A DNA stretch of 64,000 bases from Euryarchaeota archaeon UBA125. Its GTDB lineage: Archaea > Thermoplasmatota > Poseidoniia > Poseidoniales > Thalassarchaeaceae. The stretch is taken from assembly GCA_002502625.1 (NCBI GenBank), contig DAPV01000035.1, positions 6,279-70,278 of the forward strand, written 5' to 3'. Shown here one piece after another: positions 1 to 64,000 of this stretch. The notes under the pieces are model-generated. The model did not search any database and was not told where the DNA came from. It saw only the letters and a program-made list of their open reading frames with translations. How positions within the stretch are numbered: position 1 is the first letter of the stretch; each line of letters begins with the position of its first letter. The translations under genes were made by a program, and so were the position numbers.

Positions 1-2005
1 AATAAATAGTATTGATGATGCAAAAAATATTGTTAAATTAGAGAATGAGAGAAAAAGAATATTAGATGAAAAACGACGTACTGCTAGGATTCAAGCAGAA
101 ACTGCAGCAAGGCAAAGAGGAGAAGATATTGCAGCAACGGAATTAGCAGGTAAAGAGGCACAAGAGGCAATTGAAGATCTTGGTTCAGATGACGAAGAAA
201 GTCTGAATAATGCAAAAATTGAACTTGATGAAAACGAGGTGATGAATAGTCTTTGGATTGTAAATAATGTTAGTTCATTGGAGTGGATAGATGCTGCTCC
301 ATGTCGAGTTGGTTGTCGAATGGGTCGTCCAGAGAAGTCTGCGCCCAGAGAAATGAAGCAGAAAGCACATGCACTCTATCCAATCCAAAATTATGGTGGC
401 CCACAACGATTGTTGGCAACTGCAGTATCTAGAGAAGGATCTATTCGAGTAACTGTTGGGCCTAGAAGATGCTTGAGATGCGATAGAGAAACTCCCCATA
501 TTCGATGTCATCATCGAACTATACCAAATGAACCTCAAGAATGTGGAGGTAGAACTGTTCCAGCAGATAGACGTGGGGGGCATCTTCGAAATCGATTGGG
601 TGAATTAACAACTATTCCTCTCGCTGATATCCTAGAAGTCAAGCGAATTTCACTTGGACTTGACAGATTACCTGAACGAATCAAGGCAATGAAGGGACTG
701 ACTTCCAAAGCTCAATATCCTGAACCTATTGAGAAAGGAATTCTAAGAGCAATTCATGATGTATCTGCATTTAGGGATGGTACCATTCGTTACGATATGA
801 TTGATGTCCCTGTAACTCATTTTAGACCAATAGAAATTGGTACATCAGTAGAGAAATTAGTCGAATTGGGATACACCCACGATATTAGAGGAAATGAATT
901 GAAAGAAGATACTCAAATCTTAGAATTATTTCCTCAGGATTTTATTCCCAGCAGAGATGGAGGAGAACATCTACTAAAAATTAGTCAATATCTAGATGAT
1001 CTCTTGGTTAGATTTTACAAGATGGAACCAGAGTTTAATGCAAAAACCATCGATGATATGGTTGGTCAACTTGGTATTGCACTTGCTCCGCATACTTCAG
1101 GAGGGGTGCTGTGTCGATTTATTGGATGGACAAATGCATCGGCTGGATATGGCCACACATTATTCCATGCAGCAAAGAGAAGAAATTGTGATGGAGATGA
1201 AGACTGTGTCATGCTACTACTCGATGGACTATTGAATTTCAGTCGAATTATTCTCCCATCTTCTAGAGGTGGACGGATGGATGCTCCATTGACATTGACG
1301 ACAAGATTGAATCCAATGGAATTAGACAAAGAAGCATTGCATGTTGATGCAGGATGGAATTATTCCAAGGAATTTTATTTGGAAACATTAGATTCCCCCC
1401 ATCCTCGACAAATTATGGATAAAAAATTAGTTGATCTCGTCAACAATCGAATTGGAACTGTAGGCGCAGTACGAGGATATGGTTTCTCTCACGATTTAGA
1501 ATCATTAGATGCAGGTCCAGTAAACTCGGCTTACAAAACTCTAGGCAGTATGACCGACAAAATGAGTGCACAATTAGCCCTTGGTCGTAAATTACGTAGC
1601 GTAGATGCAAGGATTGTTGCTTCGACCGTGATTGGTTCCCATTTACTCCCAGATGTGAGGGGAAATTTGAATGCATTTAGCAGACAAAAAGTTAGATGTG
1701 CAAAATGTAATCATTCATACAGAAGATTACCATTGGCAGGAAAATGTATCCAAATGCAAGGAGCAAGTGGAGGGTTGCATGGACACCATTCCAGTAGAAT
1801 GGAAGAAACTCGATGTGGGGGTAATCTGATTCTGACTGTTTCTCAAGGAGCAGTAAGAAAATATCTTGGCGTTATCAATCATGTAATCGATAATTTCGGA
1901 ATTGATCCCTACACTCAACAATATGTAGATTGGATGGCAGATAGTGTAGAGTCCGTCTTTCAAAATGATAGAGTTACGGTCTATACGTTAGATGATTTTC
2001 TTTGA
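1..2005 (+). CDS. DNA polymerase II (PolD) large subunit DP2, C-terminal part; 5' end lies outside the window
   Basis: The reading frame is open from position 2 (no stop between 2 and the GTG at 239). Seen: ...CRMGRPEKS..., ...HAAKRRNCDGDEDCVMLLLDGLLNFS... (from memory, resembles the DP2 catalytic-core signature), and the C-terminal Zn finger CAKCNHSYRRLPLAGKCIQ...ETRCGG. Confidence 0.9.
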   Translation, partial: INSIDDAKNIVKLENERKRILDEKRRTARIQAETAARQRGEDIAATELAGKEAQEAIEDLGSDDEESLNNAKIELDENEVMNSLWIVNNVSSLEWIDAAPCRVGCRMGRPEKSAPREMKQKAHALYPIQNYGGPQRLLATAVSREGSIRVTVGPRRCLRCDRETPHIRCHHRTIPNEPQECGGRTVPADRRGGHLRNRLGELTTIPLADILEVKRISLGLDRLPERIKAMKGLTSKAQYPEPIEKGILRAIHDVSAFRDGTIRYDMIDVPVTHFRPIEIGTSVEKLVELGYTHDIRGNELKEDTQILELFPQDFIPSRDGGEHLLKISQYLDDLLVRFYKMEPEFNAKTIDDMVGQLGIALAPHTSGGVLCRFIGWTNASAGYGHTLFHAAKRRNCDGDEDCVMLLLDGLLNFSRIILPSSRGGRMDAPLTLTTRLNPMELDKEALHVDAGWNYSKEFYLETLDSPHPRQIMDKKLVDLVNNRIGTVGAVRGYGFSHDLESLDAGPVNSAYKTLGSMTDKMSAQLALGRKLRSVDARIVASTVIGSHLLPDVRGNLNAFSRQKVRCAKCNHSYRRLPLAGKCIQMQGASGGLHGHHSSRMEETRCGGNLILTVSQGAVRKYLGVINHVIDNFGIDPYTQQYVDWMADSVESVFQNDRVTVYTLDDFL

Positions 2006-2887
2006 CTAGAGATCTCGTCTTTTGTTTTGTCCATCGCCTAGTTTGTCCCACAAATCGCTAATCGTGTCTACATCTTCATCCAGTGTAGCTTTACCTTGTA
2101 ATCTAGATTCATCACCTTCTCCAAGTTCATCAAGCGACTCTAATTCGGCATCCGCATCCTCCATTTCTTGATCTCCTTCTTCCGTTTCCGGTTCTGTTTC
2201 TTCTACAGACCAATGGCGCCTTTTAGACATCAAATTTGAAGCAGAATTAGATTCAGAAAGTAAATCATCTACATCAACTGGATTTCCTCCAGAAATTGAT
2301 TTTTCGACTTCTTTCCATTCCTCACGTAATTTTCGTACAACCGGCGAGCCTCGTTTTAATCGACGGGATTTTGCCCACGAACGTAGAGTTCTGTCTGTAA
2401 CTATCAACATTAATGCAAGTATGTTGGCAACCACATATCCTTCAATTCTAATTGGAGTGTAAAGATCCATCTCTGTTTTAAGATCAATCTCAACTATGTC
2501 TGAAGGGACTGGATATACCTGTCCATTTTGTTTTATTGTGATTAAAAATGATGAGGGACCTGGCGAAAGAGAATATGTTTCTGAGGATGATGCATTTGAA
2601 TTTCCATCAAAAACTTCGATAATGGTTCCGTCCGACAACTCTAGTTCAATGGTAACCTCAGAAGAACCCATTCCATCTACCTCATTAATTTCATAAAACA
2701 CATGAAATGGAATTTCTTTTCCTAGAATATCAGGGCCATCGAATCGATATTCTGTTACAATATCACTATTTGGAGAAATAAGATATTGATCAGCTGATGA
2801 TGTCAGTGCTCCTGTCCAAATTATGTTCAAGAGAACAAAAGTAACGATAGTAGTAATCGCGGACTTTCGTGAATTATCCCCAGTCAC
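2006..2887 (-). CDS. Type-I-like membrane protein: N-terminal signal anchor, extracellular domain, second TM helix, highly acidic cytoplasmic tail
   Basis: N-terminal hydrophobic helix ITTIVTFVLLNIIWTGAL, internal helix YVVANILALMLIV, D/E-rich tail. Its stop codon abuts the DP2 stop (2005/2006, convergent). Its start overlaps the stop of the next gene (ATGA at 2884). Confidence 0.5.
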   Translation of the reverse strand: MTGDNSRKSAITTIVTFVLLNIIWTGALTSSADQYLISPNSDIVTEYRFDGPDILGKEIPFHVFYEINEVDGMGSSEVTIELELSDGTIIEVFDGNSNASSSETYSLSPGPSSFLITIKQNGQVYPVPSDIVEIDLKTEMDLYTPIRIEGYVVANILALMLIVTDRTLRSWAKSRRLKRGSPVVRKLREEWKEVEKSISGGNPVDVDDLLSESNSASNLMSKRRHWSVEETEPETEEGDQEMEDADAELESLDELGEGDESRLQGKATLDEDVDTISDLWDKLGDGQNKRRDL

Positions 2888-3633
2888 TCATGCACCCCCT
2901 CTAACAATTTATCAATGACCTCTTGCATGAATATTAGTTTTCGTAATTTTCTTTCTGGATCTGTTGCTCCTGACCATTGGCCAACAATATCACTTCGATA
3001 TCCTAAAAGATTGATTTCTGAAATTGGCACTCCTAAGAAACCAATCAAACATATTGTACGATCACCATCAGTAAATCCTCCAGGATTGAGCATACCTTCT
3101 ATTCTATCTGGAGTCTGGTGAGTTAATATCACTCTAGGTGGCGAATTCATCTTTGATATTTCTTTGACTAATTTCGCCCAATCATCTTCATTGTCTCCAT
3201 GAGCATGTAAAATATGCATTATTTCCCGTTCCGCTGCTTGAGAAATATGTGGATGACCGTCAGCATCAGTTACCAATGCCAACGTCTGTGACCATATTTC
3301 TTCTCTAATCTCATTTTCAAATTCTTGAATTATTCCAATTGAACCATCGGCAAAAATAAATCGATGATTGGACTTTAGTGCCGATAATATCTCATCGGAT
3401 TCGACTGCTGCACCAACGGCAGCAATTGGACCATTTAGCAATCTCTCTTGGAGAGATACAATGCTGTTCTCTCTTTCTACTACTGTCCAATCTGGAACCT
3501 TTGAGGATAGAGAGTTAACACTCTGTAAAAGCATCATTGCACTTTCTCTATCAGATTCTAAAGGCCATGAAAACTGGGCTCGAACTCGATCTTGAATCCT
3601 CATTCCAATCGAACGAACCTCATGAGGGCCCAT
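2884..3633 (-). CDS. DUF115/MptE-like protein (possible archaeal 6-hydroxymethyl-7,8-dihydropterin diphosphokinase)
   Basis: 249-aa soluble protein with ...FIFADGSIG..., ...LVTDADGHPH...HAHGDNED... motifs, recalled as typical of the MptE/DUF115 fold. No alignment was possible here. Confidence 0.35.
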   Translation of the reverse strand: MGPHEVRSIGMRIQDRVRAQFSWPLESDRESAMMLLQSVNSLSSKVPDWTVVERENSIVSLQERLLNGPIAAVGAAVESDEILSALKSNHRFIFADGSIGIIQEFENEIREEIWSQTLALVTDADGHPHISQAAEREIMHILHAHGDNEDDWAKLVKEISKMNSPPRVILTHQTPDRIEGMLNPGGFTDGDRTICLIGFLGVPISEINLLGYRSDIVGQWSGATDPERKLRKLIFMQEVIDKLLEGVHE

Positions 3634-3690
3634 GGTGTGTACAGACCGGTCGCGTTGAAGAACCCCCGTGTTACTTCATGCCTGAGAATC

Positions 3691-4842
3691 ATGCCCATGC
3701 CGTTGCGTCCTCCTCTCATTGATGATGCAAAAGTGCTAGCACGCTATCCGTTTTTACCACAATCCGCTGAAAATACTCGAACCATATTATCTGATAATGG
3801 AATTAGTATGGAAGATTTACTTTCAGCCGCATGGTTATCTGATATTCGTCGTAAAGGAGATATGAGGGTGAAAGAATCAGTCCTACATGATGATGGAATT
3901 GAACAAAGTTCTGGAGATCTGAGTACTGAACTTGGGAGAATGTCAGAAAGTCTCTCGTTTCTTTATGCAATGATGGTCGCTTGTGCCACATTTGACGAAA
4001 GGGTTACTGCAAGATGGGCAGAAGGAGAGTCTACTCGAGCAGATAAATTACTAGGAAGTGATATTCTAATTTTTGAAAAAATCGCTACTACTTATTTATC
4101 TAATATTCAGAGCGAAATTAAAAATGGGGAGACCATCTATTCAATCCCTTTAACCGATTTTATTGAACTTAGTCCTAGAATTAGTGGAGACTATTGGAGG
4201 CTCCCAAACAGGGCTATGAAGGATGGATGGGTAGAAATGGGGCCTTCAACTAGTGAAAATAGTCAACAAAGATTAGCTAGACTAATCAAAGAAAGGATTC
4301 GTGAAGACTTGAGAAAACGTTGCGATGACAGGATGGAAAAAATAGATGAAGAGTTTGCTGAAAGATTGAGCGAACCTGTTGGGGCTGTATTGACTATTCT
4401 ACAATCAAGATCTACTCTAAATTTTGAAGCAGGAGAAGCAACTAGATCAGATTGGCCACCATGTATGGAGATTGCAATTAAAGAATTGTCAATGGGAGAA
4501 AATGTAAACCATTCTGGTCGTCTTTTCCTCGCTGCGATTAGTGCTGCACTTGGCATCGAGCAAGAGCAGTGTGCTTCATTCTTTCAAGGTGCACCTGACT
4601 ATAATCCTGAAACTACTAGCTATCAGATTGGTCATGTGTATGACAGAGAATATACCCCAGCTGGTTGTAGCCGATTAAAGATGGATGGAAGATGTCCTGT
4701 TTCACCTGGAGATGATCCCATTTGTGATAAGCCGAAAATGAAGCATCCATTGTCGTATGTTTGGTGGAAACAAAGAGATCGGTCTCAGGCAGAAGAACCA
4801 AGAGAATCAAACGAAGAATCTGCGGAGTCGGCCAACCCTTGA
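3691..4842 (+). CDS. priL: DNA primase large subunit PriL
   Basis: C-terminal 4Fe-4S domain with ...DWPPCMEIAIKEL... and three further Cys (QCASFF, AGCSRLK, GRCPVSPGDDPIC). The ORF-track start at 3592 overlaps the divergent gene, so a downstream ATG (3691) was chosen. Confidence 0.7.
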   Translation: MPMPLRPPLIDDAKVLARYPFLPQSAENTRTILSDNGISMEDLLSAAWLSDIRRKGDMRVKESVLHDDGIEQSSGDLSTELGRMSESLSFLYAMMVACATFDERVTARWAEGESTRADKLLGSDILIFEKIATTYLSNIQSEIKNGETIYSIPLTDFIELSPRISGDYWRLPNRAMKDGWVEMGPSTSENSQQRLARLIKERIREDLRKRCDDRMEKIDEEFAERLSEPVGAVLTILQSRSTLNFEAGEATRSDWPPCMEIAIKELSMGENVNHSGRLFLAAISAALGIEQEQCASFFQGAPDYNPETTSYQIGHVYDREYTPAGCSRLKMDGRCPVSPGDDPICDKPKMKHPLSYVWWKQRDRSQAEEPRESNEESAESANP

Positions 4843-4875
4843 TAGGGATGTACTTTTTATCTCCACCCGAAGAAG

Positions 4876-5988
4876 ATGACCCGGACCCTTGTGCTGACTA
4901 TTGATCGAGACAATGATCTCGGAATTAAAGCAGGACTCAGAGGGCCAGTAATTGGAAGGAAATCTACTCTCAGTGCAGCATTAAGACTTGGACTTGCAGA
5001 TCCAGAAGAGAGTGATACAAATGCAATTCTCGGAGCACTTCACCACCATGACAGAATTTTAGATTCTGGTGAGCCGAATGATGCTGTTGAAGTTGCAATA
5101 CTTACAGGGGATGAAAGAGTAGGGGCTCGTTCAGATCGGGCAATTGCAAAACAGCTTGAAGAAGTAATTTCTGAATTTCAACCAGATTGCGCTATCTTAG
5201 TTACAGACGGAGCAGAAGATGAGGCTGTAATGCCAATCATTCAAAGTAGAGTTCGAATTGATTATGTTGAGAAAATTATTGTAAGACAAAGTAAGGGTAT
5301 TGAAGGTACATTTTACTATATCATGAAAGCAATCGAGGATCCTAAATGGAGAGCACGGCTTCTTGTTCCATTATCTGTGTTCATGATGATAATTGGTTTA
5401 GGAATGATCTTGCCAGGTGGAGGAGTTCTAATTGGTGCAATGCCCCTTATTGTCGGAATTTGGTTACTAGCAAAAGGACTTGGGGCTGAAAATCAATTTG
5501 AACGTTTGATGCTTGACATGAGAGATAGTGCAATGGGTGGGATCATTTCATCGCTTCTATGGGCATTTGCATCATTCTCAAGTTTACTAGCAATTTTGGA
5601 ATCCTATCGTACAATAGTGCAAGCAGATTCTGATTTATCTACCGTTCAAATAGCAATTGAAGCAATGGATAGTGGATTACAATGGATTGTTCTCGCCTCT
5701 CTTGCTGTAGCAATGTCAATGGTAGTTTTGAGATGGAGAAGAGGTACGCTAACAGGACGTGTTTTCCAAATTATGGCTGGAGGAGTAGTCATTTACGCAT
5801 TTGCTGAGGCAGGACTTGATGTCGCTAGACAAATTACAGGCGGAGTAACATATGAATTAGATCCGGGAGTTATCTACAACGATTGGGGATTGGCCGTAGT
5901 TGCAATAGTTGTTTATTGGATGGTAAGAACCGGTGTGAAATCTTGGTCAACCAGACAAGAAACGCAAGGACGATTTTGGGGAGTTTAA
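4876..5988 (+). CDS. DUF373-family archaeal membrane protein
   Basis: N-terminus LVLTIDRDNDLGIKAGLRGPVIGR...LADPEESDTNAILGA followed by several TM helices. This matches what I recall of DUF373. Confidence 0.45.
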   Translation: MTRTLVLTIDRDNDLGIKAGLRGPVIGRKSTLSAALRLGLADPEESDTNAILGALHHHDRILDSGEPNDAVEVAILTGDERVGARSDRAIAKQLEEVISEFQPDCAILVTDGAEDEAVMPIIQSRVRIDYVEKIIVRQSKGIEGTFYYIMKAIEDPKWRARLLVPLSVFMMIIGLGMILPGGGVLIGAMPLIVGIWLLAKGLGAENQFERLMLDMRDSAMGGIISSLLWAFASFSSLLAILESYRTIVQADSDLSTVQIAIEAMDSGLQWIVLASLAVAMSMVVLRWRRGTLTGRVFQIMAGGVVIYAFAEAGLDVARQITGGVTYELDPGVIYNDWGLAVVAIVVYWMVRTGVKSWSTRQETQGRFWGV

Positions 5989-5991
5989 TTA

Positions 5992-6423
5992 CTACTCAAA
6001 AAATAATTCATACATACAATGAGGACAAGTAACTCGAATTGGGCGTATTGAAGGTATTCCAAGTGGAGACCTGCACTCCGTACAAACAATTGCTTGATCT
6101 ACTTGTGATTGACGTGCTCGTCCTGACTCACTAGGATCGTATTCCATACGAAAACGATGGGCATTTTGCAATGCTTCGGGTTTATCTGTCGAATTTTGAG
6201 TAGGTTCCAAATCATAATCTACAGATTTACTTCGTGCAAAAGATGGATCTAGAATTGGATCTAGTTTAGGTTCTGGAGATTCTCCTTTGGCACTAGCCAT
6301 TAATTGCAAGAGTTCTTCTTCGGATACACTATACTCAACTGTAATTCGATCTATTTCTAACATTTGTTCGTATCCGTCCATTGAAATTAGGCTAGAAATG
6401 ACTGAGGCTGGAACGTCTGCCAT
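5992..6423 (-). CDS. Hypothetical protein with C-terminal zinc ribbon
   Basis: CTEC...CPHC pairs at the C-terminus. No other recognisable domain. Confidence 0.4.
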   Translation of the reverse strand: MADVPASVISSLISMDGYEQMLEIDRITVEYSVSEEELLQLMASAKGESPEPKLDPILDPSFARSKSVDYDLEPTQNSTDKPEALQNAHRFRMEYDPSESGRARQSQVDQAIVCTECRSPLGIPSIRPIRVTCPHCMYELFFE

Positions 6424-6507
6424 AAAAACGGAGTAGATAACTATCTCTTGACATTTGAGTATGGTCGTTTACTAATATTCACAAAGGAGAATGTTTTCAA
6501 ATGTTTC

Positions 6508-7212
6508 ATGAGCGACGGTGTTGGTTCACTTTACATGTTAAACACATGTCCATTTACATGGAAGGTTAGAGCGCTTCTTGATCATCTAGATCTTCCTCAT
6601 GAAAGAGTAAAAATCAATCCACTAAAAATCAAAAAAAGTGTTTCATTTGCAGGAGATTGGGGAAAAACACCAGTATGGAAAATGTCTGATGGAGAAGTTG
6701 TTGTTGATTCTACTCCGATTATGAAAAGAATCGATGAAGTCTACAACAATGGAAATCTATGGAAAATGGACGATCAAGTTCGTAGAGATAAATGGATGGA
6801 ATGGGCAGATACTAAAATGAAAGATGCAACTATTCCAATCCTCTATGGATCAATTGGTTCTGCATTATCTACAACTAGATCTGTAGCAAAACACGAACGA
6901 TTTGGTTTCTTTACAGGACGAATCTATGCTTGGCTAGGTTTTCCCATAATGTGGGGGATTATTGCTAAAAAAAGAACCAAGAAAACTGGAATGGAACCTG
7001 GTGAACTATGGCATCATTTACTCAATGAATGGACTGAAGAGATTGGAGAAAAGTCGTTTTTTGGAGGTAACACCCCCCATATTGTTGATCTTGCAGTTTT
7101 CGGATATATGCAATCCATTGAGATGCATTCCAAAGCATTTCGTTTGATTGAAAATCACTCTAAAGGTATGCTATGGTTTAACCGAATGAGAAATTCTACA
7201 GTTGCTCAATAA
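6508..7212 (+). CDS. Glutaredoxin-2/GST-N-like thioredoxin-fold protein with C-terminal hydrophobic segment
   Basis: SLYMLNTCPFTWKVRALLD... (CPF(T/Y) motif after a beta-strand), later ...VVVDSTPIMKRIDEVY. Start chosen at an internal ATG; the ORF-track start is 6448. Confidence 0.45.
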   Translation: MSDGVGSLYMLNTCPFTWKVRALLDHLDLPHERVKINPLKIKKSVSFAGDWGKTPVWKMSDGEVVVDSTPIMKRIDEVYNNGNLWKMDDQVRRDKWMEWADTKMKDATIPILYGSIGSALSTTRSVAKHERFGFFTGRIYAWLGFPIMWGIIAKKRTKKTGMEPGELWHHLLNEWTEEIGEKSFFGGNTPHIVDLAVFGYMQSIEMHSKAFRLIENHSKGMLWFNRMRNSTVAQ

Positions 7213-7998
7213 CTACATTTCTTCTACATGTAAACCGAATGTTGCTAGCATTGCAAGTAATCCTAGACAACAAGAAGAGTAGTAATGTCCTTGGCTAAAG
7301 AATACCAAACCAGCTCCAGTTCGTAATAACAGAGTACTCTTCGTTCGCCACCCTGTAATCCCAAAGAATACCGCAATTAGAGATATACCAATGAAAATCG
7401 TTCCTGCTATATCATACACAGCTGCAGCAGTAGGATCGTAGAGTTCTTTGCCCCTTTCTTCTTCACTAAGATCCATCCATCGAGTCAAACCATTTGATTT
7501 CTGTTCAATTAAATCAAAATCTTCAGGAGCAGCAAAATCTAGGTTAAGATGCGTAAAACCATATGGTTCAAAAAGTGCTCCAGGAGACAATAATATTCGA
7601 TGAGTCATGCCCTCAGATGGATTGGACATATTTACTACATACATACTCATTAATCCTGGATTAAGACCCTCTAATCGAAATCTTCCTTGCGAGTCAGTAG
7701 TTGCTGCAGGTCGTGTGATTCTCTGAATCCCATCTTCGTCAATAACTGGAGTGACAACTTCAATGGTGAAATTGACACCTGGAGAACCGTCATGTAATGT
7801 AAGAACACCAGTAAGTATTGCAGATCCTGGAGCGGATGTGCTCAACAAATTTGCAGTCTGAGTTTGACTGTAAATGAAACCTCTGTCAGTTACTAACCCC
7901 CCATCTCCTTCAATGAAATCATAACCATTGACTGTACCTAAGATACTTGCTAATAAAATAAACAATAACGCAACATGCATCCTCGGATCACGTGGCAT
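7213..7998 (-). CDS. Secreted/membrane-anchored protein with carboxypeptidase-regulatory-like (CarD-like) domain
   Basis: Signal-peptide-like MHVALLFILLASILGTVNG. ...TTDSQGRFRLEGLNPG... is typical of the CarboxypepD_reg beta-sandwich. C-terminal TM helices. The ORF track extends the N-terminus to 8103. Confidence 0.45.
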   Translation of the reverse strand: MPRDPRMHVALLFILLASILGTVNGYDFIEGDGGLVTDRGFIYSQTQTANLLSTSAPGSAILTGVLTLHDGSPGVNFTIEVVTPVIDEDGIQRITRPAATTDSQGRFRLEGLNPGLMSMYVVNMSNPSEGMTHRILLSPGALFEPYGFTHLNLDFAAPEDFDLIEQKSNGLTRWMDLSEEERGKELYDPTAAAVYDIAGTIFIGISLIAVFFGITGWRTKSTLLLRTGAGLVFFSQGHYYSSCCLGLLAMLATFGLHVEEM

Positions 7999-8125
7999 CT
8001 GAGAAGGGAGAAGGAGTGTTGCTCCTGTAGAGGCAAATACTGGTTCTTCCTCTGGAATAGATGAAAGTGGGACCGGTTTGGGCACTACTTCGTCTCCGTC
8101 CACGGTGGGTTATTCGCGCCCCCCC

Positions 8126-9511
8126 TTATTCAGATTGCGAAGTTTTGATAATTTCAGAAATTCTAGATCCCAGTGATTGTTGTAATCTAAACCAATCAAC
8201 AGGATCAATCCATGCAATCATTCGAAGACCTTGGTCATTCACTTCTCGTTCACGAACCATTGCCATTCTCCTTATTTGAGATTCTATTGCTGCAAGTGGC
8301 CTTGCATTAGGTAAGGATGTGTCAGAGATTTGCATCTCAATAGGAGGGCCATGTAATCGAGTCAATATTCCTGACCTCAAATCCTCTATTCCATCTGAAG
8401 AGGATGAAGACGTTACAACTGCATCTTCAACACTAAGTAATTGTAAAGCTCTCTGTACTTCTACGAGATGTTCGTCAGAACATGAATCTGATTTAGTTAG
8501 AACTACTTGAAGATCATATGGCTCTAAATCGTGATCTGTTCGATCAAATAATTCACGTCTGGACGTCTCAAATTTTCGAATTAATTCAGGAATCGAGTCT
8601 GATGCATCAAGTAAGAGCAATAGAAGATCACAGTCGATACTCTCTAGCAATGTAGCAGAAAATGCATCGAGAAGATCTGAAGGAATTTCATCAATGAAAC
8701 CTATTGTGTCCACCAATAAAATTCGGGGACTAAACTGCATTCTCCCAACAGTAGTTTCTAATGTAGAAAAGTATCTATCTTCTACCAAAACTGGTTTACC
8801 ACAAAGCGCTGCAAACAAACTTGACTTGCCTGCATTAGTATAACCTGCTAAACCTACAGTTTTTGCACCACTCGATTTTCTCTGTCTTTGTCTCTCTTTG
8901 ATTACTTTTCCATACCTTTTTTGGCGATTTTTTAGAGTTTGTAACTCTCGACTCAATGCTGAAAGAGCGATATTCCATCCTGTTCTACCCCCAGCTCCAA
9001 AACCAAGTCTTTCTCCAGTTGTTTCACGATTTACTAATTCACGTAAAATATTGCGATCTGCATTCAAACGTGCAATTCTAACTTGATTCCTGGCTTCTAC
9101 ACTTGATGCATGTTGAGTAAATAATTCCAATAATAATCTGACTCTGTCCCATGTTTCACATTGAAGTAAATCAGTCAAATTTACTAATTGTCTAGGTGTT
9201 AAATTTGCATTGACAAGTATCAAATCAATGCCAAACCATGGATGTGACTCGGGAGCCATTCTAAGTTCGTCTCGAATGGCCTCGAGGCGACCCCTGCCAA
9301 AATGTAGTCGAGGATTAGAACGTCCTTTTTGAGAAATAATCTCAACAACATCAATATCCATTGTCTTGGATAAACTGAGAAATTCAGAAGGATTTCCTTG
9401 TCTGGTTAACATCAATGCCTTTCTACCAGAATGTGATGTACGTATTTCTTCAGTTAGAACACCACCTGAGCCGGCTATCAACGGTACATTATCCCAATCT
9501 GGTTCTGTCAT
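8126..9511 (-). CDS. hflX: GTPase HflX
   Basis: N-terminal HflX domain and coiled coil, then G1 GLAGYTNAGKSSLF, G3 DTIGFI, G4 TKSD. Confidence 0.8.
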   Translation of the reverse strand: MTEPDWDNVPLIAGSGGVLTEEIRTSHSGRKALMLTRQGNPSEFLSLSKTMDIDVVEIISQKGRSNPRLHFGRGRLEAIRDELRMAPESHPWFGIDLILVNANLTPRQLVNLTDLLQCETWDRVRLLLELFTQHASSVEARNQVRIARLNADRNILRELVNRETTGERLGFGAGGRTGWNIALSALSRELQTLKNRQKRYGKVIKERQRQRKSSGAKTVGLAGYTNAGKSSLFAALCGKPVLVEDRYFSTLETTVGRMQFSPRILLVDTIGFIDEIPSDLLDAFSATLLESIDCDLLLLLLDASDSIPELIRKFETSRRELFDRTDHDLEPYDLQVVLTKSDSCSDEHLVEVQRALQLLSVEDAVVTSSSSSDGIEDLRSGILTRLHGPPIEMQISDTSLPNARPLAAIESQIRRMAMVREREVNDQGLRMIAWIDPVDWFRLQQSLGSRISEIIKTSQSE

Positions 9512-10494
9512 GATTCACCACAACCTGCTGCGTCCAAAATTCTTTGATCTAAACGTGATATAGGTACGCTGTCAGAACGGATTCCTCCCTTCACTACATC
9601 TACTTTCCATACTTGTAGATGAAAATCTCTATGGCTAAATGCATGATGAATCTCACCAACTCTTTCTGGAGATTTTATGTCATTATCAATACATAATGTC
9701 TGAAGGCCATTTGGATCTTCGGTAATTGGTACACCCCATAATCCTCCTAGTTGAGAGCCTTTACGCTGGGACAAAACTATTCCATCAGGCGAAGAAATAA
9801 CCAATGCATGTCCATTCACTTTAGTTGATGATCTACGTTTTGATGCTGGATATTTCGTCGGGTTATCTGTCAATATTGCTTTACAATTCTCTGATACTGG
9901 ACAGGAATTACACTTGGGTGCACGTGGAGTACAAATGATTGCACCTAACTCCATTATTGCTTGGTTCCAATCACCAGGACGGGTTTCATCTAGACTGATG
10001 TTTGCCCATTCTTGTACATCTGTCAAATTTGTATGTTCTATTGCATTTAACCTAGAATATACACGTTTTACATTCCCATCGACTACAGCAATTGGAACAT
10101 CAAAAGAAATTGAAGCAACTGCTGCAGAAGTATAGGGACCAATACCAGGGAGTTTCTCTAATTCTTTAGGATCAGAAGGAATAATTGGAGGATCACGAGA
10201 ACCAATAATCACTGATAATTTATGCAAATTTCTTGCCCGTGCATAATATCCACAACCCTGCCACAATAACATTACTTCTTCCAATGAAGAAATAGACATT
10301 TCATGTAATGTTGGAAATCGTTCGTACATTCTCTTCCAATAACCAAGTCCGACCTCCATTTTTGTTTGTTGGAGAATGAATTCAGAAAGTAAAACTGGCC
10401 ACGGTTCAGGGTTTTTCCTCCAAGGAAGTTCTCTAGCATTACAATCATACCAATCAAGCAGGAGAGCCCTAGGGGGGTAAACTTGGCCCTCCAT
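9508..10494 (-). CDS. mutY: A/G-specific adenine DNA glycosylase MutY (HhH-GPD + 4Fe-4S + NUDIX-like C-terminal domain)
   Basis: ...LPGIGPYTSAAVASISF...VVDGNVKRV..., CTPRAPKCNSCPVSENC cluster loop, C-terminal ...GGLWGVP...HAFSHRDFHL. The ORF-track start (10725) is probably too far upstream; ATG at 10494 chosen. Confidence 0.8.
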   Translation of the reverse strand: MEGQVYPPRALLLDWYDCNARELPWRKNPEPWPVLLSEFILQQTKMEVGLGYWKRMYERFPTLHEMSISSLEEVMLLWQGCGYYARARNLHKLSVIIGSRDPPIIPSDPKELEKLPGIGPYTSAAVASISFDVPIAVVDGNVKRVYSRLNAIEHTNLTDVQEWANISLDETRPGDWNQAIMELGAIICTPRAPKCNSCPVSENCKAILTDNPTKYPASKRRSSTKVNGHALVISSPDGIVLSQRKGSQLGGLWGVPITEDPNGLQTLCIDNDIKSPERVGEIHHAFSHRDFHLQVWKVDVVKGGIRSDSVPISRLDQRILDAAGCGES

Positions 10495-10546
10495 ACTAGC
10501 CAATAAAGTCGGAGCATCCTTATGGGTTATCCATAATTGGAAACTA

Positions 10547-10774
10547 ATGAAGTCCCATGAGGCGGTACTGAGTTGGGCAGGAAACCCTGACGAATTAGAG
10601 GTACTCAAAGCCTCAATAGAAATTGATGACCCTGATTCTTTTGATATTACAATTCTACAAGATGAAATGGAAATACGTGTGCATTCAACCTCGCTCAGAA
10701 GTTTAAGAAGTACAGTAGATGACATCTTAGCGTGTCTTGCTGCTGCTGAATCTGCACTAAATCAAGTGAATTAG
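10547..10774 (+). CDS. Possible KEOPS subunit Pcc1-like small protein
   Basis: 75-aa acidic protein. ...SLRSLRSTVDDILACLAAAESAL resembles the Pcc1 C-terminal helix (..SALRGTVNSYLRWIKAAIDV..) as I recall it. Sits in the divergent MutY/NadC spacer. Confidence 0.35.
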   Translation: MKSHEAVLSWAGNPDELEVLKASIEIDDPDSFDITILQDEMEIRVHSTSLRSLRSTVDDILACLAAAESALNQVN

Positions 10775-10824
10775 ATGAAAGAAATTAATCGGAATCATTC
10801 AAACATGAAATAGGGTTCGTAGGC

Positions 10825-11856
10825 ATGGTGACAGACACTGATTCCACCGTGACGGACTCTTCGGAGTCTGGGGACCTCTCGATCACAGCCGAGAAGGTTC
10901 GACTACCGCACGACCAGAGCGGAATGCTATGGTTTGAAGATCAACCTACAGCACTTTTCCTTGAAAGTATAGATCGTTGGACGCGTACGTTACTTGAAGA
11001 TGATGGGTTCGTTCCTGTGGGTGCCTCAAAACTTACTGTAAGAGCTCGTGTTGTTACTAAAGAGGCTGGTACATTATGTGGAGTTCATGTCATTAATCGT
11101 CTTCTTGATGTTCATGTCCCCCATATCAACAGAGCATGGCAAGCCAGGGAAGGAGGGCACTTTCAATCCGGTGATGTAATTCTAATACTTGATGGAACAC
11201 CTAGAGATATCCTCTCAGTTGAACGAATAATCTTAAATTTCTTGGGAAGACTTTCTGGAATTTCTACCTTAACAGAAAAATGGACAAAGGGGCTAAGTGG
11301 AATGAAAGTGGCATCTACTCGAAAGACATCATGGGGACTTCTAGACAAATGGGCTGTCCATGTCGGGGGAGGATTAACTCATCGTCTTCGAAAAGGTGAT
11401 GCTGTAATGATCAAAGAGAACGACCAAATCGCACTGAGAGAAGATGATGAAAGTCGGTCTAAAGAGACAATGAAGAGATGGATACAGACGACCGATTTTA
11501 ATTGGCATGGGTCCTTTACAGTAATCGAAGTTGACTCTATTTCATTGGCATTAACTGTGGCAAAATCATGGTGTAATCGTATGATGGAGACAGATGAAAA
11601 TCGACCCCTTGTAATAATGTTAGACAATATGGGACCTGTAAAAACAAAAGAAGCTGTAATGGATCTGAAAAGTCATGGATACAATGAATGGATTTACACA
11701 GAAGCAAGTGGGAATGTAAAATTTGAAGATATTGATGAATGGAAAATAACCGATGTGGATGTGATTTCAACTAGCAAACTCAACATGGGAGTGTCTTCAA
11801 TTGATATGAGTATGTTATTGGATGACGAAGGTATTAGAGAAATTATACCAGAATAA
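10825..11856 (+). CDS. nadC: Nicotinate-nucleotide (quinolinate) phosphoribosyltransferase NadC
   Basis: ...ERIILNFLGRLSGISTLT...KVASTRKTSWGLLDKWAVHVGGGLTHRLRKGDAVMIKEND... Has an N-terminal acidic extension of about 50 aa. Confidence 0.8.
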   Translation: MVTDTDSTVTDSSESGDLSITAEKVRLPHDQSGMLWFEDQPTALFLESIDRWTRTLLEDDGFVPVGASKLTVRARVVTKEAGTLCGVHVINRLLDVHVPHINRAWQAREGGHFQSGDVILILDGTPRDILSVERIILNFLGRLSGISTLTEKWTKGLSGMKVASTRKTSWGLLDKWAVHVGGGLTHRLRKGDAVMIKENDQIALREDDESRSKETMKRWIQTTDFNWHGSFTVIEVDSISLALTVAKSWCNRMMETDENRPLVIMLDNMGPVKTKEAVMDLKSHGYNEWIYTEASGNVKFEDIDEWKITDVDVISTSKLNMGVSSIDMSMLLDDEGIREIIPE

Positions 11857-11877
11857 TCAAAACTATGAGGAGAAAAT

Positions 11878-12642
11878 ATGGGCGATATCCCAGAATCACA
11901 TCCTCGAAGGGAGTCATTATTGTCTAGACAAAAACTAGTTGATGCTGCTTCAAAGGGAATGTTAGCAGAATCGGCATTGATTGCACATGGAAGAGGTGAA
12001 GCCTTCGATTATCTCTTAGGAGAGAAAACCTGTGATTCTGCTAGATTAGCGATTACGGAAACTGCATATAGATTACTAAATTCTGAAAAATGTGTTATTT
12101 CAGTCAATGGAAATACAGTTGCACTTGCAGGACCGCAACTGATTGCCTGTGCCGCAGTATTGAACTGCCCTATTGAAGTCAACATTTACTATAGAACCCC
12201 AAAAAGAATGGAGGTTTTACTTTCGACATTAATGGAACAACAACAACTTGCATTGAAATTATATCCTCAAATAAAGAACAAAATTACTGAAGTAGAAATT
12301 CTTGGAGGAAGCCCAGATAGTAGAATCCCTAACCTTGAGGGGCCGCGAGCTCGATGTCATTCAGAAGGGATAATATCGGCTGATACAATACTTGTTCCTC
12401 TAGAAGATGGAGATCGTTGTGAAGCACTTATTGCAATGGGGAAAACTGTGTGTGTCATTGATCTCAACCCATTATCCAGAACCGCACAGATGGCTACAGT
12501 AACTATTGTAGATGAGTTAACACGTTGCGTTCCGATTCTTCTTGAAACATTAATGCAAAACTCAGTTAAATCCCTTAGATGGAATAATAAGGAAAATTTA
12601 GAAAATGTCATTCAAGAAATACTTAGAAATTTCAATAATTAA
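11878..12642 (+). CDS. Archaeal 4-phosphopantoate--beta-alanine ligase (phosphopantothenate synthetase, COG1701/DUF137)-like
   Basis: ...LIAHGRGEAFDYLLGEKT... and overall size (254 aa) fit the archaeal PPS family as I recall it. Not verifiable without a search. Confidence 0.45.
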   Translation: MGDIPESHPRRESLLSRQKLVDAASKGMLAESALIAHGRGEAFDYLLGEKTCDSARLAITETAYRLLNSEKCVISVNGNTVALAGPQLIACAAVLNCPIEVNIYYRTPKRMEVLLSTLMEQQQLALKLYPQIKNKITEVEILGGSPDSRIPNLEGPRARCHSEGIISADTILVPLEDGDRCEALIAMGKTVCVIDLNPLSRTAQMATVTIVDELTRCVPILLETLMQNSVKSLRWNNKENLENVIQEILRNFNN

Positions 12643-12643
12643 A

Positions 12644-13837
12644 CTAAGCATTGTCATAGTGAGATTTTAGTTTATCAGTTACAGAGTCACATATTGCTAA
12701 CGAAACCTCAGAAGTGGAAGCAGAACCGCCTAAATCATAAGTTAATGGATTTCCTTTGGCAATCAATTCTTCAATAGCTGACTCTACTATTTGAGAAACA
12801 ATAGTTGCATCCGGATCGTCTTTTCTGCGACCTAACCATTCAAACATTAATTGAACTGAACTCAGCATTGCTATTGGATTCACTTGTCCTTTACCTGCTC
12901 TTTTAGGTGTTGAACCATGAACTGGTTCAAACAACATATGATGATCACCGATATTCGCACTTGCTGCCATACCCATGCCACCTTGAAGTGCACTAGCTAA
13001 ATCTGTAACAATATCACCAAACATGTTTGGAACGACTACTACGTCATAAAATTCAGGTTGACGGACCAACCACATAGTAAACGCATCAATGTATGATTCA
13101 TCGGTTTCAATATTAGGGAAATCCGCAGCTATTTCTCGGTAAATTTTTCTAAACAGTTGACAGCCTCGAGTAACATTACTTTTGTCAACACAGGTTACTC
13201 TTGTAGTACCATCAGAAGGATTTCCTGATCTTTGTAATGCAAGTTCAAAAGAAAAACGTATGACTCTTTCTGATCCTATACGGGAAATAGGGCGAGGATC
13301 CCAAGCAAATTCTCCATCCATTCCAGGTATTGAAATATCTGAAATTCCAGAATATTCCTCTCCTCTAGCCAAGTGTGCAGAGCGAGAAAGTAATGGCTGA
13401 TACAGCCCCTCGGTATTTTCTCGAATAATACTCATATCAACTAGTCCAGGAGTCCAAACTTGTTTGAATTCTCCATGAATTTTATGCCGAATCCCATTGT
13501 ACAATTTTATTGGTCGAACATTAGCAAATAAATCGAGGCCTGAACGTAACCCCAGTATTACTTGTCCGCCAGCAAGATCCCCATTCGGCTTAACAGCTCC
13601 AGGCCAACCAATTGCACCAAGAAGAATGGCATCAGATTCATCTCTACAATGTTCAAATGATCCAGCCGGCCACTCTTCACCTGTTTCAAGATAATATTGC
13701 CCCCCACAAGGGATTTCGGTAATTGAAAATGACAAAGGCGAATGCTGCTCTACAACTTTCAATAAATTAAGGGCCTCTGAAGTAACTTCTCGGCCAGTTC
13801 CATCTCCCGGTAAAACTGTGATACGATGGCTGGCCAT
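12644..13837 (-). CDS. Beta-decarboxylating dehydrogenase (3-isopropylmalate / isocitrate / homoisocitrate dehydrogenase family)
   Basis: N-terminal ITVLPGDGTGREV and ...NMFGDIVTDLASALQGGMGMAASANIG... Confidence 0.85.
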   Translation of the reverse strand: MASHRITVLPGDGTGREVTSEALNLLKVVEQHSPLSFSITEIPCGGQYYLETGEEWPAGSFEHCRDESDAILLGAIGWPGAVKPNGDLAGGQVILGLRSGLDLFANVRPIKLYNGIRHKIHGEFKQVWTPGLVDMSIIRENTEGLYQPLLSRSAHLARGEEYSGISDISIPGMDGEFAWDPRPISRIGSERVIRFSFELALQRSGNPSDGTTRVTCVDKSNVTRGCQLFRKIYREIAADFPNIETDESYIDAFTMWLVRQPEFYDVVVVPNMFGDIVTDLASALQGGMGMAASANIGDHHMLFEPVHGSTPKRAGKGQVNPIAMLSSVQLMFEWLGRRKDDPDATIVSQIVESAIEELIAKGNPLTYDLGGSASTSEVSLAICDSVTDKLKSHYDNA

Positions 13838-13938
13838 GACTTTCCCAATCGGTAATCATTCATCAATGCCCCTGTCTAAAACATAAATGGGCAAAACAAG
13901 GGAATCGTTCATAGACGGGGGTGATGAGTTAGTAGGCT

Positions 13939-14538
13939 ATGGATGAACAGGGGTCATCTGAAGATTCGACAAAAATTCGTATAGATCCTGATTCTCTGCC
14001 AATAGAAGTTCGGGAATTATGGGAAAATATGCTTCGAATAGATCCTTCTTGGAACTTGTATGATTGGTTAATAGAATGTGCAAATCAAGAAATGGAACTA
14101 CTTGTATCAAAACTCAATGAAGAACAATTAAAATTAGAACATCGTCAACATCGAATTGAACGATTGATTGAACGTGTTGAAAGACAAATGAATGACTCAA
14201 AACGCATTAATGACCCTCATCAAAAGAATTTGTTTGATGCATATAAACAACCAAAGTCCGATATTGCCCCCAAAATTGTGGTGATTCAATCAGAAGAAAT
14301 AATCTCAACGGAAGACATTGATGCTGTAGATGATGATCCGATCTTACGAATCTGTTGCGAACATATTCTTCAAGAAATGGAAGAGTCGCAAGATGCTGTT
14401 CTTCATGAAGATGAAATGATGGAAGTCTGTTCCTTACTAGGCTTTGATTCAAAAGAAGTCAAAGAAGCAATTGAACATCTGATGTCTTCAAATCAAATTA
14501 TCCATCTCGGTGATGGGCTCTACGGCTTTGCAGATTAA
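13939..14538 (+). CDS. Hypothetical coiled-coil protein with C-terminal winged-helix-like region
   Basis: Central heptad-rich segment, C-terminal ...MMEVCSLLGFDSKEVKEAIEHLMSSNQIIHLGDGLYGF. Confidence 0.4.
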   Translation: MDEQGSSEDSTKIRIDPDSLPIEVRELWENMLRIDPSWNLYDWLIECANQEMELLVSKLNEEQLKLEHRQHRIERLIERVERQMNDSKRINDPHQKNLFDAYKQPKSDIAPKIVVIQSEEIISTEDIDAVDDDPILRICCEHILQEMEESQDAVLHEDEMMEVCSLLGFDSKEVKEAIEHLMSSNQIIHLGDGLYGFAD

Positions 14539-14596
14539 TGGGGCCCGGGGTTCCCCCATCCACTCATAATATAGTTTGGAGACTAAGAGAATATTG

Positions 14597-15364
14597 ATGC
14601 CTCGTTTAATCGCTATAATTCTTGGATTTCTTTCTGCATACTACCTTTGGACGCTTTGGCCAGCTCCCATACCTACAATTTCGACTTGGATAATTGTGAC
14701 GACTCTTGTTGATGCGCCGTATAATTCATCAAATCATAGAAAATTCAAGCAATTATATTCAGAACGGACAAAAAATGCCGAGCATTTATCTCGTGAATTA
14801 AGGGATATTCGGGTTAATTTTGACAAGTTGAATAAATTTTCAAGAGAATTGGAAGATGAATTAACGAGAAGAGATGCTATTGGAGCCCCTGAAGCAAGGA
14901 AATTGTTAGATGAACAAAGAAGAGCCTTGGCTATTCAAGAAAGTGCAATGAAAGAAACAATGAAAGCGATAGATAAACAAAATCAAATGATGATTAGAAA
15001 TCAAGAGTTATTGGATGGAATTCGGCAATCACAGAGATTTGAAACAGAGAAATGGAACCAGATGAAAGAGATGATTGAAGTCTTAATGGATGGGCACGCT
15101 CGAAGAAATGAAAACACGCGTGCGCAAGCTATGGAAGATGCAAGAAGAGTAAATCAAGAAGTCTTCGAAAATAACCGATCTGTACAAGGTATGCTGAGTG
15201 ATTTATTATCAGACATTGCAAGATTACCAAGGCATCAAACGATTTCGGTTGCTGATTCGGTTATGGTTTCAGATTCAAATAAAAAAGGTACAATCACATT
15301 ACCAGATTTACCGAAAAATATTGCTGACTCATGGGTCCGAGCACTTGAAGAAGACATGCAATAA
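14597..15364 (+). CDS. Hypothetical membrane-anchored coiled-coil protein
   Basis: N-terminal TM helix LIAIILGFLSAYYLWTLW, then a long charged coiled coil. Start moved to the first ATG after the TTG at 14576. Confidence 0.4.
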   Translation: MPRLIAIILGFLSAYYLWTLWPAPIPTISTWIIVTTLVDAPYNSSNHRKFKQLYSERTKNAEHLSRELRDIRVNFDKLNKFSRELEDELTRRDAIGAPEARKLLDEQRRALAIQESAMKETMKAIDKQNQMMIRNQELLDGIRQSQRFETEKWNQMKEMIEVLMDGHARRNENTRAQAMEDARRVNQEVFENNRSVQGMLSDLLSDIARLPRHQTISVADSVMVSDSNKKGTITLPDLPKNIADSWVRALEEDMQ

Positions 15365-15373
15365 TTGTGGACC

Positions 15374-16093
15374 ATGAAATCTAATGAGGTGGACCACGTT
15401 ACCCCTCCAGAAATCGATGAGCTAGATATCTTGAAACATAGATTAGATTCAGAATTTCAGCGAACAATATTCAGAATAATTTCATTGATACTTACTTGGT
15501 TGATTGGGATTTTTAGTATCTACATGCTTATTGATGTTGAACCATTAGTGAATCAGGTTGGTATTCCAAGTTCGATATTGTTTATTCTATTGTTTCCAAT
15601 TTTATTGATTATTGCATGGGGTGCAGCTGATCATCAACGAAGAGTAGACTCGAATGAAAGTATTAGAGAAACTCATCATGAGAGAGTGGAATCTGATGTT
15701 GATCAAATTATCAATAATGTATCGAATGATCCTCTTGCAAAAGAAGTTAGTTCGTCTGGGGGAGCAATATACAGAACAAGAGGAAAAGATCCCAAAGGAG
15801 TTGCTTTTGGCGGGGGCGCTGACACCTTTGATTCAAAGATGCCAGCAATTGATGGAATGGACTTGAAAATAGAACACGAAGGTCTTGAAGCAGAATTAGA
15901 GCGAAGTACATTGATTAAGGTTGAAGCTGACAATGTTGCTGCTGAAATTTCACAGACATCATGGGAAAGAGCTGAAAGAAATGATCCCGAATTAATTGAA
16001 GCCGGAGTTGAACGTTTGGGCGATTTAGTTGGACAAGGTCATTTTGGAGGTCCGGTTCCATCTAATTCAGAAGAATATTCTGAAAGTCCATGA
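15374..16093 (+). CDS. Hypothetical membrane protein (two TM helices, acidic C-terminal domain)
   Basis: IFRIISLILTWLIGIFSIYMLI and ILFILLFPILLIIAWGAA helices. Confidence 0.4.
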   Translation: MKSNEVDHVTPPEIDELDILKHRLDSEFQRTIFRIISLILTWLIGIFSIYMLIDVEPLVNQVGIPSSILFILLFPILLIIAWGAADHQRRVDSNESIRETHHERVESDVDQIINNVSNDPLAKEVSSSGGAIYRTRGKDPKGVAFGGGADTFDSKMPAIDGMDLKIEHEGLEAELERSTLIKVEADNVAAEISQTSWERAERNDPELIEAGVERLGDLVGQGHFGGPVPSNSEEYSESP

Positions 16094-16115
16094 ACCATGA
16101 CTAGAAGGGAAGTAT

Positions 16116-16904
16116 ATGCCGGAGTCGATGAAGGCCATTCTCGTAGCCGGTGGACACGGTTCTCGTCTATTGCCATTCACCAGGTATATGCAAAAAGCAA
16201 TGCTTCCTCTTCATAGAAGGCCCGTCATTGATTTTGCTCTCGGATTCATTAGACGTGCAGGAATTCAAGATATCACTATCATTGGAAATCGGTTTATCGG
16301 ACAAATTGCGCAACATGTAGGTGTAGGATTGCCTGGTGAAAATATACATTATGTAATCGAAGAAGAGCCGCAGGGAGTTGCGTATGCGCTTAACTTGGCT
16401 AGACCTCATGTCGAAGGTAGTCGTTTGATGGTGTATTTTTCTGATAATATTACTACAGCTGATTTAATCGAAGAAGTAGATATGTGGAAAAAATCAGAAG
16501 ATGCCCCTGGTTGTCTTTTACTGGGGCGATCTGTAAGTGATCCGAGGGCTTTTGGCGTAGGTGTTTTTGATGAAAATGGGAAATTGACAGACATCGTAGA
16601 AAAACCGGCCAATCCTCCTAGCAATATTGCAATCGGTGGAATCTATCTTTATGACGAAAGATTCTGGGATCTTCTCGATGAAGTGAGTGCAACTGAATCT
16701 GATGGCTTCTCTATTTCGGATCTAAATCGCAAATACATTGCAATGGGAGATATTCATCTCAAAGACCTTGGAGATCAAGAATGGTTGGATTGTGGGACTC
16801 CTGATGCATTACTTCGTGCTGCAGAGTTGGCAAAAGAGGGATTACTCTCTCCGGAACCATGCAATTTGCGCCCTGGAGATCCTGATCCTTTTGGTTCGCA
16901 ATAA
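16116..16904 (+). CDS. Sugar-1-phosphate nucleotidyltransferase (RmlA/GalU-like)
   Basis: MKAILVAGGHGSRLLPFT...KAMLPL... G-loop and fold. Confidence 0.75.
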   Translation: MPESMKAILVAGGHGSRLLPFTRYMQKAMLPLHRRPVIDFALGFIRRAGIQDITIIGNRFIGQIAQHVGVGLPGENIHYVIEEEPQGVAYALNLARPHVEGSRLMVYFSDNITTADLIEEVDMWKKSEDAPGCLLLGRSVSDPRAFGVGVFDENGKLTDIVEKPANPPSNIAIGGIYLYDERFWDLLDEVSATESDGFSISDLNRKYIAMGDIHLKDLGDQEWLDCGTPDALLRAAELAKEGLLSPEPCNLRPGDPDPFGSQ

Positions 16905-16919
16905 AATGGATGTGATGAA

Positions 16920-17744
16920 ATGAAAGTAGGGATAATCGGTGCTGGAATTGTTGGCGGAGCAATGGAGCATTGGTTCTCAGATATTCATGAATTATTTATT
17001 CACGACCCTGTTAGAGGAACTACCCTATCAGATGTGACAGATAATGTGGATATGGCATATATCGCAGTCCCAACTCCAATGTCAGACACCGATGGGTCAT
17101 GTGATCTTTCTATTGTAAAGTCAATATTAAATGAATTACCAAATGGATTTACTGCAGTAATAAAAAGTACTGTTGTTCCAGGTACAACTCAAAAATTTCA
17201 TGATGAGTATCCACATCTAAAAATCGCATATTCTCCTGAATTTTTAGTTGAAAGACGTCATTTAGAAGATTTTGGTAATCAAGATATTCTTGTCTGTGGA
17301 ACGCATCATGAAGATGTTGCTAAACGAGTTTTTGAACAACACATTGATGCCGGAGTGTTGAAAACGGATCAGACATTTTTTGTTGACCCATCAGTTGCTG
17401 AAATGGTCAAATATGCAAAAAATACATTTTATGCTGTTAAGGTAATTTTTGCTAATCAAATGTACGATATTTGCACTGGGTTAAATGCAGATTGGTACAA
17501 AGTAAAAGAGATAATTACGTCCACTCAAGCTCAACCAATCGGAGATTCGCATTTAGATCCTATTTTTGGATTGAATCGAGGATTTGGTGGAAAATGTCTA
17601 CCAAAGGATAGCAATGCTCTGAGAGTATTGGCTGAAGAATTAGGGGTGAAATATGATTGGATGGAGGCTATTCAATCAGATAATTATCGATTAAGAAATA
17701 TCCTAACGGGTAAACCATCTGATGTAGAGACTGGGGATGACTGA
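16920..17744 (+). CDS. Nucleotide-sugar dehydrogenase (UDP-glucose/GDP-mannose DH family), short form lacking the C-terminal UDP-binding domain
   Basis: Rossmann [13 protein letters not shown] and catalytic-Cys motif [10 protein letters not shown] (cf. GGSCFPKD). Only 274 aa; stops 38 nt before the next gene. Confidence 0.6.
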
Positions 17745-17782
17745 TGTTTTCTGGACGCTAGATTGATGTGAGGGCAGGCTAG

Positions 17783-18229
17783 GTGAGGGGTATGCTTCCA
17801 GACACGCTGCACACCCTCCCACAGAACGAACGGTTTGCTTATGCTAAACTTCTTGCATTCATTGCAAAGATAGATAATGATGTTACTGTCGATGAAATGG
17901 CTATGTTTGAACAACGAATGGGAACTGCTTTACTATCTCCAAATCAAAGAGCTGCTATTCGTGATTATCTCCAGAATCCACCTACACTTTCTGAATGTCT
18001 TGAAGACTTGAAAACTAGTTCTGATGGCAGAGCTGGAAAATTAGCATTGCGTGATGCTATAATGATGTCTGCCGCCGATGGAACTGTAGATGAAGACGAA
18101 TTTGATGTGCTCATAAAAATTGCTACTGGATTAGGAATGGAAGAATCCGTAGTTGATAATTTGCTTGATTGGGTCATGGATGGATACGATTGGATGGATC
18201 GCGGAACAAAGATCCTTGATGCTTCGTGA
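17783..18229 (+). CDS. TerB-like domain protein (paralogue A of tandem pair)
   Basis: Two TerB-like half-repeats (..IAKIDNDVTVDEMAMFEQ.., ..MMSAADGTVDEDEFDVLIKIA..) and C-terminal W-rich motif LLDWVMDGYDWMD. Confidence 0.5.
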   Translation: MRGMLPDTLHTLPQNERFAYAKLLAFIAKIDNDVTVDEMAMFEQRMGTALLSPNQRAAIRDYLQNPPTLSECLEDLKTSSDGRAGKLALRDAIMMSAADGTVDEDEFDVLIKIATGLGMEESVVDNLLDWVMDGYDWMDRGTKILDAS

Positions 18230-18238
18230 GGGAGCCAA

Positions 18239-18703
18239 GTGTTACCTGACGCTATTGATTTTCTAGAAGATGAAGATCGAGAGGGGTATGTTCGAATCTT
18301 AATTGCCATGGCTGGAGCAGATGGAACGTTGGTTAGGGAAGAAACTGCTGCCATCGAAGCTGCAATGGGAAGAGCATTGATTCCTCCTGGAAAAAGAGAT
18401 TTGTTAAGACAAGAGTTGAAAACAAAATTGAATATTGAAAATGTAGTTGTAGGAATGAGTAACGTTGCAATGAGGTTAGCGTTACGTGATGCAACAATTG
18501 TAGGAGCGTGTGATGGTGAATTTCAAGAAGAAGAAATTCAGTTTCTTCTAGAATTAGCAAAACACTGTGATTTGGGAGAAAAGGATCTGAATCGAATCTT
18601 TAAGTGGGTTGATCAGGGATGGACGTGGTTACAAGACTCAAGAGAGTGGTTAAATTTAGCAGTTGAAACTGATGAAAACGATATACTTGATGACAATGAA
18701 TAA
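18239..18703 (+). CDS. TerB-like domain protein (paralogue B of tandem pair)
   Basis: ..IAMAGADGTLVREETAAIEAAMG.., ..IVGACDGEFQEEEIQFLLELA.., C-terminal IFKWVDQGWTWLQ. Same architecture as 17783-18229. Confidence 0.5.
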   Translation: MLPDAIDFLEDEDREGYVRILIAMAGADGTLVREETAAIEAAMGRALIPPGKRDLLRQELKTKLNIENVVVGMSNVAMRLALRDATIVGACDGEFQEEEIQFLLELAKHCDLGEKDLNRIFKWVDQGWTWLQDSREWLNLAVETDENDILDDNE

Positions 18704-18841
18704 AATATTCATTTAAAATTCGGCTAAGAACTAGAAACAGATTTTGATAACTAATCATCAATGAACAGGAGGATGGTTCATAGAGGTGAACAATCTTCGT
18801 TAGGCTACGCGCGATGTATCGTTCGGAGGCGAAGACTAAGA

Positions 18842-19426
18842 ATGGGTGTTCATCCGAAGATCGGAATAACAGGGCTTCCTCGCAGCGGTAAGTCCGCTGT
18901 GATGCAAAAAGTCGTGGAGATGTTAGTTAACGAAAGGACTAGTGAACTTAGGGCTCGTGGCGAAGGTACAGTTGATGTCCTAATTATTGCAGGAATGAGA
19001 ACTGAGCCATTAATCGAAGATGGAGAAAGAAAGGGATATCGTTGCATAGATATTGTTACTCAAGAAGAGGCAATTATGGCACACAAAGATATTGATTCAA
19101 GGAACAGGGTCTTTGGGTTTGGAATAGACACGGACACCATGAATACAGTAGCAATTCCAGCCATACAACATGCTATGGACAAGGCAGAAGTAATAGTCAT
19201 TGATGAAATTGGTAAATTTAGTGTTGAATCCGAAGAATTTGTCAAGATTGTAAGAGCCGCATTAGAATTAGACAAACCTACAGTAATGACTCTAGCAAAA
19301 AAATCACGACATCCTTTACTTCAAGACATTAGGCGACGCGATGATGCTCGAATTCTTGAGGTAACTCCAGTAAATCGTGCTCTTCTTCCTTACAAAATTC
19401 ACAAATTAATGCGTGAGACCTTTTAA
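18842..19426 (+). CDS. NTPase THEP1 family (COG1618)
   Basis: Walker A KIGITGLPRSGKSAV, Walker B VIVIDEIGKF, size about 190 aa. The ORF track allows an Arg-rich N-terminal extension from 18761/18773. Confidence 0.65.
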   Translation: MGVHPKIGITGLPRSGKSAVMQKVVEMLVNERTSELRARGEGTVDVLIIAGMRTEPLIEDGERKGYRCIDIVTQEEAIMAHKDIDSRNRVFGFGIDTDTMNTVAIPAIQHAMDKAEVIVIDEIGKFSVESEEFVKIVRAALELDKPTVMTLAKKSRHPLLQDIRRRDDARILEVTPVNRALLPYKIHKLMRETF

Positions 19427-19465
19427 TCTCCGTTCATTTCATGCACGTAATCGGTATGTGATGCC

Positions 19466-19837
19466 ATGGAGACGCCTGCAAAGACCGTCGAACGATTGGT
19501 TTGGCTAGTAGCAACGGTTACTGCATTTGGTGGTGGAAATTTACTTCTTAATCTTCCAGAATGTGATGCTAATACGATGTGTTCTTATCAAGAAATGTTT
19601 GATTGGAAACTTGGAATTGGTTTGTTATCTATATCATTAATTGGAATCATATTGGGGATACAAGCCATATTAGCAAGAAATACAAATAAGAAAATTTGGA
19701 TTACAATAATATTTGATGATAGATCTGAACGTGAAGTAATTCAAGATGCAATAATTGAGGACGATATAACCGATATTTCAGATGGGTGGGCAAAGTTAGA
19801 AGAGCGTCATCTTACAAATAGATTGGAAGAAGAATAA
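19466..19837 (+). CDS. Small hypothetical membrane protein
   Basis: Two hydrophobic helices (LVWLVATVTAFGG; IGLLSISLIGIILGIQAILA). Confidence 0.35.
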   Translation: METPAKTVERLVWLVATVTAFGGGNLLLNLPECDANTMCSYQEMFDWKLGIGLLSISLIGIILGIQAILARNTNKKIWITIIFDDRSEREVIQDAIIEDDITDISDGWAKLEERHLTNRLEEE

Positions 19838-19914
19838 TGGAGCACAGGAGGGGATTCGAACCCCTGTAAAATGGATTTGCAGTCCATCGCGTAACCGGGC
19901 TTTGCTACCTGTGC
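19838..19914 (-). tRNA. tRNA-Cys (anticodon GCA)
   Basis: Minus-strand RNA GCACAGGUAGCAAAGCCCGGUUACGCGAUGGACUGCAAAUCCAUUUUACAGGGGUUCGAAUCCCCUCCUGUGCUCCA. 7-bp acceptor, anticodon stem AUGGA/UCCAU with loop CUGCAAA, T-arm AGGGG-UUCGAAU-CCCCU, encoded CCA. The D-arm GCAA...CGCG resembles the unusual D-arm of archaeal tRNA-Cys. Confidence 0.85.
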
Positions 19915-19935
19915 GTTAAACGAGCGTGCATCCAG

Positions 19936-19946
19936 TTCTATATGAA
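19936..19946 (-). promoter_or_regulatory. Archaeal TATA box for tRNA-Cys
   Basis: Minus-strand TTCATATAGAA centred about 27 nt upstream of tRNA position +1. Confidence 0.5.
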
Positions 19947-20024
19947 AACGACGAGGAATAGAAATCGACAAGATAAACAAAAAACGGCGAGAAGTCTATC
20001 AATAAAGTATAGTGAGACGGGTAT

Positions 20025-20600
20025 ATGCACCCGTTATTTGAAATGAATCAATACCTGATCCAAGAAAAATTTTGGAGGTTTTTCGGAGGTAAATTTTGGT
20101 TTAAGGACATGGAGGGAAATATTGTCGCTTATTGTAAGCAAAAAAGATTTAGATTGAAGGAAGATATTTTTCTATATTCAGATGAATCATGCACTACAGC
20201 TCTTCTAAATATTAAAGCAAGAAATATAATTGATTTTTCAGCGACATACGATATTATTGATGTTTCATCGGGGGAAATCTTAGGATCAGCAAAAAGAAAG
20301 GGTCTCAAATCATTATTGAAAGATACTTGGAAATTGTTGGATGTAAATGGAAATCAATATGGCGAAATGATTGAAGATAGTAACGCACTAGTTAGACGGT
20401 TCGTTCCATTCGGTAAATGGATTCCTGCTCGATATCATATGGAAATTCCTGGAACTGCAGAAATTACATTGAATCAATTATTTAATCCATTTATCAGACG
20501 TACTGTTGTAACTATTCCTCAGGGACATCAAATTGATCGGCGAGTTTTGGTTGGTATCGCATTACTAAACGCTTCCATTGAAGGAAGGCAATCGTCATAA
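20025..20600 (+). CDS. LURP-one-related/DUF567 (tubby C-terminal-like, scramblase-like fold) protein
   Basis: ..QEKFWRFFGGKFWFKDMEGNIVAYCKQKRFRLKEDIFLY.. pattern and size about 190 aa. Confidence 0.35.
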   Translation: MHPLFEMNQYLIQEKFWRFFGGKFWFKDMEGNIVAYCKQKRFRLKEDIFLYSDESCTTALLNIKARNIIDFSATYDIIDVSSGEILGSAKRKGLKSLLKDTWKLLDVNGNQYGEMIEDSNALVRRFVPFGKWIPARYHMEIPGTAEITLNQLFNPFIRRTVVTIPQGHQIDRRVLVGIALLNASIEGRQSS

Positions 20601-20653
20601 TCTGTTTTTTAGTATCCATTGGCTTCATATGAGACCCGTTAGGTAAAGTATCC

Positions 20654-21091
20654 ATGGGGGCGGAAAACCAGGTAGGTCAGTTCCACATCCAAGATTTTCT
20701 TGATCAGATTGCTAACCTCGACTTAGACCCTCGAATTCAATCTTGGTATACAGTGGATGTTACAGCAATGTTGGGTGAAACTAATATTGTTCATCATGAG
20801 ATAAATGATGAAACTGGATGTTCTCTAATTTTCCTCCCTAAAAGTATCATCCATTTCTGCCCCAATAATAGAAAGATGCAACATTATCCAAAGCATTTAG
20901 TCCATTGTTTTGTAGACCATAATGATAAGATTAAACAATCATCAGAAAATATCCCAGTATATTCTGCTGAAATTTTTTCTATTTCTCCGTCTAATGAACA
21001 TCTCAACTGGGCAGTACATACAAATTCGGAAACAGATATACCTGGATTACAAGCAAAAACGGCTCGTTGGCTCAAATATCTCAATACATGA
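20654..21091 (+). CDS. Hypothetical protein
   Basis: ORF of 145 aa with no recognisable motif, in a gene-dense context. Confidence 0.3.
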   Translation: MGAENQVGQFHIQDFLDQIANLDLDPRIQSWYTVDVTAMLGETNIVHHEINDETGCSLIFLPKSIIHFCPNNRKMQHYPKHLVHCFVDHNDKIKQSSENIPVYSAEIFSISPSNEHLNWAVHTNSETDIPGLQAKTARWLKYLNT

Positions 21092-21132
21092 TTCTTCGTG
21101 TTATTCATGAACCTACGGCTAAAGCGAGTACC

Positions 21133-22383
21133 ATGGACGCTTACATTACAGGCTTGAATGCAAGATCTATTCTCGATTCTCGTGGTAATCCTACTGTCGA
21201 GGTTGATTGTTTCGTAAATGGTGCATTAGCTGGGAGGGCGGCTGTTCCCTCAGGTGCGAGTACAGGCAGTCATGAAGCTGTAGAACTTCGTGATGGAGGT
21301 AAACGGTGGATGGGCAAAGGTGTCGATAATGCAGTCCAAAATGTCATTGAAACAATTCAAGATGCGTTGGTGGGATTACGGGTTGATGATCAAACAACTA
21401 TTGATCAATGTATTTTAGATCTAGATGATTCTCCAAATAAGGCTAATATTGGTGCGAATGCAACATTGGGGGCATCTATGGCTTGCCTCCATGCTGGGGC
21501 AAATGTACACTCTCAACCACTTTGGAGATATATTGGAGGGTTGTCAGGTGGTTGCCTACCAGTTCCTTTGATGAATATTCTGAATGGTGGAGCGCATGCA
21601 GCAAGTGATGTCGATGTGCAAGAATTCATGGTTGTACCTCACGGATTCGATAGTTATCCTGAGGCTCTAAGAGCAGGTGTAGAAACTTATCATTCATTGA
21701 AATCTGTTCTAAAAGAACAGGGGCTGCTTGGAGGAATAGGAGATGAAGGTGGGTTCGCTCCAAATCTTCCTTCTAACGAAATTGGGCTTAGTTTGTTATC
21801 TGAAGCCATTGAACGTGCTGGCTATTCACCTGGTGATGAATTAGGAATAGCATTGGATGTCGCTGCGCAAGAATTTCTTCATGATGATGGATACCATATG
21901 GATGGTGAAGTGCTTAGTGGAGAAAGTTTAGTTGAAACCTACGCAAGGTGGGCTGATGAACATCCAATCATTTCTATTGAAGATCCATTTGGTGAAGATG
22001 ACTGGAATTCTTGGTCATCATTGACTAGAGAAATAGGAGATAGAGTTCAAATTGTAGGCGATGATCTATTTGTAACGAATGTTAATCGATTAAGTGATGG
22101 AATTGAACGCCGATCTGCGAATGCTATTCTAATCAAACCAAATCAAATAGGAACAATAACTGAAACTCTTGAATGCATAGAAATGGCAAAAAGCAATGGG
22201 TTAGGTACAATCATGAGTCATCGATCTGGAGAAACTAGTGATGATACAATTGCTGATTTGGCAGTTGGATCGAGAACTGGTCAAATAAAAACTGGAGCGC
22301 CTGCTCGATCTGATAGAACTTCAAAATACAATCAATTACTCCGAATTTCAGAAACATGTGGAGAATTCCTTCCCCCATTCTAA
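21133..22383 (+). CDS. eno: Enolase (phosphopyruvate hydratase)
   Basis: ..ARSILDSRGNPTVEVD.., ..SHRSGETSDDTIADLAV.. Start set at MDAYITGL; the ORF track begins at 21067. Confidence 0.9.
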   Translation: MDAYITGLNARSILDSRGNPTVEVDCFVNGALAGRAAVPSGASTGSHEAVELRDGGKRWMGKGVDNAVQNVIETIQDALVGLRVDDQTTIDQCILDLDDSPNKANIGANATLGASMACLHAGANVHSQPLWRYIGGLSGGCLPVPLMNILNGGAHAASDVDVQEFMVVPHGFDSYPEALRAGVETYHSLKSVLKEQGLLGGIGDEGGFAPNLPSNEIGLSLLSEAIERAGYSPGDELGIALDVAAQEFLHDDGYHMDGEVLSGESLVETYARWADEHPIISIEDPFGEDDWNSWSSLTREIGDRVQIVGDDLFVTNVNRLSDGIERRSANAILIKPNQIGTITETLECIEMAKSNGLGTIMSHRSGETSDDTIADLAVGSRTGQIKTGAPARSDRTSKYNQLLRISETCGEFLPPF

Positions 22384-22390
22384 TCGTGAT

Positions 22391-23536
22391 TCATATCAAC
22401 CATGATTTGAGACGTTTGATTCCTTCAATAATTTGGCTTTCATCAGTTGCGTATGATACTCGAACATGGCCCTCTCCTCCTTGAATTAAAGAACCTGGAA
22501 TTAATTGTACTCGTGCTTCTGATAATGCTTTATCTGCAAATTCAATTGCATTCATTCCGGTTCCAGTTATATCAATAAAAGCATAAAATGCACCTTCGGG
22601 AGATCGAAGATTTAATCCAGGAAGTGCATCTATTCCTTCACACAATATTGCTCTTCTTTTGAGATAATGTTCACAAAATTCATTCACAGTTTCATCTTGT
22701 TCTAAAGCAACTTCTGCTGCAGGCATCAAGAATGTAGGGACATGAGAATTGGCATTTGCCTGACATGCAAATGCAGCACTCATTGCATCTTCTGGTCCGC
22801 TTAATACTCCAAGCCTCCATCCAGTCATTGCGAAGGATTTAGAAAAGCCAGTTACTACTAATGTTCTATCTTTACCTCCTTGTAATGATGCAGGCGAAAC
22901 GTGTGGCCACTCACTCCAAACTAGGCGTGCATAAATCTCGTCACTAATGATCCAAAGGTCATGTTCAACAGCTAAATCTACAATCGCTTGGATTTCTTCA
23001 GGGGTATATACAGCTCCAGTAGGATTATTCGGAGAATTAATTAGTATACAACGGGTTTTTGTGGTGATTGAATCTCTCATATTTTCTAAATCTGGATGGA
23101 AATTTTCGTTTGTTGCAGTAAATACTGGTTTAATTCCTAATAATGCTGCTTGGCCATCATATGTTGGCCATGCTGGTGAAGGAACTAGCATCTCGTCACC
23201 TGATTCCATAGTTACCATCATCGCATAAAGCAAGGCCTGTTTTGCACCAGGAGTAACCATTACTGACTCTGGAGTTGATGTTAAATTCCATAAACGGTTT
23301 AGTTGTTCAGATATTTTAGTACAAAGTTCAATCGAACCAGGACCTCTCGTGTAATGAGTTTCGCCCCTTTCAAGAGATGCAATTGCTGCATCTACTACCG
23401 GCCGGGGTGTATCAAAACCTGGCTCTCCAACAGTCCACCTGACAACATCTTCAGGCGGTTTGATGAGGTAAGGGGAGAAGCCTACGCCAAGCCCTGTAAA
23501 GCGTGATGGGACTGATGGCATGTAAGTGCCATACAC
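22391..23536 (-). CDS. Class-I PLP-dependent aminotransferase (aspartate/aromatic aminotransferase-like)
   Basis: ..NSPNNPTGAVYT.., ..SKSFAMTGWRLGV.. (PLP lysine motif). Confidence 0.85.
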   Translation of the reverse strand: MYGTYMPSVPSRFTGLGVGFSPYLIKPPEDVVRWTVGEPGFDTPRPVVDAAIASLERGETHYTRGPGSIELCTKISEQLNRLWNLTSTPESVMVTPGAKQALLYAMMVTMESGDEMLVPSPAWPTYDGQAALLGIKPVFTATNENFHPDLENMRDSITTKTRCILINSPNNPTGAVYTPEEIQAIVDLAVEHDLWIISDEIYARLVWSEWPHVSPASLQGGKDRTLVVTGFSKSFAMTGWRLGVLSGPEDAMSAAFACQANANSHVPTFLMPAAEVALEQDETVNEFCEHYLKRRAILCEGIDALPGLNLRSPEGAFYAFIDITGTGMNAIEFADKALSEARVQLIPGSLIQGGEGHVRVSYATDESQIIEGIKRLKSWLI

Positions 23537-23631
23537 AGGTCGTTTATGTCTTTACTCCGTTAATCTCGACGAAAAACATCGAAGCGAAACTTTGACTGCT
23601 TGTCGAGAACTCGAAGGGGTTGGGGAGATAC

Positions 23632-24021
23632 ATGTCTGAGATACCAAATGAACTTAGATACACGAAAGAGCATGAATGGATACGCTTAGATGGGGATGCT
23701 GTAGTTGTTGGAATTACAGATTATGCTCAGAATGCTTTGACTGATGTGGTATGGGTAGAGATGGATCCGGATTTAGAAGGTACTGATGTAGCAGAAATGG
23801 AATCTTTCTGTTCTGTTGAATCCACAAAATCAGTTAGTGAAATATATTCACCTGTATCTGGAACTATTTTAGAATTCAACATGTCATTAGAAGATGCTCC
23901 AGAACAACTCAATCAATCCCCATATCAAGATGGTTGGATTGCAAAAATTAAACCCCATAATTTAGATGATATCGATAATCTCCTCGATGCTGAAGCTTAT
24001 TCCAATGTTGTTGGAGAGTGA
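23632..24021 (+). CDS. gcvH: Glycine cleavage system H protein
   Basis: ..EHEWIRLDGDAVVVGITDYAQNALTDVVWVE.. SVESTKSVSEIYSPVSG (lipoyl-Lys region). GGGGAG precedes the ATG. Confidence 0.85.
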   Translation: MSEIPNELRYTKEHEWIRLDGDAVVVGITDYAQNALTDVVWVEMDPDLEGTDVAEMESFCSVESTKSVSEIYSPVSGTILEFNMSLEDAPEQLNQSPYQDGWIAKIKPHNLDDIDNLLDAEAYSNVVGE

Positions 24022-24575
24022 TTAATTACGTGGAGGGTGAATCTTCTCCACCCATTTCGATTTATGTTGATGGATCGTGTATTGAGAACCGAAATGTTGG
24101 TCCAGACACAGCCGCAGGTTGGGGCTTTCTAGTTGTTACTGGTGACAGAGGATTGGGAAAAGGAACTGGGGATGTCGTCTATGAAGAAGCGGGTAAAGTA
24201 GTAACTAATAAAGACAAAAATGAGTGGATTGGGGCTGAAGTAGGATCAAATAATACTGCAGAATTATCCGCTATGATCTATGCTCTAAGGTGGGTAATTA
24301 CTCGATGCCCAAACGTACCAGTCACCATTAGAGGTGATTCCATGTATGCACTCAGAATTACAGATGGTTCATGGAAAGCAAAAGAAAACAAATTGTTAGC
24401 AAATAAGGCACAAGAAATTTGGAAAGAAGCAGAAAAATTAGTTGATATCAAATTAGCTCATATCAAAGCACATACAGGACATAGATGGAATGAAAGAGCA
24501 GATCATCTAGCGTTCAGAGTTCAATCCGATCAAGTAGCAATACCGCTCCAATTTTGGAAACCCGGACAAAGGTAG
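24018..24575 (+). CDS. rnhA: Ribonuclease HI
   Basis: IYVDGSC...NNTAELSAMIYAL...HIKAHTGHRWNERADHLA. GTG start overlaps the gcvH stop. Confidence 0.85.
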   Translation: MINYVEGESSPPISIYVDGSCIENRNVGPDTAAGWGFLVVTGDRGLGKGTGDVVYEEAGKVVTNKDKNEWIGAEVGSNNTAELSAMIYALRWVITRCPNVPVTIRGDSMYALRITDGSWKAKENKLLANKAQEIWKEAEKLVDIKLAHIKAHTGHRWNERADHLAFRVQSDQVAIPLQFWKPGQR

Positions 24576-25007
24576 TCATTCTTCCTCATCCGATAGTCCA
24601 CTAACAAAAACTAGTCTAGCATATATCGCCATCAACATCATCAACATTCCAGATACAGTCAATATCAAGGATGTTGGCTCTGCAAATAATGATTGAAGCA
24701 TTGAGTTCCCAATTAACCAAGATAACATTAATGTCGCAATACTAGCAAGTAATATTCTAGAGATTGATCGGTGCGGTTTGGACCAGAGATGAAGAGCGGG
24801 AATTAATCCGTGGAAGCCGAAAGTTCTAGCATACCATGCTCGATAAAGTAGTGTAAGGCCAATTAGCCCTAAAACACCCCTAGTGAAATCTACATCACCC
24901 CATGGGCCTGCGAATCCAACACCAAAAGAAAGTGTATTTAGAACCAAAATCAAGCCAATTAGAACTTCAAAACGGATATCAATCGGTTCAAATGGATGTT
25001 GGCCCAT
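24576..25007 (-). CDS. Hypothetical 4-TM membrane protein
   Basis: Hydrophobic helices throughout. Abuts the rnhA stop. Confidence 0.4.
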   Translation of the reverse strand: MGQHPFEPIDIRFEVLIGLILVLNTLSFGVGFAGPWGDVDFTRGVLGLIGLTLLYRAWYARTFGFHGLIPALHLWSKPHRSISRILLASIATLMLSWLIGNSMLQSLFAEPTSLILTVSGMLMMLMAIYARLVFVSGLSDEEE

Positions 25008-25088
25008 ATATGCTGGATACCAACTAGATTCATGATTTCATCGATTGATTTTGTCGGATTTATATCCCCTGCGTATATTCTAGTAGTT

Positions 25089-25958
25089 ATGGACGAAGGT
25101 GGTTTGCAAATACATATTGTTGGAGCGGGTGGAATCGGATCAAATTTAATTGCATTATTACTGCCCTCATTAAGAAACGGAATTATTGCTAATCAATTGG
25201 GTGGAATCTCTTTCCATCTACATGATGCAGATATGGTAGAAGAAAAAAATTTGGTGCACCAACGTTTTACAGAGTCGCATATTAACATGCCTAAAGTCGA
25301 TGCTTTGGCTATGGAATTTAATTTAATTCATCCAAATGTACGTGTTATAGGACATTCAACCAATCTTAGATCTTCTGAGCCTCTTAGAAATGCAAATATC
25401 ATAATAGTAGCTGTGGATAGACCCGAGCCACGCAGAATTGTACATTCTCTAAGAAATGTAGAATGGTATGATTTGAGATGTGGACTTGATTCATGTCTCG
25501 TACTCACTCATGAAACTCATCTTGATGATATAGAAAGATTGACTCCTGAACACAAACCAGCTAGCTGTCAACCAGATGGTGCTATTGAAAGTGGTAATAT
25601 TCAATTTGGTTCTGCTTTAGCAGGAACATTTGGTGCCAATATCATTCTGAGGTCACTCATGAATAGAATAGGTAACAAAACGAATATCCCTGGTCCCGTT
25701 TGTTTTTCGATGGACATGGGAATGATACCTGTTTTCATACAAACAAAAAATACAGTTCCATTTAGTCAACAGCCACCAAAACGTCCTACTCATCTATGGT
25801 CAGAAAAAGAAGATGTGCAATTGCTTGAACAAGCAAAAAGGGGGTTAACTCTGGAAAGAGTTGCGAGTCATCATCAAAGATCTCCTGGGGCAATTTGGCA
25901 TAGACTTCTAAAAATTACAGGAATAAGAAAAGCATTAGATTCTGAGGCAGGTGAGTAA
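25089..25958 (+). CDS. Minimal E1-like (ThiF/MoeB-fold) adenylyltransferase with C-terminal Myb/SANT-like motif
   Basis: IHIVGAGGIGSN (nucleotide loop), ..LHDADMVEEKNLVHQRF.. (E1 Asp/Arg motif). No CxxC zinc pairs. C-terminal WSEKEDVQLLEQAKRGLTLERVASHHQRSPGAIWHRL. Confidence 0.65.
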   Translation: MDEGGLQIHIVGAGGIGSNLIALLLPSLRNGIIANQLGGISFHLHDADMVEEKNLVHQRFTESHINMPKVDALAMEFNLIHPNVRVIGHSTNLRSSEPLRNANIIIVAVDRPEPRRIVHSLRNVEWYDLRCGLDSCLVLTHETHLDDIERLTPEHKPASCQPDGAIESGNIQFGSALAGTFGANIILRSLMNRIGNKTNIPGPVCFSMDMGMIPVFIQTKNTVPFSQQPPKRPTHLWSEKEDVQLLEQAKRGLTLERVASHHQRSPGAIWHRLLKITGIRKALDSEAGE

Positions 25959-26435
25959 ATGGAACTTTCTTCAAATTCAGTACTAAAAATGTGTGAGAAA
26001 ATTCAAAGTGGGAAAGCTAAGGATGTCGAAATAAAGCAAATTCTAGTTGAACTTGGAAATCAAAAAAGATGGGCAGAAATGTGGGGTATTAGTCATGCCC
26101 TTAGAGTAGAAATAAGTTGGATTAAAGATGCTAAAAATGATGTTTGGGTAGATATTGGAACTGCTGGTGAGGTCACGTTAAATCCGCCAATCGGTGCTCA
26201 ACTACCGTTTCAATTATGGATTCATACTCATCCATGGAATGCATATTGGAGTATTACCGACCTTCGAACATTAGCAAAGTTTTGTGGTCTGATTCAAGAA
26301 GCATTGGTTTTAGGGCATGATCATAGTAAGCATACAGTATGTAAGTTACCATTTGGTCATTCATTAGAAGAGGGTGTAGAACCCCTATCAACTTGGACCG
26401 ACGAACCATGTATTCCCTATGAGGTATCAAAATGA
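25959..26435 (+). CDS. JAB/JAMM-family metalloprotease (deubiquitinase-like)
   Basis: JAMM motif WIHTHPWNAYWSITD (H-x-H-x7-S-x2-D) with upstream Glu. ATG immediately follows the E1 stop. Confidence 0.7.
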   Translation: MELSSNSVLKMCEKIQSGKAKDVEIKQILVELGNQKRWAEMWGISHALRVEISWIKDAKNDVWVDIGTAGEVTLNPPIGAQLPFQLWIHTHPWNAYWSITDLRTLAKFCGLIQEALVLGHDHSKHTVCKLPFGHSLEEGVEPLSTWTDEPCIPYEVSK

Positions 26436-26671
26436 AAATTCGAATTCCTGATGATGATGAAGGTAAAGACATTCGTAACATAATTGTGGGAAACGATATT
26501 GGAATTGGTTTGAAGAAGTGGCTAAAAATGCAGATGGATATTGAAGCGGATGATGCATTAATAGATGCATTGATCATGTATTTCGAAGCATGTAAACTAG
26601 CTGGACTAGAATTTGTAGATATTGAAGAGGCCATCATATCACATAATAAATGGCAAAATGATTCTATGTAG
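26432..26671 (+). CDS. Small acidic hypothetical protein translationally coupled to the JAB gene
   Basis: ATGA overlap with the JAB stop. 79 aa, no GG terminus. Confidence 0.35.
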   Translation: MKIRIPDDDEGKDIRNIIVGNDIGIGLKKWLKMQMDIEADDALIDALIMYFEACKLAGLEFVDIEEAIISHNKWQNDSM

Positions 26672-26736
26672 TTTGGACCTTAGTATAAGTAGTCCCTAGA
26701 AAGATATTCAAATATGGTGTCGATTAGTGAATAATT

Positions 26737-27345
26737 GTGTCAAACAAGTATCCAGTTGAAATCGAACGGAAATTTTTGGTTCATTGTATTCCAATAAACC
26801 TTCAAAATAGTACTCATCTGAGACAATGGTACATTCCTTCATCGTTGATTGAATATAAAAATAAAATTACCCTAAATGAATTAGAATTAGTTTCAGAAGT
26901 AAAAAATGAATGGCAAAGTAAGGTTCGTGAATTAATCAACCTTGAAAATACTACAATTCGGATACGAATAGATAACAAGTCTGCAATTCTATGTATCAAA
27001 GGAAAAACAAAAGGAATTTCTAGAATGGAATTTGAATGGGAATTGCAAAATTATTCAGTTATAGAAGAATTACTTGTAGAATCAAATTGGCCCATGGTGG
27101 AAAAACAGCGATGGGAGATAATAGCAGAAGATGGGCATTTGTGGGAATTAGATCAGTTTCTAGGATTGAATGAGGGGTTATGGCTCACTGAAATTGAGCT
27201 TGCTAATGAAAATGATGATTTCGTATGTCCTAATTGGGTTGGTTCAGATGTTTCTCAAGATCGAAGGTTTTCATCAAAACAGTTGGCTAAAAATCCGTAT
27301 GTTGAATTCAAAGAAGATCAATTAAGACCACTGAGAAAATGTTAA
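26737..27345 (+). CDS. CYTH-domain triphosphate-tunnel metalloenzyme (CyaB/ThTPase-like)
   Basis: N-terminal VEIERKFLV (ExExK motif) and size about 200 aa with alternating charged beta-strands. Confidence 0.55.
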   Translation: MSNKYPVEIERKFLVHCIPINLQNSTHLRQWYIPSSLIEYKNKITLNELELVSEVKNEWQSKVRELINLENTTIRIRIDNKSAILCIKGKTKGISRMEFEWELQNYSVIEELLVESNWPMVEKQRWEIIAEDGHLWELDQFLGLNEGLWLTEIELANENDDFVCPNWVGSDVSQDRRFSSKQLAKNPYVEFKEDQLRPLRKC

Positions 27346-27512
27346 TTTTGAAGGGTTTAAATACCCTCGATACTAAATTACATTCCTGTTGAGAACTAAT
27401 CGATTTCTATAGGAATTGTAAGAAATTGGATTAGAAAATAGGATTCGAGGGAAAAGTTCAAGCACCTTACTCATCTGAATCCAATTTCCTGGCGGCGAAA
27501 AGAGGTGAACAT

Positions 27513-28646
27513 ATGGAGATAAAAGAGAATTGTATAGAATGTGGTAGCGATAAATTTGAACATGATGATGTAAGAGCTGAATATCATTGCACTATTTGTG
27601 GATGTATTGTTGAAGACCAATTAGATGATAATGTGACCCAATTCATGAATAGTGAAGGTCAGATAGAGAGAGAGATGAATTCTAACAGACTCGGAGGTGA
27701 TGAAACTAAAACATGGGCTTCCACAAGAGATGCTGCGGGCAGACCTGTTGTATACAATAGACAAAAGAGGTTGAGAAATAGTAGATTTGACAGAAATTCG
27801 AGGGCTGAAAGAACTTGGTTGAAAACTGATGTTGAGCGTTTTATCGATTCACCTAATATGCCAGGCTCTAGAACAATGAAGACTCTTGCAAAGAAGATTC
27901 TTGCCCAAACCCACTCTGTAGAGGAACACGAGAAAAGAAGAGGTAATTCTGTGATGTGGGAGGCAATGAAAAATGTGAATAATGGAGAAGATGTTCCTCT
28001 ACCACTCAATCAAACAAGACATGCTCAGAAAACTGGGAACGACGATACTAGAAATGGGAATTATTCAACAAGAATGGTAGCAATAGCTGTCATGAATATA
28101 GCCGCTAGAATTATGGGAATTGCTCTACCAACAAAGCAATTGTCGACTGCATTCGATGTTCGTCATGATCATTTGACTAGAGAGTCAATGAATATCACGA
28201 AATATCTTACAATTATTTGGAAAGCCGACAATTTGATTGTTGAACAAGGAAACCAGAGTCAGTCTCTACCTAGAATAGGAATTTCACCAGGAATGCTTAG
28301 CGAAGGAAGAACGTGGAGTGAAGAAGACATTCGTGCTGCTATTGATGAATTAAGACCTTCATTGGAAGAAAGATTTGGAACAATGACTGCCAGATTAATG
28401 ATTACAGAGATTTGGGCAATGCTAGAAGAAGCGAAAAGTCATGCTTATCTCTCAGGACAGAATATCAGATTAGTTACTGCAGGCCTAACTGTGCGTTCAA
28501 CAAAAGCAAGAGGACAATCAAGACTTAAGCAAAGAATTGCGGAATTGTTAGGAATTACCACAAATAGACTGAAAAGACTTGAGAAAGATTACAGTTTAGT
28601 CATTGATGGAATTTTCAATAATCATCATGTACCAACTGATGCATAA
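27513..28646 (+). CDS. Divergent TFIIB/TFB-family paralogue
   Basis: N-terminal TFIIB-type Zn ribbon NCIECGSDKFEHDDVRAEYHCTICGCIVEDQ (cf. canonical [12 protein letters not shown]...[10 protein letters not shown] at 54749-55675). C-terminal HTH ..QRIAELLGITTNRLKRLEK. The middle part is highly diverged. Confidence 0.55.
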   Translation: MEIKENCIECGSDKFEHDDVRAEYHCTICGCIVEDQLDDNVTQFMNSEGQIEREMNSNRLGGDETKTWASTRDAAGRPVVYNRQKRLRNSRFDRNSRAERTWLKTDVERFIDSPNMPGSRTMKTLAKKILAQTHSVEEHEKRRGNSVMWEAMKNVNNGEDVPLPLNQTRHAQKTGNDDTRNGNYSTRMVAIAVMNIAARIMGIALPTKQLSTAFDVRHDHLTRESMNITKYLTIIWKADNLIVEQGNQSQSLPRIGISPGMLSEGRTWSEEDIRAAIDELRPSLEERFGTMTARLMITEIWAMLEEAKSHAYLSGQNIRLVTAGLTVRSTKARGQSRLKQRIAELLGITTNRLKRLEKDYSLVIDGIFNNHHVPTDA

Positions 28647-28735
28647 TATCTTGATTGATATACTCTGGAGATACTATACAGATGTCTTAGGACGTAAAAC
28701 GAATGATTTCGAACGCTAACAAGGAGGAAGAATAC

Positions 28736-28954
28736 ATGAGTAATATTACATTGCGCATCGTTAACGAATCTGGTGATACAATAATGAATTCTCTAAGTGA
28801 AGCCCAGCTTCGCCAAGAGATTTCTACACTCGACAATGAAAAGTGGATTTTTGTGGATGGTCGCATGGTCAACCGCAGTGAATTGGCTAATGTCGAGGTA
28901 GCAGACAATGCTACAGTAATCGTAACGCCAAAGATTGTTGCCGGGCGCGTCTGA
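28736..28954 (+). CDS. ThiS/MoaD-like beta-grasp (ubiquitin-like) protein with non-GG C-terminus
   Basis: MSNITLRIVNESGDTI...WIFVDGRMVNRSELANVEVADNATVIVTPKIVAGRV aligns in my reading to ThiS (..VQDGDQILLFQVIAGG). AGGAGG 8 nt upstream of the ATG. Confidence 0.45.
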   Translation: MSNITLRIVNESGDTIMNSLSEAQLRQEISTLDNEKWIFVDGRMVNRSELANVEVADNATVIVTPKIVAGRV

Positions 28955-29046
28955 ACATCAATCTAAGCCCCTTAGGGCACATGGGCTTGTCCCAGTCCTC
29001 GATCAAGAAATCGATTCTTCCTTTTCTTTGATCGAATCCTTTCCAT

Positions 29047-29889
29047 CTATTTTCGAAGAAGATATCTGTAATAGCCTAAATCACCTTTGATGAAAGCATC
29101 ATATACAGGAGTATTACGAACTCCAGCAAACGTCTCAAAGCTGCGTCTAATTATTACGTTAGTTCCATTTTTGATTCTAGATTGTTTATCATCACTTACT
29201 TGGTCTAGCGCTGAGACTACTTCTTCGGTTATATCAGATTGTAACTCTATTTCAAATCCTGTTGAAAGGAATTGTTTGTGTATAGATTCCATGGTTTTCT
29301 TATCTCTAAAGTCAGTCCAAGCAAAATGTCCTCCAGGTCTTAAAACTCGATATGCTTCTGAAATGAATTGAGACATGTTACTGTAACAATGGCTAGATTC
29401 TACATTGTAAATTATGTCATATGATTCATCTTCAAAAGAAAGAGACATTGCATTTCCTTCAACGAATTGTAAATTTTCTTGGCGACCATACATTCGATTA
29501 CATAATTTAACTGCAGCTCCTGAATAATCTAAAGCTGTCAGAGATTGAGGAGAATAGGTTCTTGCAATCCAATTAGCACCGCCTCCTCTACCTGAGCCTA
29601 TTTCTAATACTTCTTTACCATTCAATTCAACATCTCGTATATTCATATGATATAATTGAATGAACAATCTATCTGATTCGTCTTCTGGATCTAATATTGG
29701 TGGATTATCGTCAATAAATCCATAATTCATGAAACCAAACTCACCCCATGCTTTAGCTTTAGCAAGGCGTTGGTACCACCAACGCCACATACGATCTCCA
29801 ATCTTACTTGGGAATACCTTCAACAATGTTGCAAAAATTCGAGCAGGGAGGCCTAAACGCATCCTTATTCCTTCCACTTTACTGAACAA
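29047..29889 (-). CDS. Class I SAM-dependent methyltransferase
   Basis: ..VLEIGSGRGGGANWIA.. (motif I), ..YDIIYNVESSHCY.., ..LRPGGHFAW.. The true start may be the internal Met at 29862, which would avoid overlap with the upstream gene. Confidence 0.75.
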   Translation of the reverse strand: MFSKVEGIRMRLGLPARIFATLLKVFPSKIGDRMWRWWYQRLAKAKAWGEFGFMNYGFIDDNPPILDPEDESDRLFIQLYHMNIRDVELNGKEVLEIGSGRGGGANWIARTYSPQSLTALDYSGAAVKLCNRMYGRQENLQFVEGNAMSLSFEDESYDIIYNVESSHCYSNMSQFISEAYRVLRPGGHFAWTDFRDKKTMESIHKQFLSTGFEIELQSDITEEVVSALDQVSDDKQSRIKNGTNVIIRRSFETFAGVRNTPVYDAFIKGDLGYYRYLLRK

Positions 29890-30455
29890 CCTATCGGATC
29901 TGTTCGATTAACTCCAATAGGGCTGTTAGAAAGTGTTGAATTAATTGCATCAAGTAATTCACTAGTAGTTGCTTTAGTTGGATCTCTGGGAGAATCATCG
30001 AGACGTCCTCTGTAAACAATGATTCCTTTTCCATCAATAAGATAAAATTCGGGGGTTCGTTCTGCCCCATATGCATGTGCAATTGTTTGATCGAAATCAT
30101 GCAAATATGGATATGACATCTCTCCAGCTCGGATAATCATGTTATCCCAGTTGTCACTAGAATAAACGATTGAATCGTTCGAATTTATACCTACAAATCC
30201 TAATCCATTTTCACGACAAAAAGATGCAATCGATTCTATTCTTTCTTCACTGGCAACAACATATGGACAATGGTTGCAAGTAAACATAATCACTCCACCA
30301 GTTTCACCAATTGTTTGTTCAAGCGTCATATGAACAGGTTTGAATGGATTTTTAGATGAGTTAGAATCTATTTCATCCATTACAAATGATCGGGCATTTC
30401 GTAATTTAAAATCAGCAGCAGTATCGCCTGGCTCTAATCCTCTGGCAGAAGGCAT
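29865..30455 (-). CDS. TlpA/redoxin-like thiol-disulfide oxidoreductase (thioredoxin fold)
   Basis: ..PGDTAADFKL.. and CNHCP active-site CxxC. Confidence 0.6.
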   Translation of the reverse strand: MPSARGLEPGDTAADFKLRNARSFVMDEIDSNSSKNPFKPVHMTLEQTIGETGGVIMFTCNHCPYVVASEERIESIASFCRENGLGFVGINSNDSIVYSSDNWDNMIIRAGEMSYPYLHDFDQTIAHAYGAERTPEFYLIDGKGIIVYRGRLDDSPRDPTKATTSELLDAINSTLSNSPIGVNRTDPIGCSVKWKE

Positions 30456-30493
30456 GGTTGTCGCACCATAGAGAACAAGTTCAACCTAACGGA

Positions 30494-32749
30494 TTAAACC
30501 ACTTTCTTACTGAATAATTCTTCCAATCTAGTTCTTGCTATGTTATTTGTTGGATCTAGGTTCAAAACTCTTCTCCAACATGATTCAGCTCTGTCTAAAG
30601 GTCCAATTTCATGAGCAATGGCTGCTGCATGTAACAATGATTCCATATGGGATGGTTCAGCACGGATGGCCGATTCTAAATCTGCTAATGCTGCAGGTAA
30701 TGCCCCTTGTTCAATATAAAATTGGGCTCTCATATGCCAAGCATTTGGATTATCTGATTCTAATCGAATTGCCTCATCTAATGGAGGTAGTGCTTCTTCT
30801 GCCCTATCTAAGGCGCAGAGTGTTGCGCCCATGGAAATCAATGCTGGAACATGCCCCGGTTTTCTCTCTATAATTTCTCTTAATGCCACTTCCGCCCATT
30901 CCCATTTACCTAAACCCATTAGTGATTCTGCTCGTCTTAATCTTGCTAGATCAAGGTTAGGATATTCCTTGAGTAATAATTCTGAATCTTCTAAAGCCAA
31001 AGAATGATCATTCATCAAAACTGCTACAGTTGCTCGATTTAAACGAGCACGAACATGTTTTGGATCTTGGACTAAGACTGTATCGAAACGTCGCCTTGCT
31101 TCTGGATAATTACCTAATTCCGCTGCAATTAAACCCCTAATATAATGCAAAACATCCTTGTCAGAAAGTGATGTTTCTGCCTCATGAACTAATCTTTCTG
31201 CTTCAGAAATCTCTCCCTGATCTATTCTTAAAAGAGCATATTCAGCTAATATCATTGGATTTTCATTATCTAGACGTGATGCGCGAACAATAGATACTTC
31301 TGCTTCATCAAATTCTCCGAGTTGCCGTAGTGTTCTAGCACGTCCTACCCATGCTAAAGCAGATTCTCTGTCATAAGAGAGTGCAGTATCAAAAAATGTC
31401 AATGCACCTTTAACTAAGCCTCGATCATGAAGTCCTGTACCATCTCTAGCAACATCTGCTTCTCCAAGCACCAATCTACCTTTCTGAATATGCATTTCTG
31501 AACATTCCCATGCACTTGGAGATGATTCAACAAGAATTTTTCTTGCAGCCTGGTTATTATCATCTAACATATGTAATAGAGATAAATGGGCTCTCACTAA
31601 TCCATTATCTGGATTTATGTCTAATACTGATTGAAGTGAAGAAATGGCCTCTTCAAATCGATCGAGTTGCATCAATAAATCTGCTTTTAAGATCCATTCA
31701 GGTTCACCCAATGCAACAGCATGAATGGCTGCCTTCAATGCATCTTCTAATCGATTGGGTTCCTTAGATAACAATTTAGATTGTAATGTCCATGAGGGGC
31801 CATGTTGTCTATCAAGGCTAAACAATTGATCTAATGCATTTAGAGCTCTTCCAGGTTCATTTCTAACATAATGTAATCTGGCTTTAAGATGCCAAGAATT
31901 TGAATCCTCTGGATTTTCTTGGAGAGCTTCATTTACCTCTTCAAGTGCTGAGGCTGGATCCCCTGCCCTCTCTCTTAAGCCAGCCAATAAGGCTAAATCT
32001 GCGGCATTTTGTAATCCTAAGGCTTCCAAACGTCTAGAATCTAATTCCGCATCTGGATCCCCTATTCTGAATAATAAATGAGCTCTTTCTCTCAACAATT
32101 CGGGATCATCTGGATACAATTGAAGCAATCGATCTAAACGAGTTTTCAAGAATGTATCATCTCCACTTTCTCTAGCGATTGCTGCTAATCTTCGAAGAGT
32201 GTTTTCATGTCTTGGGGCAATTCTCTCTGATTCAAGGAGGCTAGAAAGAGCAAGGTCTCTGAATCCCAAATAATTGCAAATAAAAGAAAAATTCCTACAT
32301 TGTACATCATTCCTTCCAAAGAGAGATTTCATTTCAACATTATTTTCTTGAATGATTTGTATATGATTGGTTAAGAGTTCTCGACGTATTGAGTCTAATC
32401 TCTTCATGTCTTCTTCTAATGTAGATTCTTGAAATAAAGAAAGAAGATTCCTTAGAGAAATGTTGAAGCTAGATAATTCAAATTTTGAACCACTAATCAA
32501 AGATTCAATCAGTTGTTGAGATTTCAATAACGTATCTGATCCTGATAAGCGTCGACTTGCATCAGCTTCATCGATTAAATCGTTTAGTGCATTGCTTAAA
32601 ACCGTCATATCGTCTTCAATTAATGCATCATTTGAGGAAGAAGAAAATTGTAGTTGATTTATGCGTTCATTCATTTGTTGTAATGCATAGACTGAACCAC
32701 CAATTACAATCGCAAGTAAAGCAATCAATCCACTTGTTAGGGGATCCAT
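30494..32749 (-). CDS. Membrane-anchored TPR-repeat protein
   Basis: N-terminal TM helix LIALLAIVIGGSVYAL followed by about 15 TPR-like repeats (W-LG-Y-A-F-P patterns). Confidence 0.65.
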   Translation of the reverse strand: MDPLTSGLIALLAIVIGGSVYALQQMNERINQLQFSSSSNDALIEDDMTVLSNALNDLIDEADASRRLSGSDTLLKSQQLIESLISGSKFELSSFNISLRNLLSLFQESTLEEDMKRLDSIRRELLTNHIQIIQENNVEMKSLFGRNDVQCRNFSFICNYLGFRDLALSSLLESERIAPRHENTLRRLAAIARESGDDTFLKTRLDRLLQLYPDDPELLRERAHLLFRIGDPDAELDSRRLEALGLQNAADLALLAGLRERAGDPASALEEVNEALQENPEDSNSWHLKARLHYVRNEPGRALNALDQLFSLDRQHGPSWTLQSKLLSKEPNRLEDALKAAIHAVALGEPEWILKADLLMQLDRFEEAISSLQSVLDINPDNGLVRAHLSLLHMLDDNNQAARKILVESSPSAWECSEMHIQKGRLVLGEADVARDGTGLHDRGLVKGALTFFDTALSYDRESALAWVGRARTLRQLGEFDEAEVSIVRASRLDNENPMILAEYALLRIDQGEISEAERLVHEAETSLSDKDVLHYIRGLIAAELGNYPEARRRFDTVLVQDPKHVRARLNRATVAVLMNDHSLALEDSELLLKEYPNLDLARLRRAESLMGLGKWEWAEVALREIIERKPGHVPALISMGATLCALDRAEEALPPLDEAIRLESDNPNAWHMRAQFYIEQGALPAALADLESAIRAEPSHMESLLHAAAIAHEIGPLDRAESCWRRVLNLDPTNNIARTRLEELFSKKVV

Positions 32750-32918
32750 TGGATCAATTCGTACTTGACCACACTTAGCCGCTTCCCTTTGAATAGGTGG
32801 TATACGCCGATTTTTATCAACTCGGGCGATTGTCCAAACCCTTCTTCAGGGGATATATGACAATGAACAACACCATCCTTCAAATGGCGCGTATATGATT
32901 CAGGCATAAGGTGGATGC

Positions 32919-35297
32919 GTGACTGACTGGGCGGGATATCTACAACACTTCACAGAAGAAGGGTTTAGTGAAGAGGGAATTAGAATCTTGTTGGGAGAAA
33001 ATCCAGATAGTGATTCAGTATTATTCGTTCAAGAAACGCTAGAAGATGCAAAAAAATTGATCATGATGTTAGATAGCGTTCCTAAATCACTAACCGAATC
33101 AGCAAATGGTATGAAAAGACGATTATTACAACATCCTTCTGAATTAGAAGATATTCGAGCTAGATACAATGTAATGGTTGTAGCAACAACCCCTTGGGTT
33201 GCATCGGCTGAAAAAATGAGAGAGCAGTGGTCAATGGAAGGTAGGTCAATTGAATTAGCTGCATGGCTTAGACGATTGGGGTCTATTGATCATAATCCTC
33301 CTAAAGAAACAAGAGAAGTGATCCAAGTAATCGAAAATATTGCACCTAGAGATGAAGTAAGAAGAGCAATTGAAAATTTAGAAGGTAAACAGAGAGAAAG
33401 ACGTGTAATCCTTCAAGACATGATGAATATTCTAGAACGAAAGGGGTGGAACTTAGAATTCTCTGAACATGCAAATCTTTCACAAAAGTTTGAAGAAGTT
33501 TCTGAATGGTTAGAATTGGAAGATCGAATTGAAGCATTAGAAAGAAAGATTTTCCAATTTGAGGAAAGAAGGCCAAATGAAGCTAACATGGGTTTGAAAA
33601 TTATTGAAAAAGCAAGACTCAATGGCGATAGAAATGCAATAAAACAATTAGAATTAGATGTTAATGATGAGATTCAAGATATTCTAGAAAGTGATGAAGA
33701 AATCAAAACTCGATTGAATTATTGGTCTCAAAATGGACTGATTATTACTGATTCGGAAATTCTAACAAACAATCAATTATGGAAATTCGAAGAAAACTTA
33801 GATGAATTAGAAAAACATTGGAATTTAGTTTATGAAAAATGTATTATTTTACGTAATCTTCTTGATAAATCAGGACAGAAATATCCAGATTGGATTGGAC
33901 ATGTTGATTCATATGAAAAAATTCTAACTACAATTGATGAATTAACAGATCAACAAAAACAACTGAATGATAATTTACAACTAGAAATTGAAACATGGAG
34001 AAATTACGGACTAAATTTAGAATTAATTGGTAAAATATTTGAAGGAAATAATGTATGGGAATTAGATGAACAGATTAACGGGTTACGATCATTGGCTGAA
34101 ATAGCAATTTCGATTCTCAATTCTATTGATTATTTAGATCAATCAATAGACAGCGAAAGAATCGGTGAAATTCGCGAAAGTGTAATTCGAGACTGGAATC
34201 TACATAGTACACTTCAATTTGAAATGGAAGAAATTGACAAGATTTCGCGAAGACAAGAACATCATTTAGTAATGCTATACGAACGTGCAGAAGAACTTTC
34301 TATGGACGTCACAGAATCGAATGATTGGACAATTGAAGAATTTGAAAATAGAATATTTGATGCTGAATTAATAAGAAATCGTGATGTAGAAAAAAGGGCT
34401 AAGAAGAATGAGGAATTGAATAAAAATATAGTAGAGTTGTCAAAAATTCCTACCCCTAAAGAAAAAATTGAAAATTCGTCTGACAATAAGAAAAATGATC
34501 TAAATAATTGGATCGAGAAGAAAGCGGCTGATGGGAAATTATTCTACTATAATCAAGAAACTAAACAGTCAACTTGGTCAAAACCTGATGGAATAATTCT
34601 ATCAACAAACGAACCAGTAAAAACTCCCATCAAAGAAGAGATTGAGTTAATCATTTCAGATATCAAAAATATTAGTGAAGAAAATGATGGAGAAATTATT
34701 GAAGGTGGGATTCCCAAAATTCCGGAGATAGAAACTGTTGTTCAGGAAAAAGAACCTATTCGGTTCAGACGATTGGGTGTAAATGGAATCAAGATGCCGG
34801 TTCTAGTTGAAGATGAAACCAAGATGAAAAACGATACAGAATCAGTCTCAGAGACTAATCAAAAAAAGAATCTTAATCATATTCTAAGAGAAAAATTGGG
34901 AATTAATAATGAGAATCCATTGATTGTAGAATCTTCACGAAACAGGGATCTAAGAATTCAACGTATTCTAAGACTAATTCCATTAATTGAATCAAAGTTC
35001 GATTCAGGTGATCAGCAAAAAATAGTTGATGACTTACTGCCCGTCCTTGAGAATATTGAACAATGGATTCGTGTAAGAAGTGAGCATCGACGATGTTGGA
35101 ATGACAATGGAGGAATTGTCCAAAAAATCGATCGCTTACAAGATGTGTTAGATGAAGTCCCTGGACCAGGAATTCAATTGCCAATTGGGTTCGATAAGAT
35201 ACCTTTGCCATCTAAAACAGAAGATCTGATTGAAGAAATTAAGGATTTTTCGATTAATGCTCTAGTCTCCACTTCTGGTGGAATTATCGCATTATAA
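32919..35297 (+). CDS. Large acidic coiled-coil protein containing a canonical WW domain
   Basis: ..LNNWIEKKAADGKLFYYNQETKQSTWSKPDG.. has the two Trp 22 residues apart, the central GK-FYYN-T and a trailing KP. The rest is E/K-rich coiled coil. GTG start with AGGTGGA upstream. Confidence 0.6.
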   Translation: MTDWAGYLQHFTEEGFSEEGIRILLGENPDSDSVLFVQETLEDAKKLIMMLDSVPKSLTESANGMKRRLLQHPSELEDIRARYNVMVVATTPWVASAEKMREQWSMEGRSIELAAWLRRLGSIDHNPPKETREVIQVIENIAPRDEVRRAIENLEGKQRERRVILQDMMNILERKGWNLEFSEHANLSQKFEEVSEWLELEDRIEALERKIFQFEERRPNEANMGLKIIEKARLNGDRNAIKQLELDVNDEIQDILESDEEIKTRLNYWSQNGLIITDSEILTNNQLWKFEENLDELEKHWNLVYEKCIILRNLLDKSGQKYPDWIGHVDSYEKILTTIDELTDQQKQLNDNLQLEIETWRNYGLNLELIGKIFEGNNVWELDEQINGLRSLAEIAISILNSIDYLDQSIDSERIGEIRESVIRDWNLHSTLQFEMEEIDKISRRQEHHLVMLYERAEELSMDVTESNDWTIEEFENRIFDAELIRNRDVEKRAKKNEELNKNIVELSKIPTPKEKIENSSDNKKNDLNNWIEKKAADGKLFYYNQETKQSTWSKPDGIILSTNEPVKTPIKEEIELIISDIKNISEENDGEIIEGGIPKIPEIETVVQEKEPIRFRRLGVNGIKMPVLVEDETKMKNDTESVSETNQKKNLNHILREKLGINNENPLIVESSRNRDLRIQRILRLIPLIESKFDSGDQQKIVDDLLPVLENIEQWIRVRSEHRRCWNDNGGIVQKIDRLQDVLDEVPGPGIQLPIGFDKIPLPSKTEDLIEEIKDFSINALVSTSGGIIAL

Positions 35298-36467
35298 TCA
35301 AAGGTCACTTAATACAAAAACATCGATTCCTTCTAAGGTATCTTCATTGACTGATGATGCTAAAATCTGAGTGATTTTAGCAGTTTGAGCAATTTCAAGT
35401 GTTCTAGATGTTACCTTTCCATTAAACAACATTCCTAGTGCCCCAGATGTGTTTTCAGCCTCTGTAGCAAGTTTACTTGCACCTACTGGCTCTGAAAGTT
35501 CTCCATTCTCTAAAATAAAACAGGCTTTATTCTTAGCCAGGGCTTCAAAATTTTCTTTCCAATCTCGAACGTTATCTGGAACTTCGACGGGGGACAAGTC
35601 TTCTTTTTTGCCTAAAACTTCTGTATCTTGTTTATCCAAATCTGCCTTAAGCTTTGAAATTATCTTGGATGCTGTCTCTTTTTGATTCAAACATTTTGTA
35701 ATCACTTTACCCTCGAGATGTTCTACTTCCCTACTTGTTGGAGCTAATGCAACATGAGTCAATGATTTGCCCAATGCACCTTCTAATTCTACGAGAAGTA
35801 ATGTTCCACCTCTATCTCCATCCATAAATGCTGTAACATTCTTTTTCTTTTTAGCCAATTCAACTAACTCTTTGGTAATACCGGCACCCATAGTAGCAAT
35901 AGAATTCTTAATTCCATGCTTTAACAAATTTCGAACATCATTACGACCTTCGACAATAATGAGGGAAGTGCTTTCAACGGCATTTGGACCGCAGGTCATT
36001 CCATTAAAATCAGTCTCAGTTCCTAACGTCAAGACTGAACGTACTTCGTCGAGAATGTTTGAAGATTCGGCAGAACCCGCATTCACGATTTGTATCAAAA
36101 GATCTTTCGCACGATCTACAACTTGAGTTCGCTTTGCAGAGCGTACATTCTCTATTTTTAGAACTTTAATAACTGCTTGACATGGACCTATTCTATCTAT
36201 TGTTTCTAGTGATGCACCGATAACGGCAGTTGTCACTTGATCTATCATAGTAGGTAATCTAATGATACCTTGGACCTTTCCTCTTTGATTTTCTAATTCG
36301 ACATCTACGTGCCCTATTCTTCCCTTTCGTTGCATTTGACGTAATTGTAAACTTTCACCTAGTAAGCCTTCAGTTTGTCCGAAAATTGCCCCAACGACAT
36401 CTTTTCTTTGAACTGTACCATCTGTTCTAATACTCGCTTCAATCACATACTTTGGTTCTGCTGCCAT
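35298..36467 (-). CDS. dnaG: Archaeal-type DNA primase DnaG (TOPRIM)
   Basis: N-terminal KYVIEASIRTDGTVQRKDVVGAIFGQTEGLLG, TOPRIM IIVEGRNDVRNLL...FMDGDRGG. Confidence 0.85.
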   Translation of the reverse strand: MAAEPKYVIEASIRTDGTVQRKDVVGAIFGQTEGLLGESLQLRQMQRKGRIGHVDVELENQRGKVQGIIRLPTMIDQVTTAVIGASLETIDRIGPCQAVIKVLKIENVRSAKRTQVVDRAKDLLIQIVNAGSAESSNILDEVRSVLTLGTETDFNGMTCGPNAVESTSLIIVEGRNDVRNLLKHGIKNSIATMGAGITKELVELAKKKKNVTAFMDGDRGGTLLLVELEGALGKSLTHVALAPTSREVEHLEGKVITKCLNQKETASKIISKLKADLDKQDTEVLGKKEDLSPVEVPDNVRDWKENFEALAKNKACFILENGELSEPVGASKLATEAENTSGALGMLFNGKVTSRTLEIAQTAKITQILASSVNEDTLEGIDVFVLSDL

Positions 36468-36658
36468 ATTGATTCCTTCTTGACCAACTCACACAGACTG
36501 TCTGAGACAAATCCCCGCCATCCGGCGGGCACGAGACCGAAAATCGGTCATGAGTGTGACTTGGATATCTCTGACGGATGAAACATCATGAATTAACCCA
36601 CCGGCATTTCTTAGACTAAATGATTAAAATTTTCATTGATAGCCTTCAAGGAGGATAG

Positions 36659-37099
36659 ATGGTTACGATATTCATGACCGGAGCACCAGAGACACTCAAT
36701 GTCTTCTCAGCGGTGATACGGGTAGTTCTAGCAGATGGGGTTCTTACTCAAGAAGAAAAAAGATTGATAATTGCTATTGGAAGAGAATTAGAACTAGATG
36801 ATGGTGATCCACTAAAGGTCTACGAAGCTGTTCTTCGCGGTGAAGAAGTTGATGGAGGTAGGGAAATGACTCGAAAAGAACGTGTTGATCTTTATCGCAA
36901 ATCATGGCTGACTGTGCATTTTAATGAAGATGAATCTGATGATGAAGCGGCTGTGATGAAATGTCTCAGAGAGGAATTACATTTTTCAAAGGATGAGGCC
37001 AATGCAATTATTGAGCCAATGAGAGAAAAACAAAAGAAAGAGGATCTAGATATTTCAGATACATTCGTAGGTAAAATAAAGAAAAAATTACGGAAGTGA
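36659..37099 (+). CDS. TerB-like domain protein
   Basis: ..VIRVVLADGVLTQEEKRLIIAIGREL.. followed by an acidic/basic tail. Confidence 0.5.
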   Translation: MVTIFMTGAPETLNVFSAVIRVVLADGVLTQEEKRLIIAIGRELELDDGDPLKVYEAVLRGEEVDGGREMTRKERVDLYRKSWLTVHFNEDESDDEAAVMKCLREELHFSKDEANAIIEPMREKQKKEDLDISDTFVGKIKKKLRK

Positions 37100-37103
37100 T
37101 TCA

Positions 37104-37754
37104 GTGGAAGATCCGCTGGATGACTATCTTTCATCTATCAATAAACGTTCATTAAAAAAACCAAAATTGATCCTTAATCATATTCGAGGTGCATATCCTA
37201 TTGGAATTCCTGCACTTTTAATCAAATCTACCACTGACAGAATTGGACTTGATGCAGGGTATTCTTTTCATCTAGGAACTGCAGAACCTGAATTACGTAG
37301 AATCGCATCTTGGATTTTTACTAATATCTCACCCTCAGAAAAAATTGAAAATATAATAGGAAGATTGTGGAAAAGATTTGGAAGAGAAGACTTGGTATTA
37401 TCTTCAATTTTATTGGCTAATCTACCTGATAAAGAAATAGATACAAACTGGAAATGGATTACTCTAGCGGAATTAATTTCACATATAGAAAAAAAACGTG
37501 GTAGGATTCCAATAGAAATAATGCTTCTACATATTGAAGAAATGGGGAGAGCAAACTGTTCAATGATAGATGAAAAATTAGGGTCTAAATTACTAGAAGG
37601 AACTATTGCTGAACAATATTTGGGAATTTTAGCGATACATCAGCTTTCAAAAAAGAATATTGTTTCAAACTCTATCAAAGAAAAATTAGTTAATATTGAT
37701 CTACCAGTTGGCGATAGTCTAATTCGACGAATAAGAAACAAAATAGTGGAATAA
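37104..37754 (+). CDS. Hypothetical alpha-helical (HEAT-like) protein, translationally coupled to the TerB-like gene
   Basis: GTG start 4 nt after the upstream stop. All-alpha periodicity. Confidence 0.35.
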   Translation: MEDPLDDYLSSINKRSLKKPKLILNHIRGAYPIGIPALLIKSTTDRIGLDAGYSFHLGTAEPELRRIASWIFTNISPSEKIENIIGRLWKRFGREDLVLSSILLANLPDKEIDTNWKWITLAELISHIEKKRGRIPIEIMLLHIEEMGRANCSMIDEKLGSKLLEGTIAEQYLGILAIHQLSKKNIVSNSIKEKLVNIDLPVGDSLIRRIRNKIVE

Positions 37755-37793
37755 ATTCGTAACTGTCAAAGACAAACTAGACTTGCATTAACT

Positions 37794-38003
37794 ATGAATA
37801 ACTCAGTAGTTCCAGCAAATGAACCAATTGTTGAGAGCGTTTTAGAATGGACAATAGCCAGAGATGCTGAAGATATTGGAGTTTTGATGAATTGGATTTC
37901 TAAAGCAAACAAGAAAAGGGAACGTGAAACATTAATTCAACGAACGAGAGAATTGTTGGCTGAAATTGAACATGCTGCCCGCCGATTAGATGACTTGCGG
38001 TAG
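37794..38003 (+). CDS. Small hypothetical protein
   Basis: 69-aa ORF ending with TAG at 38001-38003, 10 nt inside the frame that encodes the MobA-like G-loop. Confidence 0.25.
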   Translation: MNNSVVPANEPIVESVLEWTIARDAEDIGVLMNWISKANKKRERETLIQRTRELLAEIEHAARRLDDLR

Positions 38004-38050
38004 GTGATTTAATCCAAGGATTAATTTTAGCTGGAGGCCTATCTACTCGA

Positions 38051-38578
38051 ATGGGTTCTGATAAAGCCAGTCTTCTTCTAGATGAGAAAATGTTGATCGA
38101 GATTGTTGTTGATAATCTCCAAGAAGGAGGTTTTTCTCAAATTGTTGTGTCTGTAAGAGATTCTAAACAATCAGAATGGATAAAAAATATTTTTAAAAAT
38201 AATGTCAGGACAGTGATTGATTCACATGATTCAAATGGGATTTGGGATGTGCTAAAATTTTCACTTCCTAGTAATGAAATTGTACAAATTATCTCTGTTG
38301 ATTCTCCGTGGTTTGATGGTAAATCTATACGACAATTAACAAATATTTTGAAGAAGAATCAAGAAAAAATAGGGGTTGTTCCCTGGAGTAAAGATGGTCC
38401 TGAACCATTGTTAATGCAAGTAAACTCATCAAATTTATTAGAAATAATGTCAAATTCAAAACCAATGCCATTAAGAAAATTTGTAGATTCTAATAATTTT
38501 AGAAAATTAAACTGGAAAGAATTGACAAATCCAAATGCTCTGAAAAACCTCAATTATCCAGATGATTTTCCAAACTAA
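38051..38578 (+). CDS. MobA-like nucleotidyltransferase (MobA/CobY/CofC family)
   Basis: From the ATG: STRMGSDKASLLL... The conserved G-loop GLILAGGLSTRMG is encoded in-frame upstream (37994-38050) without an ATG/GTG/TTG. Confidence 0.55.
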   Translation: MGSDKASLLLDEKMLIEIVVDNLQEGGFSQIVVSVRDSKQSEWIKNIFKNNVRTVIDSHDSNGIWDVLKFSLPSNEIVQIISVDSPWFDGKSIRQLTNILKKNQEKIGVVPWSKDGPEPLLMQVNSSNLLEIMSNSKPMPLRKFVDSNNFRKLNWKELTNPNALKNLNYPDDFPN

Positions 38579-39218
38579 TTATTTCTCCATTAATCAAACG
38601 AATCTTCCCCTTTGAAAAGTCATCAATTATTTTGGGGTATAATTTGTGTTCTACAATCTTCACTCTTTCCTGTAATGATTCCAATGTATCATTGGGAAAA
38701 ACTGGCACGGTTGATTGTTCAATAATTGCACCTGTATCCATGCCAGAATCAACAAAATGAACTGTACATCCAGATTCTTTTTCTTGAGAAGAAAGAACTT
38801 CTTGATGGGAATAAGCTCCAGGGAATTTCGGTAATAATGAAGGGTGAATATTCAAAATTTTACCTTCCCATTTTGAAACAAAATTAGGAGTTAGAATTCT
38901 CATATAACCTGAGAGGATAATTGCCTCAACATGATTCTCAATAAGTTTTGATTGGACTAATTCCTCGTGCATTAATCGTCTTGAAATAGAATCAAAATTT
39001 CCTTTAGGTAAAGGGATGCAAAGAGAAAAAATGTCATATTCTTCGGCAATTGAAAGTCCTTTAGCTTCAGAACGGTCACTAAGAACAATAACGGTACTAT
39101 GGCAGCATGTTTTTTTGTGTTCAGTATGTTCTAATAATGCCTTCATTCCGGAACCACTCCCTGAAATCATTACTGCTAATCTCAATGGATCTGTAGGTGT
39201 TCCGACCCTGAGAGACAT
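38550..39218 (-). CDS. purN: Phosphoribosylglycinamide formyltransferase PurN
   Basis: ..RLAVMISGSGSG.., ..NIHPSLLPKFPG.., ..CTVHFVDSGMDTGAII.. Start set at the Met just upstream of the G-loop; the ORF track extends to 39329. Confidence 0.8.
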   Translation of the reverse strand: MSLRVGTPTDPLRLAVMISGSGSGMKALLEHTEHKKTCCHSTVIVLSDRSEAKGLSIAEEYDIFSLCIPLPKGNFDSISRRLMHEELVQSKLIENHVEAIILSGYMRILTPNFVSKWEGKILNIHPSLLPKFPGAYSHQEVLSSQEKESGCTVHFVDSGMDTGAIIEQSTVPVFPNDTLESLQERVKIVEHKLYPKIIDDFSKGKIRLINGEIISLENHLDN

Positions 39219-39310
39219 GTACATTGGATAGGGGGGTAGCGCTTGAGCATATTCACAAATCAATACGATTATACATATCATTAAACCCAAAAAAAAATGA
39301 GGACCTGTTG

Positions 39311-39805
39311 ATGCAGCGCTTGGAAACAATCGATGCGGTTGTAGAGCGTTATTCTGTTACGAGTAGTAAAATGAAAAGCCGAATCTATGTTACGTTAGGC
39401 ATAATTTTTCTTGTTTTCGCCATTATTGGAATCTGGGTTCCAGGTTGGCCTTCAGTTTCATGGGCTGTCCCTGCAGCATTTCTATTCTCATTATCTAATG
39501 AACGATTGTTTCGATGGACTCTATCGAATCGATTTTTTGGACCAACTTTGTTCGAATATTATGCAACTGGAAAAACACTTCCTTCTCATGTAAAATTCAT
39601 AATAATAGGGATGATAGGACTAATGTCTACAATTTCTGCATTCTTTGTTTGGAGTGTGTCTACAAAGGGAGACAATGGAAATCTGCTAAATCCTTCATCA
39701 TGGACTGGTGCAGATGAATTTGCAGCAGGTTCAATCACTATTTTAGTCGTAGGCTTCATCGGAATCATTTACATTCTTAGGCGGGTAAAAACCAGAATTA
39801 ATTGA
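39311..39805 (+). CDS. DUF454 (YbaN-like) membrane protein
   Basis: ..YVTLGIIFLVFAIIGIWVPGWP...FLFSLSNERLFRWTLSNRFFGP.. pattern. Start uncertain (39224 TTG, 39311 or 39371 ATG). Confidence 0.45.
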   Translation: MQRLETIDAVVERYSVTSSKMKSRIYVTLGIIFLVFAIIGIWVPGWPSVSWAVPAAFLFSLSNERLFRWTLSNRFFGPTLFEYYATGKTLPSHVKFIIIGMIGLMSTISAFFVWSVSTKGDNGNLLNPSSWTGADEFAAGSITILVVGFIGIIYILRRVKTRIN

Positions 39806-39807
39806 AA

Positions 39808-40233
39808 TTATTCACTTTCTGTCAGAATTATGGGTTCGGGTAAAATATTCAAATCTTCGGAAGATTTTGACCCTCGAAAATAGTCCCAAGCAGCAAATGG
39901 AAGGCTCCAGAAAGCGCCCCCTACTGCTGCTATTGGAATCAATACTAGCCACTCAGGTCCCATGTCTGGTCCACCAAAGACTGCTCCGAAGACTGGAAAA
40001 ATGAATGTTACAAATGCAACGGGAATCAGGTGGACTAGGCTGACCTCGTTCGGTTTGGCTCGCTTAAGAATGAAGGGTGGAATGAGAATCACTGCAAGGA
40101 GTGAAAGCATTGCAAATACGAAATCAACGCCGTCAGTCAAACCAATGATAACGTTGAGAATCATCAGGATTGCCATCATTGCACCATTCACAGAGCCAAA
40201 CAATAGGATGCTTTTCCAGCTCATGCCCACCAC
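39808..40233 (-). CDS. Hypothetical membrane protein
   Basis: Four hydrophobic helices. Start overlaps the purH stop region. Confidence 0.4.
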   Translation of the reverse strand: MVGMSWKSILLFGSVNGAMMAILMILNVIIGLTDGVDFVFAMLSLLAVILIPPFILKRAKPNEVSLVHLIPVAFVTFIFPVFGAVFGGPDMGPEWLVLIPIAAVGGAFWSLPFAAWDYFRGSKSSEDLNILPEPIILTESE

Positions 40234-41852
40234 TAATGTCTGAATAGTCGTGTACCTGTGAACAACATAGTCATTTTGTGTTCATCAGCAGCATTTATGA
40301 CTTCTTGATCACGAATACTTCCACCTGGTTGTACTACAGATGTGATCCCAATCTCATAACTTGTATCAATTCCATCTCTGAACGGGAAAAATGCATCAGA
40401 TACCATCATCGCGCCCTTAGCACGTTCGCCTGCACGTCGAGCTGCTATTCTGACGGCTTCTACGCGGCTCGTTTGACCTGGCCCTATTCCTACTGTTGCA
40501 AAACCTGTTTCAGTTGGTTGAATAAAAATTACACAATTACTCTTGACTTGAGCACAAACTGCAACACCAAATCTTGCCAAGTCAACTTGGTTTGGATTCG
40601 CTTGTTCCTTCGTTACACATTTGACTTGAGACCAATCAATCATAGGAGCTCCTTCTGTTTGCGCCAACCATCCACCATCAATTTCACGAAAGTGAGTTTG
40701 CATTTTTAGTGGCGTCATATTTTCTAGAGTTAGCATCCTACGATTCTTCTTCAGGGATAATACCTCTAATGCCCCATCTTCATACTGAGGGGCAATAATG
40801 CACTCAACAAAATGATCTCCAATCCTTTCTGCTGTCGCTTTAGTTACTGGCGTATTGAATGCAATAACACAACCAAAAGCAGATTCTGGATCACTTGCTA
40901 ATGCATCATCCCAAGCAGATATCTGACTGGTTGAAACTGCAACGCCACACGCATTAGTATGTTTTATTATTACACAACAATGAGGCCATTCAGACCACTC
41001 TGGACCTATATGAGATCGGCAAAAACGTAGTGCTGCATCTAAATCCAAATAATTGTTGAATGAAAGATCTTTGCCCCCATGTTGTTCAGCCGCTGCTAAT
41101 CCATGTGATGATTCACCAACGACGTTTGTTGGATAAAATGCTGCAGGTTGATGTGGATTTTCACCATATCTTAGGGGATTTTTCATTCCTCCTGAAATTA
41201 GGAGTTTCTCAGGTAAAACTTCAGAGGTAGCAGGTTCGAGGGATTCTAATCTAGTTGCCAATGTATTAGCAAGCGCTACATCATATGCAGCTGTTCTTTG
41301 GTATGCGGTTAATGCTAATCTTTGCCTAGTTGACAAATTTATTCCACTTGGACTACCATCTGCTTCTTCTAATAAATCCAAAATATCGTTATAATCATCA
41401 GGATTTGTAATGATAAGTACATCTTGATGAGACTTGGCTGATGCTCTGACAAGAGTAGGCCCACCTATATCGATCATTTCGATCAATTCTTCTTCACTAA
41501 CTGGGGGATCTCTTGCTGCTACTTCTTCAAAAGGATACAAATTAACCGCAACTAAGTCTATCCTCGGATATCCTAACTCATCAAGTGTGGTCATATCTTC
41601 AGAATTATTACCTCTGGCAAGGATTGCTGCGTGTATTGCCGGATGAAGTGTTTTGACTCTCCCATTGAAAACTTCTGGATGCCCAGTAACTTCTGTAACA
41701 TCTGTAACATTTACTCCTTTTTCTCTCAATAGTTTAGCAGTCCCTCCAGTGGAGAGAATTTCCCAACCAAAATCTGTCAATTTTTTAGCGAAATCAGATA
41801 TTCCGGCCTTGTCAAATACGCTGATCAATGCTCGAGGAGATTCGTCCTTCAC
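40233..41852 (-). CDS. purH: Bifunctional AICAR transformylase / IMP cyclohydrolase PurH
   Basis: N-terminal ALISVFDKAGI...ILSTGGTAKLL...KTLHPAIHAAILAR (MGS-like/IMPCH). C-terminal AICARFT ..GIGPGQTSRVEAVRIA.. Confidence 0.9.
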   Translation of the reverse strand: MKDESPRALISVFDKAGISDFAKKLTDFGWEILSTGGTAKLLREKGVNVTDVTEVTGHPEVFNGRVKTLHPAIHAAILARGNNSEDMTTLDELGYPRIDLVAVNLYPFEEVAARDPPVSEEELIEMIDIGGPTLVRASAKSHQDVLIITNPDDYNDILDLLEEADGSPSGINLSTRQRLALTAYQRTAAYDVALANTLATRLESLEPATSEVLPEKLLISGGMKNPLRYGENPHQPAAFYPTNVVGESSHGLAAAEQHGGKDLSFNNYLDLDAALRFCRSHIGPEWSEWPHCCVIIKHTNACGVAVSTSQISAWDDALASDPESAFGCVIAFNTPVTKATAERIGDHFVECIIAPQYEDGALEVLSLKKNRRMLTLENMTPLKMQTHFREIDGGWLAQTEGAPMIDWSQVKCVTKEQANPNQVDLARFGVAVCAQVKSNCVIFIQPTETGFATVGIGPGQTSRVEAVRIAARRAGERAKGAMMVSDAFFPFRDGIDTSYEIGITSVVQPGGSIRDQEVINAADEHKMTMLFTGTRLFRH

Positions 41853-41902
41853 GATGTATCCCCTTACATGGGCTGAGACTCAAGACCATGAAGATTCGTA
41901 AG

Positions 41903-43528
41903 TCAATCACCGCGGGCTGAAATAACTTGATCTATACGAAGAAGGCCACACGCAGCCTCAGTTGCTCCAATTATTCCATTAAGAATTGTTTCTGCAGGAT
42001 GGACTATTGAGGAATCAATAATTTCCACCTTTCCATTTTCATTTATTCCCCAATTATCCTTCCCATTAGTTGCTGCACGAAGAGATAATACAGTATCTAA
42101 AACATCTACTCCAGCATTTTCAATAAGAGTAGATGGAATTACTTCTAATGCTCGAGAAAAGGCCTCCATTGCTAAACGTGCACGATTTGAATGTTGTTCC
42201 GATGCTGTTCTAATGCTTGATGATAATGTGGCATATACTGACCCTCCACCGGGGACTATTTTACCTGAATTAACAACAAGTGTTGTACTACGAATAGCAT
42301 CATGTAATCCTCTAATCACTTCTTCACCTGCAGTTCCTTCAACTCCTCCGACTAGAATTGTAGCTACATTAGATGAATTTCCTCCAAGTATTGTAATCTC
42401 ATCTTCAACTCTATCAGTTGATGATTTTCTAAGGCAATTTATTTCTTTAGCAAAACCAATATCTGTATTATCTAAATGATGAATGCTTGATGCAATTGTA
42501 GAACCAGTTGAAGATGCCAAATTCCTCAATTCAGATTCATCGAATTCACCGGCCACAAATATTTCCTTATCTGCTAAATGGTGAAGGATATCTGGATCTA
42601 TTTCTCCGCCTGCGATAATCGCTCGAATCTCTAAATCGACTAATTTTTCAACCAATGAAGTTCGAAGTTTTTCTTGTTCCTCAATAAATTGAGATAATTG
42701 ATCTGGATTTTGAACTTCAATCTCAGCATCTCTAGTCAAACTGCGAGGAGACAAATCGCCACTAATCACTGCAATTCGAGAATTCTCATGTTTCCCTTCT
42801 AACCTATCTAGTAAAACTCGACGACGAACAATAATTCCTTGAATAACACAGCTATCGTTTAATCCTCCAGTTCCTTGGAGATACATGGATATATCTTCAG
42901 AATTTGCATGGGTTTTACCATCAACTAAACGAGATATCTGAATTGTTGCTACTGAAGCCAAAGAAGAAAATAATGCAATATTTTGATCTGCTGACTTTCC
43001 TCGAAGAGCTGTGTTAGCAATTGATTCCAGTACTTTCTGATCCTCGGAATTTATCGAGGTACTACAACTAGAAATTTCATTCTCAACAATCTCTAATGCA
43101 GCTAAAAAGCCATCAACAATAGTTAGAGGATGTAGGCCCATTCGAATCAAACGATCGGCTTCTGCAAGTAATTCTCCACAAAATAGTAGACTACGAGTTA
43201 CTCCATCACCACAAGCATTCTCTTGAGATTCGGCCAAACTAACAAATGCCTTAGCTGCTGGATGTTTTACCATCAATTCAGCAACAATTTTTGCACCGTC
43301 GTTTGTTACTGCAGTAGTACCGTCGGTTTTGTATAGCATTTTATCCAAACCTCTAGGACCAAAAGTTGGTTTCAGAATATCAGCAAAAGCACGTGCTGCT
43401 GCTATCATTTTCTCCTGAACTGCTGTTCCACCAGAGATAGTAGTCTCTGGGCGAACAATAACTACAGGGGGGGTCCCTTCACCTTCGGACATACAATTAC
43501 CAATTCTCCCGACTAAGACATGTTTCAA
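41903..43528 (-). CDS. ths: Thermosome (group II chaperonin) subunit
   Basis: ..GPRGLDKMLYKTDGTTAVTNDGAKIV.., ..ITILGG.., ..VPGGGSVYA.. motifs. Confidence 0.85.
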   Translation of the reverse strand: MKHVLVGRIGNCMSEGEGTPPVVIVRPETTISGGTAVQEKMIAAARAFADILKPTFGPRGLDKMLYKTDGTTAVTNDGAKIVAELMVKHPAAKAFVSLAESQENACGDGVTRSLLFCGELLAEADRLIRMGLHPLTIVDGFLAALEIVENEISSCSTSINSEDQKVLESIANTALRGKSADQNIALFSSLASVATIQISRLVDGKTHANSEDISMYLQGTGGLNDSCVIQGIIVRRRVLLDRLEGKHENSRIAVISGDLSPRSLTRDAEIEVQNPDQLSQFIEEQEKLRTSLVEKLVDLEIRAIIAGGEIDPDILHHLADKEIFVAGEFDESELRNLASSTGSTIASSIHHLDNTDIGFAKEINCLRKSSTDRVEDEITILGGNSSNVATILVGGVEGTAGEEVIRGLHDAIRSTTLVVNSGKIVPGGGSVYATLSSSIRTASEQHSNRARLAMEAFSRALEVIPSTLIENAGVDVLDTVLSLRAATNGKDNWGINENGKVEIIDSSIVHPAETILNGIIGATEAACGLLRIDQVISARGD

Positions 43529-43531
43529 GAA

Positions 43532-46500
43532 TCATTCCGAAGCCCAAATTGCCCAAGGTTCTCCAGAATCTGGCTTGCGATAATAATTAATTCCGCTACC
43601 TTCTGGCCATTCTAGCCATTCAAATCCATGTTCATCGATAGTTCCAGCAATATCATCAGAAGGTGTTAATTCAGCTTCTGGAGGTTCTATCTCCGATTGC
43701 TCTAATTCTGTATTGGTTTCTTCAATTAATTCTTCTTCAAAAATTGATTTTTCATCTACCTCAAATGGTGATGTTGGATTATGATCTTCTGATCTTCTAG
43801 ATATTACAGTACTTAATTGAATTAAGAAAATTGCAGCTAATAGACCAATAACTGCTATCTCAATTATTGGGAAAGTAAATCCAGATTCATCACTAGTTTC
43901 CTCTAAATCAGATAATTCATTATTCGTTTCATTTTGTTCATTAGGAATATTGGTTTCATTGACATAAGTCATATTCTGAAATGTTTCATTTTCAAAAGTT
44001 GTTGATGTAGAGTTTGCATATGTATTATTTTCATATGTATTATTCAAAAATTCATTTTGTGTTTCATTTTCATATGTATTGTTGATGAATGTTTCATTTT
44101 CATATGTATTATTGACATATGTATTGTTAACATACGTATTATTCACAACAGTAGATCCTCCATCATTTGTTGAATCATCAGGATTTTGTCCAGGAGCGCA
44201 GCCATTGGAATTAGCAGATGCGCCTAATGGTGTTCTAGAACAACGATCATTTAGATCTCCTACTCCATCTCCATCATCATCCCAATCTTCGTTCCAATCA
44301 TGACAGCCGTCGGAATCGAAATCAATTGATGGGTTTGTCTTCCAGCCATCAATTCCTTTGGGACAATTATCATCAATATCTGGAATGCCGTCGGAATCAT
44401 CATCAGTATCTTCATCTGAATCGTGACAGCCGTCTCCATCATAATCTGTTACAGAGCCCGATCTCCAATCTACAGTCCCATTGGGGCAGAAATCATCAAC
44501 ATCAGGGAAGTCATCGTTGTCATCATTGTCATCTTCCTCCAAATCATGACAACCGTCACCATCATTATCTGATGTTGTAGATGATGTCCAGCCAGTCTTT
44601 CCAGTTGCACAATCGTCTACATGGTCATCGATTGAGTCGCCATCATCATCATCATCTTCCAAAATATCATGACAACCGTCACCATCAAGATCTGTTGAAG
44701 GTGAAGATGTCCACCCTGTAACTCCAAGGGGACATGAATCCGGAGTATCATAAATTAAATCGTTATCGTCATCATTATCTTCTGTTGAATCCTTACATCC
44801 ATCATTATCATGATCAGTAGCATTGGAAGAGGTCCAATTTAGAGCACCGTACAAACATGAATCTGAGGAATCTAATATGCTGTCGTTATCATCGTCATCA
44901 TCTTCTACAGTATCTGAACATCCGTCGCTATCAAAATCTGTAAATGCCGATGATATCCAACCAAAAGACCCCATTGGGCAAGAATCAGACTGATCTGGGA
45001 TACCATCTCCATCATCATCTGAGTCGCAAATATCTCCAATCCCATCTGATTCATAATCTGCTTGTATAGGGTTGTAAATAGTCTGACAATTATCTCTATT
45101 GTTTGTTATACCATCAGCATCTTGATCTGCACTCATTCGAGAAATAAATAGATCACTACCATCTGAAGATGTCAAAGAATCTAAACCAAATTGTCTGGGT
45201 CCTCCGTTATCATACAATATCTCTCCAGCAACCTCAATTGAACCATTTGCAGCTGGAACAACTGCTCTGATGTTTACTGGGCCAGTGGGTTGTTGGGCCC
45301 ATGACCAAGTTCCTTGGTCTGAGGCCATAGCAACAAACCCAGTTCCTGCATTAGATAAGGTGGTTAAACCAACACTAATGACTCCAGTTTTTTTGCCTAC
45401 TCCTACTATACTGCCATTACCAACAAAACGGACATCATACAGATGATCATCAGAAGTTCCACCTAATGCAATAGACCAGCCCCATCCAACATTAGAATGA
45501 TTCCACATTGCAATATAGCCGTCATCGTTTCCACCAGAATTGACAGAACAACAACCAGAAAAAGAAACTGAATTTTCAAAATAACCTCCAATTACGACAT
45601 CTCCATTAGATCTTACATCCATCGATTGGACATGATTACAACTATTTCCAGAAGTACAATCAGGTCTATCCCAAAGATGCATTGTACCGTTTTGATACAA
45701 ACGAACTAAAGCACCAGCAGAACTACCACTGATAGAATAACTAGTTCCTCCTGGTGTAGTATATGTGTCACTTCTAGTCCAAAATACCACACCACCATCT
45801 GGATGGCCGGCCATTGCATCTAGAGATGGTGAATTGTGACTTCCATCAGTTCGGAAAACGTTGTTCCAGCCATTTGTAGTATTTCTTTGAGCAAAACAAA
45901 TACGATTATCACTTCCAAAGGAGTATGATTGGCCGACGATAGTAACAGTATAACTGCAAGCACCTGTTACCCAAAGATCGCCATTTCCATCTATTGCAGT
46001 TTCAAAATATGCTGCCCAAGATTTGGACATTCCTGAAATTTGATCAATAGATGACCATGAACTAGATGTCGGATTCCAACTTAAAACATAAAAATTCGAA
46101 GAAGTGCTTATTCTAGAATAACCTGGAACATCCAAGAATCCGTTAGGTTGTACTGTAATCCAAATCGTTCCGTTTGGAGCAACTGACATTGAAAGGCCTT
46201 GTTTCTGAAGGTCAGAATTCCATTCAGTTTGGAATGAAAAACGATCTAAATCGGTCCATGCCCCAGTTTCATTGAATATTCCTAACCACACATTTTCATC
46301 ATTGGTCGCACCAGATGTTAAATTTCCAAATCTAAGTCCTTGAGATTCTCCATGAATTAATACTGCAGTATGTGTAGAATTTATTCTCTCTAGATCAATC
46401 ACAGTTTCTGTATTTGAAAATCCAATTTCTTCCTTTACATAATGTGTATTAGTTGGACCCGGATATGATGTTGAATCACTCCAAGCATGTACTCTCATTG

Positions 46501-48049
46501 AAGTGTGTGGAGAATCAGACCAATGATCGTCTATTGAAGTGGTGTCAGTTGATGTTTCTGTCTCACCAGTTCTAGCGAAATTCGACCAAGCAGCAAATGC
46601 ATAATCTGTTCCTGAAATGGAATCGATAACATCAATATCAAATAAATTAGAATAACAAGAATATCGCTGATTTTGATAAGTAATTTTACCTGTGCTTGTA
46701 ATGCCTACAAAAGCAGCAGAGGAACTCGAACAGCCAGTGTTAATTTCATCTGAATTAGAACTGCCGTAAAATTTTACACGATTGTCGCCACTAGAATGAA
46801 AAGATAGAGCTAAATTCCCTGAAGATGTTGGTTGTTCAGGGACTATTATTGATGGACTCCATTGCTGTTTATTACTTTGATAATAGTAATTATTGTAATT
46901 AGAGGTGCTTTTAATTGCCCATCCAATGGCCCCAACATTAGAAAATTTCACAACATAGATCATCTGATGATTTTGGCCTGTTGACATTCGAATAGATCCC
47001 CAAGTGATTTCATATGATCCAGAATTATTGTAAAATAATTCACCTGCAACGAATATATTTCCTCCCGCATCAATGTCTACGGACCAAGCCCTATCATTTG
47101 CAGTAGCAATTGGCTTCCGTACCCATTCCACTCCAGTTGTTGCTATTCGCATAACCAAACTATCTGACCCGGTTCCACCTCCATGAGTAATTGTGGTCTG
47201 ATCTAAAGCTAGTGTTGAAGAAGAGAATTCTCCGACCACAATTACACGATTGTTGTTGTCTGCAGTACAATCATGCGCTTCTTCTACACCTATATCTCCA
47301 TAACGCCGAAGTTGATCCCAAACTCCAGAGTTTGTAGACCATGATACGATGATATCATTATCAATTCCACTTCCATTATGTGCAGTTCCATTTACTACTA
47401 ATGAACTGCTATTCGTCCAACCGCAATAAGCAATATTTCCTGTTGAGGTTTCTGCCACACCAGTTAGATTATCAAATCCAGAAGATCCTAACGAATTTGA
47501 CCACAAAAAAGAGCCGGTTTGACCATTAACTTTCAATGAAAATCCATCTCTATCGCCTTGATTAACCAAGCTATTGGAATTTACATTAATCGAAGATGAA
47601 CTAAATGAACCTACTAAAATCAAATCACCATTAGAATCTACAATCATGTCTTCTAGATATTCATCAGATTCTCCACCAAATGTTTGTAACCAAGACCAGA
47701 AACCGTTTCCTGAATTGTATGTATAGTGTCCAATGAATACATCGAGCCCTCCATTATTTAGAACTTGAATTGAATCTGTTGTTGTTGTTCCAGTTTGAAG
47801 ATTAAGTGACCCGCCTTCATAGATTCCTGCAGCAAAAAAAGAACCATTGGATTGTCCTTCAACTTCCTTAACCCACGTATATCCAGTATCCTTGTCTTTG
47901 TTGACCCATTCCCAACCCAATGGATTTGTAGCCGCAACACTATTTTCTGGAGAGTAGATTTCAGGCAACTGCTCGTCATTATCATCAATTAAAATACTCA
48001 ATAACAATGGCAACAAAAAAAGTGTAACTAAAGCAGATGCTGTCCTCAT
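43532..48049 (-). CDS. Giant (1505 aa) cell-surface protein: signal peptide, SBBP-type beta-propeller repeats, thrombospondin-type-3-like Ca-binding repeats, N-glycosylation-sequon stalk, TM anchor, ~100-aa cytoplasmic tail
   Basis: Signal peptide ALVTLFLLPLLLSIL. Repeated ..NG(D/N)(I/V)(I/V)(V/I)(A/G)G.. propeller motifs. Five periodic DxDxDG(C)xD/EDDDDD modules. NNTY(V/E)NNTY... stalk. TM FPIIEIAVIGLLAAIFLIQLSTVIS. Confidence 0.75.
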   Translation of the reverse strand: MRTASALVTLFLLPLLLSILIDDNDEQLPEIYSPENSVAATNPLGWEWVNKDKDTGYTWVKEVEGQSNGSFFAAGIYEGGSLNLQTGTTTTDSIQVLNNGGLDVFIGHYTYNSGNGFWSWLQTFGGESDEYLEDMIVDSNGDLILVGSFSSSSINVNSNSLVNQGDRDGFSLKVNGQTGSFLWSNSLGSSGFDNLTGVAETSTGNIAYCGWTNSSSLVVNGTAHNGSGIDNDIIVSWSTNSGVWDQLRRYGDIGVEEAHDCTADNNNRVIVVGEFSSSTLALDQTTITHGGGTGSDSLVMRIATTGVEWVRKPIATANDRAWSVDIDAGGNIFVAGELFYNNSGSYEITWGSIRMSTGQNHQMIYVVKFSNVGAIGWAIKSTSNYNNYYYQSNKQQWSPSIIVPEQPTSSGNLALSFHSSGDNRVKFYGSSNSDEINTGCSSSSAAFVGITSTGKITYQNQRYSCYSNLFDIDVIDSISGTDYAFAAWSNFARTGETETSTDTTSIDDHWSDSPHTSMRVHAWSDSTSYPGPTNTHYVKEEIGFSNTETVIDLERINSTHTAVLIHGESQGLRFGNLTSGATNDENVWLGIFNETGAWTDLDRFSFQTEWNSDLQKQGLSMSVAPNGTIWITVQPNGFLDVPGYSRISTSSNFYVLSWNPTSSSWSSIDQISGMSKSWAAYFETAIDGNGDLWVTGACSYTVTIVGQSYSFGSDNRICFAQRNTTNGWNNVFRTDGSHNSPSLDAMAGHPDGGVVFWTRSDTYTTPGGTSYSISGSSAGALVRLYQNGTMHLWDRPDCTSGNSCNHVQSMDVRSNGDVVIGGYFENSVSFSGCCSVNSGGNDDGYIAMWNHSNVGWGWSIALGGTSDDHLYDVRFVGNGSIVGVGKKTGVISVGLTTLSNAGTGFVAMASDQGTWSWAQQPTGPVNIRAVVPAANGSIEVAGEILYDNGGPRQFGLDSLTSSDGSDLFISRMSADQDADGITNNRDNCQTIYNPIQADYESDGIGDICDSDDDGDGIPDQSDSCPMGSFGWISSAFTDFDSDGCSDTVEDDDDDNDSILDSSDSCLYGALNWTSSNATDHDNDGCKDSTEDNDDDNDLIYDTPDSCPLGVTGWTSSPSTDLDGDGCHDILEDDDDDGDSIDDHVDDCATGKTGWTSSTTSDNDGDGCHDLEEDDNDDNDDFPDVDDFCPNGTVDWRSGSVTDYDGDGCHDSDEDTDDDSDGIPDIDDNCPKGIDGWKTNPSIDFDSDGCHDWNEDWDDDGDGVGDLNDRCSRTPLGASANSNGCAPGQNPDDSTNDGGSTVVNNTYVNNTYVNNTYENETFINNTYENETQNEFLNNTYENNTYANSTSTTFENETFQNMTYVNETNIPNEQNETNNELSDLEETSDESGFTFPIIEIAVIGLLAAIFLIQLSTVISRRSEDHNPTSPFEVDEKSIFEEELIEETNTELEQSEIEPPEAELTPSDDIAGTIDEHGFEWLEWPEGSGINYYRKPDSGEPWAIWASE
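43960..44150 (-). repeat. Short in-frame tandem nucleotide repeats (catatgtattatt-like units) encoding NNTY(V/E)N N-glycosylation sequons
   Basis: Visible direct repeats of about 12-18 nt in the plus strand, encoding ..NNTYVNNTYVNNTYENETFINNTYENET.. Confidence 0.6.
44240..45200 (-). repeat. Periodic coding repeats for thrombospondin-type-3-like calcium-binding modules
   Basis: Repeated gatgatgat / gacggctgtcatgat blocks encoding D-x-D-x-DG-C-x-D and EDDDDD runs. Confidence 0.5.
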
Positions 48050-48097
48050 TGGATTATCATATAAGTAATTAGACTTGAATTAATCGCTATGTTTTTT

Positions 48098-49480
48098 TCA
48101 TCTTCGACGTCTTCTTCCTTTTCCTTTACCTTTTTTCGATCTCTTTGAACTTCCACTTGATTCCCAAGAACGTAAGGCTGTTGATGGATCGAATCCATGG
48201 TCTCTAAGATGATTTTGTTGATCTAAAATTCGACGTACTGAATGAGATAGTTCTTTGTATCCTTTCACCTTTAGCCGAACCCCTCCAACTTCTTCCTCTA
48301 AAGCACGGATTGAGTCTCCACCAGATCCAACAATAGCTCCTATCGCACCTTCATCAACATAAATTTCAGCGGCGGACTCGCCAGTGAATATTACATGATG
48401 GACATGAACTCCTGTGAAGGATCTTGCCAATCGTTTCAATTCCTCAGCGGCTAATTGTCGAATTGGACTTGATTTAGTTGGATCATCAGAGCCTGAAACA
48501 GGTACTACTGCAATTTCTGAACCAAATGCAAACATTTCATGAGTTAATTCTCCCGAAGGGAATTTACGAATTTCAATCACTGGTCGTGATAGATCAGATT
48601 CCATTCCTGTAGGAGCTCGAACGACCATCTGTAATTCTAAAACTTGGAACACCTTGCCCTTCTCAATATGGATTACTGTATCAAGTACTTGAGAAATTAG
48701 ACCAAGTTCCACCTTTCCAACTAATCTTTGAATCGCTTCAAGTCCACTATTCGCATGAGTTACACCAAGTAAACCGACTCCTGCCAATCTTACATCAGAA
48801 AATATTCTGAAATCGTTTGCTCTTCTAACTTCATCATAAATTACAAAATCAGGACGAACTAAAAAGATAATTTCGGCAGTTTTCTCTAAATCGCCCTCCA
48901 AAGGAGCATACTGAGTAATCCTCTGAGCAACTTGTAAATCACGAGGTGCTTCCATTGTCTTTACCATGGCTCCAATTTCTAGATCCAAGTGATCAGCAAT
49001 AGCAGTTGCAAATGTACTCTTCCCTGACCCTGGTTTTCCAACAACAAAAACACCTCTGTGATGATCTGAAAGTCTATCGATTAAATCTTGGTTCAGATCA
49101 TAATCTTCCAAACTGAGGCGAGCAACTGGACGGACGACTGTAATTTCCCAAGAATCAGAAAAAGGTGGTGATGCACAAGTCACTCGAAGGTCACCAATTT
49201 GGAGAATTGTACATCCAACTCGCTCAATTTCTACAAAACAATCAGATCTATCTTGATTATCAGTTACAATCTCTTTAAGATCGGAAGCCAATGATTCGAC
49301 TTGTCCTTTACTCCATTGTCCTTCTTCTAACTCCACGAGACGGAGTTCACTGATATGTCCACACTTGACTCTAGGGGGACAGTCTGCTTTGAGAAATACT
49401 GTACTGGTGGTATCATCTGAAAGTAATGATTCGAGTTCATCCGGTAACAAAGGGTGATCACCAAATGATGCCATAAGCAA
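48098..49480 (-). CDS. PIN-domain / PilT-PhoH-like ATPase / KH-domain protein (COG1855-type)
   Basis: Walker A VVGKPGSGKST, ..VIYDEVR.., C-terminal KH-like ..AIVGSGGDSIRALEEEVGG... Confidence 0.6.
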   Translation of the reverse strand: MLMASFGDHPLLPDELESLLSDDTTSTVFLKADCPPRVKCGHISELRLVELEEGQWSKGQVESLASDLKEIVTDNQDRSDCFVEIERVGCTILQIGDLRVTCASPPFSDSWEITVVRPVARLSLEDYDLNQDLIDRLSDHHRGVFVVGKPGSGKSTFATAIADHLDLEIGAMVKTMEAPRDLQVAQRITQYAPLEGDLEKTAEIIFLVRPDFVIYDEVRRANDFRIFSDVRLAGVGLLGVTHANSGLEAIQRLVGKVELGLISQVLDTVIHIEKGKVFQVLELQMVVRAPTGMESDLSRPVIEIRKFPSGELTHEMFAFGSEIAVVPVSGSDDPTKSSPIRQLAAEELKRLARSFTGVHVHHVIFTGESAAEIYVDEGAIGAIVGSGGDSIRALEEEVGGVRLKVKGYKELSHSVRRILDQQNHLRDHGFDPSTALRSWESSGSSKRSKKGKGKGRRRRR

Positions 49481-49524
49481 GAGGAGGCATCGAAGGTGTT
49501 TGAATCCGACGTACGTAATATCGG

Positions 49525-49866
49525 TTAAACATCAGTTGGAGTAAGAACATCAAATGTCCATTTCCACAATAATGTTGATGTTATTGCAGTAATTATTGCT
49601 CCAGAAACTGGGAATGAAAAGGTAATAAAAATCTGATACTGGATAATAGTTGCAATACTATATCCAATAAAATTTGTAATTTTTGCAGATGAAATATCGA
49701 AGTTTTCCGTTAACAAAGTAGTTTTTCTCATTGTTTGGATTATGATAGCAATCATTCCTAATATGATTAAATGGCCAAAAAACCATCCAAATGTTGGACC
49801 GAAAGCCAGTTCTAATTGATTACTGAAATCACCAAGTAGAGGTGTCGCGAGGTCAACCGTTGCCAT
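49525..49866 (-). CDS. Small hypothetical membrane protein
   Basis: Three hydrophobic helices in 113 aa. Confidence 0.35.
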   Translation of the reverse strand: MATVDLATPLLGDFSNQLELAFGPTFGWFFGHLIILGMIAIIIQTMRKTTLLTENFDISSAKITNFIGYSIATIIQYQIFITFSFPVSGAIITAITSTLLWKWTFDVLTPTDV

Positions 49867-49953
49867 AACCTAGTCCACTTACTAGCGATTGATGAAGACT
49901 CGCATTGTATGTGGATATAAACCACAAGAAATTATACGCTTACAATTTTTTTA

Positions 49954-50940
49954 ATGTTTATGAGGCGGGGTTTGGTTGTCATCTCAATTTTAGTTGGGTT
50001 GCTATTGATTTCTTTTCCTGTTCAGGCACAAGATCTTGTTGAAGAAGAGGGGAATGTGATTATCGATATTGTCTTACCAATAGCACTAGCATTCATCATG
50101 TTTTCACTGGGATTGGGGCTAACTAGGGCTGACTTTTTCTTAGTTTTCAATGAACCTAAAGCATTTGCAATTGGCGTCTTCAATCAAATGATTGTACTTC
50201 CAATAATTGGATTTAGTGTTGTGATTTTATCTGGACTGGAGGGTGAATTAGCAGTTGGATTAATGATTTTAGCATGTTGTCCGGGGGGAGTTACCTCAAA
50301 TATTCTAACAAAATTAGCAAAAGGAGATACTGCTCTTTCCATATCATACACTGCAGTGATTTCTGTAATTGCAGTATTCACTTTACCCCTAATTGTTGGG
50401 CTCTCAATGAGTTATTTCATGGGCGAGGTAGCACCTAATATCGATATTCTTGGACTTGGAATAACTATGTTTCTTCTAACAACATTACCTGTAATGATTG
50501 GTATGACAATTAGACATCAAGCATCAGATATGGCAAAATCAATTGAAAAGAGTGTGAATATAATTGCAACAATTCTGTTTGTAATTATTGTAATAGCTGC
50601 AATTGCTAGTGAATGGGATACATTAATCGAAAATATTGGGACGTTGGGGCCTTCAGTAATCATGTTGAATGTACTTATGCTTGGAATAGGATATCAGAGT
50701 GCTAAATTTTTCAATATTGAAACTGCAAAGGCAACAACTGTTTCGATCGAAAGTGGAATTCAAAATGCGACTGTAGGAATTACGATTGGGGGGCTAATAT
50801 TGGCCTCACCTGATGGTGGTCTTTCTACTCTCAGTTTGCCTTCAGGAGTATATGGAGTCTTGATGTATCTCATTATTTCTCCCTTCATATATTGGAGAAT
50901 ATCGAAAACAAACATTCGGGAAAATGAACTTGAAGAATAA
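49954..50940 (+). CDS. Bile acid:sodium symporter (BASS/SBF) family transporter
   Basis: ..MILACCPGGVTSNILTKLAKGD.. and a 9-10 TM profile. N-terminal signal-like segment. Confidence 0.7.
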   Translation: MFMRRGLVVISILVGLLLISFPVQAQDLVEEEGNVIIDIVLPIALAFIMFSLGLGLTRADFFLVFNEPKAFAIGVFNQMIVLPIIGFSVVILSGLEGELAVGLMILACCPGGVTSNILTKLAKGDTALSISYTAVISVIAVFTLPLIVGLSMSYFMGEVAPNIDILGLGITMFLLTTLPVMIGMTIRHQASDMAKSIEKSVNIIATILFVIIVIAAIASEWDTLIENIGTLGPSVIMLNVLMLGIGYQSAKFFNIETAKATTVSIESGIQNATVGITIGGLILASPDGGLSTLSLPSGVYGVLMYLIISPFIYWRISKTNIRENELEE

Positions 50941-50941
50941 T

Positions 50942-51880
50942 CTATTCTTCAGACTTGATAGATTCTATCGGTTTCTGATCTAATTCTACAATTAAATTTC
51001 CAATTAATAATGCAATTGCTCCTATTGGTAACCAAAATGTAATGTTGCCTTCGAGGCCCAGAAATAGTGATGCTGACATTGCCCATACTGGTTCTAATGC
51101 ATACAATATAGCCGCTCTTACTGGAGAAACTTGTTTTTGAAAAATATTCAAGACCAATAATGCTACTAAACTACCAAGAATTGCACAAAGCATCAAGGGA
51201 AAAACGAAATCGAAATTCTTCATTAAAATTGTAAAATCATTGAGGTTTTGTCTTGATGATAATAAGAATACGATAATTGATAATACTGCTACCGTAATCA
51301 ACATCGTTGCAGTAACTTGAATTGGATCAACAATTTTTGTTACCTTGTCTGTAGCAATAATATGTGCTCCAAATAACAATGCACAACCAACTGTCAACCA
51401 TTCACCTAAACCAAAGTTCAATTGAGGTGGTCCACTAATCCATCCGGCACCAAATGTAGCCAGAATGACGCCTATAATAGCGAAACGAGTTAATTTTTGC
51501 ATTCCTGTAAACACACCAATTAATGCAGTAAATACTACGTACAAACTGGTCAAAAACGCTGAAACCGCTGGAGTTACTTCTGTCAATCCAAGCATTTGGA
51601 GAATAAATCCACCCCATACAATCACTCCAAGAATTAAACCTCCTTTCCAGACTTCGATGTTTCCTAAACCAGACCAGGTTTTGGGAACAAGTAACAAAAG
51701 AAAAAATCCGGCGATTACGAAGCGCATCATAACAAAAAATATAGCAACATGATTTTCAGATAATGTTGGAATGAGGTTTGATGCTGCATCTAAAGATTGT
51801 TGCATCCAAATGAATGTACCACCCCATAGAAGTGTGACTCCAAATAAAGAAAAAAGTGCAATCGAACGATTGTTTTCCAT
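50942..51880 (-). CDS. EamA/DMT-superfamily transporter
   Basis: Ten TM helices in two 5-TM halves. Confidence 0.6.
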   Translation of the reverse strand: MENNRSIALFSLFGVTLLWGGTFIWMQQSLDAASNLIPTLSENHVAIFFVMMRFVIAGFFLLLLVPKTWSGLGNIEVWKGGLILGVIVWGGFILQMLGLTEVTPAVSAFLTSLYVVFTALIGVFTGMQKLTRFAIIGVILATFGAGWISGPPQLNFGLGEWLTVGCALLFGAHIIATDKVTKIVDPIQVTATMLITVAVLSIIVFLLSSRQNLNDFTILMKNFDFVFPLMLCAILGSLVALLVLNIFQKQVSPVRAAILYALEPVWAMSASLFLGLEGNITFWLPIGAIALLIGNLIVELDQKPIESIKSEE

Positions 51881-51884
51881 ATAT

Positions 51885-52493
51885 TCACTCAGCCACAATT
51901 CTTAGGTCTTGTAAGAATAATTCAATCATTAGGTCAGGGTTGTCCCATAAAACACGTACATTTCCATTATTATCGATAATATATGTGGGTTGAGTATGGT
52001 TGAAACCATATCCTTCTTCTGATTGATCTTCAAAACTAATCGGAGCTACCCCGAATTCATTCAGCACAGGCACTACTGCTTCTGGAGAACCTGTCAAATG
52101 TGTCCAAGAAAAATTATTGTTTTCTGTCCATTCTTGCAACACTATTGGGGAATCATGCCAGGGATCAATAGTTACTGAAACAAATGTAATATTTTCTTTT
52201 TCTTCGGATGATAATTCAGAATAAATAGCAGAAAGTGAATGAGAAATTACTGGACAAGTTGAGTAACATCTGGAATATGTAAAGGCCAATACTACTGTTT
52301 TTCCTCTTTCTTCCTCCAATGACCACAAACTACCATTCATTGATTCTAAAGTAAATAATGGAGCTGGATTTGCGCCTGTCCATTCATATCCGTTATACGG
52401 ATTAGTAGACTCAGAGTCGGTTTCCGAACCAATACATCCAGCAAGCAATAATATGCAAGTAAGAAAAATGACTTTCAAATCTACTTGTTGCAT
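51885..52493 (-). CDS. SCO1/SenC-family copper chaperone (thioredoxin fold), lipoprotein-like
   Basis: ..FTYSRCYSTCP.. (CxxxCP) and ..TIDPWHDSP... N-terminal signal with LAGC lipobox-like sequence. Confidence 0.7.
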   Translation of the reverse strand: MQQVDLKVIFLTCILLLAGCIGSETDSESTNPYNGYEWTGANPAPLFTLESMNGSLWSLEEERGKTVVLAFTYSRCYSTCPVISHSLSAIYSELSSEEKENITFVSVTIDPWHDSPIVLQEWTENNNFSWTHLTGSPEAVVPVLNEFGVAPISFEDQSEEGYGFNHTQPTYIIDNNGNVRVLWDNPDLMIELFLQDLRIVAE

Positions 52494-53056
52494 CTTGTCA
52501 GCCCACTTCCTTCATTGTATTTGTACTGGTCACCTGTTTTTTTACAAAATAAATTTGAATCAAGGGGTTCCCCATATTCGCCAACCCAACCAACTCTACG
52601 AGCAGGATTGCCCATCATCAAGGCATATGGTTCAACAGAAGAAGTAACAACGGATCCTGCTCCAATTAACGCATACTTTCCTATCTCTATACCACAAAGA
52701 ATTGTTGCATTTGCCCCTATAGATACACCCTTACGGACAAACGTTTCTTTGAATTCATCTCTTCTATCAATCTCGGCACGAGGATATAGTATATTGGTAA
52801 AAACAGATGATGGGCCACAAAATACATTCTCTTCCAAAATGACACCTGAAAATATTGAAACATTGTTCTGAATTTTACAACCTGAATCGATTTTTACTCC
52901 ACTTCCAATCATGATATTTTGTCCAAGTGTACAATTTTTACCAATAGAAACATTATCCATAATATGTGAAAAATGCCAGATCTTAGTACCATCTCCAATG
53001 ATTGAACCATCATCAATTATCGATGATGGATGAATCCATGGTTCAGGCCCACCCAT
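52481..53056 (-). CDS. Hexapeptide-repeat (LbH) sugar N-acetyltransferase (PglD/WbpD-like)
   Basis: Successive [LIV]-G-x-x-x-x hexapeptide repeats: IGDGTKIWHFSHI, IGKNCTLGQNIMIGSGVKI, IGANATILCGIEIG. Confidence 0.7.
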   Translation of the reverse strand: MGGPEPWIHPSSIIDDGSIIGDGTKIWHFSHIMDNVSIGKNCTLGQNIMIGSGVKIDSGCKIQNNVSIFSGVILEENVFCGPSSVFTNILYPRAEIDRRDEFKETFVRKGVSIGANATILCGIEIGKYALIGAGSVVTSSVEPYALMMGNPARRVGWVGEYGEPLDSNLFCKKTGDQYKYNEGSGLTRCNK

Positions 53057-53144
53057 ACCTCTCGCACAAGATATTGTTGTTTGAGCCGTTGGGTCAACTG
53101 GGAGTGTCTAAATCCAAGGACTTCTTCGTCTATTCTGAATTCAT

Positions 53145-53585
53145 ATGGAAATACAATATGTGTGGGAATCTTCAGTCAATGATGCTCATTTAGATCTTAG
53201 ATGGAAAGTTCTTCGTATAGGAAAGCCGAGACATACAGCACATTATGATGGAATTGATACTGATCAAAGAACTCGTTTTCTTGTAGCATATCACGAAAAT
53301 AAAATGGTAGGTTGTTCGACTTTACAAACTGATCCGCGCGATGGAGCCATGTTTAGAATCAGAGGTATGGCAGTTGATTTTGATTTTCAAAACAATGGAA
53401 TTGGAAGTAAAATTGTTGAAATGTTGCAAAAATATGCTAGAGAAAATAATTCAGGAATTTGGTGTAATGCGAGAATTCGTGCAGTTCCAATGTATGAAAG
53501 AATGGGGTTTGCCATCATTTCAGATATTTTTGAAATCGAAGGTATTGGCCCACATCATGACATGCAATGGAATTTTAATGATTAA
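53145..53585 (+). CDS. GNAT-family N-acetyltransferase
   Basis: ..IRGMAVDFDFQNNGIGSKIVEML.. (acetyl-CoA motif A). Confidence 0.75.
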   Translation: MEIQYVWESSVNDAHLDLRWKVLRIGKPRHTAHYDGIDTDQRTRFLVAYHENKMVGCSTLQTDPRDGAMFRIRGMAVDFDFQNNGIGSKIVEMLQKYARENNSGIWCNARIRAVPMYERMGFAIISDIFEIEGIGPHHDMQWNFND

Positions 53586-53953
53586 GCAAGACATGTAACC
53601 GCTATACACATTACTAACATCAGAGATGCTGGAGTTGCTCTGCTCAATGGATCTCCTCGGGTTTTAAGATGGCAAATAATTGCTCCAGCCATCAAAATAC
53701 CCATTCCTAACGCAGCGTATTGAACAACAGAAGAATACCAAATTCCAGCAATCAATAACATTGCTAGGCCTAATTTTGTTCCTCCGATTAAATAAACAGA
53801 CCAGTTTGGCAATCCATACACTTCAAATTCTTCAAAAATATTTGTTGCATTGCCCGCACGGTAATTTGTTTCTAGCTTTGGCCTCACTAGCCAAACAGCA
53901 ATAATCACAATAGCAATAGTCAACTGAAGAAGGGGTACCAATGTCTCAATCAT
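53582..53953 (-). CDS. DoxX-like small membrane protein
   Basis: 123 aa, four TM helices. Confidence 0.35.
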   Translation of the reverse strand: MIETLVPLLQLTIAIVIIAVWLVRPKLETNYRAGNATNIFEEFEVYGLPNWSVYLIGGTKLGLAMLLIAGIWYSSVVQYAALGMGILMAGAIICHLKTRGDPLSRATPASLMLVMCIAVTCLA

Positions 53954-54009
53954 AACTAAAGTTTTGACAAATGACGTATATACTCTTGTTTTGAAACTAA
54001 ATTGATAAT

Positions 54010-54651
54010 TTAGGATGATTCGGTCTCGATTATATCTAATGCAGAGTTCACAGATTTTCCTTCAATAATTGAATTAATTCCCAATAAATGTCTATCAAAA
54101 GTAGCCAGATTTGTCTGAATTATATTTCTAATTAATGATTGAGGTGGGTCTATTCCATCTAAATCTAATGCTGTTTTATAATTTAATTCGCCATCCGAAA
54201 TATCCATTTCAAAATTTCCAACTACTAATCTATAATTTACGATAGTAATGAAACGCATGATTTTCTCAATCATGGATTCTGGAATCCCATTTTCTAAAGA
54301 TGAATAAAAAATCAATTGGTTTTCATTTTCTCGGGTTTGTACCATACAATGCCACTTACCATTTTTCCCTTCGAATCCAAATGCAATAGTGCTATGGCTT
54401 TCTAATAATTCATATGTCCATCCATCGCTTTCAAGATATTCTTTGGCTAATTTCAATAAAGGATATTCTTTCAAAGGATCTATTTTCCTATCTATTTGTT
54501 CCGGAATATTTCGAGTAAGGTATTCTTTGAATTTAGGATTTAATTCAGGACTAGATGAAAAAGAATGGGAACGAAGTGTGTCAGAAATCCCTTCCATAAA
54601 TTCTTGGTCGCTCATAGAAGAGTAATCTTGCTCAAAGCGACCGCTCATCAA
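54010..54651 (-). CDS. YbjN-like (T3SS-chaperone-like fold) protein
   Basis: ..VVGNFEMDISDGELNYKTALDLDG.. matches the YbjN G-F-x-D..DGE signature. Confidence 0.4.
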   Translation of the reverse strand: MMSGRFEQDYSSMSDQEFMEGISDTLRSHSFSSSPELNPKFKEYLTRNIPEQIDRKIDPLKEYPLLKLAKEYLESDGWTYELLESHSTIAFGFEGKNGKWHCMVQTRENENQLIFYSSLENGIPESMIEKIMRFITIVNYRLVVGNFEMDISDGELNYKTALDLDGIDPPQSLIRNIIQTNLATFDRHLLGINSIIEGKSVNSALDIIETESS

Positions 54652-54748
54652 TGCACCCCAATATAATATGGTATAGAGTGCTTAATTAAACACTTGTTAT
54701 ATCAGTTATAATAAAAAATAACTTTTTTAGTAAAAGACAATCGTTCCA

Positions 54749-55675
54749 TCAAATTTCAAGTTCGATATTTAGATTCTGAATTAATTCCTTGTATCTATTT
54801 CGAATTGTGACTTCAGTAACTCCTGCAACCTCTGCAACCTCACGTTGCGTACGTCGTTTACCACACAGGACTGAAGCAATATAGATAATCGATGCTGCAA
54901 TACCAGTTGGACCTCTTCCTGATGTCAATTCTTTCTCTTGTGCTCTTTGAATCAACTCATATGCCTTTGATTGGACTTCTGCATCTAGATCTAAACCACT
55001 ACAGAAACGAGGGATGTACATCTCTGGTGTAGTTGGTGGTATTTTCATCTTCAATTCTCGGACCATGAATCGATATGTGCGTCCGATTTCTTTTCTACCA
55101 GTTCTACTAGCTGTACTAATTTCATCTAATGTTCTAGGATTTCCACACTGCCTACAAGCAGCATACAAACTGGCTGCTGCTACACCTTCAATGGATCTGC
55201 CACGAATTAATCGGGCCTCTACTGCACGTTTGTAATTAACAGCAGCAGCTTCGCGAATTGACTTTGGAAGATTCAATCGGCTAGCCATTCTATCTAATTC
55301 AGCTAACGCCATAGCTAGGTTTCGCTCAGTTGCATTACTAACTCTACTTCTCTTTTGCCACTTTCTCATTCTGTAAAATTGGCTACGATAACGACTGCTG
55401 ATTGTTTTTCCAGAATAATCTTTGTTTTGCCAATCAATATCGGTGGAAAGTCCCTTATCGTGAAGCATAACTGTCATTGGTGCACCGGTTCTAGCCCTTT
55501 GATCTCCTTGTTCTGGACTAAAAACACGCCATTCTGCACCTTGATCGATTACGTTATCTTCCACAACTAGACCACAAACAGCACAGACAATTTCACCCCT
55601 TGTCTCGTCACGATCTAGGTCGCGGCTTCCACATTCTGGGCATTTTACGATGTCTTCTACTTGAGGGTCTGACAT
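54749..55675 (-). CDS. tfb: Transcription initiation factor TFB
   Basis: Zn ribbon [10 protein letters not shown]...[10 protein letters not shown], two cyclin repeats, C-terminal HTH ..[19 protein letters not shown]... Start set at MSDPQV (the ORF track extends to 55735). Confidence 0.9.
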
Positions 55676-55689
55676 ATTGATTATCTCCA

Positions 55690-55730
55690 AAGATATTATA
55701 CACTCGAATAATTCTCTCTTATAAATCTTT
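55690..55730 (-). promoter_or_regulatory. Putative TATA/BRE region for tfb
   Basis: Minus strand ..AAAGATTTATAAGAGAGAATTATTCGAGTGTATAATATCTTTGGAGATAATCAATATG. Two TATA-like elements 20-45 nt upstream of the ATG. Confidence 0.3.
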
Positions 55731-55813
55731 TTCAAAATAATGACCGATTTTTAAGCAACAGATTATTCATTTCTTTGAATTGAATCACGGCCAAGGTCAA
55801 ATAGAGTCAGTCC

Positions 55814-57832
55814 ATGCTCAGTACGGTGTCGAACATGAGTGGGTCCTGGCCTCCATCATTTGTGCAATTATCTGATGATGCTCGAGTTTTATTTTTGACT
55901 AAAGATCTGGACTTGATCAAAAAACAATTGTATGAAGGTCTTGAATTACAAATGGAGGATTTATCGGTCGATGATTTATTGGACGATATCAATACTGATG
56001 TTATGACTCCTGCATGGGTTTGTTTTGATCATGACCCTGCAATTATTGCTGAAAATGCATATGCTGGTTTAATGCACGATGGTGAAAGAGTCTTTAGAGA
56101 AAATGCATTGAAGATGGGTGGTTTTGAAATAATAGTTTCAGGACATAGAAAGGGCACGGGATCTAGCAGAGAAACTGCACCTCAATGTGAACGATGGTCG
56201 GGTATTAGAATCGTGATTGCTGCATCTTTCGCACCCATCCATGAAAGAAATAATATCAATCTTGGACAGTTAATGGGAGATCATGAGATGTTAATACGTC
56301 TACAGAGAGGAGAACAAATATCCCTTCAAGAATTTACAAACAAATACGATCCTGTAACTAGATTGATTTTAGAAAGTGGGGGGATTTTTCCTTTCGCTAA
56401 AAAATTAGGGGAAGGCGAAGTGGTTCTTCCCCCTATATCTGAAATCGAAAAACCAATGACAATGGCTGAAAAAATAATTGCAAGAAAATTAATTGGAACA
56501 AATAACAAAAAATGTTTTGTCTCTCCTGGAGATGCTGTTTTAGCAACAGTAGATGGGGGATATAGTCATGAATTTACAACTGCACAGGTTCATAATTTCT
56601 TAAGTTCAGAATATGGAGAAGATTACACTATTCCCAATCCTCCAAAATTTGCTGTTTTCGAAGATCATTTACTCTATGCAACCGGAGTACCGCGTTTTGG
56701 GCCATTTGTAGAAAAAATACAAACTCTCCGTGACCTTCAAATGACTTTCCAACAACATACCGGTGTCAGAGATTATTCAGCAGTAAATGGAATAAGTCCT
56801 GGAATTTGTCATCAAGTTGCAAGAGAAGAATTCATTGACGTGGGTGATTTTATCCAAGCTACAGATAGTCATACTTGCATGGGGGGGGCTTCGAATGCCC
56901 TCACATATGGAGTTGGGGCAACTGAATACGCTAATTTAGTTCACAATCAATTTGCATTCGTAAAGGTCCCTGAAAGTATTAGATTCGAACTTGTTGGGAA
57001 ATTAAATCCTGGTTGTACTGCAAAGGATGTAATTTTGCACATACTTTGGTACTATGCTAAGCACTCTGATACATTAGATCGATCAATGGAATTTGGTGGA
57101 TCGGGGCTTGCATCTCTTTCGATGGATGAAAGAGCTACACTCTGTAATATGGCAACAGAATGTAGTGCTAAAACCGGAATTTGTGAACCTGATCGATTAA
57201 CAATTGACTGGTTAATGAGAAGAAGAAATAATCTTACAGATGAAGATATTAGAACTGCATTTGTATTGCCTGATGAAAATGCTCACTATGATGGGGGAAT
57301 ACATACAATTGATTTGAATGAAATTCGTCCAATGGTGGCTCATCCTGGAAACCCAGACGAAGGTGTTCCATCAGACCCAACAAATGGAGCATATATCGAC
57401 GAAATTGGAGATGTGAAAATCGATATTGCATATGCCGGTTCATGTACAGCAGGAAAAGATGATGATTTTGCTTACTATGCAATGGTTACCAAGGCTGCCT
57501 TAGATGCTGGTTTACAAGTAGCGGACGGAGTTGATTGTTACATTCAATTTGGATCAAAGGCAGTCAAGGATTTGTCTCAAAAAAATGGTTGGACTGATTT
57601 ATTTGAGGCGGCTGGAGTCAAATTAATTGATCCAGGATGTGGGGCATGTATTGGCGCTGGACCGGGTGTCTCTGATAATCCAGACCAAGTTTCAGTTTCT
57701 GCAATTAATAGAAACTTTCAGGGTCGTTCAGGTCCTGGAAAATTGTACCTAGCAAGTCCATTAACTGTGATGGCTAGTGCTTTTACCGGAAAAATTACTG
57801 CTTGGCATCCTAATCTGTTTAGGGGAGCATGA
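55814..57832 (+). CDS. Aconitase-family Fe-S hydro-lyase with N-terminal swivel (LeuD-like) domain fused ahead of LeuC-like catalytic domains
   Basis: N-terminal ..GTGSSRETAPQCERWSGIRIVIAASFAPIHERNNINLGQL.. (LeuD/domain-4 signature). Catalytic ..ATDSHTCMGGA.., ..GSCTAGKDDD.., ..PGCGACIGAG.. Cys ligands. Confidence 0.7.
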   Translation: MLSTVSNMSGSWPPSFVQLSDDARVLFLTKDLDLIKKQLYEGLELQMEDLSVDDLLDDINTDVMTPAWVCFDHDPAIIAENAYAGLMHDGERVFRENALKMGGFEIIVSGHRKGTGSSRETAPQCERWSGIRIVIAASFAPIHERNNINLGQLMGDHEMLIRLQRGEQISLQEFTNKYDPVTRLILESGGIFPFAKKLGEGEVVLPPISEIEKPMTMAEKIIARKLIGTNNKKCFVSPGDAVLATVDGGYSHEFTTAQVHNFLSSEYGEDYTIPNPPKFAVFEDHLLYATGVPRFGPFVEKIQTLRDLQMTFQQHTGVRDYSAVNGISPGICHQVAREEFIDVGDFIQATDSHTCMGGASNALTYGVGATEYANLVHNQFAFVKVPESIRFELVGKLNPGCTAKDVILHILWYYAKHSDTLDRSMEFGGSGLASLSMDERATLCNMATECSAKTGICEPDRLTIDWLMRRRNNLTDEDIRTAFVLPDENAHYDGGIHTIDLNEIRPMVAHPGNPDEGVPSDPTNGAYIDEIGDVKIDIAYAGSCTAGKDDDFAYYAMVTKAALDAGLQVADGVDCYIQFGSKAVKDLSQKNGWTDLFEAAGVKLIDPGCGACIGAGPGVSDNPDQVSVSAINRNFQGRSGPGKLYLASPLTVMASAFTGKITAWHPNLFRGA

Positions 57833-57841
57833 GGTGAAAAT

Positions 57842-59104
57842 TTGGCTCGAAGGGAGCCCATGGCATTATTGTGGGAAAGAACACATAGTGTGTTATCTTC
57901 ATGTATAGAAGAGGGAGTGAAATTTGCTCCGCTTCCTTCACCGCCATACCTATTCGAAGAGATGCCTGTTGTTCAACCGAAACCGGATATTATTTGTCAA
58001 CAAGTAATCGGTTTGAGTTCAGTAGATAAGGCTGGATTCAGACGAATTATCGAAAATTATCTAAATTCAAATCTACCTGATTATGTTAAACGTTCAATTG
58101 ATGAAGAGCGAGCATTGGACCAGTATATTTACGATTCAATTGATATGTTAATTGATAAATTTCTAATCGCACGAATATCTGAGTGGTTTAGATCGGGGCT
58201 AGATTGCGAGGTTCCAGATACAGATCGATGGTGGTGGGCAGTTGCTCTATTTGTTGGAGTAAGTATTCGGCGACCAAAAGCAATCCTAGATGATGGATTT
58301 CACCTCTTAGAGTCTATCACATTAGGGTCTCCACCAGGTCAATGGCAAACTAAAGCGCAGAAGGGCCCTCATCTGGTTGATTGGAATGGAATAGATGATT
58401 CGGAAAATAATGTTGAGATACATGTTGATGGTGCGATAGCTGCAGCGTGGATACTTGATACTCTAAATGCTGAGAAAATGTTGATTGAAAGATGGTGGCC
58501 AGAAATAATCAATCGAACACACTTGTACGTCCCACTAAGAATGAATGAAAGGTTGAATCTTTCTATCGGAAAGAAAGAATACTTGGATGTGCATCTAAAT
58601 TGTATTTCTCACCTTGTAATTCAGGATTTAGACTTAACATATACATTAATTGGAAAATTATTAGAGGAAATTGATTTAAAAAATCTAGCAAAAATGGTTT
58701 CTATTTCAGAAAGGATTTCGTTTCATTCCATTGATATTTCTTTGCAATTAATTGATGCCGGGTTTGAACGAGGAGGGGACGCGGCTGTGATTGCTCAGAG
58801 TGCGTTGAGTGCCTTAGCAGCACACGACGAACAGGCATTTTTGAGTCGTGTTGAAGTTGCTGCTTATCATACTGATATACGCTCAAAAAGGAAATTTGTT
58901 CAAAGTGGTTTGAGAATCCTAATGCAAATTGATCCAAATGATTCTCGATCCATTTTAATAAATTCATTAATAGAAAATGATGAGGTTTCAAGAGTAAGAT
59001 TACGTCGTTTTGCAATTGAAATGTGTGAAATAAATCCTAGTTCCAAGGAAAAAGTTGTCAAGGCATTAGAAGAGCATGTAATGGATGTTGATTGGTTACA
59101 CTAA
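57842..59104 (+). CDS. Hypothetical all-alpha protein
   Basis: Starts 10 nt after the aconitase-family stop. 420 aa, no recognised motif. Confidence 0.4.
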   Translation: MARREPMALLWERTHSVLSSCIEEGVKFAPLPSPPYLFEEMPVVQPKPDIICQQVIGLSSVDKAGFRRIIENYLNSNLPDYVKRSIDEERALDQYIYDSIDMLIDKFLIARISEWFRSGLDCEVPDTDRWWWAVALFVGVSIRRPKAILDDGFHLLESITLGSPPGQWQTKAQKGPHLVDWNGIDDSENNVEIHVDGAIAAAWILDTLNAEKMLIERWWPEIINRTHLYVPLRMNERLNLSIGKKEYLDVHLNCISHLVIQDLDLTYTLIGKLLEEIDLKNLAKMVSISERISFHSIDISLQLIDAGFERGGDAAVIAQSALSALAAHDEQAFLSRVEVAAYHTDIRSKRKFVQSGLRILMQIDPNDSRSILINSLIENDEVSRVRLRRFAIEMCEINPSSKEKVVKALEEHVMDVDWLH

Positions 59105-62100
59105 TCATGAACAACCTGTGGTTTCGCCACATTCATTACATTTCAAACAGGTTCCATTACGAACCATCTGACTACTTCCACAAGTTGTACAAATATCTCC
59201 GGTGAATCCCATGGCACGAGCCGATTCAGCCACTGAATATGTAGTGTCGCTTTCGACTTCAACCTTCAGTGGGACTTCTTCATATTCATCTATTGTATCG
59301 ATTGTTGGCGATACCATCATATCAACATCAAGAGTTGTCTGAATATTGCGTTGATGTCCTACATTTCTAGCAATTCCGTCAGGAGTATGTTCTGGTCGAC
59401 TAATGGAAGTTGAGTCAAGATCTTCAGCCAAAACGTGGGATAAATCGTCACGATTCAAATGATTAATTGCTAACTCTCTGAATATATAATCAACAATAGA
59501 GGTGGCCATTTTTACACGACCTGAACCGCCAGAAACCATTCCACTTGGTTCAAACTTTTGGAAAGTGAATGATTTCACAAATGCATCCAATGGAACACCA
59601 TATTGTAGCCCTATTGAAACTGCGATTGCAAACTGATTCAACAATGAACGCCAGGCCATTCCTTCCTTCGAAGTTGTTAGCATAATCTCCCCGAGTCGGC
59701 CGTCTTCATACATACTTGAAGAAAGATAAACGGTATGTCCACCAACACGCGCCTTCATGGTCTTAGATTCTCTAACGTCTGGAAGTGGGCGACGGGTTGC
59801 GATATAATTGTGAACATATGCATCTGCTAAGGGCTTAGCTTGTTCAGCAGGCAATGGGAGTGCTTCAATCACTTGTTGTACAGCATTCTCTGTTGTTATG
59901 GTAGATGATTCATTTACATCTTCTTGGTCCATGGATGATGTATCGACTAATTTATTCATCAATGGTTGAGATAATTTGCTTTGATCTCTGTAAACTGCTG
60001 TTGCCTTATTCATAGTTGAGTGTGATAAATTGTACACTTCACGTATATCGTCAATGGTTGCAGAAGATGGAAGATTAACAGTCTTCGATATTGCGCCTGA
60101 GATGAATGGTTGTGCAGCAGCCATCATTCTAACATGAGCCGGCCATGCAATAGAGCGTTCGCCATATTTTCCACAAGGAGTTGCGCAATCAAAGACTGCT
60201 AGGTGTTCTTCTTTCAAATTCGGTGCGCCTTCGATTGTCATTCGTCCAAAGACATAGTCGTTTGCTGCATCGATTTCTGAGGGTGAAAATCCAATGTGTT
60301 TCAATACATCGAAGAATGGGTTGTCGAGTTGATCTTGATTCAAACCAAGTACGTTAGTACAGAAATCAGTGCCCAATGTATTGGCATTGAAAGCGCCTCG
60401 GATATCATAAGCAGCACCGATTGAATCCTCTATCATTGCAAATTCTGCTTCTCCAAATCCTGCCTTTGTCAAACGTTCACGAGAAATACTTGAGCATCCT
60501 TCGATGCTTTTACTCCCCATCACATATGATTCAATTTCATCGATTTGATTATCGTCATATCCTAATTCAGTGAGAGCTAACTTGACTCCATTGTTGATTA
60601 TTTTCAACATACCTCCACCAGCAAGAGATTTGAATTGAACTAAGGAAAATGATGGTTCGACACCAGTAGTATCACAATTCATTACAAGACCAATGGTTCC
60701 TGTTGGAGCGATTACTGTTGTTTGTGCATTTCTAAAACCAAATTCAGTTCCTAGGTTAAGAGCTCGGTCCCACGTATCTCTCGCAGCATCCAATAAATCA
60801 TCTGGGCATAATTCTGCATCAATACCTAATGGTTTTACTGAAAGTCCAACATATTCTTTTGATTCAACATCATATGCTGCACGACGATGGTTTTGAATTA
60901 CTCGAAGCATGTGTTCCTTATTTTCTTCATATCTTTCAAAGGGTCCAAGGAAACTGGCCATCTCAGCACTTGTTGCATATGATTCACCGCACATTATCGC
61001 ACTTAATGAGCCGCAAATAGCTCTTGCCCTATCATCATCATATGGGATGCCCATATGCATCAATAAAGAGCCTAGATTACAATAGCCCAATCCTAATGTT
61101 CTGTATTCGTAAGACTTTTGAGCTATTTCTTCACTAGGGAATTGAGCCATTAATACTGAAATTTCTAATGTTGCTGTCCAAAGACGTACACTATGTTGGA
61201 AATCTTCAGTTTGGAATGTTCTTGTATCAGCATCATAATATTCGAGAAGATTGATGCTTGCTAGATTACATGCTGTATCGTCAAGGAACATATATTCTGA
61301 ACATGGATTAGACCCATTGATCCTTCCACCTTCAGGACAGGTGTGCCACTCATTAATTGTGGAATCATATTGAACTCCTGGATCTGCACATGCCCAAGCA
61401 GTGTAAGCAATTTGATCCCAAAGGTTTCTAGCGGGAAGTGTTTTACAAGGCTCAGGGTCACGGTTTTCTTTTTCAGCTGCTGATAATTCAGTACGCCAGA
61501 AAAGGTTCCAATCATCGCCAGATTCAACTGCATCCATGAAATGATTTGGTACTCTTACAGAATTGTTACTATTCTGACCAGACACGGTAATGTAGCCTTC
61601 TCCTTGCCAATCTGAATCGAACACTTCAAAGTTTACAGAGCGCCATCCTTGATTCCCAAGATCAATAATTCTCTTGATATGAGGTTCGGGGACTCCGTTC
61701 TTTACTGCGGCTACAATAGCCGACTTTAATTTTGGATTAGTACTCATATCTGAAGCTGCTATCTCTGCTTCGTCTGACCACATAGAGGACATGATTTCAG
61801 TTGCGTGTTTTTGCAAAAGTTGACTTCCGATAATTAGAGATGATACTTTCTCTTCTTCTGATGCTTTCCAATTTATGTATTCCTCGATATCGGGGTGATC
61901 TAGATCTAATGTTACCATTTTGGCTGCACGCCTAGTCGTACCACCAGACTTGATTGCGCCTGCGGCACGGTCACCAATTTTCAAAAATGAAAGAAGGCCA
62001 CTTGATCGGCCCCCGCCTGAAAGAGGTTCGTCTTTACCTCGAATATTACTGAAATTGGAACCTGTTCCTGAACCGAATTTAAACAATAGAGCTTCTCTCT

Positions 62101-62818
62101 CCCAAAGTCCCATAATTGATTCGCTTCCCCCTACTAGTGAATCGCTAACCGACTGAATGAAACATGCATGTGGCTGAGGGTGCTCATAAGAATTTGAAGA
62201 CTGTCTCATTGTTCCAGTATCAGGATCTACATACATGTGTCCTTGTGGATTGCCTTCTATTCCATAGGCCCAATGAAGGCCGGTGTTGAACCATTGTGGA
62301 CTGTTCGGAGCAGAACGTTGACTAGCTATCAAAAAGCACATTTCATCATAATATGATCTTGCATCTTCTTCTGATGCAAAATATCCGTACTTCCAACCCC
62401 AGTATGTCCATGTTCCTGCTAATCTACGGAACATTTGACGAAAATCGGTTTCGGCGATAAATCGCTCGGATGCTTCCAAATTCTGTAATTTCTCTTCATC
62501 TGGTGCAGAGCGTTGAAGCCAAGTTGGAATTCCTTCTTCAGGGACTGGTCTAAGTACTGCAGGCACCCCTGCTTTTCGAAGATATTTTTGTGCTGCAACA
62601 GTACCTGGGACTCCTTCAAATCCACTTGGGAAACATACGCCCAACATATTATCTGCCACAGTTCCATCCATGTTCCGAATTTCTAAATCAGTGGTTACCC
62701 ATTCAAAGGTTTCAAATGGATCTTCGCCAATAGTAGTAAATCTACGTTTAATCGTCATACCACTAGTTCCTTCGTTGCTATTGTTCATAGTAGTCTGCAT
62801 TCTTAACCCTCCTTTCAC
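59105..62818 (-). CDS. nrdJ: Class II (adenosylcobalamin-dependent) ribonucleoside-triphosphate/diphosphate reductase, long form with C-terminal zinc ribbon
   Basis: ..GSNPCSEYMFLDDTACNLASINL.. active-site region, ..TVIAPTGTIGLVMNCDTTGVEP.., C-terminal CTTCGS...CLKCNECG. Confidence 0.85.
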   Translation of the reverse strand: MKGGLRMQTTMNNSNEGTSGMTIKRRFTTIGEDPFETFEWVTTDLEIRNMDGTVADNMLGVCFPSGFEGVPGTVAAQKYLRKAGVPAVLRPVPEEGIPTWLQRSAPDEEKLQNLEASERFIAETDFRQMFRRLAGTWTYWGWKYGYFASEEDARSYYDEMCFLIASQRSAPNSPQWFNTGLHWAYGIEGNPQGHMYVDPDTGTMRQSSNSYEHPQPHACFIQSVSDSLVGGSESIMGLWEREALLFKFGSGTGSNFSNIRGKDEPLSGGGRSSGLLSFLKIGDRAAGAIKSGGTTRRAAKMVTLDLDHPDIEEYINWKASEEEKVSSLIIGSQLLQKHATEIMSSMWSDEAEIAASDMSTNPKLKSAIVAAVKNGVPEPHIKRIIDLGNQGWRSVNFEVFDSDWQGEGYITVSGQNSNNSVRVPNHFMDAVESGDDWNLFWRTELSAAEKENRDPEPCKTLPARNLWDQIAYTAWACADPGVQYDSTINEWHTCPEGGRINGSNPCSEYMFLDDTACNLASINLLEYYDADTRTFQTEDFQHSVRLWTATLEISVLMAQFPSEEIAQKSYEYRTLGLGYCNLGSLLMHMGIPYDDDRARAICGSLSAIMCGESYATSAEMASFLGPFERYEENKEHMLRVIQNHRRAAYDVESKEYVGLSVKPLGIDAELCPDDLLDAARDTWDRALNLGTEFGFRNAQTTVIAPTGTIGLVMNCDTTGVEPSFSLVQFKSLAGGGMLKIINNGVKLALTELGYDDNQIDEIESYVMGSKSIEGCSSISRERLTKAGFGEAEFAMIEDSIGAAYDIRGAFNANTLGTDFCTNVLGLNQDQLDNPFFDVLKHIGFSPSEIDAANDYVFGRMTIEGAPNLKEEHLAVFDCATPCGKYGERSIAWPAHVRMMAAAQPFISGAISKTVNLPSSATIDDIREVYNLSHSTMNKATAVYRDQSKLSQPLMNKLVDTSSMDQEDVNESSTITTENAVQQVIEALPLPAEQAKPLADAYVHNYIATRRPLPDVRESKTMKARVGGHTVYLSSSMYEDGRLGEIMLTTSKEGMAWRSLLNQFAIAVSIGLQYGVPLDAFVKSFTFQKFEPSGMVSGGSGRVKMATSIVDYIFRELAINHLNRDDLSHVLAEDLDSTSISRPEHTPDGIARNVGHQRNIQTTLDVDMMVSPTIDTIDEYEEVPLKVEVESDTTYSVAESARAMGFTGDICTTCGSSQMVRNGTCLKCNECGETTGCS

Positions 62819-63066
62819 CTAATTGACATTGTACGCACTTCATATTCGCGTTGGAATTTGTTGGCTCAATCGAGGGTTATTGAATGTTCATGGCAGAGAC
62901 TGGATGAAAACACGGAACATTGGGGTTTTTGGGGTTTATCAAAATCTGCTAAAACTATATCTGTATATTGATTTTCTATATTTTGATAATTATTGATAAA
63001 ATAATTATACATTTTTCTAAAACTTCTGCGGGATGGTTTGAACAACCCCTACCCCATCCACAAATT

Positions 63067-63477
63067 ATGAGCAACGATGATGAAGATGAATATAGAGTAC
63101 CTGACAGTGGATTAGAGATGGGCGATTCGATTGAATCAGAGACGCATGATGATGTAGATCCATTTGAAGAGCTTGGTCTTGGTTCTCGTTCAAGTACATC
63201 TACAAATAAAAAGCAGGTAAGCAACGAATATGATGCTTTTTCTGATCTAATGAATGATGAATTAGAAGATGATGATACTGAGATTGAAGATATTGGAGGT
63301 AATGTTACAGAAAATGGACATTCAAAGTCAGAAAGTATCTATGTTATGTTACTTCAAACTGTATGGGTCGATGGGATATTGGATCCTGCAGAAGTTCGAT
63401 TATTATCTAAAAAAAGAGTGGAATTGAATATTACATTTGAACGTCATCTTGAATTGGTTGAAGAAGTAATTGGGTGA
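63067..63477 (+). CDS. Acidic protein with C-terminal TerB-like half-domain
   Basis: ..IYVMLLQTVWVDGILDPAEVRLLSKKRVELN.. Start moved to the ATG at 63067 (the ORF track begins at 62968 with an Ile-rich run). Confidence 0.4.
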   Translation: MSNDDEDEYRVPDSGLEMGDSIESETHDDVDPFEELGLGSRSSTSTNKKQVSNEYDAFSDLMNDELEDDDTEIEDIGGNVTENGHSKSESIYVMLLQTVWVDGILDPAEVRLLSKKRVELNITFERHLELVEEVIG

Positions 63478-63481
63478 TATT

Positions 63482-63922
63482 ATGAAGCATCCGTATACAA
63501 TTGGCCTAGAGTATGGATGGGGAGATGATGCATTGAATGTACAGGGACACAATTTACTTTCTAAACTCTCAGAAATGTTTCATTTATCATCAAAAGAAAG
63601 AGAAGAAATCGAAGTGGAATTTAATGAAACTTTACCATCTATTTCTCAAGGTGTTGGGGCTGGAAAAACAGCATTGAAAGCATATGTATCTGATTTAGAA
63701 AATTGGTTTCCAAGTCAAGGAAATAGATGTGCTCAATACTTGGGAAGAATGGCTTTAGATGTTGGAATGACGAAAAATGGGTGGAAGAGTGTATATTCTT
63801 GGATGAATTCGATTGGCCTTGGTACCAGTTTTGCTATGGGTGCGTGGATGGAAGGTGATGAATCTAAAGAAGTTGAAATTCCTGCTTTTTTTGATGATGT
63901 TGTTGCAGTATTGGGTGTTTAA
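63482..63922 (+). CDS. Hypothetical protein
   Basis: ATG right after the upstream stop (63475-63477). Trp-rich, no motif recognised. Confidence 0.35.
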   Translation: MKHPYTIGLEYGWGDDALNVQGHNLLSKLSEMFHLSSKEREEIEVEFNETLPSISQGVGAGKTALKAYVSDLENWFPSQGNRCAQYLGRMALDVGMTKNGWKSVYSWMNSIGLGTSFAMGAWMEGDESKEVEIPAFFDDVVAVLGV

Positions 63923-64000
63923 TCCGTCTGCATTTCCAATGACCATTTGAGTGAGGTGCCTGATCTGGTAATCATATTACCAACACTGCAATATTTTTTA

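Follow-up and report, generated by a model that had tools for sequence, protein, structure and literature searches.

A ubiquitin-like protein, a minimal E1 and a JAMM protease encoded together with a divergent TFB paralog in Poseidoniales

Six genes running in the same direction lie at positions 25089-28954 of the window, by which we mean the whole 64,000-nucleotide stretch of DNA that was analysed. The first, g1 (25089-25958), begins at an internal ATG within an open reading frame that opens at 24996, and encodes an E1-like enzyme. It is followed by genes for a JAMM/MPN+ (JAB) metalloprotease of 158 residues (g2, 25959-26435), a 79-residue acidic protein (g3, 26432-26671), a CYTH, or triphosphate-tunnel, metalloenzyme of 202 residues (g4, 26737-27345), a highly divergent TFB paralog of 377 residues (g5, 27513-28646) and a ubiquitin-like (Ubl) beta-grasp protein (g6, reading frame from 28703, probable ATG at 28736, end at 28954), all on the + strand. 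The ATG of g2 abuts the TAA stop codon of the E1 gene with no gap, and g3 starts within the stop codon of g2 in an ATGA overlap, so that g1, g2 and g3 are translationally coupled. The intergenic gaps are 65 nt between g3 and g4, 167 nt between g4 and g5, and 56 nt between g5 and g6. As read from the sequence, a TATA-box-like TTTATAT (25059-25065, +), which precedes the start codon of the E1 gene by approximately 24 nt, is a candidate archaeal promoter of the operon, and an inverted repeat, AAGCCC...GGGCTT (28965-28988), between the convergent g6 and methyltransferase genes, possibly marks the end of the transcription unit.

The E1-like adenylation domain (residues 1-226, 25089-25766, +) is a minimal ThiF fold that matches Pfam ThiF at 3.8e-12, and its family profile matches MccB, UBA6, UBA3, Uba4, ThiF and MoeB across the Rossmann core. 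Its scores against the NCBIfam models for ThiF, PRTRC-ThiF, MoeB and UbaA fall far under the respective cut-offs (for UbaA, 20.9 bits against 450). The invariant residues of the family include GxGGxG, D46, D48, N54, K69, D110, C131 and C160, and the only cysteines of g1, at positions 131, 136, 160 and 205, form no CxxC pair. The remainder of the protein (residues 227-289, 25767-25958, +) is a Myb/SANT-like helix-turn-helix tail that ends in a clade-conserved E[AV]GE. The E1 tail of an ortholog passes the Pfam Myb_DNA-binding gathering cut-off (1.6e-6, 28.5 bits against 24.4), and precomputed PF00249 matches exist for the E1 homologs P0014, P0016, P0019 and P0023; the window's own tail, searched alone, has no Pfam match.

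The adjacent protease, g2, also has no Pfam match; its JAMM motif (E47...H85-T-H87...S94-x-x-D97) is invariant in 14 of 14 diverse homologs, and at this motif the family profile gives weak matches to AMSH-like, Rpn11-like and BilC proteins (E from 1e-3 to 1). The 79-residue product of g3 (pI 4.4), which we read as helical from its sequence, has no match in Pfam, PHROG, NCBIfam, PADLOC or PDB. Its homologs are limited to close relatives, those that are annotated belonging to Marine Group II, and within the family W74 alone is near-invariant.

For g6, the most likely start is the ATG at 28736 (MSNITL..., 72 residues) and not the opening of the reading frame at 28703, since a GGAGG Shine-Dalgarno-like motif lies just upstream and the orthologs start there. 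A beta-grasp fold is predicted by a model built on a three-row alignment, and the protein ends in ...KIVAG-RV. Other Ubls of the family carry GG or AG followed by one to eight variable residues, or continue directly into the E1 or another protein. Tails that extend past GG/AG would need processing, for which the conserved set offers no protease other than JAB. Natural fusions prove the Ubl-E1 link and connect both with JAB: homologs of 395-420 residues join E1 to JAB, and a Ubl-Ubl-E1 protein (P0030) contains Ubl domains that align with g6 through the GG/AG end.

The g5 product begins with a C4 zinc ribbon (C7, C10, C26, C29), followed by a disordered stretch resembling a reader/linker and then by cyclin-fold helical repeats (residues about 102-377). 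At the sequence level, only the TFB zinc ribbon is detected; the TFIIB repeat model of Pfam does not recognise g5, whose match to genuine TFB is limited to the ribbon. The cyclin/TFIIB fold is predicted by a moderately confident model (pLDDT 70, pTM 0.46, 16-row alignment), and viral intermediates, described below, also tie g5 to TFB. The remaining enzyme, g4, carries an ExExK motif (E8-I-E10-R-K12) and scores just under the Pfam CYTH cut-off (1.1e-4, 22.5 bits against 23.2). Basic and acidic tunnel residues are invariant in its family, whose profile matches the NeuTTM structures 3TYP and 2FBL at 2e-20 and the Saci_0718 TTM at 2e-3; by sequence, g4 most resembles inorganic triphosphatases, its nearest solved relatives being of the NeuTTM type and not class IV cyclases. 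A sequence-only reading of the locus had anticipated much of this, namely six same-direction genes with three translationally coupled, a ThiF-fold E1 that has a Myb/SANT-like tail but no CxxC pairs, a JAMM protease, an acidic 79-residue protein, a CYTH enzyme, a divergent TFIIB-type factor and a ThiS/MoaD-like beta-grasp protein ending in AG-RV, and each of these assignments agrees with the evidence above.

The same reading had named conserved gene neighbourhood as one test of whether the cluster is real. The core of Ubl, E1, JAB and 79-residue protein is kept in about 50 genome loci of Poseidoniales (Marine Group II), spanning both families, and in 80 metagenome loci, often with E1 fused to JAB or Ubl-Ubl fused to E1. 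The 79-residue protein is part of this universal core in host loci: in about 41 of them, and in the majority of metagenome loci, its gene comes directly after JAB. A TFB paralog lies directly downstream of the core in 23 genome loci, as it does in about 33 of the 37 metagenome loci that could be evaluated. In a rearranged locus (L003/L016), the TFB-like and Ubl genes have moved as a pair, some 6 kb from E1-JAB-79; in L040/L045, a zf-TFIIB protein comes after g3; and in other clades different zinc-ribbon proteins (f32, f3) occupy the neighbouring position. The linkage to TFB and Ubl is not universal, since Poseidoniaceae loci of the E1-JAB-79 type have neither gene within 10 kb. Only loci of the window's own subclade, about 10 in all, have the CYTH gene; every other host version of the module lacks it.

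This clustering goes far beyond chance expectation. That housekeeping SAMP/ThiS genes merely happen to sit beside genes for a TFB and a CYTH enzyme is hardly credible: the intergenic gaps do leave room for separate promoters and the cluster is split in L003, but gene order holds even where E1 identity falls to 43-49%, and it recurs in viruses, so that synteny already contradicts such a reading, the fusions join Ubl, E1 and JAB, and a second, genuine TFB gene is encoded elsewhere in the window. Inheritance of the module is vertical throughout the order, with monophyletic host E1s.

Related Ubl, TFB-like, E1 and JAB genes occur together in 49 magrovirus-like viral contigs, which resemble viruses of these archaea, in the order TFB-like, E1, a variable gene and JAB. 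The TFB-like gene is present in 46 of the 49 loci, and about half of the contigs have a recognisable Ubl gene 1-5 kb upstream; counterparts of g3 and of the CYTH gene are absent from all of them. Neighbouring genes encode a class II RNR, GroEL and an ATP-dependent ligase, a setting that matches described magroviruses (PMC5434244). The host family profiles match the viral Ubl, TFB-like, E1 and JAB proteins at 1e-25, 1e-15, 1e-41 and 1e-27, respectively, and one further family (viral v3, host f32/f3) is common to both. The viral TFB-like proteins stand far nearer than the host g5 family to genuine TFB, with clear homology in the magrovirus-like contigs (hhalign 99.1%, E 5e-19, 261 columns). These similarities, together with GC that is slightly lower between 26 and 28 kb (0.358, compared with about 0.39), would fit a magrovirus takeover cassette that the host has domesticated, or a means of decoying or countering viral TFB/Ubl, in place of a regulator of host transcription. 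We regard this as doubtful, as a rough NJ tree places host E1s and viral E1s in separate clades and gives no sign of recent exchange, the host core is sited among housekeeping genes and kept in both Poseidoniales families, and its surroundings contain no integrase or capsid gene. Its mechanism would in any case overlap with the one that we prefer, and only the purpose would differ.

The earlier comparison with CBASS Cap2/Cap3 or Bil systems is not supported. A conjugation system for antiviral defence or nucleotide signalling, akin to CBASS type II or Bil, in which the CYTH enzyme would make or destroy a nucleotide signal and the E1 and JAB proteins would prime or reset it, draws on weak matches of the E1 domain to PADLOC Cap2-type 'E1-E2' models (3e-8 and weaker) and to NCBIfam 6A-MBL cap2_3, on CYTH relatives in phages (phrog_6660, 9e-17) and on the magrovirus-like contigs, which show that the system matters in virus-host biology. 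We consider it quite unlikely, because the cluster has no E2 domain, CD-NTase or effector, PADLOC is silent for JAB, Ubl, g3, CYTH and g5, and vertical, order-wide inheritance is unlike that of scattered defence islands. The associated proposal of nucleotide signalling is likewise unsupported, given the confinement of CYTH to one subclade and its likeness to inorganic triphosphatases.

A sulfur-carrier pathway, with a Ubl of the ThiS/MoaD/CysO/QbsE type that the E1 would adenylate and thiocarboxylate, and a JAB protein that would trim it like QbsD or hydrolyse an adduct like Mec+, is in our judgement very unlikely. No sulfurtransferase, rhodanese, ThiG, MoaE, CysM, NcsA/TtuA or biosynthetic gene was found in the about 50 host, 80 metagenome and 49 viral loci, where the conserved neighbours are instead the TFB paralog and zinc-ribbon proteins. 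The E1 lacks a CxxC zinc site and scores as low as noted above for ThiF, MoeB and UbaA, and tandem Ubl-Ubl and Ubl-protein fusions typify modifiers, not carriers. With no E2, CD-NTase, sulfur-transfer or defence-effector genes accompanying it, the cluster fits neither CBASS, Bil, the ThiS/MoaD pathway nor canonical SAMP/UbaA.

Together, the observed domain identities, fusions, conserved gene order and viral counterpart lead us to favour, on balance, a Poseidoniales-specific system of Ubl conjugation and deconjugation, with no E2 in the locus, that is functionally coupled to an alternative TFB. This upholds the initial view of a non-canonical E1, JAB and Ubl module, of which we found no prior description. 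The initial reading had missed the place of the 79-residue protein in the universal core, the proof of the Ubl-E1 link that the fusions give, and the related module of magrovirus-like viruses. What follows on enzymology, target and direction of regulation is inferred throughout, with conjugation to proteins proposed by analogy. The Ubl would be made as a precursor ending in ...VAG-RV, and the JAMM protease would cut off the extension and expose the terminal glycine, which the minimal E1 would adenylate with ATP. The Ubl would then probably be held as a thioester on the invariant Cys160, which lies about 50 residues past the Mg-binding Asp110, at the position of the crossover-loop cysteine of ThiF/MoeB. 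With no E2 in the locus, its transfer to target lysines would be direct, in the manner of archaeal sampylation and urmylation, or would be assisted by the 79-residue partner, and the same JAMM enzyme would undo the modification. The JAMM residues, the nucleotide-binding residues of the E1 and C160 are all invariant, in keeping with catalysis; the NLVHQR motif of the E1, where NLxRQ is canonical, counts against the favoured reading, as does a window Ubl that ends in AG and not GG.

The TFB paralog may be the main substrate, or an adaptor that takes the machinery to RNA polymerase or a promoter, where the Myb/SANT-like tail of the E1 could help to tether it; no acceptor site can be named in the TFB-like family, which has no invariant Lys. 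The CYTH triphosphatase would be a late, clade-specific accessory. The suggestion, made at the outset, that the system is wired to transcription fits the recurrence of TFB paralogs in host genome, metagenome and viral loci and their pairing with the Ubl in L003; the E1 tail and the zf-TFIIB protein of L040/L045 are further ties to DNA or transcription. A precedent comes from Haloferax, in which the general factor TBP2 undergoes proteasomal turnover as a result of its sampylation (PMC4895103). The host operon and the related viral set suggest protein tagging aimed at transcription start.

Among known systems, archaeal sampylation (SAMP1-3/UbaA/HvJAMM1 of Haloferax volcanii) and Urm1/Uba4 urmylation resemble the module: a beta-grasp modifier with a C-terminal glycine is served by one E1-like enzyme, E2 and E3 are lacking, and one JAMM protease both processes the modifier and takes it off again. 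Sampylation is also known to act on a general transcription factor, TBP2 (PMC4895103). The module differs in an E1 that is not UbaA/MoeB-like, in its tight operon, in the added 79-residue protein, TFB paralog, E1 Myb-like tail and, in the window's clade, CYTH, and in a Ubl that forms its own family, with tandem and E1 fusions and no link to sulfur metabolism. Bacterial CBASS type II (Cap2/Cap3), Bil (BilABCD) and Bub operons likewise unite an E1 domain with a JAB peptidase, Bil and Bub including a Ubl that may be tandem, and Cap2, BilA and BilC are among the weak profile or structural matches. Unlike these, the present module is archaeal, vertically inherited and linked to a TFB paralog, and lacks an E2 domain, CD-NTase and effector. 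The eukaryote-like ubiquitin operon of Caldiarchaeum/Aigarchaeota (Ub, E1, E2, RING E3, Rpn11), in which a JAMM/Rpn11-type protease trims a Ub-like precursor past its glycines (PMC6043591), is also an archaeal operon pairing such a precursor with a JAMM-type protease, whereas the module has no E2 or RING E3, its E1 is a minimal single-domain ThiF fold, and sequence comparison does not recognise its Ubl as ubiquitin (per-domain E about 1; hhalign 9%). The CysO/Mec+, QbsE/QbsD and ThiS-ThiF/MoaD-MoeB pairs share a minimal E1, a beta-grasp carrier and JAB trimming of a short C-terminal extension; they differ from the module in their sulfur-transfer or biosynthetic partners, where its conserved neighbours are of the transcription-factor type. 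CYTH triphosphatases of the NeuTTM/CthTTM type share the ExExK motif and tunnel residues with g4, which has in addition an insertion of about 35 residues past the first strand and an operonic association with a Ubl system. Finally, alternative archaeal TFB paralogs and virus-encoded TFB/TFIIB proteins share with g5 the zinc ribbon, flexible linker and cyclin-fold repeats, whereas g5 resembles genuine TFB in sequence at the ribbon only and is always set in a Ubl/E1/JAB operon.

The six genes lie co-directionally, as the sequence-only reading had claimed, as plus-strand open reading frames at window positions 25089-28954: an E1-like enzyme (g1), a JAB protein with a JAMM motif (g2), a 79-aa protein (g3), a CYTH protein (g4), a TFB paralog (g5) and a ubiquitin-like (Ubl) protein (g6). 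The g1 start is the ATG at 25089, internal to a longer open reading frame, and by sequence reading a TATA-like TTTATAT (25059-25065) is located 24 nt upstream of it. The proposed translational coupling was also borne out, as the g1 stop directly abuts the g2 ATG and the g2 stop and g3 start overlap as ATGA. Gaps of 65 nt (g3-g4), 167 nt (g4-g5) and 56 nt (g5-g6) separate the remaining genes. Shine-Dalgarno-like motifs precede g5 and g6; given this motif and the starts of its orthologs, g6 is likely to begin at ATG 28736 and to encode a 72-aa product. The G+C content of the window is ~39%, with a mild fall to 0.358 across 26-28 kb. A palindrome, GGGTTTAAATACCC (27353-27366), lies right behind the g4 stop codon and might fold into a hairpin or else provide a TATA-like element (TTTAAATA) within the gap ahead of g5. 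Divergent from g1, a minus-strand gene (24576-25007) encodes a predicted membrane protein of 143 aa without a Pfam match, which is found upstream of E1 in 11 loci. Its copy in locus L003 (9579-10139, plus strand) follows the 79-aa gene in the same orientation, and the protein may be a loosely associated component.

We examined the gene neighborhood, a check that had been suggested for this cluster, by scanning one genome per species with E1 and applying iterated HMMs of all six proteins to every locus. The genome scan gave ~54 loci in Poseidoniales, where both families were represented, and a metagenome scan with a Ubl alignment as seed gave 80 more. The E1 homologs carried the names Marine Group II or Thalassarchaeaceae, and outside Poseidoniales the same genome scan returned remote E1-only matches and nothing more. 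JAB follows E1 in every locus where the contig extends far enough, the 79-aa gene is directly behind JAB in ~41 loci, Ubl is present in ~36, mostly immediately 5' of E1, and a TFB-ribbon protein of 330-410 aa is directly downstream in 23. The subclade that includes the window has its Ubl positioned after the TFB-like gene, and in Poseidoniaceae loci the Ubl and TFB-like gene were not found nearby. Among metagenome loci with enough sequence, ~33 of 37 have the order Ubl - E1(/JAB) - 79 - TFB-like, after which come one or two genes that run convergently and belong to another family.

Two host loci, L003 and L016 (E1 43% identical), are rearranged such that E1-JAB-79 is split from the TFB-like and Ubl pair, which remains intact beside an AhpC gene. 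Genes for an Eco57I-type restriction-modification protein and for two TerB proteins occur a few kb from the module at L003/L004:12734-15672; nothing like them was seen beside the window's cluster. In two loci with an E1/JAB fusion, the gene after the 79-aa gene (L040:2296-2763, L045:2057-2548) encodes a further zinc-ribbon neighbor of ~150 aa, which matches Pfam zf-TFIIB (PF13453, 5.5e-9) and is hydrophobic at its C-terminus. The full module also appears in three MAGs labelled bacterial (L026, Crocinitomicaceae; L044, Acidimicrobiaceae; L060, Phycisphaerae). These are probably mis-binned marine archaeal contigs, and L060, the most divergent, could be a real transfer. No sulfur-transfer, cofactor, thiolation, E2, CD-NTase or effector genes were found in the host loci examined. 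A sulfur-carrier pathway therefore looks unlikely, because its partner enzymes are missing.

The product of g1 is E1-like by Pfam ThiF (3.8e-12, over the gathering score), with a predicted Rossmann-type ATP-binding fold, a GxGxxG motif, the Asp/Asn/Lys phosphate set and the Mg-binding Asp that characterize E1-like enzymes. Specifically, the ATP-binding set G12xG14G15xG17, D46, D48, N54, K69 and D110 is conserved across 21 homologs (G17 in at least 90%), and the protein carries NLVHQR instead of NLxRQ. The family profile matched many E1 structures in the PDB over the Rossmann core only, and g1 falls far under all of the curated NCBIfam cut-offs tested (ThiF, PRTRC-ThiF, MoeB, UbaA). An E1 without CxxC pairs had been predicted, and the cysteines of g1 are indeed only at 131, 136, 160 and 205. 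C131 and C160 are invariant across the family; C160, a candidate crossover-loop cysteine for a thioester or acyl-disulfide, is 50 residues past D110 and matches ThiF C184 and MoeB C187 by spacing alone. The predicted Myb/SANT-like tail was likewise recovered, in the ~60 C-terminal residues, as a helix-turn-helix. The tail of an ortholog scores above the Pfam gathering threshold, and several homologs have a precomputed PF00249 annotation; the window's own tail is too divergent for a Pfam match. This tail occurs in the window's subclade, the same clade that carries CYTH. The E1 C-terminus in this clade ends in a conserved E-[AV]-G-E after variable residues (window 25941-25955; proteins P0002 and P0010-P0023), which resembles the Ubl's own ...VAG-xx end. 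This end might serve JAB as a further site, or be used for auto-conjugation.

Within g2, the E...HxH...S..D motif expected of the claimed JAMM metalloprotease is present, and E47, H85, H87, S94 and D97 are invariant across 14 diverse homologs, with 6-7 residues from the second His to the Ser; the protein is thus a putative JAMM protease. No Pfam model matched g2 itself. Its family profile weakly matches AMSH, Rpn11-like and BilC proteins at the JAMM motif (E 1e-3 to 1), and a viral homolog matches Pfam Prok-JAB at 0.004. The 79-aa protein is acidic (pI 4.4), looks helical from sequence and has no match in Pfam, PHROG, NCBIfam or PADLOC. Its profile retrieved nothing from the PDB under E 0.02, and a search of 1.84 billion representative proteins yielded close homologs only, plus a spurious repeat protein, P0138. 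A ribbon-helix-helix identity, an idea taken from a G-x-S pattern, was rejected (hhalign probability 0.7% against six such proteins).

The g6 product is assigned by its predicted fold to the Ubl/ThiS-MoaD superfamily, whose members combine a beta-grasp with a flexible tail and a C-terminal glycine; its beta-grasp model, built on a three-row alignment, is of moderate confidence, as is the model of g5. Alignment of the Ubl family by hhalign with ubiquitin (9%), E. coli ThiS (5%) and SAMP2 (13%) brings the C-termini into register, and none of the three is discriminating. Strong E-values between the Ubl and polyubiquitin arise because repeats are summed. The family C-termini read PGLVGG followed by 1-8 variable residues, with GG in most members and VAG plus two residues in the window's clade; other family Ubls continue into E1 or another protein. 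These extensions call for an endoprotease, and JAB is the sole protease in the conserved set. In protein P0030, two tandem N-terminal domains that are alignable with g6 and end in ...LVGG precede an E1, and E1 homologs of 395-420 aa carry a C-terminal g2-type JAB domain. As judged from these Ubl-E1 and E1-JAB fusions, Ubl, E1 and JAB act together.

Natural polyproteins take the form Ubl-Ubl-E1, or Ubl-Ubl followed by a ~313-aa domain without assignment, and on large viral contigs a single Ubl is joined at its GG to C-terminal proteins of ~150-200 aa (L005/L025:8001-9116; L036:8487-9992; L048:8586-9992; L067:4668-5498; L143:4744-5454). Such polyproteins resemble ubiquitin fusion precursors.

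The CYTH assignment of g4 was upheld by its ExExK motif and charged tunnel residues. Invariant across the family are E8, E10, R11, R75, R77, K88, E98, E122, K123, E152 and E154, and K12 of ExExK is present in the window's protein and most orthologs; Pfam CYTH scores just below the cut-off. The family profile matches the NeuTTM structures 3TYP/2FBL at 2e-20, which together with the invariant residues places g4, by sequence, closest to inorganic triphosphatases and not to class IV cyclases. The sequence-only reading had noted that the CYTH family includes class IV adenylyl cyclases; the solved relatives of g4 are the NeuTTM and Saci_0718 triphosphatases, with no CyaB structure among the matches up to E 1. 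CYTH is limited to the subclade of the window, in which E1 identity is at least 49%, and occurs there in ~10 loci.

The fifth gene carries an N-terminal C4 zinc ribbon of the TFB/TFIIB family (C7, C10, C26 and C29, the last conserved in at least 90%). It matches Pfam PF08271 at 1.1e-4 (22.1 bits against a cut-off of 29) and the structure 1PFT at 1.3e-5. A genuine TFB is encoded elsewhere in the window (54749-55735, minus strand; Pfam TFIIB repeats 2e-48, zinc ribbon 1e-16), and g5 is therefore an extra, divergent paralog. The two align by hhalign at 94%, with the likeness confined to the ribbon and the stretch following it. The TFB-like family lacks any invariant lysine.

We then scanned IMG/VR with the E1 alignment, which identified 80 loci (L067-L146) of 25-31% identity. 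Host-derived HMMs match both E1 (~1e-40) and JAB (~1e-25) in 49 of these, with a TFB-like gene (~285 aa) directly upstream of E1 in 46 of the 49. About half (22 in the main family) have a 68-aa Ubl ending in ...IVGG (~1e-24), 1-5 kb upstream of E1. The array is co-directional and encodes a ~405-aa protein, the TFB homolog, a minimal E1 of ~185 aa, a variable gene and a JAB of ~190 aa (e.g., L116:688-7880). Its neighbors encode class II ribonucleotide reductase, a GroEL-type chaperonin and ATP-dependent DNA ligase, in agreement with the replicative gene block of magroviruses as described by Philosof et al. (PMC5434244). On the basis of IMG/VR and these markers we consider the loci viral and magrovirus-like; no capsid genes were seen within their 12-kb stretches. 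One paper notes that genomes of archaeal viruses commonly carry ThiF/MoeB genes (PMC8276007). The viral TFB-like proteins align with the window's TFB at 99.1% (hhalign; E 5e-19, 261 columns) and with the g5 family at 97.7% (E 1.4e-12, 164 columns covering ribbon, linker and first cyclin repeat). By these alignments they are clear TFB homologs that bridge g5 to TFB. Viral loci are without CYTH and without the 79-aa protein, for which HMM and hhalign comparison gave no counterpart among the small conserved viral open reading frames. Searches of INPHARED phage records by tblastn with the window E1 and a viral TFB-like protein gave no match. Host and viral E1s form distinct clades in a rough neighbor-joining tree, which indicates that the sharing of the module is old.

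In a second viral group (L067, L068, L070, L094-L100, L102, L104-L108, L115-L120, L126, L136, L143-L145; some contigs 130-206 kb), E1 is directly preceded by a Ubl, and neither JAB nor a TFB-like gene was seen within 12 kb. The E1s of this group branch as a clade of their own in the same tree.

A further protein family accompanies the module and is absent from the entire window. In hosts, its members are found upstream of Ubl (f32, ~430 aa) or as two convergent genes behind the TFB-like gene (f3, ~550-650 aa); the viral form (v3) precedes the viral TFB. Examples are L027:22-1311, L030:755-3635, L053:12575-15908 (minus strand) and L069:4165-5415. These proteins share a Cys-rich N-terminus and a C-terminal motif, G..ICID...P.GD..AS..L.L.ND, with an invariant Cys that aligns in register with the active-site cysteine of the UBC ICLD motif, an alignment that is non-significant (hhalign 1.1%). 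The family profile retrieved nothing from the PDB. A hidden E2 is possible from the register of this cysteine.

Together, these observations are best supported as an E2-independent Ubl conjugation/deconjugation system coupled to an alternative TFB. The sequence-only reading had left a choice between nucleotide signalling and a system wired to transcription. The cluster is confirmed and its link to transcription holds, with a TFB paralog in 23 host, ~33 of 37 metagenome and 46 of 49 viral loci; the link to nucleotide signalling fails, given a triphosphatase-like CYTH in only ~10 loci. The Myb-like tail and the zinc-ribbon proteins of other clades point likewise to a role at the initiation complex. 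Beyond the observed domains, fusions, synteny and viral counterpart, we infer the following chemistry and target. JAB would trim the Ubl precursor to its mature form; E1 would adenylate the Ubl and probably carry it through a thioester bond at C160; from E1 the Ubl would pass to targets, and JAB would undo the modification. The TFB paralog may be a substrate, or an adaptor to the initiation complex. That a Ubl can control a general transcription factor has a precedent in the sampylation of TBP2 in Haloferax (PMC4895103).

More tentatively, and with our own confidence leaning to the doubtful side, Marine Group II and magroviruses would each possess a Ubl/minimal E1/JAMM machine with a TFB-family factor as an integral part, Ubl conjugation would be a dedicated switch of transcription initiation, and virus and host would compete over this switch. 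Judging from the magrovirus-like contigs, viruses may use Ubl tagging to control transcription or protein turnover in the host. If true, prokaryotes would have their own equivalent of ubiquitin control over general transcription factors, evolved without E2/E3 or with an unrecognized E2-like protein of the f3/f32/v3 family; if real, it would also add a lineage-wide regulatory layer in a globally important archaeal group. What merits attention is the presence of a TFB paralog, the universal occurrence of the 79-aa partner and the parallel between virus and host; within the literature searched, this would be the first prokaryotic Ubl system whose operon includes a paralog of a general transcription factor as a constant member. 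Its size of three to six genes, natural fusions and many variants make direct reconstitution possible, with relevance to how E2-independent conjugation works and to the pre-eukaryotic origin of ubiquitin-type regulation of transcription.

Literature searches returned no description of the operon in Poseidoniales, nor of the module or array in magroviruses, and we compared the cluster with known systems. Pfam and PADLOC detected no UBC-like gene in it. For type II CBASS, the E1 domain matches Cap2 models, with no E2 part and zero PADLOC matches for the other five proteins. Bil (BilABCD) and Bub both need a separate E2, which the cluster lacks, and it is not a Caldiarchaeum-type Ub operon because it has neither E2 nor RING. 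A PRTRC cassette was also rejected (PRTRC_ThiF 46.5 bits against a cut-off of 144.75; remaining PRTRC models without a match). The SAMP/UbaA system differs in its E1, since g1 scores 20.9 bits against the NCBIfam SAMPActivE1UbaA cut-off of 450 and has no CxxC, and described SAMP loci lack some components present here. The cluster shares with it a beta-grasp modifier, ending in AG plus two residues instead of GG, and a JAMM protease, with no E2/E3. In its working, the system is nearest to sampylation and urmylation, which likewise use a single E1 and a JAMM protease and no E2.

Follow-up and report, generated by a model that had tools for sequence, protein, structure and literature searches.

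What an enzyme of the ubiquitin-activating type might be doing with a Myb-like tail is the question raised by a locus of Euryarchaeota archaeon UBA125, a marine archaeon of Marine Group II (Thalassarchaeaceae), a lineage that is both abundant and uncultured. Within the window, by which we mean the whole 64,000-nucleotide stretch of contig DAPV01000035.1 that was analyzed, a 289-aa protein (here termed E1-Myb) is encoded, members of whose family are publicly annotated only as "ThiF family adenylyltransferase" or "hypothetical protein." A first-pass annotation had described it as an E1-like enzyme ending in a Myb/SANT-like motif and had regarded such a fusion as new. This is in keeping with the literature found here, as a literature search returned no published description of an E1 carrying a domain of nucleic acid-binding type, and Iyer et al. 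2006, when searched by term, contained no mention of a helix-turn-helix (HTH). The features of the locus are listed in Table 1.

The open reading frame is unbroken in the frame +1 translation of positions 25089 to 25958 and closes with a TAA codon (25956 to 25958). A start at 25089, and not at the ATG at position 24996 upstream, is supported because orthologues open at the homologous Met and because a TATA-like element lies at promoter distance; this putative promoter suggests that the E1-Myb transcript is leaderless or carries a short leader.

Table 1. Coordinates of the E1-Myb gene, its domains, and its neighbors in the window
Feature	Position	Strand	Remarks
143-aa hydrophobic protein	24576..25007	-	Divergently transcribed; adjoins the E1 cluster or lies close to it in all E1-Myb loci
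TATA-box-like TTTATAT	25059..25065	+	24 to 30 nt before the E1-Myb ATG; read from sequence
E1-Myb gene	25089..25958	+	289-aa E1-like adenylyltransferase with C-terminal Myb-type HTH
E1/ThiF-like adenylation core	25089..25733	+	Residues 1 to 215; Pfam ThiF, family-invariant residues, UBA6 alignment, Foldseek
Cys160 codon	25566..25568	+	Invariant S-C-Q motif; candidate catalytic cysteine
Pro/Gln/Lys-rich flexible linker	25734..25793	+	Residues 216 to 235; low pLDDT
Myb/SANT-type three-helix HTH	25794..25922	+	Residues 236 to 278 (LWSEKEDVQLLEQAKRGLTLERVASHHQRSPGAIWHRLLKITG); helices 239 to 250, 255 to 261, and 266 to 277
C-terminal extension ending E-A-G-E	25923..25955	+	E[AV]GE conserved in 19 of 24 orthologues
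JAMM/MPN+-like metalloprotease	25959..26435	+	158 aa; ATG directly abuts the E1 stop codon
p79, 79-aa protein	26432..26671	+	Start overlaps JAMM stop (ATGA)
CYTH-like (triphosphate tunnel) protein	26737..27345	+	Pfam CYTH 1.1e-4; EIERK motif
Highly divergent TFB/TFIIB paralogue	27513..28646	+	Zn ribbon and weak cyclin-like match; always adjoins the Ubl gene
72-aa ubiquitin-like (Ubl) precursor, MSNITL...KIVAG-RV	28736..28954	+	Two residues beyond Ala-Gly

The adenylation core

By both profile and fold, the core of E1-Myb belongs to the E1-like/ThiF superfamily, as had been read from its motifs. The Pfam ThiF model (PF00899) matched residues 7 to 119 (3.8e-12; 46.3 bits; cut-off, 28.1), and the AF2 model of the protein (pLDDT 87) found its best Foldseek matches in UBA5, Cap2, ThiF, MccB, and UBA3, with E values of 7e-11 to 1e-9 over 214 to 247 columns. 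The two motifs on which the earlier reading was built are present as the GAGGIGS nucleotide loop at residues 12 to 18 (nucleotides 25122 to 25142) and DADMVEEKNLVHQRF at residues 46 to 60 (nucleotides 25224 to 25268). The site residues, comprising D46/D48, N54, H57-Q58, K69, the Mg-site D110 (25416 to 25418), and R115, line up with those of the active adenylation domain of UBA6, and D46, N54, Q58, K69, and D110 are invariant across 43 aligned family members.

With ThiF, MoeB, and the archaeal UbaA, the enzyme shares the Rossmann-type adenylation fold, the GxGGxG loop, the ribose Asp, the Asn and Gln of NxxRQ, the Lys, and the Mg-binding Asp, together with a small single-domain format in which a conserved Cys follows the core sheet. 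Unlike these enzymes, it possesses no CxxC...CxxC zinc site, rhodanese domain, or N-terminal helix, it carries a C-terminal Myb-type HTH, and its NxxRQ motif has His substituted for Arg. The first two absences had been reported previously and were confirmed, the four cysteines (131, 136, 160, and 205) forming no CxxC pair and the Pfam scan recovering neither a rhodanese nor any domain besides ThiF. The ThiF match begins at model position 22, in keeping with the missing N-terminal helix, the element which carries the Arg finger in ThiF and MoeB. His57 is found throughout the family (NLxHQ versus NLxRQ), and because of this substitution the chemistry of the enzyme may differ.

Although ThiF models rank first among the NCBIfam matches (PRK08644, 1.5e-14), the equivalog models for MoeB, ThiF, and UbaA all scored far under their cut-offs (21 to 54 bits against 150 to 450), with values of 54 versus 159 for ThiF PRK08644, 22 versus 449 for MoeB, and 20.9 versus 450 for the SAMP-activating E1 (UbaA). 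These scores, coupled with the lack of zinc CxxC pairs and of a rhodanese domain, would place E1-Myb outside the MoeB, ThiF, and UbaA orthologous groups.

Cys160, which is invariant in 43 of 43 aligned family members irrespective of architecture, is a candidate thioester or acyl-disulfide cysteine and may be equivalent to the crossover-loop Cys of E1 enzymes. It lies between helices 145 to 151 and 165 to 168, in a stretch modeled with less confidence (pLDDT 76 to 83 in 10-residue blocks across residues 151 to 170).

The Myb-like tail

The core, which is acidic (pI 4.7 to 6.8 among orthologues), is joined to the tail by a poorly conserved linker with pLDDT values of <50 over residues 220 to 227. 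Disorder of the tail itself, or its absence from orthologues, would have spoken against the Myb-like reading; instead, the tail is predicted to form a confident three-helix bundle (all three helices with pLDDT >90; core of a tail-only model, 91 to 95) and is kept in frame by all 24 full-length orthologues at 41 to 99% identity, and seven positions (W, LL, RS, A, and R) do not vary among them. Its retention in 24 of 24 orthologues with invariant positions and its prediction as three helices show that the motif did not arise by chance.

The proposed likeness to Myb/SANT domains holds for the family, but the copy in the window does not reveal it by itself. When the window tail was used alone, as queries of 66 and 156 aa, Pfam gave nothing even at an E value of ≤10, whereas among the 21 orthologous tails 12 matched Myb_DNA-binding (PF00249; best, 8.1e-9) and 11 matched PF13921, with six orthologues already bearing precomputed PF00249/PF13921 matches. 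A profile of the tail matched R3 of c-Myb and B-Myb in the PDB (2e-4 to 6e-4). That the tail is functionless, be it degenerate, neutral, or an artefact of annotation, and its Myb likeness fortuitous, would be compatible with the failure of the window tail alone to find a significant Pfam or PDB fold match; it is, however, highly improbable and already contradicted by the conservation data described above, by the confident fold, and by the significant profile matches to Myb repeats.

In common with c-Myb R3, SANT domains, and prokaryotic Myb-like repeats, the tail displays the pattern W-[ST]-x-[ED]-[ED]-D-x-x-LL...G-R-[ST]-x-x-A-[IV] and a three-helix bundle. It differs from c-Myb R3 and SANT domains in being present as a single copy, in being less basic, and in the replacement of the second and third Trp, and it differs from Myb transcription factors in being fused to an enzyme. 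The first Trp, which is invariant, is its sole core Trp, the second being Leu or Phe and the third Leu, so that the three regularly spaced Trp of a Myb core are not all present; SANT and Myb-like domains are known to tolerate core-Trp substitutions of this kind.

A DNA- or chromatin-directed function, as suggested by the first-pass annotation, would follow from the fold family to which the tail is related. Searching a library of 1.8 billion proteins with the tail profile returned 6,372 proteins at an E value of ≤1e-3 and 509 at ≤1e-10, and the best 150 of the 6,372 were mostly proteins with multiple matching stretches. Seven of the eight top non-E1 matches that were scanned contain Myb-like HTH repeats, and these same seven match models of DNA-binding HTHs, such as Myb_DNA-binding, GcrA, sigma-70 region 4, or HTH_23. 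The Foldseek neighbors of the tail were all DNA-binding tri-helical HTHs, none at a significant level (best E values, 0.28 in PDB and 0.011 in BFVD). Helix 3, in which H47 (≥90% conserved) and the invariant R48 reside, is basic throughout the orthologues (+2 to +5).

The same fold would also suit a SANT-like protein-protein module that docks the E1 on the TFB paralogue, the JAMM protease, p79, the Ubl, or a substrate, acting in partner recruitment like the ubiquitin-fold domain of canonical E1s. Helices 1 and 2 are acidic (-1 to -7) and the domain as a whole is near neutral (-3 to +3), versus c-Myb repeats, whose net charge we take to be approximately +6. In an extended alignment, the Lys with which c-Myb R3 contacts DNA is presumably replaced by W, F, or Y, a SANT-like trait, and the top structural neighbor, albeit not significant, is the SANT/Myb-like domain of CASP8AP2. 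Single Myb repeats, moreover, usually bind DNA weakly. Neither an operator nor a shared repeat was found ahead of the E1, TFB-like, and Ubl genes, where only TATA-like elements were seen, the corresponding regions of orthologous loci being too diverged for alignment, and certain relatives of E1-Myb bear a fused JAMM domain at the same C-terminal position, indicating that partners attach there. Set against these points are the consistently basic helix 3, the fact that the closest tail relatives are repeat proteins which also match classical DNA-binding HTH models, and a tail-less Ubl-Ubl-E1 form which has a separate JAMM gene, such that docking of JAMM does not require the tail. Overall, we consider a pure docking role possible but rather doubtful.

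Gene neighborhood and distribution

The E1-Myb gene opens a tightly packed operon in which the JAMM protease and p79 genes follow in that order, with the CYTH, TFB paralogue, and Ubl precursor genes located downstream. In the JAMM family, E51, H89, H91, S98, and D101 are invariant, producing an E...HxH...S-x-x-D motif in which the HxH-to-S spacing is one residue shorter than that of AMSH-LP. No member of this family, which comprises at least 514 sequence clusters, has a Pfam match, while its profile matches only JAMM proteases in the PDB (AMSH-LP, Sst2, and STAMBP), at a marginal E value of 0.009. The p79 gene follows the JAMM gene in every E1-Myb, Ubl-Ubl-E1, and E1-JAMM-fusion locus with enough downstream sequence. 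Its product had no family match in Pfam and no PDB profile match, and its assignment as a ribbon-helix-helix regulator, considered on the basis of a beta-strand/helix/Gly/helix pattern, was dropped as neither search supported it. The CYTH gene is present in the cluster of most genomes and missing from those of L003 and L020, for which reason it was rejected as a core component and is probably not a core part of the cluster.

The profile of the TFB paralogue matched the Zn ribbon of Pyrococcus furiosus TFB (1pft, 2.7e-8) and TFIIB (0.026), and Pfam Zn_Ribbon_TF was found in eight of nine orthologues; the canonical TFB is encoded elsewhere in the window (54749 to 55735). Its helix "RTWSEEDI" bears a superficial likeness to the Myb-like tail and was not matched by the tail profile, which had no other match within the window or the loci. 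In every E1-Myb locus with enough flank the paralogue lies ≤8 kb away, and in L003 it has been relocated along with the Ubl gene. Beside the tail-less E1-JAMM fusion of L007, too, a TFB-like gene gives a weak signal (E value, 0.003), which argues that the link to TFB is independent of the tail.

The Ubl precursor is a putative beta-grasp modifier, a designation based on its [GA]G end and on the tandem E1 fusion of its homologues. All nine aligned relatives have [GA]G near the C terminus and, in every case, residues following it. Profile matches to ubiquitin reached E values of 1.3 to 1.6 only, and hhalign probabilities were 2 to 22% against sequences of ThiS, MoaD, and ubiquitin. In relative P0030, tandem Ubl-homologous units, each ending in LVGG, are fused to the N terminus of the E1. 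Tail-less relatives encompass E1 alone, Ubl-Ubl-E1, and E1-JAMM fusions, and the latter two, as read from their domain architecture, tie E1, JAMM, and Ubl together.

The E1-Myb form occurs in 11 species representatives, and the same gene order is found in the window and in seven other species-representative genomes of the Poseidoniales. Given that the cluster adjoins genes for enolase, GcvH, and RNase H, it is part of the chromosomal core and not of an island. In a neighbor-joining tree of E1 cores (no bootstrap), the tail-bearing sequences do not form a clean single clade, P0024 and P0025 branching apart and the tail-less P0029 and P0033 falling beside the main clade, and this topology would fit one gain followed by loss and two gains alike. 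Some copies of the family share their contig with genes for a single-subunit RNA polymerase and an HNH nuclease. When viral relatives were sought in IMG/VR, only generic ThiF proteins at 23 to 31% identity, or nothing, came up, and PHROGs applied to the L007 neighbors recognized only an HNH nuclease and a single family without assigned function, the latter being matched by the E1-JAMM protein itself; a viral nature of the E1-JAMM contigs is therefore conjectural.

Known systems invite comparison. CBASS Cap2/Cap3 and the Bil/Bub systems likewise combine an E1 of similar fold with a JAMM peptidase and a substrate ending in a C-terminal Gly, and the Cap2 structures 7tqd and 7tsx were among the top Foldseek matches of E1-Myb. 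However, the PADLOC Cap2 "E1-E2" models matched the E1 part of E1-Myb only (3e-8), the four neighboring proteins scanned had no PADLOC match, and no E2-type Pfam match was found among the cluster proteins. Unlike CBASS and Bil/Bub, the cluster has no E2, CD-NTase, or effector and is not situated in a defense island; its E1 bears an HTH, and the substrate is a dedicated Ubl precursor.

A further comparison is with QbsC-QbsD-QbsE and CysO-Mec+, in which a carrier extended past di-Gly, a Gly-exposing JAMM (QbsD trims QbsE; Mec+ trims CysO), and an E1-like activator operate with no E2. The E1-Myb cluster shares these elements, its JAMM being a putative Gly-exposing peptidase, but lacks a rhodanese and genes for sulfur metabolism or biosynthesis, its partners instead being the TFB paralogue, CYTH, and p79. 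The cluster could accordingly be viewed as a sulfur carrier pathway in which JAMM trims the carrier, the E1 adenylates it for thiocarboxylate formation, and the HTH serves as the enzyme's own transcriptional regulator. The ThiF models as best NCBIfam matches, the short extension after GG (one relative ends in GG-FC), the lack of an E2, and a conserved Cys suited to ThiF-type acyl-disulfide chemistry are all consistent with such a pathway. Nevertheless, we deem it unlikely, as the equivalog scores are far under their cut-offs and the conserved cluster contains neither a rhodanese nor a cysteine desulfurase nor a gene for cofactor or amino acid biosynthesis. The conserved partner is, moreover, a TFB paralogue, and Ubl-Ubl-E1 fusions and copies beside a single-subunit RNA polymerase and HNH nuclease fit cofactor synthesis poorly.

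A model for DNA-linked modification

Taken from the genes and their predicted products, the reading that we favor, and to which we assign about an even chance, is an E2-less Ubl activation and conjugation system in which a Myb-type HTH tethers the dimeric E1, either to DNA or to a partner that is itself bound to DNA. E1-Myb would be the activating enzyme of a Poseidoniales-specific Ubl system, extended with the HTH in the Thalassarchaeaceae. The JAMM protease is predicted to trim the two residues after [GA]G of the Ubl precursor, following which the E1 core would bind ATP-Mg and adenylate the new C-terminal Gly, a step proposed because GxGGxG, D46, N54, Q58, K69, and D110 are conserved. Cys160 would then receive the Ubl as a thioester. 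As no E2-like gene is present, transfer to target lysines may be direct or assisted by the co-translated p79, and JAMM would reverse it. E1-like enzymes of this type are homodimers, such that each enzyme would carry two HTHs. On disordered tethers of ~20 residues, these may anchor the E1 to DNA or to a DNA-bound partner, for instance, the TFB paralogue, and thereby focus tagging on proteins that are bound to DNA or act in transcription or, alternatively, allow the E1 to repress its own operon.

Such repression would be BirA-like. BirA is an adenylate-forming, protein-modifying ligase with a DNA-binding HTH, which in that case is a winged HTH at the N terminus with proven operator binding. The parallel is one of functional analogy only, the catalytic fold of BirA being unrelated to that of E1-Myb. 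Archaeal precedent is closer at hand in Haloferax, whose SAMPs are synthesized with GG already exposed. According to PMC4895103, SAMP-UbaA-HvJAMM1 sampylation is linked to a basal transcription factor through TBP2 turnover. Both systems are archaeal, dispense with an E2 in Ubl conjugation, and employ a JAMM isopeptidase, a logic which for E1-Myb is predicted from the genes; UbaA differs in being a MoeB-type enzyme with zinc sites and no HTH.

The assembled features hint at a connection between protein tagging and DNA or transcription in these archaea. In a more specific version, which we regard as improbable on present grounds, the dimeric E1 would sit on promoters or chromatin via its HTHs and tag the divergent TFB paralogue or other DNA-bound proteins.

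Work on prokaryotic E1/JAMM/Ubl cassettes treats them both as the roots of ubiquitin signaling and as antiviral systems. The present locus exposes uncharacterized families without Pfam coverage, namely, the JAMM-like protease, the 79-aa partner, and the Ubl, and the fusion, accompanied by the Ubl precursor and by a TFB paralogue of its own, is conserved across abundant uncultured marine archaea. Should the HTH bind DNA, the system would be a simple, reconstitutable instance either of Ubl conjugation targeted in space or of an E1 in control of the operon that encodes it. Were tagging at promoters or chromatin to prove true, it would constitute a prokaryotic counterpart of transcription-coupled ubiquitylation in a group which is among the most abundant archaea of the surface ocean.

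The E1-like core of E1-Myb

In the window translation, the gene for the E1-like protein with the Myb/SANT-like tail (E1-Myb) is open throughout, specifying 289 residues and a stop codon. An alternative, longer open reading frame begins at position 24996; the start at 25089 was adopted because the orthologues begin at the homologous Met and a TATA-like TTTATAT lies 24 to 30 nt 5' of this ATG. The Rossmann and E1 motifs reported by the first-pass annotation were found where it had placed them (GAGGIGS at residues 12 to 18 and DADMVEEKNLVHQRF at residues 46 to 60), and the sole Pfam domain, ThiF (PF00899; residues 7 to 119, E 3.8e-12), scores 46.3 bits (cut-off 28.1 bits). The absence of zinc-binding CxxC pairs and of a rhodanese domain was likewise borne out: the full 289-residue sequence contains four cysteines (131, 136, 160, and 205) and no CxxC, and Pfam detected no rhodanese domain.

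With 43 relatives as input, AlphaFold2 modelled E1-Myb at a mean pLDDT of 87; the best PDB neighbours of this model, UBA5, CBASS Cap2, ThiF, MccB, and UBA3, are all E1-like (E 7e-11 to 1e-9; 15 to 18% identity). The residues invariant in all architectures of the family, comprising G12/G14/G15, D46, D48, N54, H57, Q58, K69, D110, R115, H119, D128, R130, S159-C160-Q161, and F173-G174, align by HMMER onto the active adenylation site of UBA6, whose DpDliE, NLNRQ, Lys, and ALDN..aRR elements correspond to D46/D48, N54...H57-Q58, K69, and D110...R115/R116, respectively. Departures from the usual site are the replacement of the Arg of NLxRQ by His in all members of the family and the absence of the N-terminal segment that carries the Arg finger in ThiF/MoeB, as the Pfam ThiF match begins only at model position 22. 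Because the NCBIfam equivalog scores for ThiF, MoeB, and UbaA are all far under cut-off, the core is assigned to a distinct E1-like clade rather than to the orthologues of these enzymes. As a thioester- or acyl-disulfide-forming cysteine, Cys160 is the foremost candidate.

The Myb/SANT-like tail

The first-pass annotation had also described WSEKEDVQLLEQAKRG...SPGAIWHRL, confirmed here at residues 237 to 273, as Myb/SANT-like. A Pfam scan of the window's own tail alone gave no matches even at E≤10, and on that result alone the Myb reading would fail; the homologues reverse it. A search with E1-Myb recovered 86 relatives, and all full-length members of the first 25 (43 to 99% identity to the query in that search; 285 to 308 aa excluding one fragment) possess the tail, establishing the same fusion in orthologues. 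In alignment numbering, W13, L21, L22, R40, S41, A44, and R48 of the tail are invariant, and G28, H47, and L49 nearly so. Scanned singly, 12 of 21 tails matched Myb_DNA-binding (best E 8.1e-9), 11 matched Myb_DNA-bind_6, and 9 matched Myb_DNA-binding_7, with weaker matches to other HTH families. Against the PDB, the tail profile recovered the Myb repeats of c-Myb, B-Myb, and CEF1 (E 2e-4 to 1e-3), WsdEEDrqLL...GRSpgAi being aligned with WTEEEDRIIY...GRTDNAI of repeat 3; of the three canonical Myb Trp residues, the tail keeps the first only.

An exhaustive search of 1.84 billion representatives with the tail profile matched 6372 proteins at E≤1e-3, 509 of them at E≤1e-10, and most of the best 150 of the 6372 contain 2 to 15 matched stretches. 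Among 10 top matches scanned with Pfam, two are E1-Myb proteins or fragments, and seven of the eight others carry Myb_DNA-binding, several of them with GcrA, sigma-70 region 4, or HTH_23 in addition; the remaining protein, P0103, has HTH_40 and HTH_23 only. The repeats of the scanned matches follow the pattern W[ST]xEE[DE]xxLL...G....[ED]IAxxLGR[ST]xxA. Structure prediction also upheld the assignment: the AlphaFold2 model places helices at 239-250, 255-261, and 266-277, a disordered linker (220-227) precedes them, and a tail-only model reaches a core pLDDT of 91 to 95. Foldseek returned nothing significant for this very small domain; its top PDB neighbours, all nonsignificant, are without exception tri-helical HTH proteins (CASP8AP2 SANT/Myb-like, DMP1 Myb-like, LuxR/FixJ, sigma region 4, and Tc3/IstA), and its nonsignificant BFVD neighbours are phage HTH proteins. 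We conclude that the tail is a genuine, single-copy HTH of the Myb/SANT class and of prokaryotic type.

Literature searches turned up neither a fusion of an E1 with a Myb/HTH domain nor a ubiquitin-like protein (Ubl) system of Poseidoniales, in agreement with the earlier statement that this architecture is undescribed. In the reference survey of E1/JAB/Ubl operons in prokaryotes, the term HTH does not occur; the fusions that it records include Ub-like domains at the ThiF N terminus and JAB domains at the E1 N terminus (PMC1779556). Precomputed Pfam tables already list PF00249 together with PF00899 on some orthologues, so that the underlying signal is publicly available, although without interpretation. 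The original observation is confirmed and its interpretation supported.

Gene cluster, partner proteins and related architectures

Genes of the E1-Myb cluster and two further genes of the window
Feature	Position	Strand	Remark
143-aa hydrophobic protein	24576-25007	-	First in gene map
E1-Myb	25089-25958	+	Second in gene map
JAMM-like protein	25959-26435	+	ATG immediately after E1 stop
79-aa protein (p79)	26432-26671	+	ATG overlaps JAMM stop
CYTH-like protein	26737-27345	+	EIERK motif; slightly below Pfam threshold
Divergent TFB paralogue	27513-28646	+	Very divergent; only zinc ribbon recognised
Ubl precursor, 72 aa	28736-28954	+	Last in gene map
792-aa protein	32919-35297	+	WW domain PF00397, 3.9e-8
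Canonical TFB	54749-55735	-	Pfam TFIIB, 2e-48

The window derives from Thalassarchaeaceae (Marine Group II), and the 90% cluster of E1-Myb contains MFL2976308.1, [quoted passage not shown]. Related loci among the species-representative genomes number 26, and all belong to Poseidoniales MAGs, bar one 2.3-kb contig binned as Salinimicrobium. The gene order is common to the window and L001/L017, L010, L013, L014, L015, L018, and L019, the other loci being cut by contig ends. L003/L020, the deepest E1-Myb lineage, lacks the CYTH gene in the cluster, and its TFB paralogue and Ubl genes, still mutually adjacent, are inverted and located approximately 7 kb away. In most genomes the CYTH-like gene separates the E1-JAMM-p79 operon from the TFB-paralogue/Ubl pair. 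Since the flanks hold enolase, aminotransferase, GcvH, and RNase H genes, the cluster is part of the chromosomal core. The 143-aa hydrophobic protein, which has no family match, may belong to the system, as its gene adjoins the E1 cluster or lies close to it in all E1-Myb loci, either upstream and divergent or, in L003, downstream. A WW domain, typical of eukaryotes, is also encoded by the gene syntenic to that of the 792-aa protein in L001/L002.

All five catalytic residues of the JAMM-like protein (E51, H89, H91, S98, and D101) are invariant, and the PDB entries matched by its profile are exclusively JAMM proteases, with a marginal E of 0.009 and an alignment centred on WIHTHP...S..D; its HxH and Ser stand one residue closer together than those of AMSH-LP. 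The family comprises at least 514 sequence clusters, and among the 120 listed none carries a JAB/MPN Pfam domain and the only source name is "hypothetical protein". The Ubl begins MSNITL, with GGAGG 8 nt 5' of its start, and ends KIVAG-RV, the ends of its relatives being VAG-LV, VGG-LG, VGG-FC, and VGG-ITEL...; as residues extend beyond AG/GG at every end, all are predicted to be precursors requiring C-terminal trimming. Ala-Gly replaces the usual Gly-Gly in the two larger E1-Myb subclades, and sequence comparison gave no proof of a beta-grasp fold. E1-Myb itself ends in ...S-E-A-G-E (25941-25955, +), an E[AV]GE end kept in 19 of 24 orthologues, and this x-[AV]-G-x end is loosely like that of the Ubl precursor. 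The TFB paralogue, which has a match to the zinc ribbon of P. furiosus TFB (2.7e-8) and only a weak one to the TFIIB cyclin region (0.026), always adjoins the Ubl gene, the relocated pair of L003 included. p79 follows the JAMM gene in every E1-Myb, Ubl-Ubl-E1, or E1-JAMM-fusion locus with enough downstream sequence; G24 and W74 are its only invariant positions, it has no conserved Cys, and it matched no family or PDB entry.

The E1 core occurs in four forms: alone (~215 aa), as Ubl-Ubl-E1, as an E1-JAMM fusion (395 to 420 aa), and as E1-Myb. In protein P0030, two Ubl-type units, each ending LVGG, stand in tandem at the E1 N terminus, and L005, an 87-kb, chromosomal-looking Poseidoniaceae contig, encodes a 371-aa Ubl-Ubl-E1 protein with two such LVGG-ending units (7001-8116), followed by JAMM and p79. 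L007 (6702-9603) carries, in order, Ubl, an E1-JAMM fusion, a 79-aa protein, and a weak TFB-like protein, and L009 (6530-7952) Ubl, a short E1, and a split JAMM. These last two contigs both hold a single-subunit RNA polymerase (PF00940), and L007 an HNH nuclease; they may derive from a Marine Group II virus or mobile element, for which PHROGs and IMG/VR gave no confirmation. ThiF/MoeB genes have been reported as frequent in archaeal viruses (PMC8276007). The existence of the fused forms argues for a functional link between E1, JAMM, and Ubl. In view of this series, with JAMM fused elsewhere at the same C-terminal place, the Myb domain is a lineage-specific C-terminal addition; in a neighbour-joining tree of the E1 core (no bootstrap), most tail-bearing sequences group together, compatible with either one or two gains of the tail.

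No E2-like protein was found in the cluster. An alternative to protein tagging, a sulfur-carrier role of the QbsE/QbsD or CysO/Mec+ type, would accommodate both this lack and the trimmed carrier, but no sulfur or biosynthesis gene of the cluster supports it.

Proposed function of the tethered tail

In the conjugation scheme which we propose, JAMM would trim Ubl, E1 would adenylate its exposed Gly, and Ubl would pass to Cys160 as a thioester before E2-less transfer to targets, which JAMM could reverse. The presumed E1 dimer would bear two copies of the tethered HTH. The function of this tail is inferred: most plausibly it binds DNA, because all orthologues have a basic helix 3 (+2 to +5) whereas the enzyme core is acidic, because H47 and R48 of this helix are conserved, and because the nearest sequence relatives of the tail are members of DNA-binding HTH families. 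A SANT-like protein-docking module is a serious rival, since the net charge of the tail is near neutral, an aromatic residue occupies what is presumably a DNA contact position of c-Myb, only one repeat is present, and no operator was found upstream of the E1, TFB-like, and Ubl genes. If the tail does bind DNA, tagging could be aimed at DNA-bound proteins, among which the private TFB paralogue encoded nearby stands out as a candidate, or E1-Myb might, in the manner of BirA, control its own operon.

Follow-up and report, generated by a model that had tools for sequence, protein, structure and literature searches.

A Poseidoniales ubiquitin-like protein with an Ala-Gly end, predicted to be trimmed by a clustered JAMM protease

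Introduction

A small protein encoded in the stretch of DNA analysed here (64,000 nucleotides, referred to throughout as the window) ends in IVAGRV, which raises the question of whether, and by what route, it could be activated as a ubiquitin-like protein (Ubl). An earlier note on this DNA had described the product as a ThiS/MoaD-like beta-grasp protein, had held that proteins of this kind need a free C-terminal Gly-Gly, and had offered two explanations: a JAB protease encoded nearby removes a C-terminal extension, as in QbsE/CysO-type systems, or the protein is not conjugated at all. The gene, its family, its neighbours and the distribution of the cluster are considered in turn below, together with the readings that compete to explain them.

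The gene and its C-terminus

The open reading frame at 28736-28954 is a genuine gene, with AAGGAGG at 28721-28727 upstream of its ATG, 48 close homologues (E 1e-21 to 1e-37) and 24 remote homologues among 1.8e9 representatives; a single protein sequence of the family, P0005, recurs unchanged on 227 contigs that come from many separate assemblies. Reading the codons bore out the statement that the 72-residue product ends in IVAGRV and not in GG (K-I-V-A69-G70-R71-V72, with GCC GGG CGC GTC at 28940-28951). The upstream elements in the list below come from an alignment of 14 upstream regions of type-A loci; an Rfam scan of the upstream region returned no match and a structured RNA in it was rejected.

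28653..28727, + strand: conserved region upstream of the Ubl gene
28653-28665, + strand: TATA-like GATTGATATACTC
28683-28705, + strand: leader motif TGTCTTAGGACGTAAAACGAATG
28723-28727, + strand: GGAGG SD of the Ubl gene
28736..28954, + strand: pro-Ubl gene, 72 codons, of which residues 1-70 are the predicted mature part
28940-28942, + strand: codon for Ala69
28943-28945, + strand: codon for Gly70 (GGG)
28946-28951, + strand: codons for Arg71-Val72
28952-28954, + strand: stop codon (TGA)

An alignment of 29 divergent Ubl domains has just three invariant positions, G13, W37 and G70; at position 69 most of these domains have G, some have A and one has Y. In the family alignments most relatives have G-G in the two columns occupied by A69-G70, so the description of the aligned position as Ala-Gly followed by Arg-Val is correct. 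The demand for a free Gly-Gly proved too strict, as it is the last Gly alone that is invariant in the Ubl family, a situation shared with UFM1 (Val-Gly) and the Bub Ubls. Within the window's own clade (43 distinct sequences), G70 is found in 43/43 and A69 in 42/43, and G70 is always followed by two residues, [R/L/S/H/C][A/V]; orthologues ending in GG, which the earlier note would have taken to suggest a sequencing error, were not seen in this clade. Once the whole family is compared, the AG-RV oddity is an ordinary clade-level variant, and Ala69, as judged from the alignments, is a fixed, clade-specific form of the family's [G/A]-G end and not a defect.

A short tail follows the final Gly in nearly all members of the family. 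Entropy at the two tail positions of the 43 same-clade sequences (1.09 and 0.91) exceeds the average over the protein (0.58). In this clade the length of the tail is fixed and its composition restricted, which is not the pattern of a propeptide free to drift. Other clades have PGLVGG followed by 0-4 residues (L, I, E, Y, N, A, C, RAC, HAC, LYC and others), and distant relatives of the Ubl have GG plus a tail, with many MGIIa tails ending in Cys. Two remote members, P0065 and P0066, end exactly in GG and AG, on contigs too short or of too obscure an origin to interpret.

Fold and family

The window Ubl had no match at E<=1 in Pfam, NCBIfam or PADLOC. An AF2 model built from a 54-sequence alignment (pLDDT 80.8, pTM 0.65) has the topology bb-a-bb-(h)-b, with residues 66-72 forming a disordered, low-confidence tail without secondary structure; it superseded a poor first model from 14 close orthologues (pLDDT 60), the fold matches of which were not used. 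Almost all of the matches listed by Foldseek against the PDB were ubiquitin-fold proteins or Ubl domains, including TtuB (5gha_F, TM 0.61/0.63), ThiS (1zud_2, TM 0.56/0.61), SUMO and ubiquitin (TM <=0.56 for ubiquitin), with a best E-value of just 6.6e-3. The model supports a beta-grasp fold, failure of which the earlier note had named as grounds for giving up its reading.

The fold part of the earlier ThiS/MoaD-like label stood and the family part did not, as the Ubl resembles ThiS/MoaD at fold level only and is not a member by sequence. Pfam ThiS gave weak matches in 3/29 relatives (best E 0.0029) and the Ubl family profile reached ThiS 1f0z at E 0.82. The JGI annotation of some relatives is ‘ThiS’. 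The Ubl profile is in register with the C-terminal half of ubiquitin, including its ...LRLRGG end, at a remote level of similarity (~4 bits per domain, an E of 1.4e-3 arising solely by summing over tetra-ubiquitin). The sole phmmer match in the PDB, the S4 domain of ribosomal uS4 (E 1.1), was dismissed as a chance match, given the beta-grasp fold of the model and the recovery of ubiquitin and ThiS by the profile search. The protein is one of a Ubl family that is so far unannotated and occurs in Poseidoniales (Marine Group II archaea); the literature search found no paper describing this family.

Precursors and neighbouring enzymes

Several family members encode more than one Ubl domain. In tri- and di-Ubl proteins (P0049-51, P0054, P0059, P0061, P0069) each repeat ends in GG or AG and is followed by a short linker, a tandem Ubl paralogue ends in QAGG plus a 16-aa tail, and there are fusions of the types 2xUbl-E1 (P0063) and 2xUbl-X (P0056). 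Such poly-Ubl and Ubl-fusion proteins are inert as E1 substrates unless cut after the invariant Gly. Protein X, which some relatives have and which also occurs fused to a di-Ubl, has an invariant Cys, matched no Pfam or other family, is absent from the window and is a lead only.

The genes upstream of the Ubl in the window are as follows.

24996..25958, + strand: E1 adenylating enzyme of the ThiF type, carrying a Myb/SANT-like HTH at its C-terminus (Pfam ThiF 4.8e-12)
25959..26435, + strand: candidate JAMM/MPN+ metalloprotease, 158 aa (motif E51 ... H89-T-H91-x6-S98-x2-D101)
26432..26671, + strand: acidic conserved protein of 79 aa, overlapping the JAB stop by 4 nt
26737..27345, + strand: protein with a CYTH domain, in which the ExExK signature reads VEIERKF (Pfam CYTH 1.1e-4, narrowly below the cut-off)
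27513..28646, + strand: divergent paralogue of TFB/TFIIB, carrying a Zn ribbon at its N-terminus (Zn_Ribbon_TF 1.1e-4; HMM map)

The E1, for which the true start is probably Met32 at 25089, scores 46 bits against PF00899 (cut-off 28.1) and 20.8 bits against the NCBIfam UbaA model (2e-4, cut-off 450). The family-invariant residues (G43xGG46, D77, D79, N85, H88-Q89, K100, D141, R146 and Cys191, in SCQ) hold in 38/38 sequences, including the Cys 50 residues past the Mg-binding Asp, and the window copy keeps all of them; it has a His at the position of the Arg in the NLxRQ motif, an Arg that is usual in E1s. The window E1 shares 40% identity with the E1 part of the fusion P0063 (E 9e-41), and a Myb domain is annotated on its orthologue at locus L007. 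In searches of the PDB, the E1 profile reached the adenylation domains of UBA6, UBA3 and Uba4 at ~5e-9, MoeB at 1.4e-4 and ThiF at 7e-3.

The JAB that had been placed 2.3 kb upstream is the open reading frame whose ATG directly follows the E1 stop codon and whose end lies 2301 bp before the Ubl start codon, and it does contain a JAMM motif. Residues E51, H89, H91, S98 and D101 are present in 41/41 sequences, with the window copy intact, and the spacing from the second His to the Ser is x6 here versus the canonical x7 (E...HxHx7Sx2D), which is found in locus L050. Pfam matched neither the window copy nor any of 30 members of the candidate family, and 15/18 PDB matches of the family profile were JAMM deubiquitinases aligned on the motif (AMSH-LP, Sst2, STAMBP and the Caldiarchaeum Rpn11-like protein), at sub-significant E-values of 0.07-1.9. 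The motif, with these sub-significant profile matches, makes the product a candidate JAMM protease. Searches of the window cluster with Pfam, NCBIfam and PADLOC gave no UBC/E2-like match, and no E3 was detected either; the 79-aa protein was considered as an E2 and rejected, having no conserved Cys or His.

The cluster across genomes

A locus scan seeded on the JAB alignment returned 40 GTDB species loci, with the Ubl within the flanks in 28/40 and most of the remaining loci on truncated contigs. The cluster, comprising the Ubl, the ThiF-type E1, the JAMM candidate, the 79-aa protein and the TFB paralogue, was recovered in about 30 species-level genomes; its order rearranges, and the same gene set is kept in two different gene orders. 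The E1 and JAB form one open reading frame in 8 loci, and in L051 and L050 the same cluster surrounds the fusion proteins. The 79-aa protein gene comes after the JAB gene in most loci with downstream sequence, the TFB paralogue (its Zn ribbon 43% identical, E 2e-8, to that of the canonical TFB at 54749-55735) is a conserved member, and the HMM map shows the CYTH gene only where the cluster has the form typical of the window clade. The Ubl gene of MGIIa genomes can stand alone, far from any E1 or JAB.

The surroundings of the cluster are constant, with enolase/aminotransferase genes on one side and methyltransferase/redoxin/TPR genes on the other, even where the JAB is only ~40% identical. With this conserved synteny, and no JAB relative found in IMG/VR viral contigs, a mobile or viral origin of the cluster was rejected. 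Among the conserved cluster genes of about 30 species there were no sulfur acceptor or relay genes (MoaE, ThiG, CysM, TtuA/NcsA, rhodanese or desulfurase).

Proposed mechanism and alternatives

On the sequence evidence, the open reading frame probably encodes the precursor of a Poseidoniales-specific Ubl that is trimmed by the JAMM protease, activated by the E1 and transferred to proteins without a recognisable E2. We infer cleavage, adenylation, a thioester and conjugation. The JAMM protease at 25959-26435 would cut after Gly70 and remove the Arg-Val dipeptide, and in relatives the same cut would split poly-Ubl repeats or release a Ubl that is fused to an E1 or an X domain. The ThiF-type E1 at 24996-25958 would adenylate Gly70 and probably take it onto the invariant Cys191, from where the activated Ubl would reach protein targets, again with no recognisable E2, as in archaeal SAMPylation; E2-independent Ubl systems exist, e.g., SAMP and Urm1. 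Removal of a C-terminal extension by the neighbouring JAB, the first explanation in the earlier note, is supported by an invariant Gly with a variable tail, by the poly-Ubl and fusion precursors, and by Ubl-E1-JAMM linkage, sometimes as fusions, in ~30 species. Points that weigh against the proposed mechanism are the sub-significant JAB matches and the x6 spacing of the motif, the His in the E1 at the place of the usual Arg, the lack of any E2 or E3 match in the window cluster, the constrained tail of the window clade and the lone Ubl genes of MGIIa.

Protein modification by the activated Ubl is favoured over sulfur carriage. It is unlikely, though worth weighing, that the Ubl is a sulfur carrier of the QbsE/CysO/CxnE type, in which the JAB trims, the E1 adenylates Gly70 and the resulting thiocarboxylate gives sulfur to a metabolite or tRNA and not to proteins. 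The top TM-score matches are the sulfur carriers TtuB and ThiS, and the weak Pfam matches and JGI labels point the same way, but tandem poly-Ubl genes are a hallmark of modifiers. The E1 is small and ThiF/MoeB-sized, yet it is without a rhodanese domain, and the E1s of protein modifiers match its profile better than MoeB or ThiF do. For QbsE/QbsD and CxnE/CxnF, removal of a short tail by a JAB is the reported logic (in the summary given in PMC5925218), and the many MGIIa tails ending in Cys recall the CysO-Cys adduct, whereas the cluster here conserves a TFB paralogue, a Myb domain and the 79-aa protein in place of any acceptor or relay. In the earlier analogy with QbsE/CysO, trimming by the JAB is supported, and the sulfur-carrier context is less likely because the conserved cluster has no sulfur-acceptor enzyme. 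Since dual-function Ubls exist (SAMP, Urm1, TtuB), sulfur carriage is only partly exclusive of protein modification.

It is improbable that the cluster is an anti-virus defence module of the Bil/Bub/CBASS-Cap2 kind, using the same biochemistry to mark proteins of the virus or of the host when a cell is infected. The E1 matches the PADLOC Cap2 ‘E1-E2’ models (best 3.8e-8), NCBIfam 6A-MBL cap2_3 and PRTRC ThiF, the window cluster includes a CYTH domain protein, and a defence role is suspected for the polyUbl/JAB/E1 operons of bacteria (6e, now Bub; bioRxiv 10.1101/2024.11.21.623953). Against this, the E1 is the only cluster member with a PADLOC match, and this, together with the constant chromosomal neighbourhood across lineages, the presence of the cluster in 40 species representatives and the lack of JAB relatives in IMG/VR, fits a vertically inherited core function and not a mobile island.

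There is very little chance that the Ubl is a non-conjugated beta-grasp adaptor, the second explanation in the earlier note, which would act through non-covalent binding while its AG-RV end is never exposed in this clade. Loss of the penultimate Gly is compatible with such a role, but single-Gly ends are functional in UFM1 and the Bub Ubls and Gly70 and Ala69 are near-perfectly kept (43/43 and 42/43). The tail is constrained in length and composition in the window clade, although the C-terminal segment is predicted to be disordered in the manner of a Ubl tail, and the failure to detect an E2 is set against an E1 and JAB that the same clade keeps in the same cluster with all catalytic residues. 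Finally, nothing beyond the unusual C-terminus suggests an error of sequencing or assembly, or a decayed copy of a gene that once ended in GG; both are excluded by the A-G plus two residues at the end of 43 distinct sequences and by the occurrence of P0005 on 227 contigs.

The preferred reading, conjugation of a JAMM-trimmed Ubl, can be extended tentatively to a core-genome, E2-independent Poseidoniales conjugation system with polyubiquitin-like genes and JAMM-released fusions, possibly wired to transcription initiation via a dedicated TFB paralogue and the Myb-E1, which would make it an independent archaeal invention of control over basal transcription by a Ubl. Tying the cluster to transcription, on account of the TFB paralogue and of the Myb domain that the E1 carries, is guesswork. 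Poseidoniales are among the most abundant planktonic archaea. The natural C-terminal series in this family (GG, AG, YG and varied tails) offers a probe of E1 and JAMM requirements at the Ubl C-terminus.

Comparison with known systems

Ubl-E1-JAB triads have precedents among bacteria (Bub, Bil, CBASS) and a few archaea (SAMP, Caldiarchaeum ubiquitin). Distinctive here are the conservation at one place in the chromosome throughout an order of very abundant marine archaea, the polyubiquitin-like gene architecture with Ubl-E1 and E1-JAB fusions in archaea, and an unusual partner set of TFB paralogue, Myb-E1, CYTH and 79-aa protein.

The SAMPs belong to the ThiS/MoaD families and have a free GG end, and the genes for SAMP, UbaA and JAMM are scattered and not clustered. 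To our knowledge there are no poly-SAMP genes or SAMP-E1 fusions. The Poseidoniales Ubl differs in matching no ThiS/MoaD model. It shares with the Haloferax SAMP1-3/UbaA/HvJAMM1 system an archaeal beta-grasp Ubl, a ThiF/MoeB-type E1, the lack of an E2 or E3 and, as predicted here, a JAMM protease acting on the C-terminal Gly; in Haloferax, the transcription factor TBP2 is a known SAMP target (PMC4443979, PMC4895103, PMC2948915).

The polyUbl ‘6e’ operons, now Bub type I (Iyer et al. 2006, PMC1779556; Ye et al. 2024, bioRxiv 10.1101/2024.11.21.623953), have in common with the Poseidoniales cluster 1-3 tandem beta-grasp domains per Ubl, a JAB fused or adjacent to a small E1, a Zn-binding protein and, as predicted here, a Ubl encoded as a fusion precursor for JAB cleavage with a single conserved C-terminal Gly as the site of cleavage and activation. 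The Bub JAB cleaves after a single conserved Gly (bioRxiv 10.1101/2024.11.21.623953). The Poseidoniales system differs in being archaeal and core-genome, in having the fusion order E1-JAB versus JAB-E1 in Bub, and in the invariant Cys of its E1, where BubCD is without a catalytic Cys. Its cluster proteins have no E2/RWD-like domain and no DUF6527 (BubE) serine protease by Pfam and PADLOC, its Ubl has no sequence match to the PADLOC/Pfam models of Bub/6e Ubls, and its partners are the TFB paralogue, the 79-aa protein, the Myb domain and CYTH.

QbsE/QbsD, CxnE/CxnF and CysO/Mec+ resemble the Poseidoniales system, as far as the summary in PMC5925218 describes them, in a short post-Gly extension removed by a clustered JAMM before E1 adenylation, here predicted; QbsD is there proposed to remove Cys-Phe from QbsE. 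The same summary has their clusters encoding sulfur-accepting biosynthetic enzymes, which the Poseidoniales cluster does not, and their carriers as MoaD/ThiS members ending GG-x, which the Poseidoniales Ubl is not (PMC5925218). UFM1/UBA5/UFSP is eukaryotic, processed by a cysteine protease, served by a dedicated E2 and E3, and without sequence relationship to the Ubl described here (PMC9638016), although it too has a two-residue C-terminal propeptide, a hydrophobic-Gly mature end (Val-Gly there, Ala-Gly predicted here) and a small, non-canonical E1; pro-UFM1 loses Ser-Cys, exposing Val-Gly (PMC9638016). With respect to polyubiquitin and Caldiarchaeum pro-Ub, the similarity to ubiquitin is remote and the Poseidoniales cluster has no E2 or RING E3. 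The architecture is nonetheless alike, with head-to-tail Ubl repeats and a short cap after the last repeat, and, just as Caldiarchaeum Rpn11 processes pro-Ub, a JAMM enzyme is predicted to process the precursor in Poseidoniales (PMC6043591).

The Ubl gene and its fold

The open reading frame of the Ubl (28736-28954, +) begins with an ATG 8 nt past an AAGGAGG, encodes 72 residues and ends K-I-V-A-G-R-V-stop, which confirms the IVAGRV end without a GG read in an earlier note. It is a real gene, because a homologue search returned 48 clusters (E 1e-21 to 1e-37) and a single protein sequence of the family occurs in identical copies on 227 contigs; a profile search of 1.8 billion representatives added 24 distant relatives. 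The source of the window is a Marine Group II (MGII) archaeon, and the close homologues bear the names Thalassarchaeaceae or Poseidoniales. The window Ubl matched none of the Pfam, NCBIfam or PADLOC models. Upstream of the gene, 28653-28727 is conserved across genera with the window's own gene order, carrying a TATA-like GATTGATATAC(T/C)C, a leader motif TGTCTCAnGGACG(T/C)TAAACGAA(T/C)G and then GGAGG; it matched no Rfam family and may be a promoter plus regulatory leader.

AF2 gave a poor model (pLDDT 60) when supplied with 14 close orthologues; the model built on 54 family members reached a pLDDT of 80.8 (pTM 0.65), with the predicted order b1-b2-a1-b3-b4-(short helix)-b5 and an unstructured tail (66-72). 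Foldseek E-values for this model against the PDB were modest (best 6.6e-3), and among the matches listed nearly all were of the ubiquitin fold (ubiquitin, SUMO, FAT10, Ubl domains, TtuB and ThiS), including TtuB (TM 0.61/0.63, rmsd 3.0) and ThiS (TM 0.56/0.61). The family profile had polyubiquitin chains as its top match (E 1.4e-3, a sum over repeats), with '...WvFVdgq...rlmpglvGG' in register with '...LIFAGKQ...LVLRLRGG', and ThiS behind them at E 0.82. Based on the model and both sets of matches, a beta-grasp fold is well supported and membership of ThiS/MoaD is not; the earlier description 'ThiS/MoaD-like' thus holds for the fold only.

The C-terminus across the family

Three residues, G13, W37 and G70, are the sole invariants among 29 divergent Ubl domains, and the penultimate residue is mostly Gly, with several Ala and one Tyr. 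The window clade comprises 43 distinct sequences, every one exactly 72 residues long, with G70 in 43/43 and A69 in 42/43, followed by R, L, S, H or C at residue 71 and A or V at residue 72, positions with variability above the protein average, yet not free. Other clades have a PGLVGG end with a tail of 0-4 residues (L, I, E, Y, N, A, C, LG, RAC, HAC, LYC, NHC and LAA, among others). From this family-wide and clade-wide comparison, the AG end is a fixed lineage variant, so that the sequencing error considered earlier falls away, and a short tail past the Gly is the norm. The apparent oddity of the missing GG comes down to an Ala that this clade has as its penultimate residue, in a family where only the last Gly matters.

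Many GG-type members have Cys as the last tail residue (GG-RAC, -HAC, -LYC, -NHC, -HC and -C), including the MGIIa Ubls P0112, P0115, P0128, P0130, P0135, P0145, P0165 and P0176 and those of loci L040 and L047. These Cys may be coincidental, serve in recognition by a protease or point to Cys/sulfur chemistry.

Precursor architectures

Head-to-tail repeats are common among the relatives, with three domains (P0049, P0050, P0051) or two (P0054, P0059, P0061, P0069), each repeat having a GG or AG end and then a 2-8 residue linker. Two further relatives are fusions: P0063 joins two Ubl domains to an E1 (40% identity to the window E1, E 9e-41), and P0056 joins two to a domain homologous to X, a protein of many related clusters. 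Contig L001 has tandem paralogues side by side, the first (284-547) with a QAGG end and a 16-residue Cys-rich tail, YDCPCGKGYGWHFNCD, and the second (628-846) of the ordinary IVAGRA form. Judging from these sequences, a free C-terminal Gly in the poly-Ubl, fusion and tailed forms would need endoproteolysis after that Gly.

The gene cluster and its enzymes

Five genes precede the Ubl on the same strand.

24996-25958, +, E1, a ThiF-type adenylating enzyme (Pfam ThiF, 4.8e-12); true start likely Met32 at 25089
25959-26435, +, JAB, 158-aa protein with a JAMM motif, starting directly past the E1 stop
4-nt overlap with the end of the 158-aa gene, +, 79-aa protein
26737-27345, +, CYTH-domain protein with the ExExK signature VEIERKF, in the cluster only in type A
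between CYTH and Ubl, +, TFB paralogue, Zn ribbon present

A scan with JAB patterns, using one genome per GTDB species, found 40 loci, all on Poseidoniales-type contigs (three in bacterial MAGs, probably mis-binned), and no relatives were found in viral contigs. A Ubl lies within the flanks of 28/40 loci, most others being contigs that end beside JAB. In HMM maps, type A, the order of the window, L007/L008 and L012-L020, runs E1(+Myb), JAB, 79-aa protein, CYTH, TFB-like and Ubl, the Ubl ending in AG plus 2 residues. Type B has one or two Ubl genes (GG plus 0-2 residues), sometimes X, then E1 and JAB, joined in a single ORF at 8 loci, and usually the 79-aa protein and TFB-like gene. Contigs bearing fusion proteins have the same cluster around them. 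Lineages with a JAB identity of only ~40% still share the chromosomal surroundings of the cluster, with enolase and aminotransferase genes flanking one end and genes for a methyltransferase, a redoxin and a TPR protein flanking the opposite end. At least one MGIIa contig has a solitary Ubl gene, with rpoP and an RFC-like (AAA/clamp-loader) gene close by.

The E1 family is invariant in 38/38 sequences at the GxGG loop, D77/D79, K100, D141, R146 and C191, which lies 50 residues downstream of the Mg-binding D141. Against PDB adenylation domains its profile matched UBA6, UBA3 and Uba4 (~5e-9), Cap2 (2e-5), MoeB (1.4e-4) and ThiF (7e-3). At residue 88 the family has His-Gln (His 38/38, Gln 37/38), aligned with the Arg-Gln of NLxRQ in the UBA6 chain. 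A Myb/SANT-like HTH ends the E1 of the window clade (25797-25955; PF00249 on the L007 orthologue, 6138-7004) and is absent from type-B E1s. The 158-aa JAB family had no Pfam match; its E51, H89, H91, S98 and D101 are invariant in 41/41 distinct sequences and form a JAMM motif with a spacer one residue shorter. JAMM deubiquitinases made up 15/18 of its PDB profile matches, aligned on WIHTHP...S..D (E 0.07-1.9).

X (230-400 aa, no Pfam match) is encoded at L009 1840-3006, at L021 8512-9291 and in L025, L026, L033, L040, L047, L048, L006 and L036, and makes up residues 151-466 of P0056. In many type-B clusters its gene separates those of the Ubl and the E1. X has an invariant Cys within W-[ED]-x-[FILMA]-C-[IV] and is absent from the window. 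It is a candidate E2 analogue because the di-Ubl-X layout of P0056 recalls the Ubl-E2 fusion BubAB.

Several other features were observed nearby. The 792-aa protein at 32919-35297 (+) has a WW domain (PF00397, residues 530-556; E 3.9e-8, 33.6 bits against a curated cut-off of 26.9), also found on L007 from 13218 onward; as WW domains are known essentially from eukaryotes, its occurrence in an archaeon beside the Ubl cluster is unusual. Contig L050, with a di-Ubl-X/E1/JAB cluster, has fragments of a single-subunit phage-type RNA polymerase (PF00940, 4099-6006) adjoining ExoVII and Pus10 genes. Contigs L053 (3749-5075) and L054, at 28-29% GC, encode a remote Ubl ending exactly GG, then tightly packed short ORFs matching the E1 model (1e-18, 1e-10); these AT-rich contigs are possibly viral or DPANN-like.

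Interpretation and comparison with known systems

With the family, its fold, the invariant Gly, the architectures that oblige cleavage, the linkage and fusions and the intact catalytic residues directly established, the sequences are most simply read as encoding a Ubl, an E1 and a JAMM protease that matures the precursor. We infer that the candidate JAMM protease would cut after the invariant Gly, removing Arg-Val in the window clade, and that the E1 would then activate the exposed Gly by adenylation, with a thioester on C191. The activated Ubl would be joined to proteins without an E2, as for SAMPs. Such conjugation is favoured because what is conserved alongside the Ubl is a TFB paralogue, a Myb domain and small proteins, and no sulfur-acceptor enzymes; because the E1 lacks a rhodanese domain and is closer to modifier E1s than to MoeB or ThiF; and because modifiers typically have poly-Ubl genes. 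A sulfur carrier like QbsE, CysO or CxnE is still a serious rival, and among archaeal Ubls already known one role does not exclude the other. Of the two options first proposed, trimming of a C-terminal extension by JAB gains comparative support from the invariant Gly, obligatory-cleavage forms, linkage and intact motifs, whereas a never-conjugated adaptor is unlikely given that Gly and the intact E1 and JAB residues. A defence role is unlikely because the cluster behaves as core genome.

No published description of a Ubl system in MGII was found, a UCH/RING match in an MGII single-cell genome being the sole mention in a survey (PMC4327156). More broadly, what emerges is an archaeal Ubl/E1/JAMM cluster that spans the order, lacks annotation and has genes resembling those of polyubiquitin. 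The closest system is the bacterial 6e/Bub operons, which encode polyUbl and fusions of JAB to E1 and whose Ubls are cut behind one conserved Gly (PMC1779556; bioRxiv 10.1101/2024.11.21.623953), but the window cluster is not a member because the defining E2/RWD and DUF6527 components were not detected in it. Among archaeal systems, SAMP/UbaA/HvJAMM1 comes nearest in logic, and differs in Ubl family, clustering and precursor forms. Precedent for a dipeptide propeptide and a non-GG end comes from pro-UFM1 (Val-Gly|Ser-Cys; PMC9638016), and in QbsE (GG|Cys-Phe) the dipeptide is reportedly taken off by the JAMM enzyme QbsD (PMC5925218).
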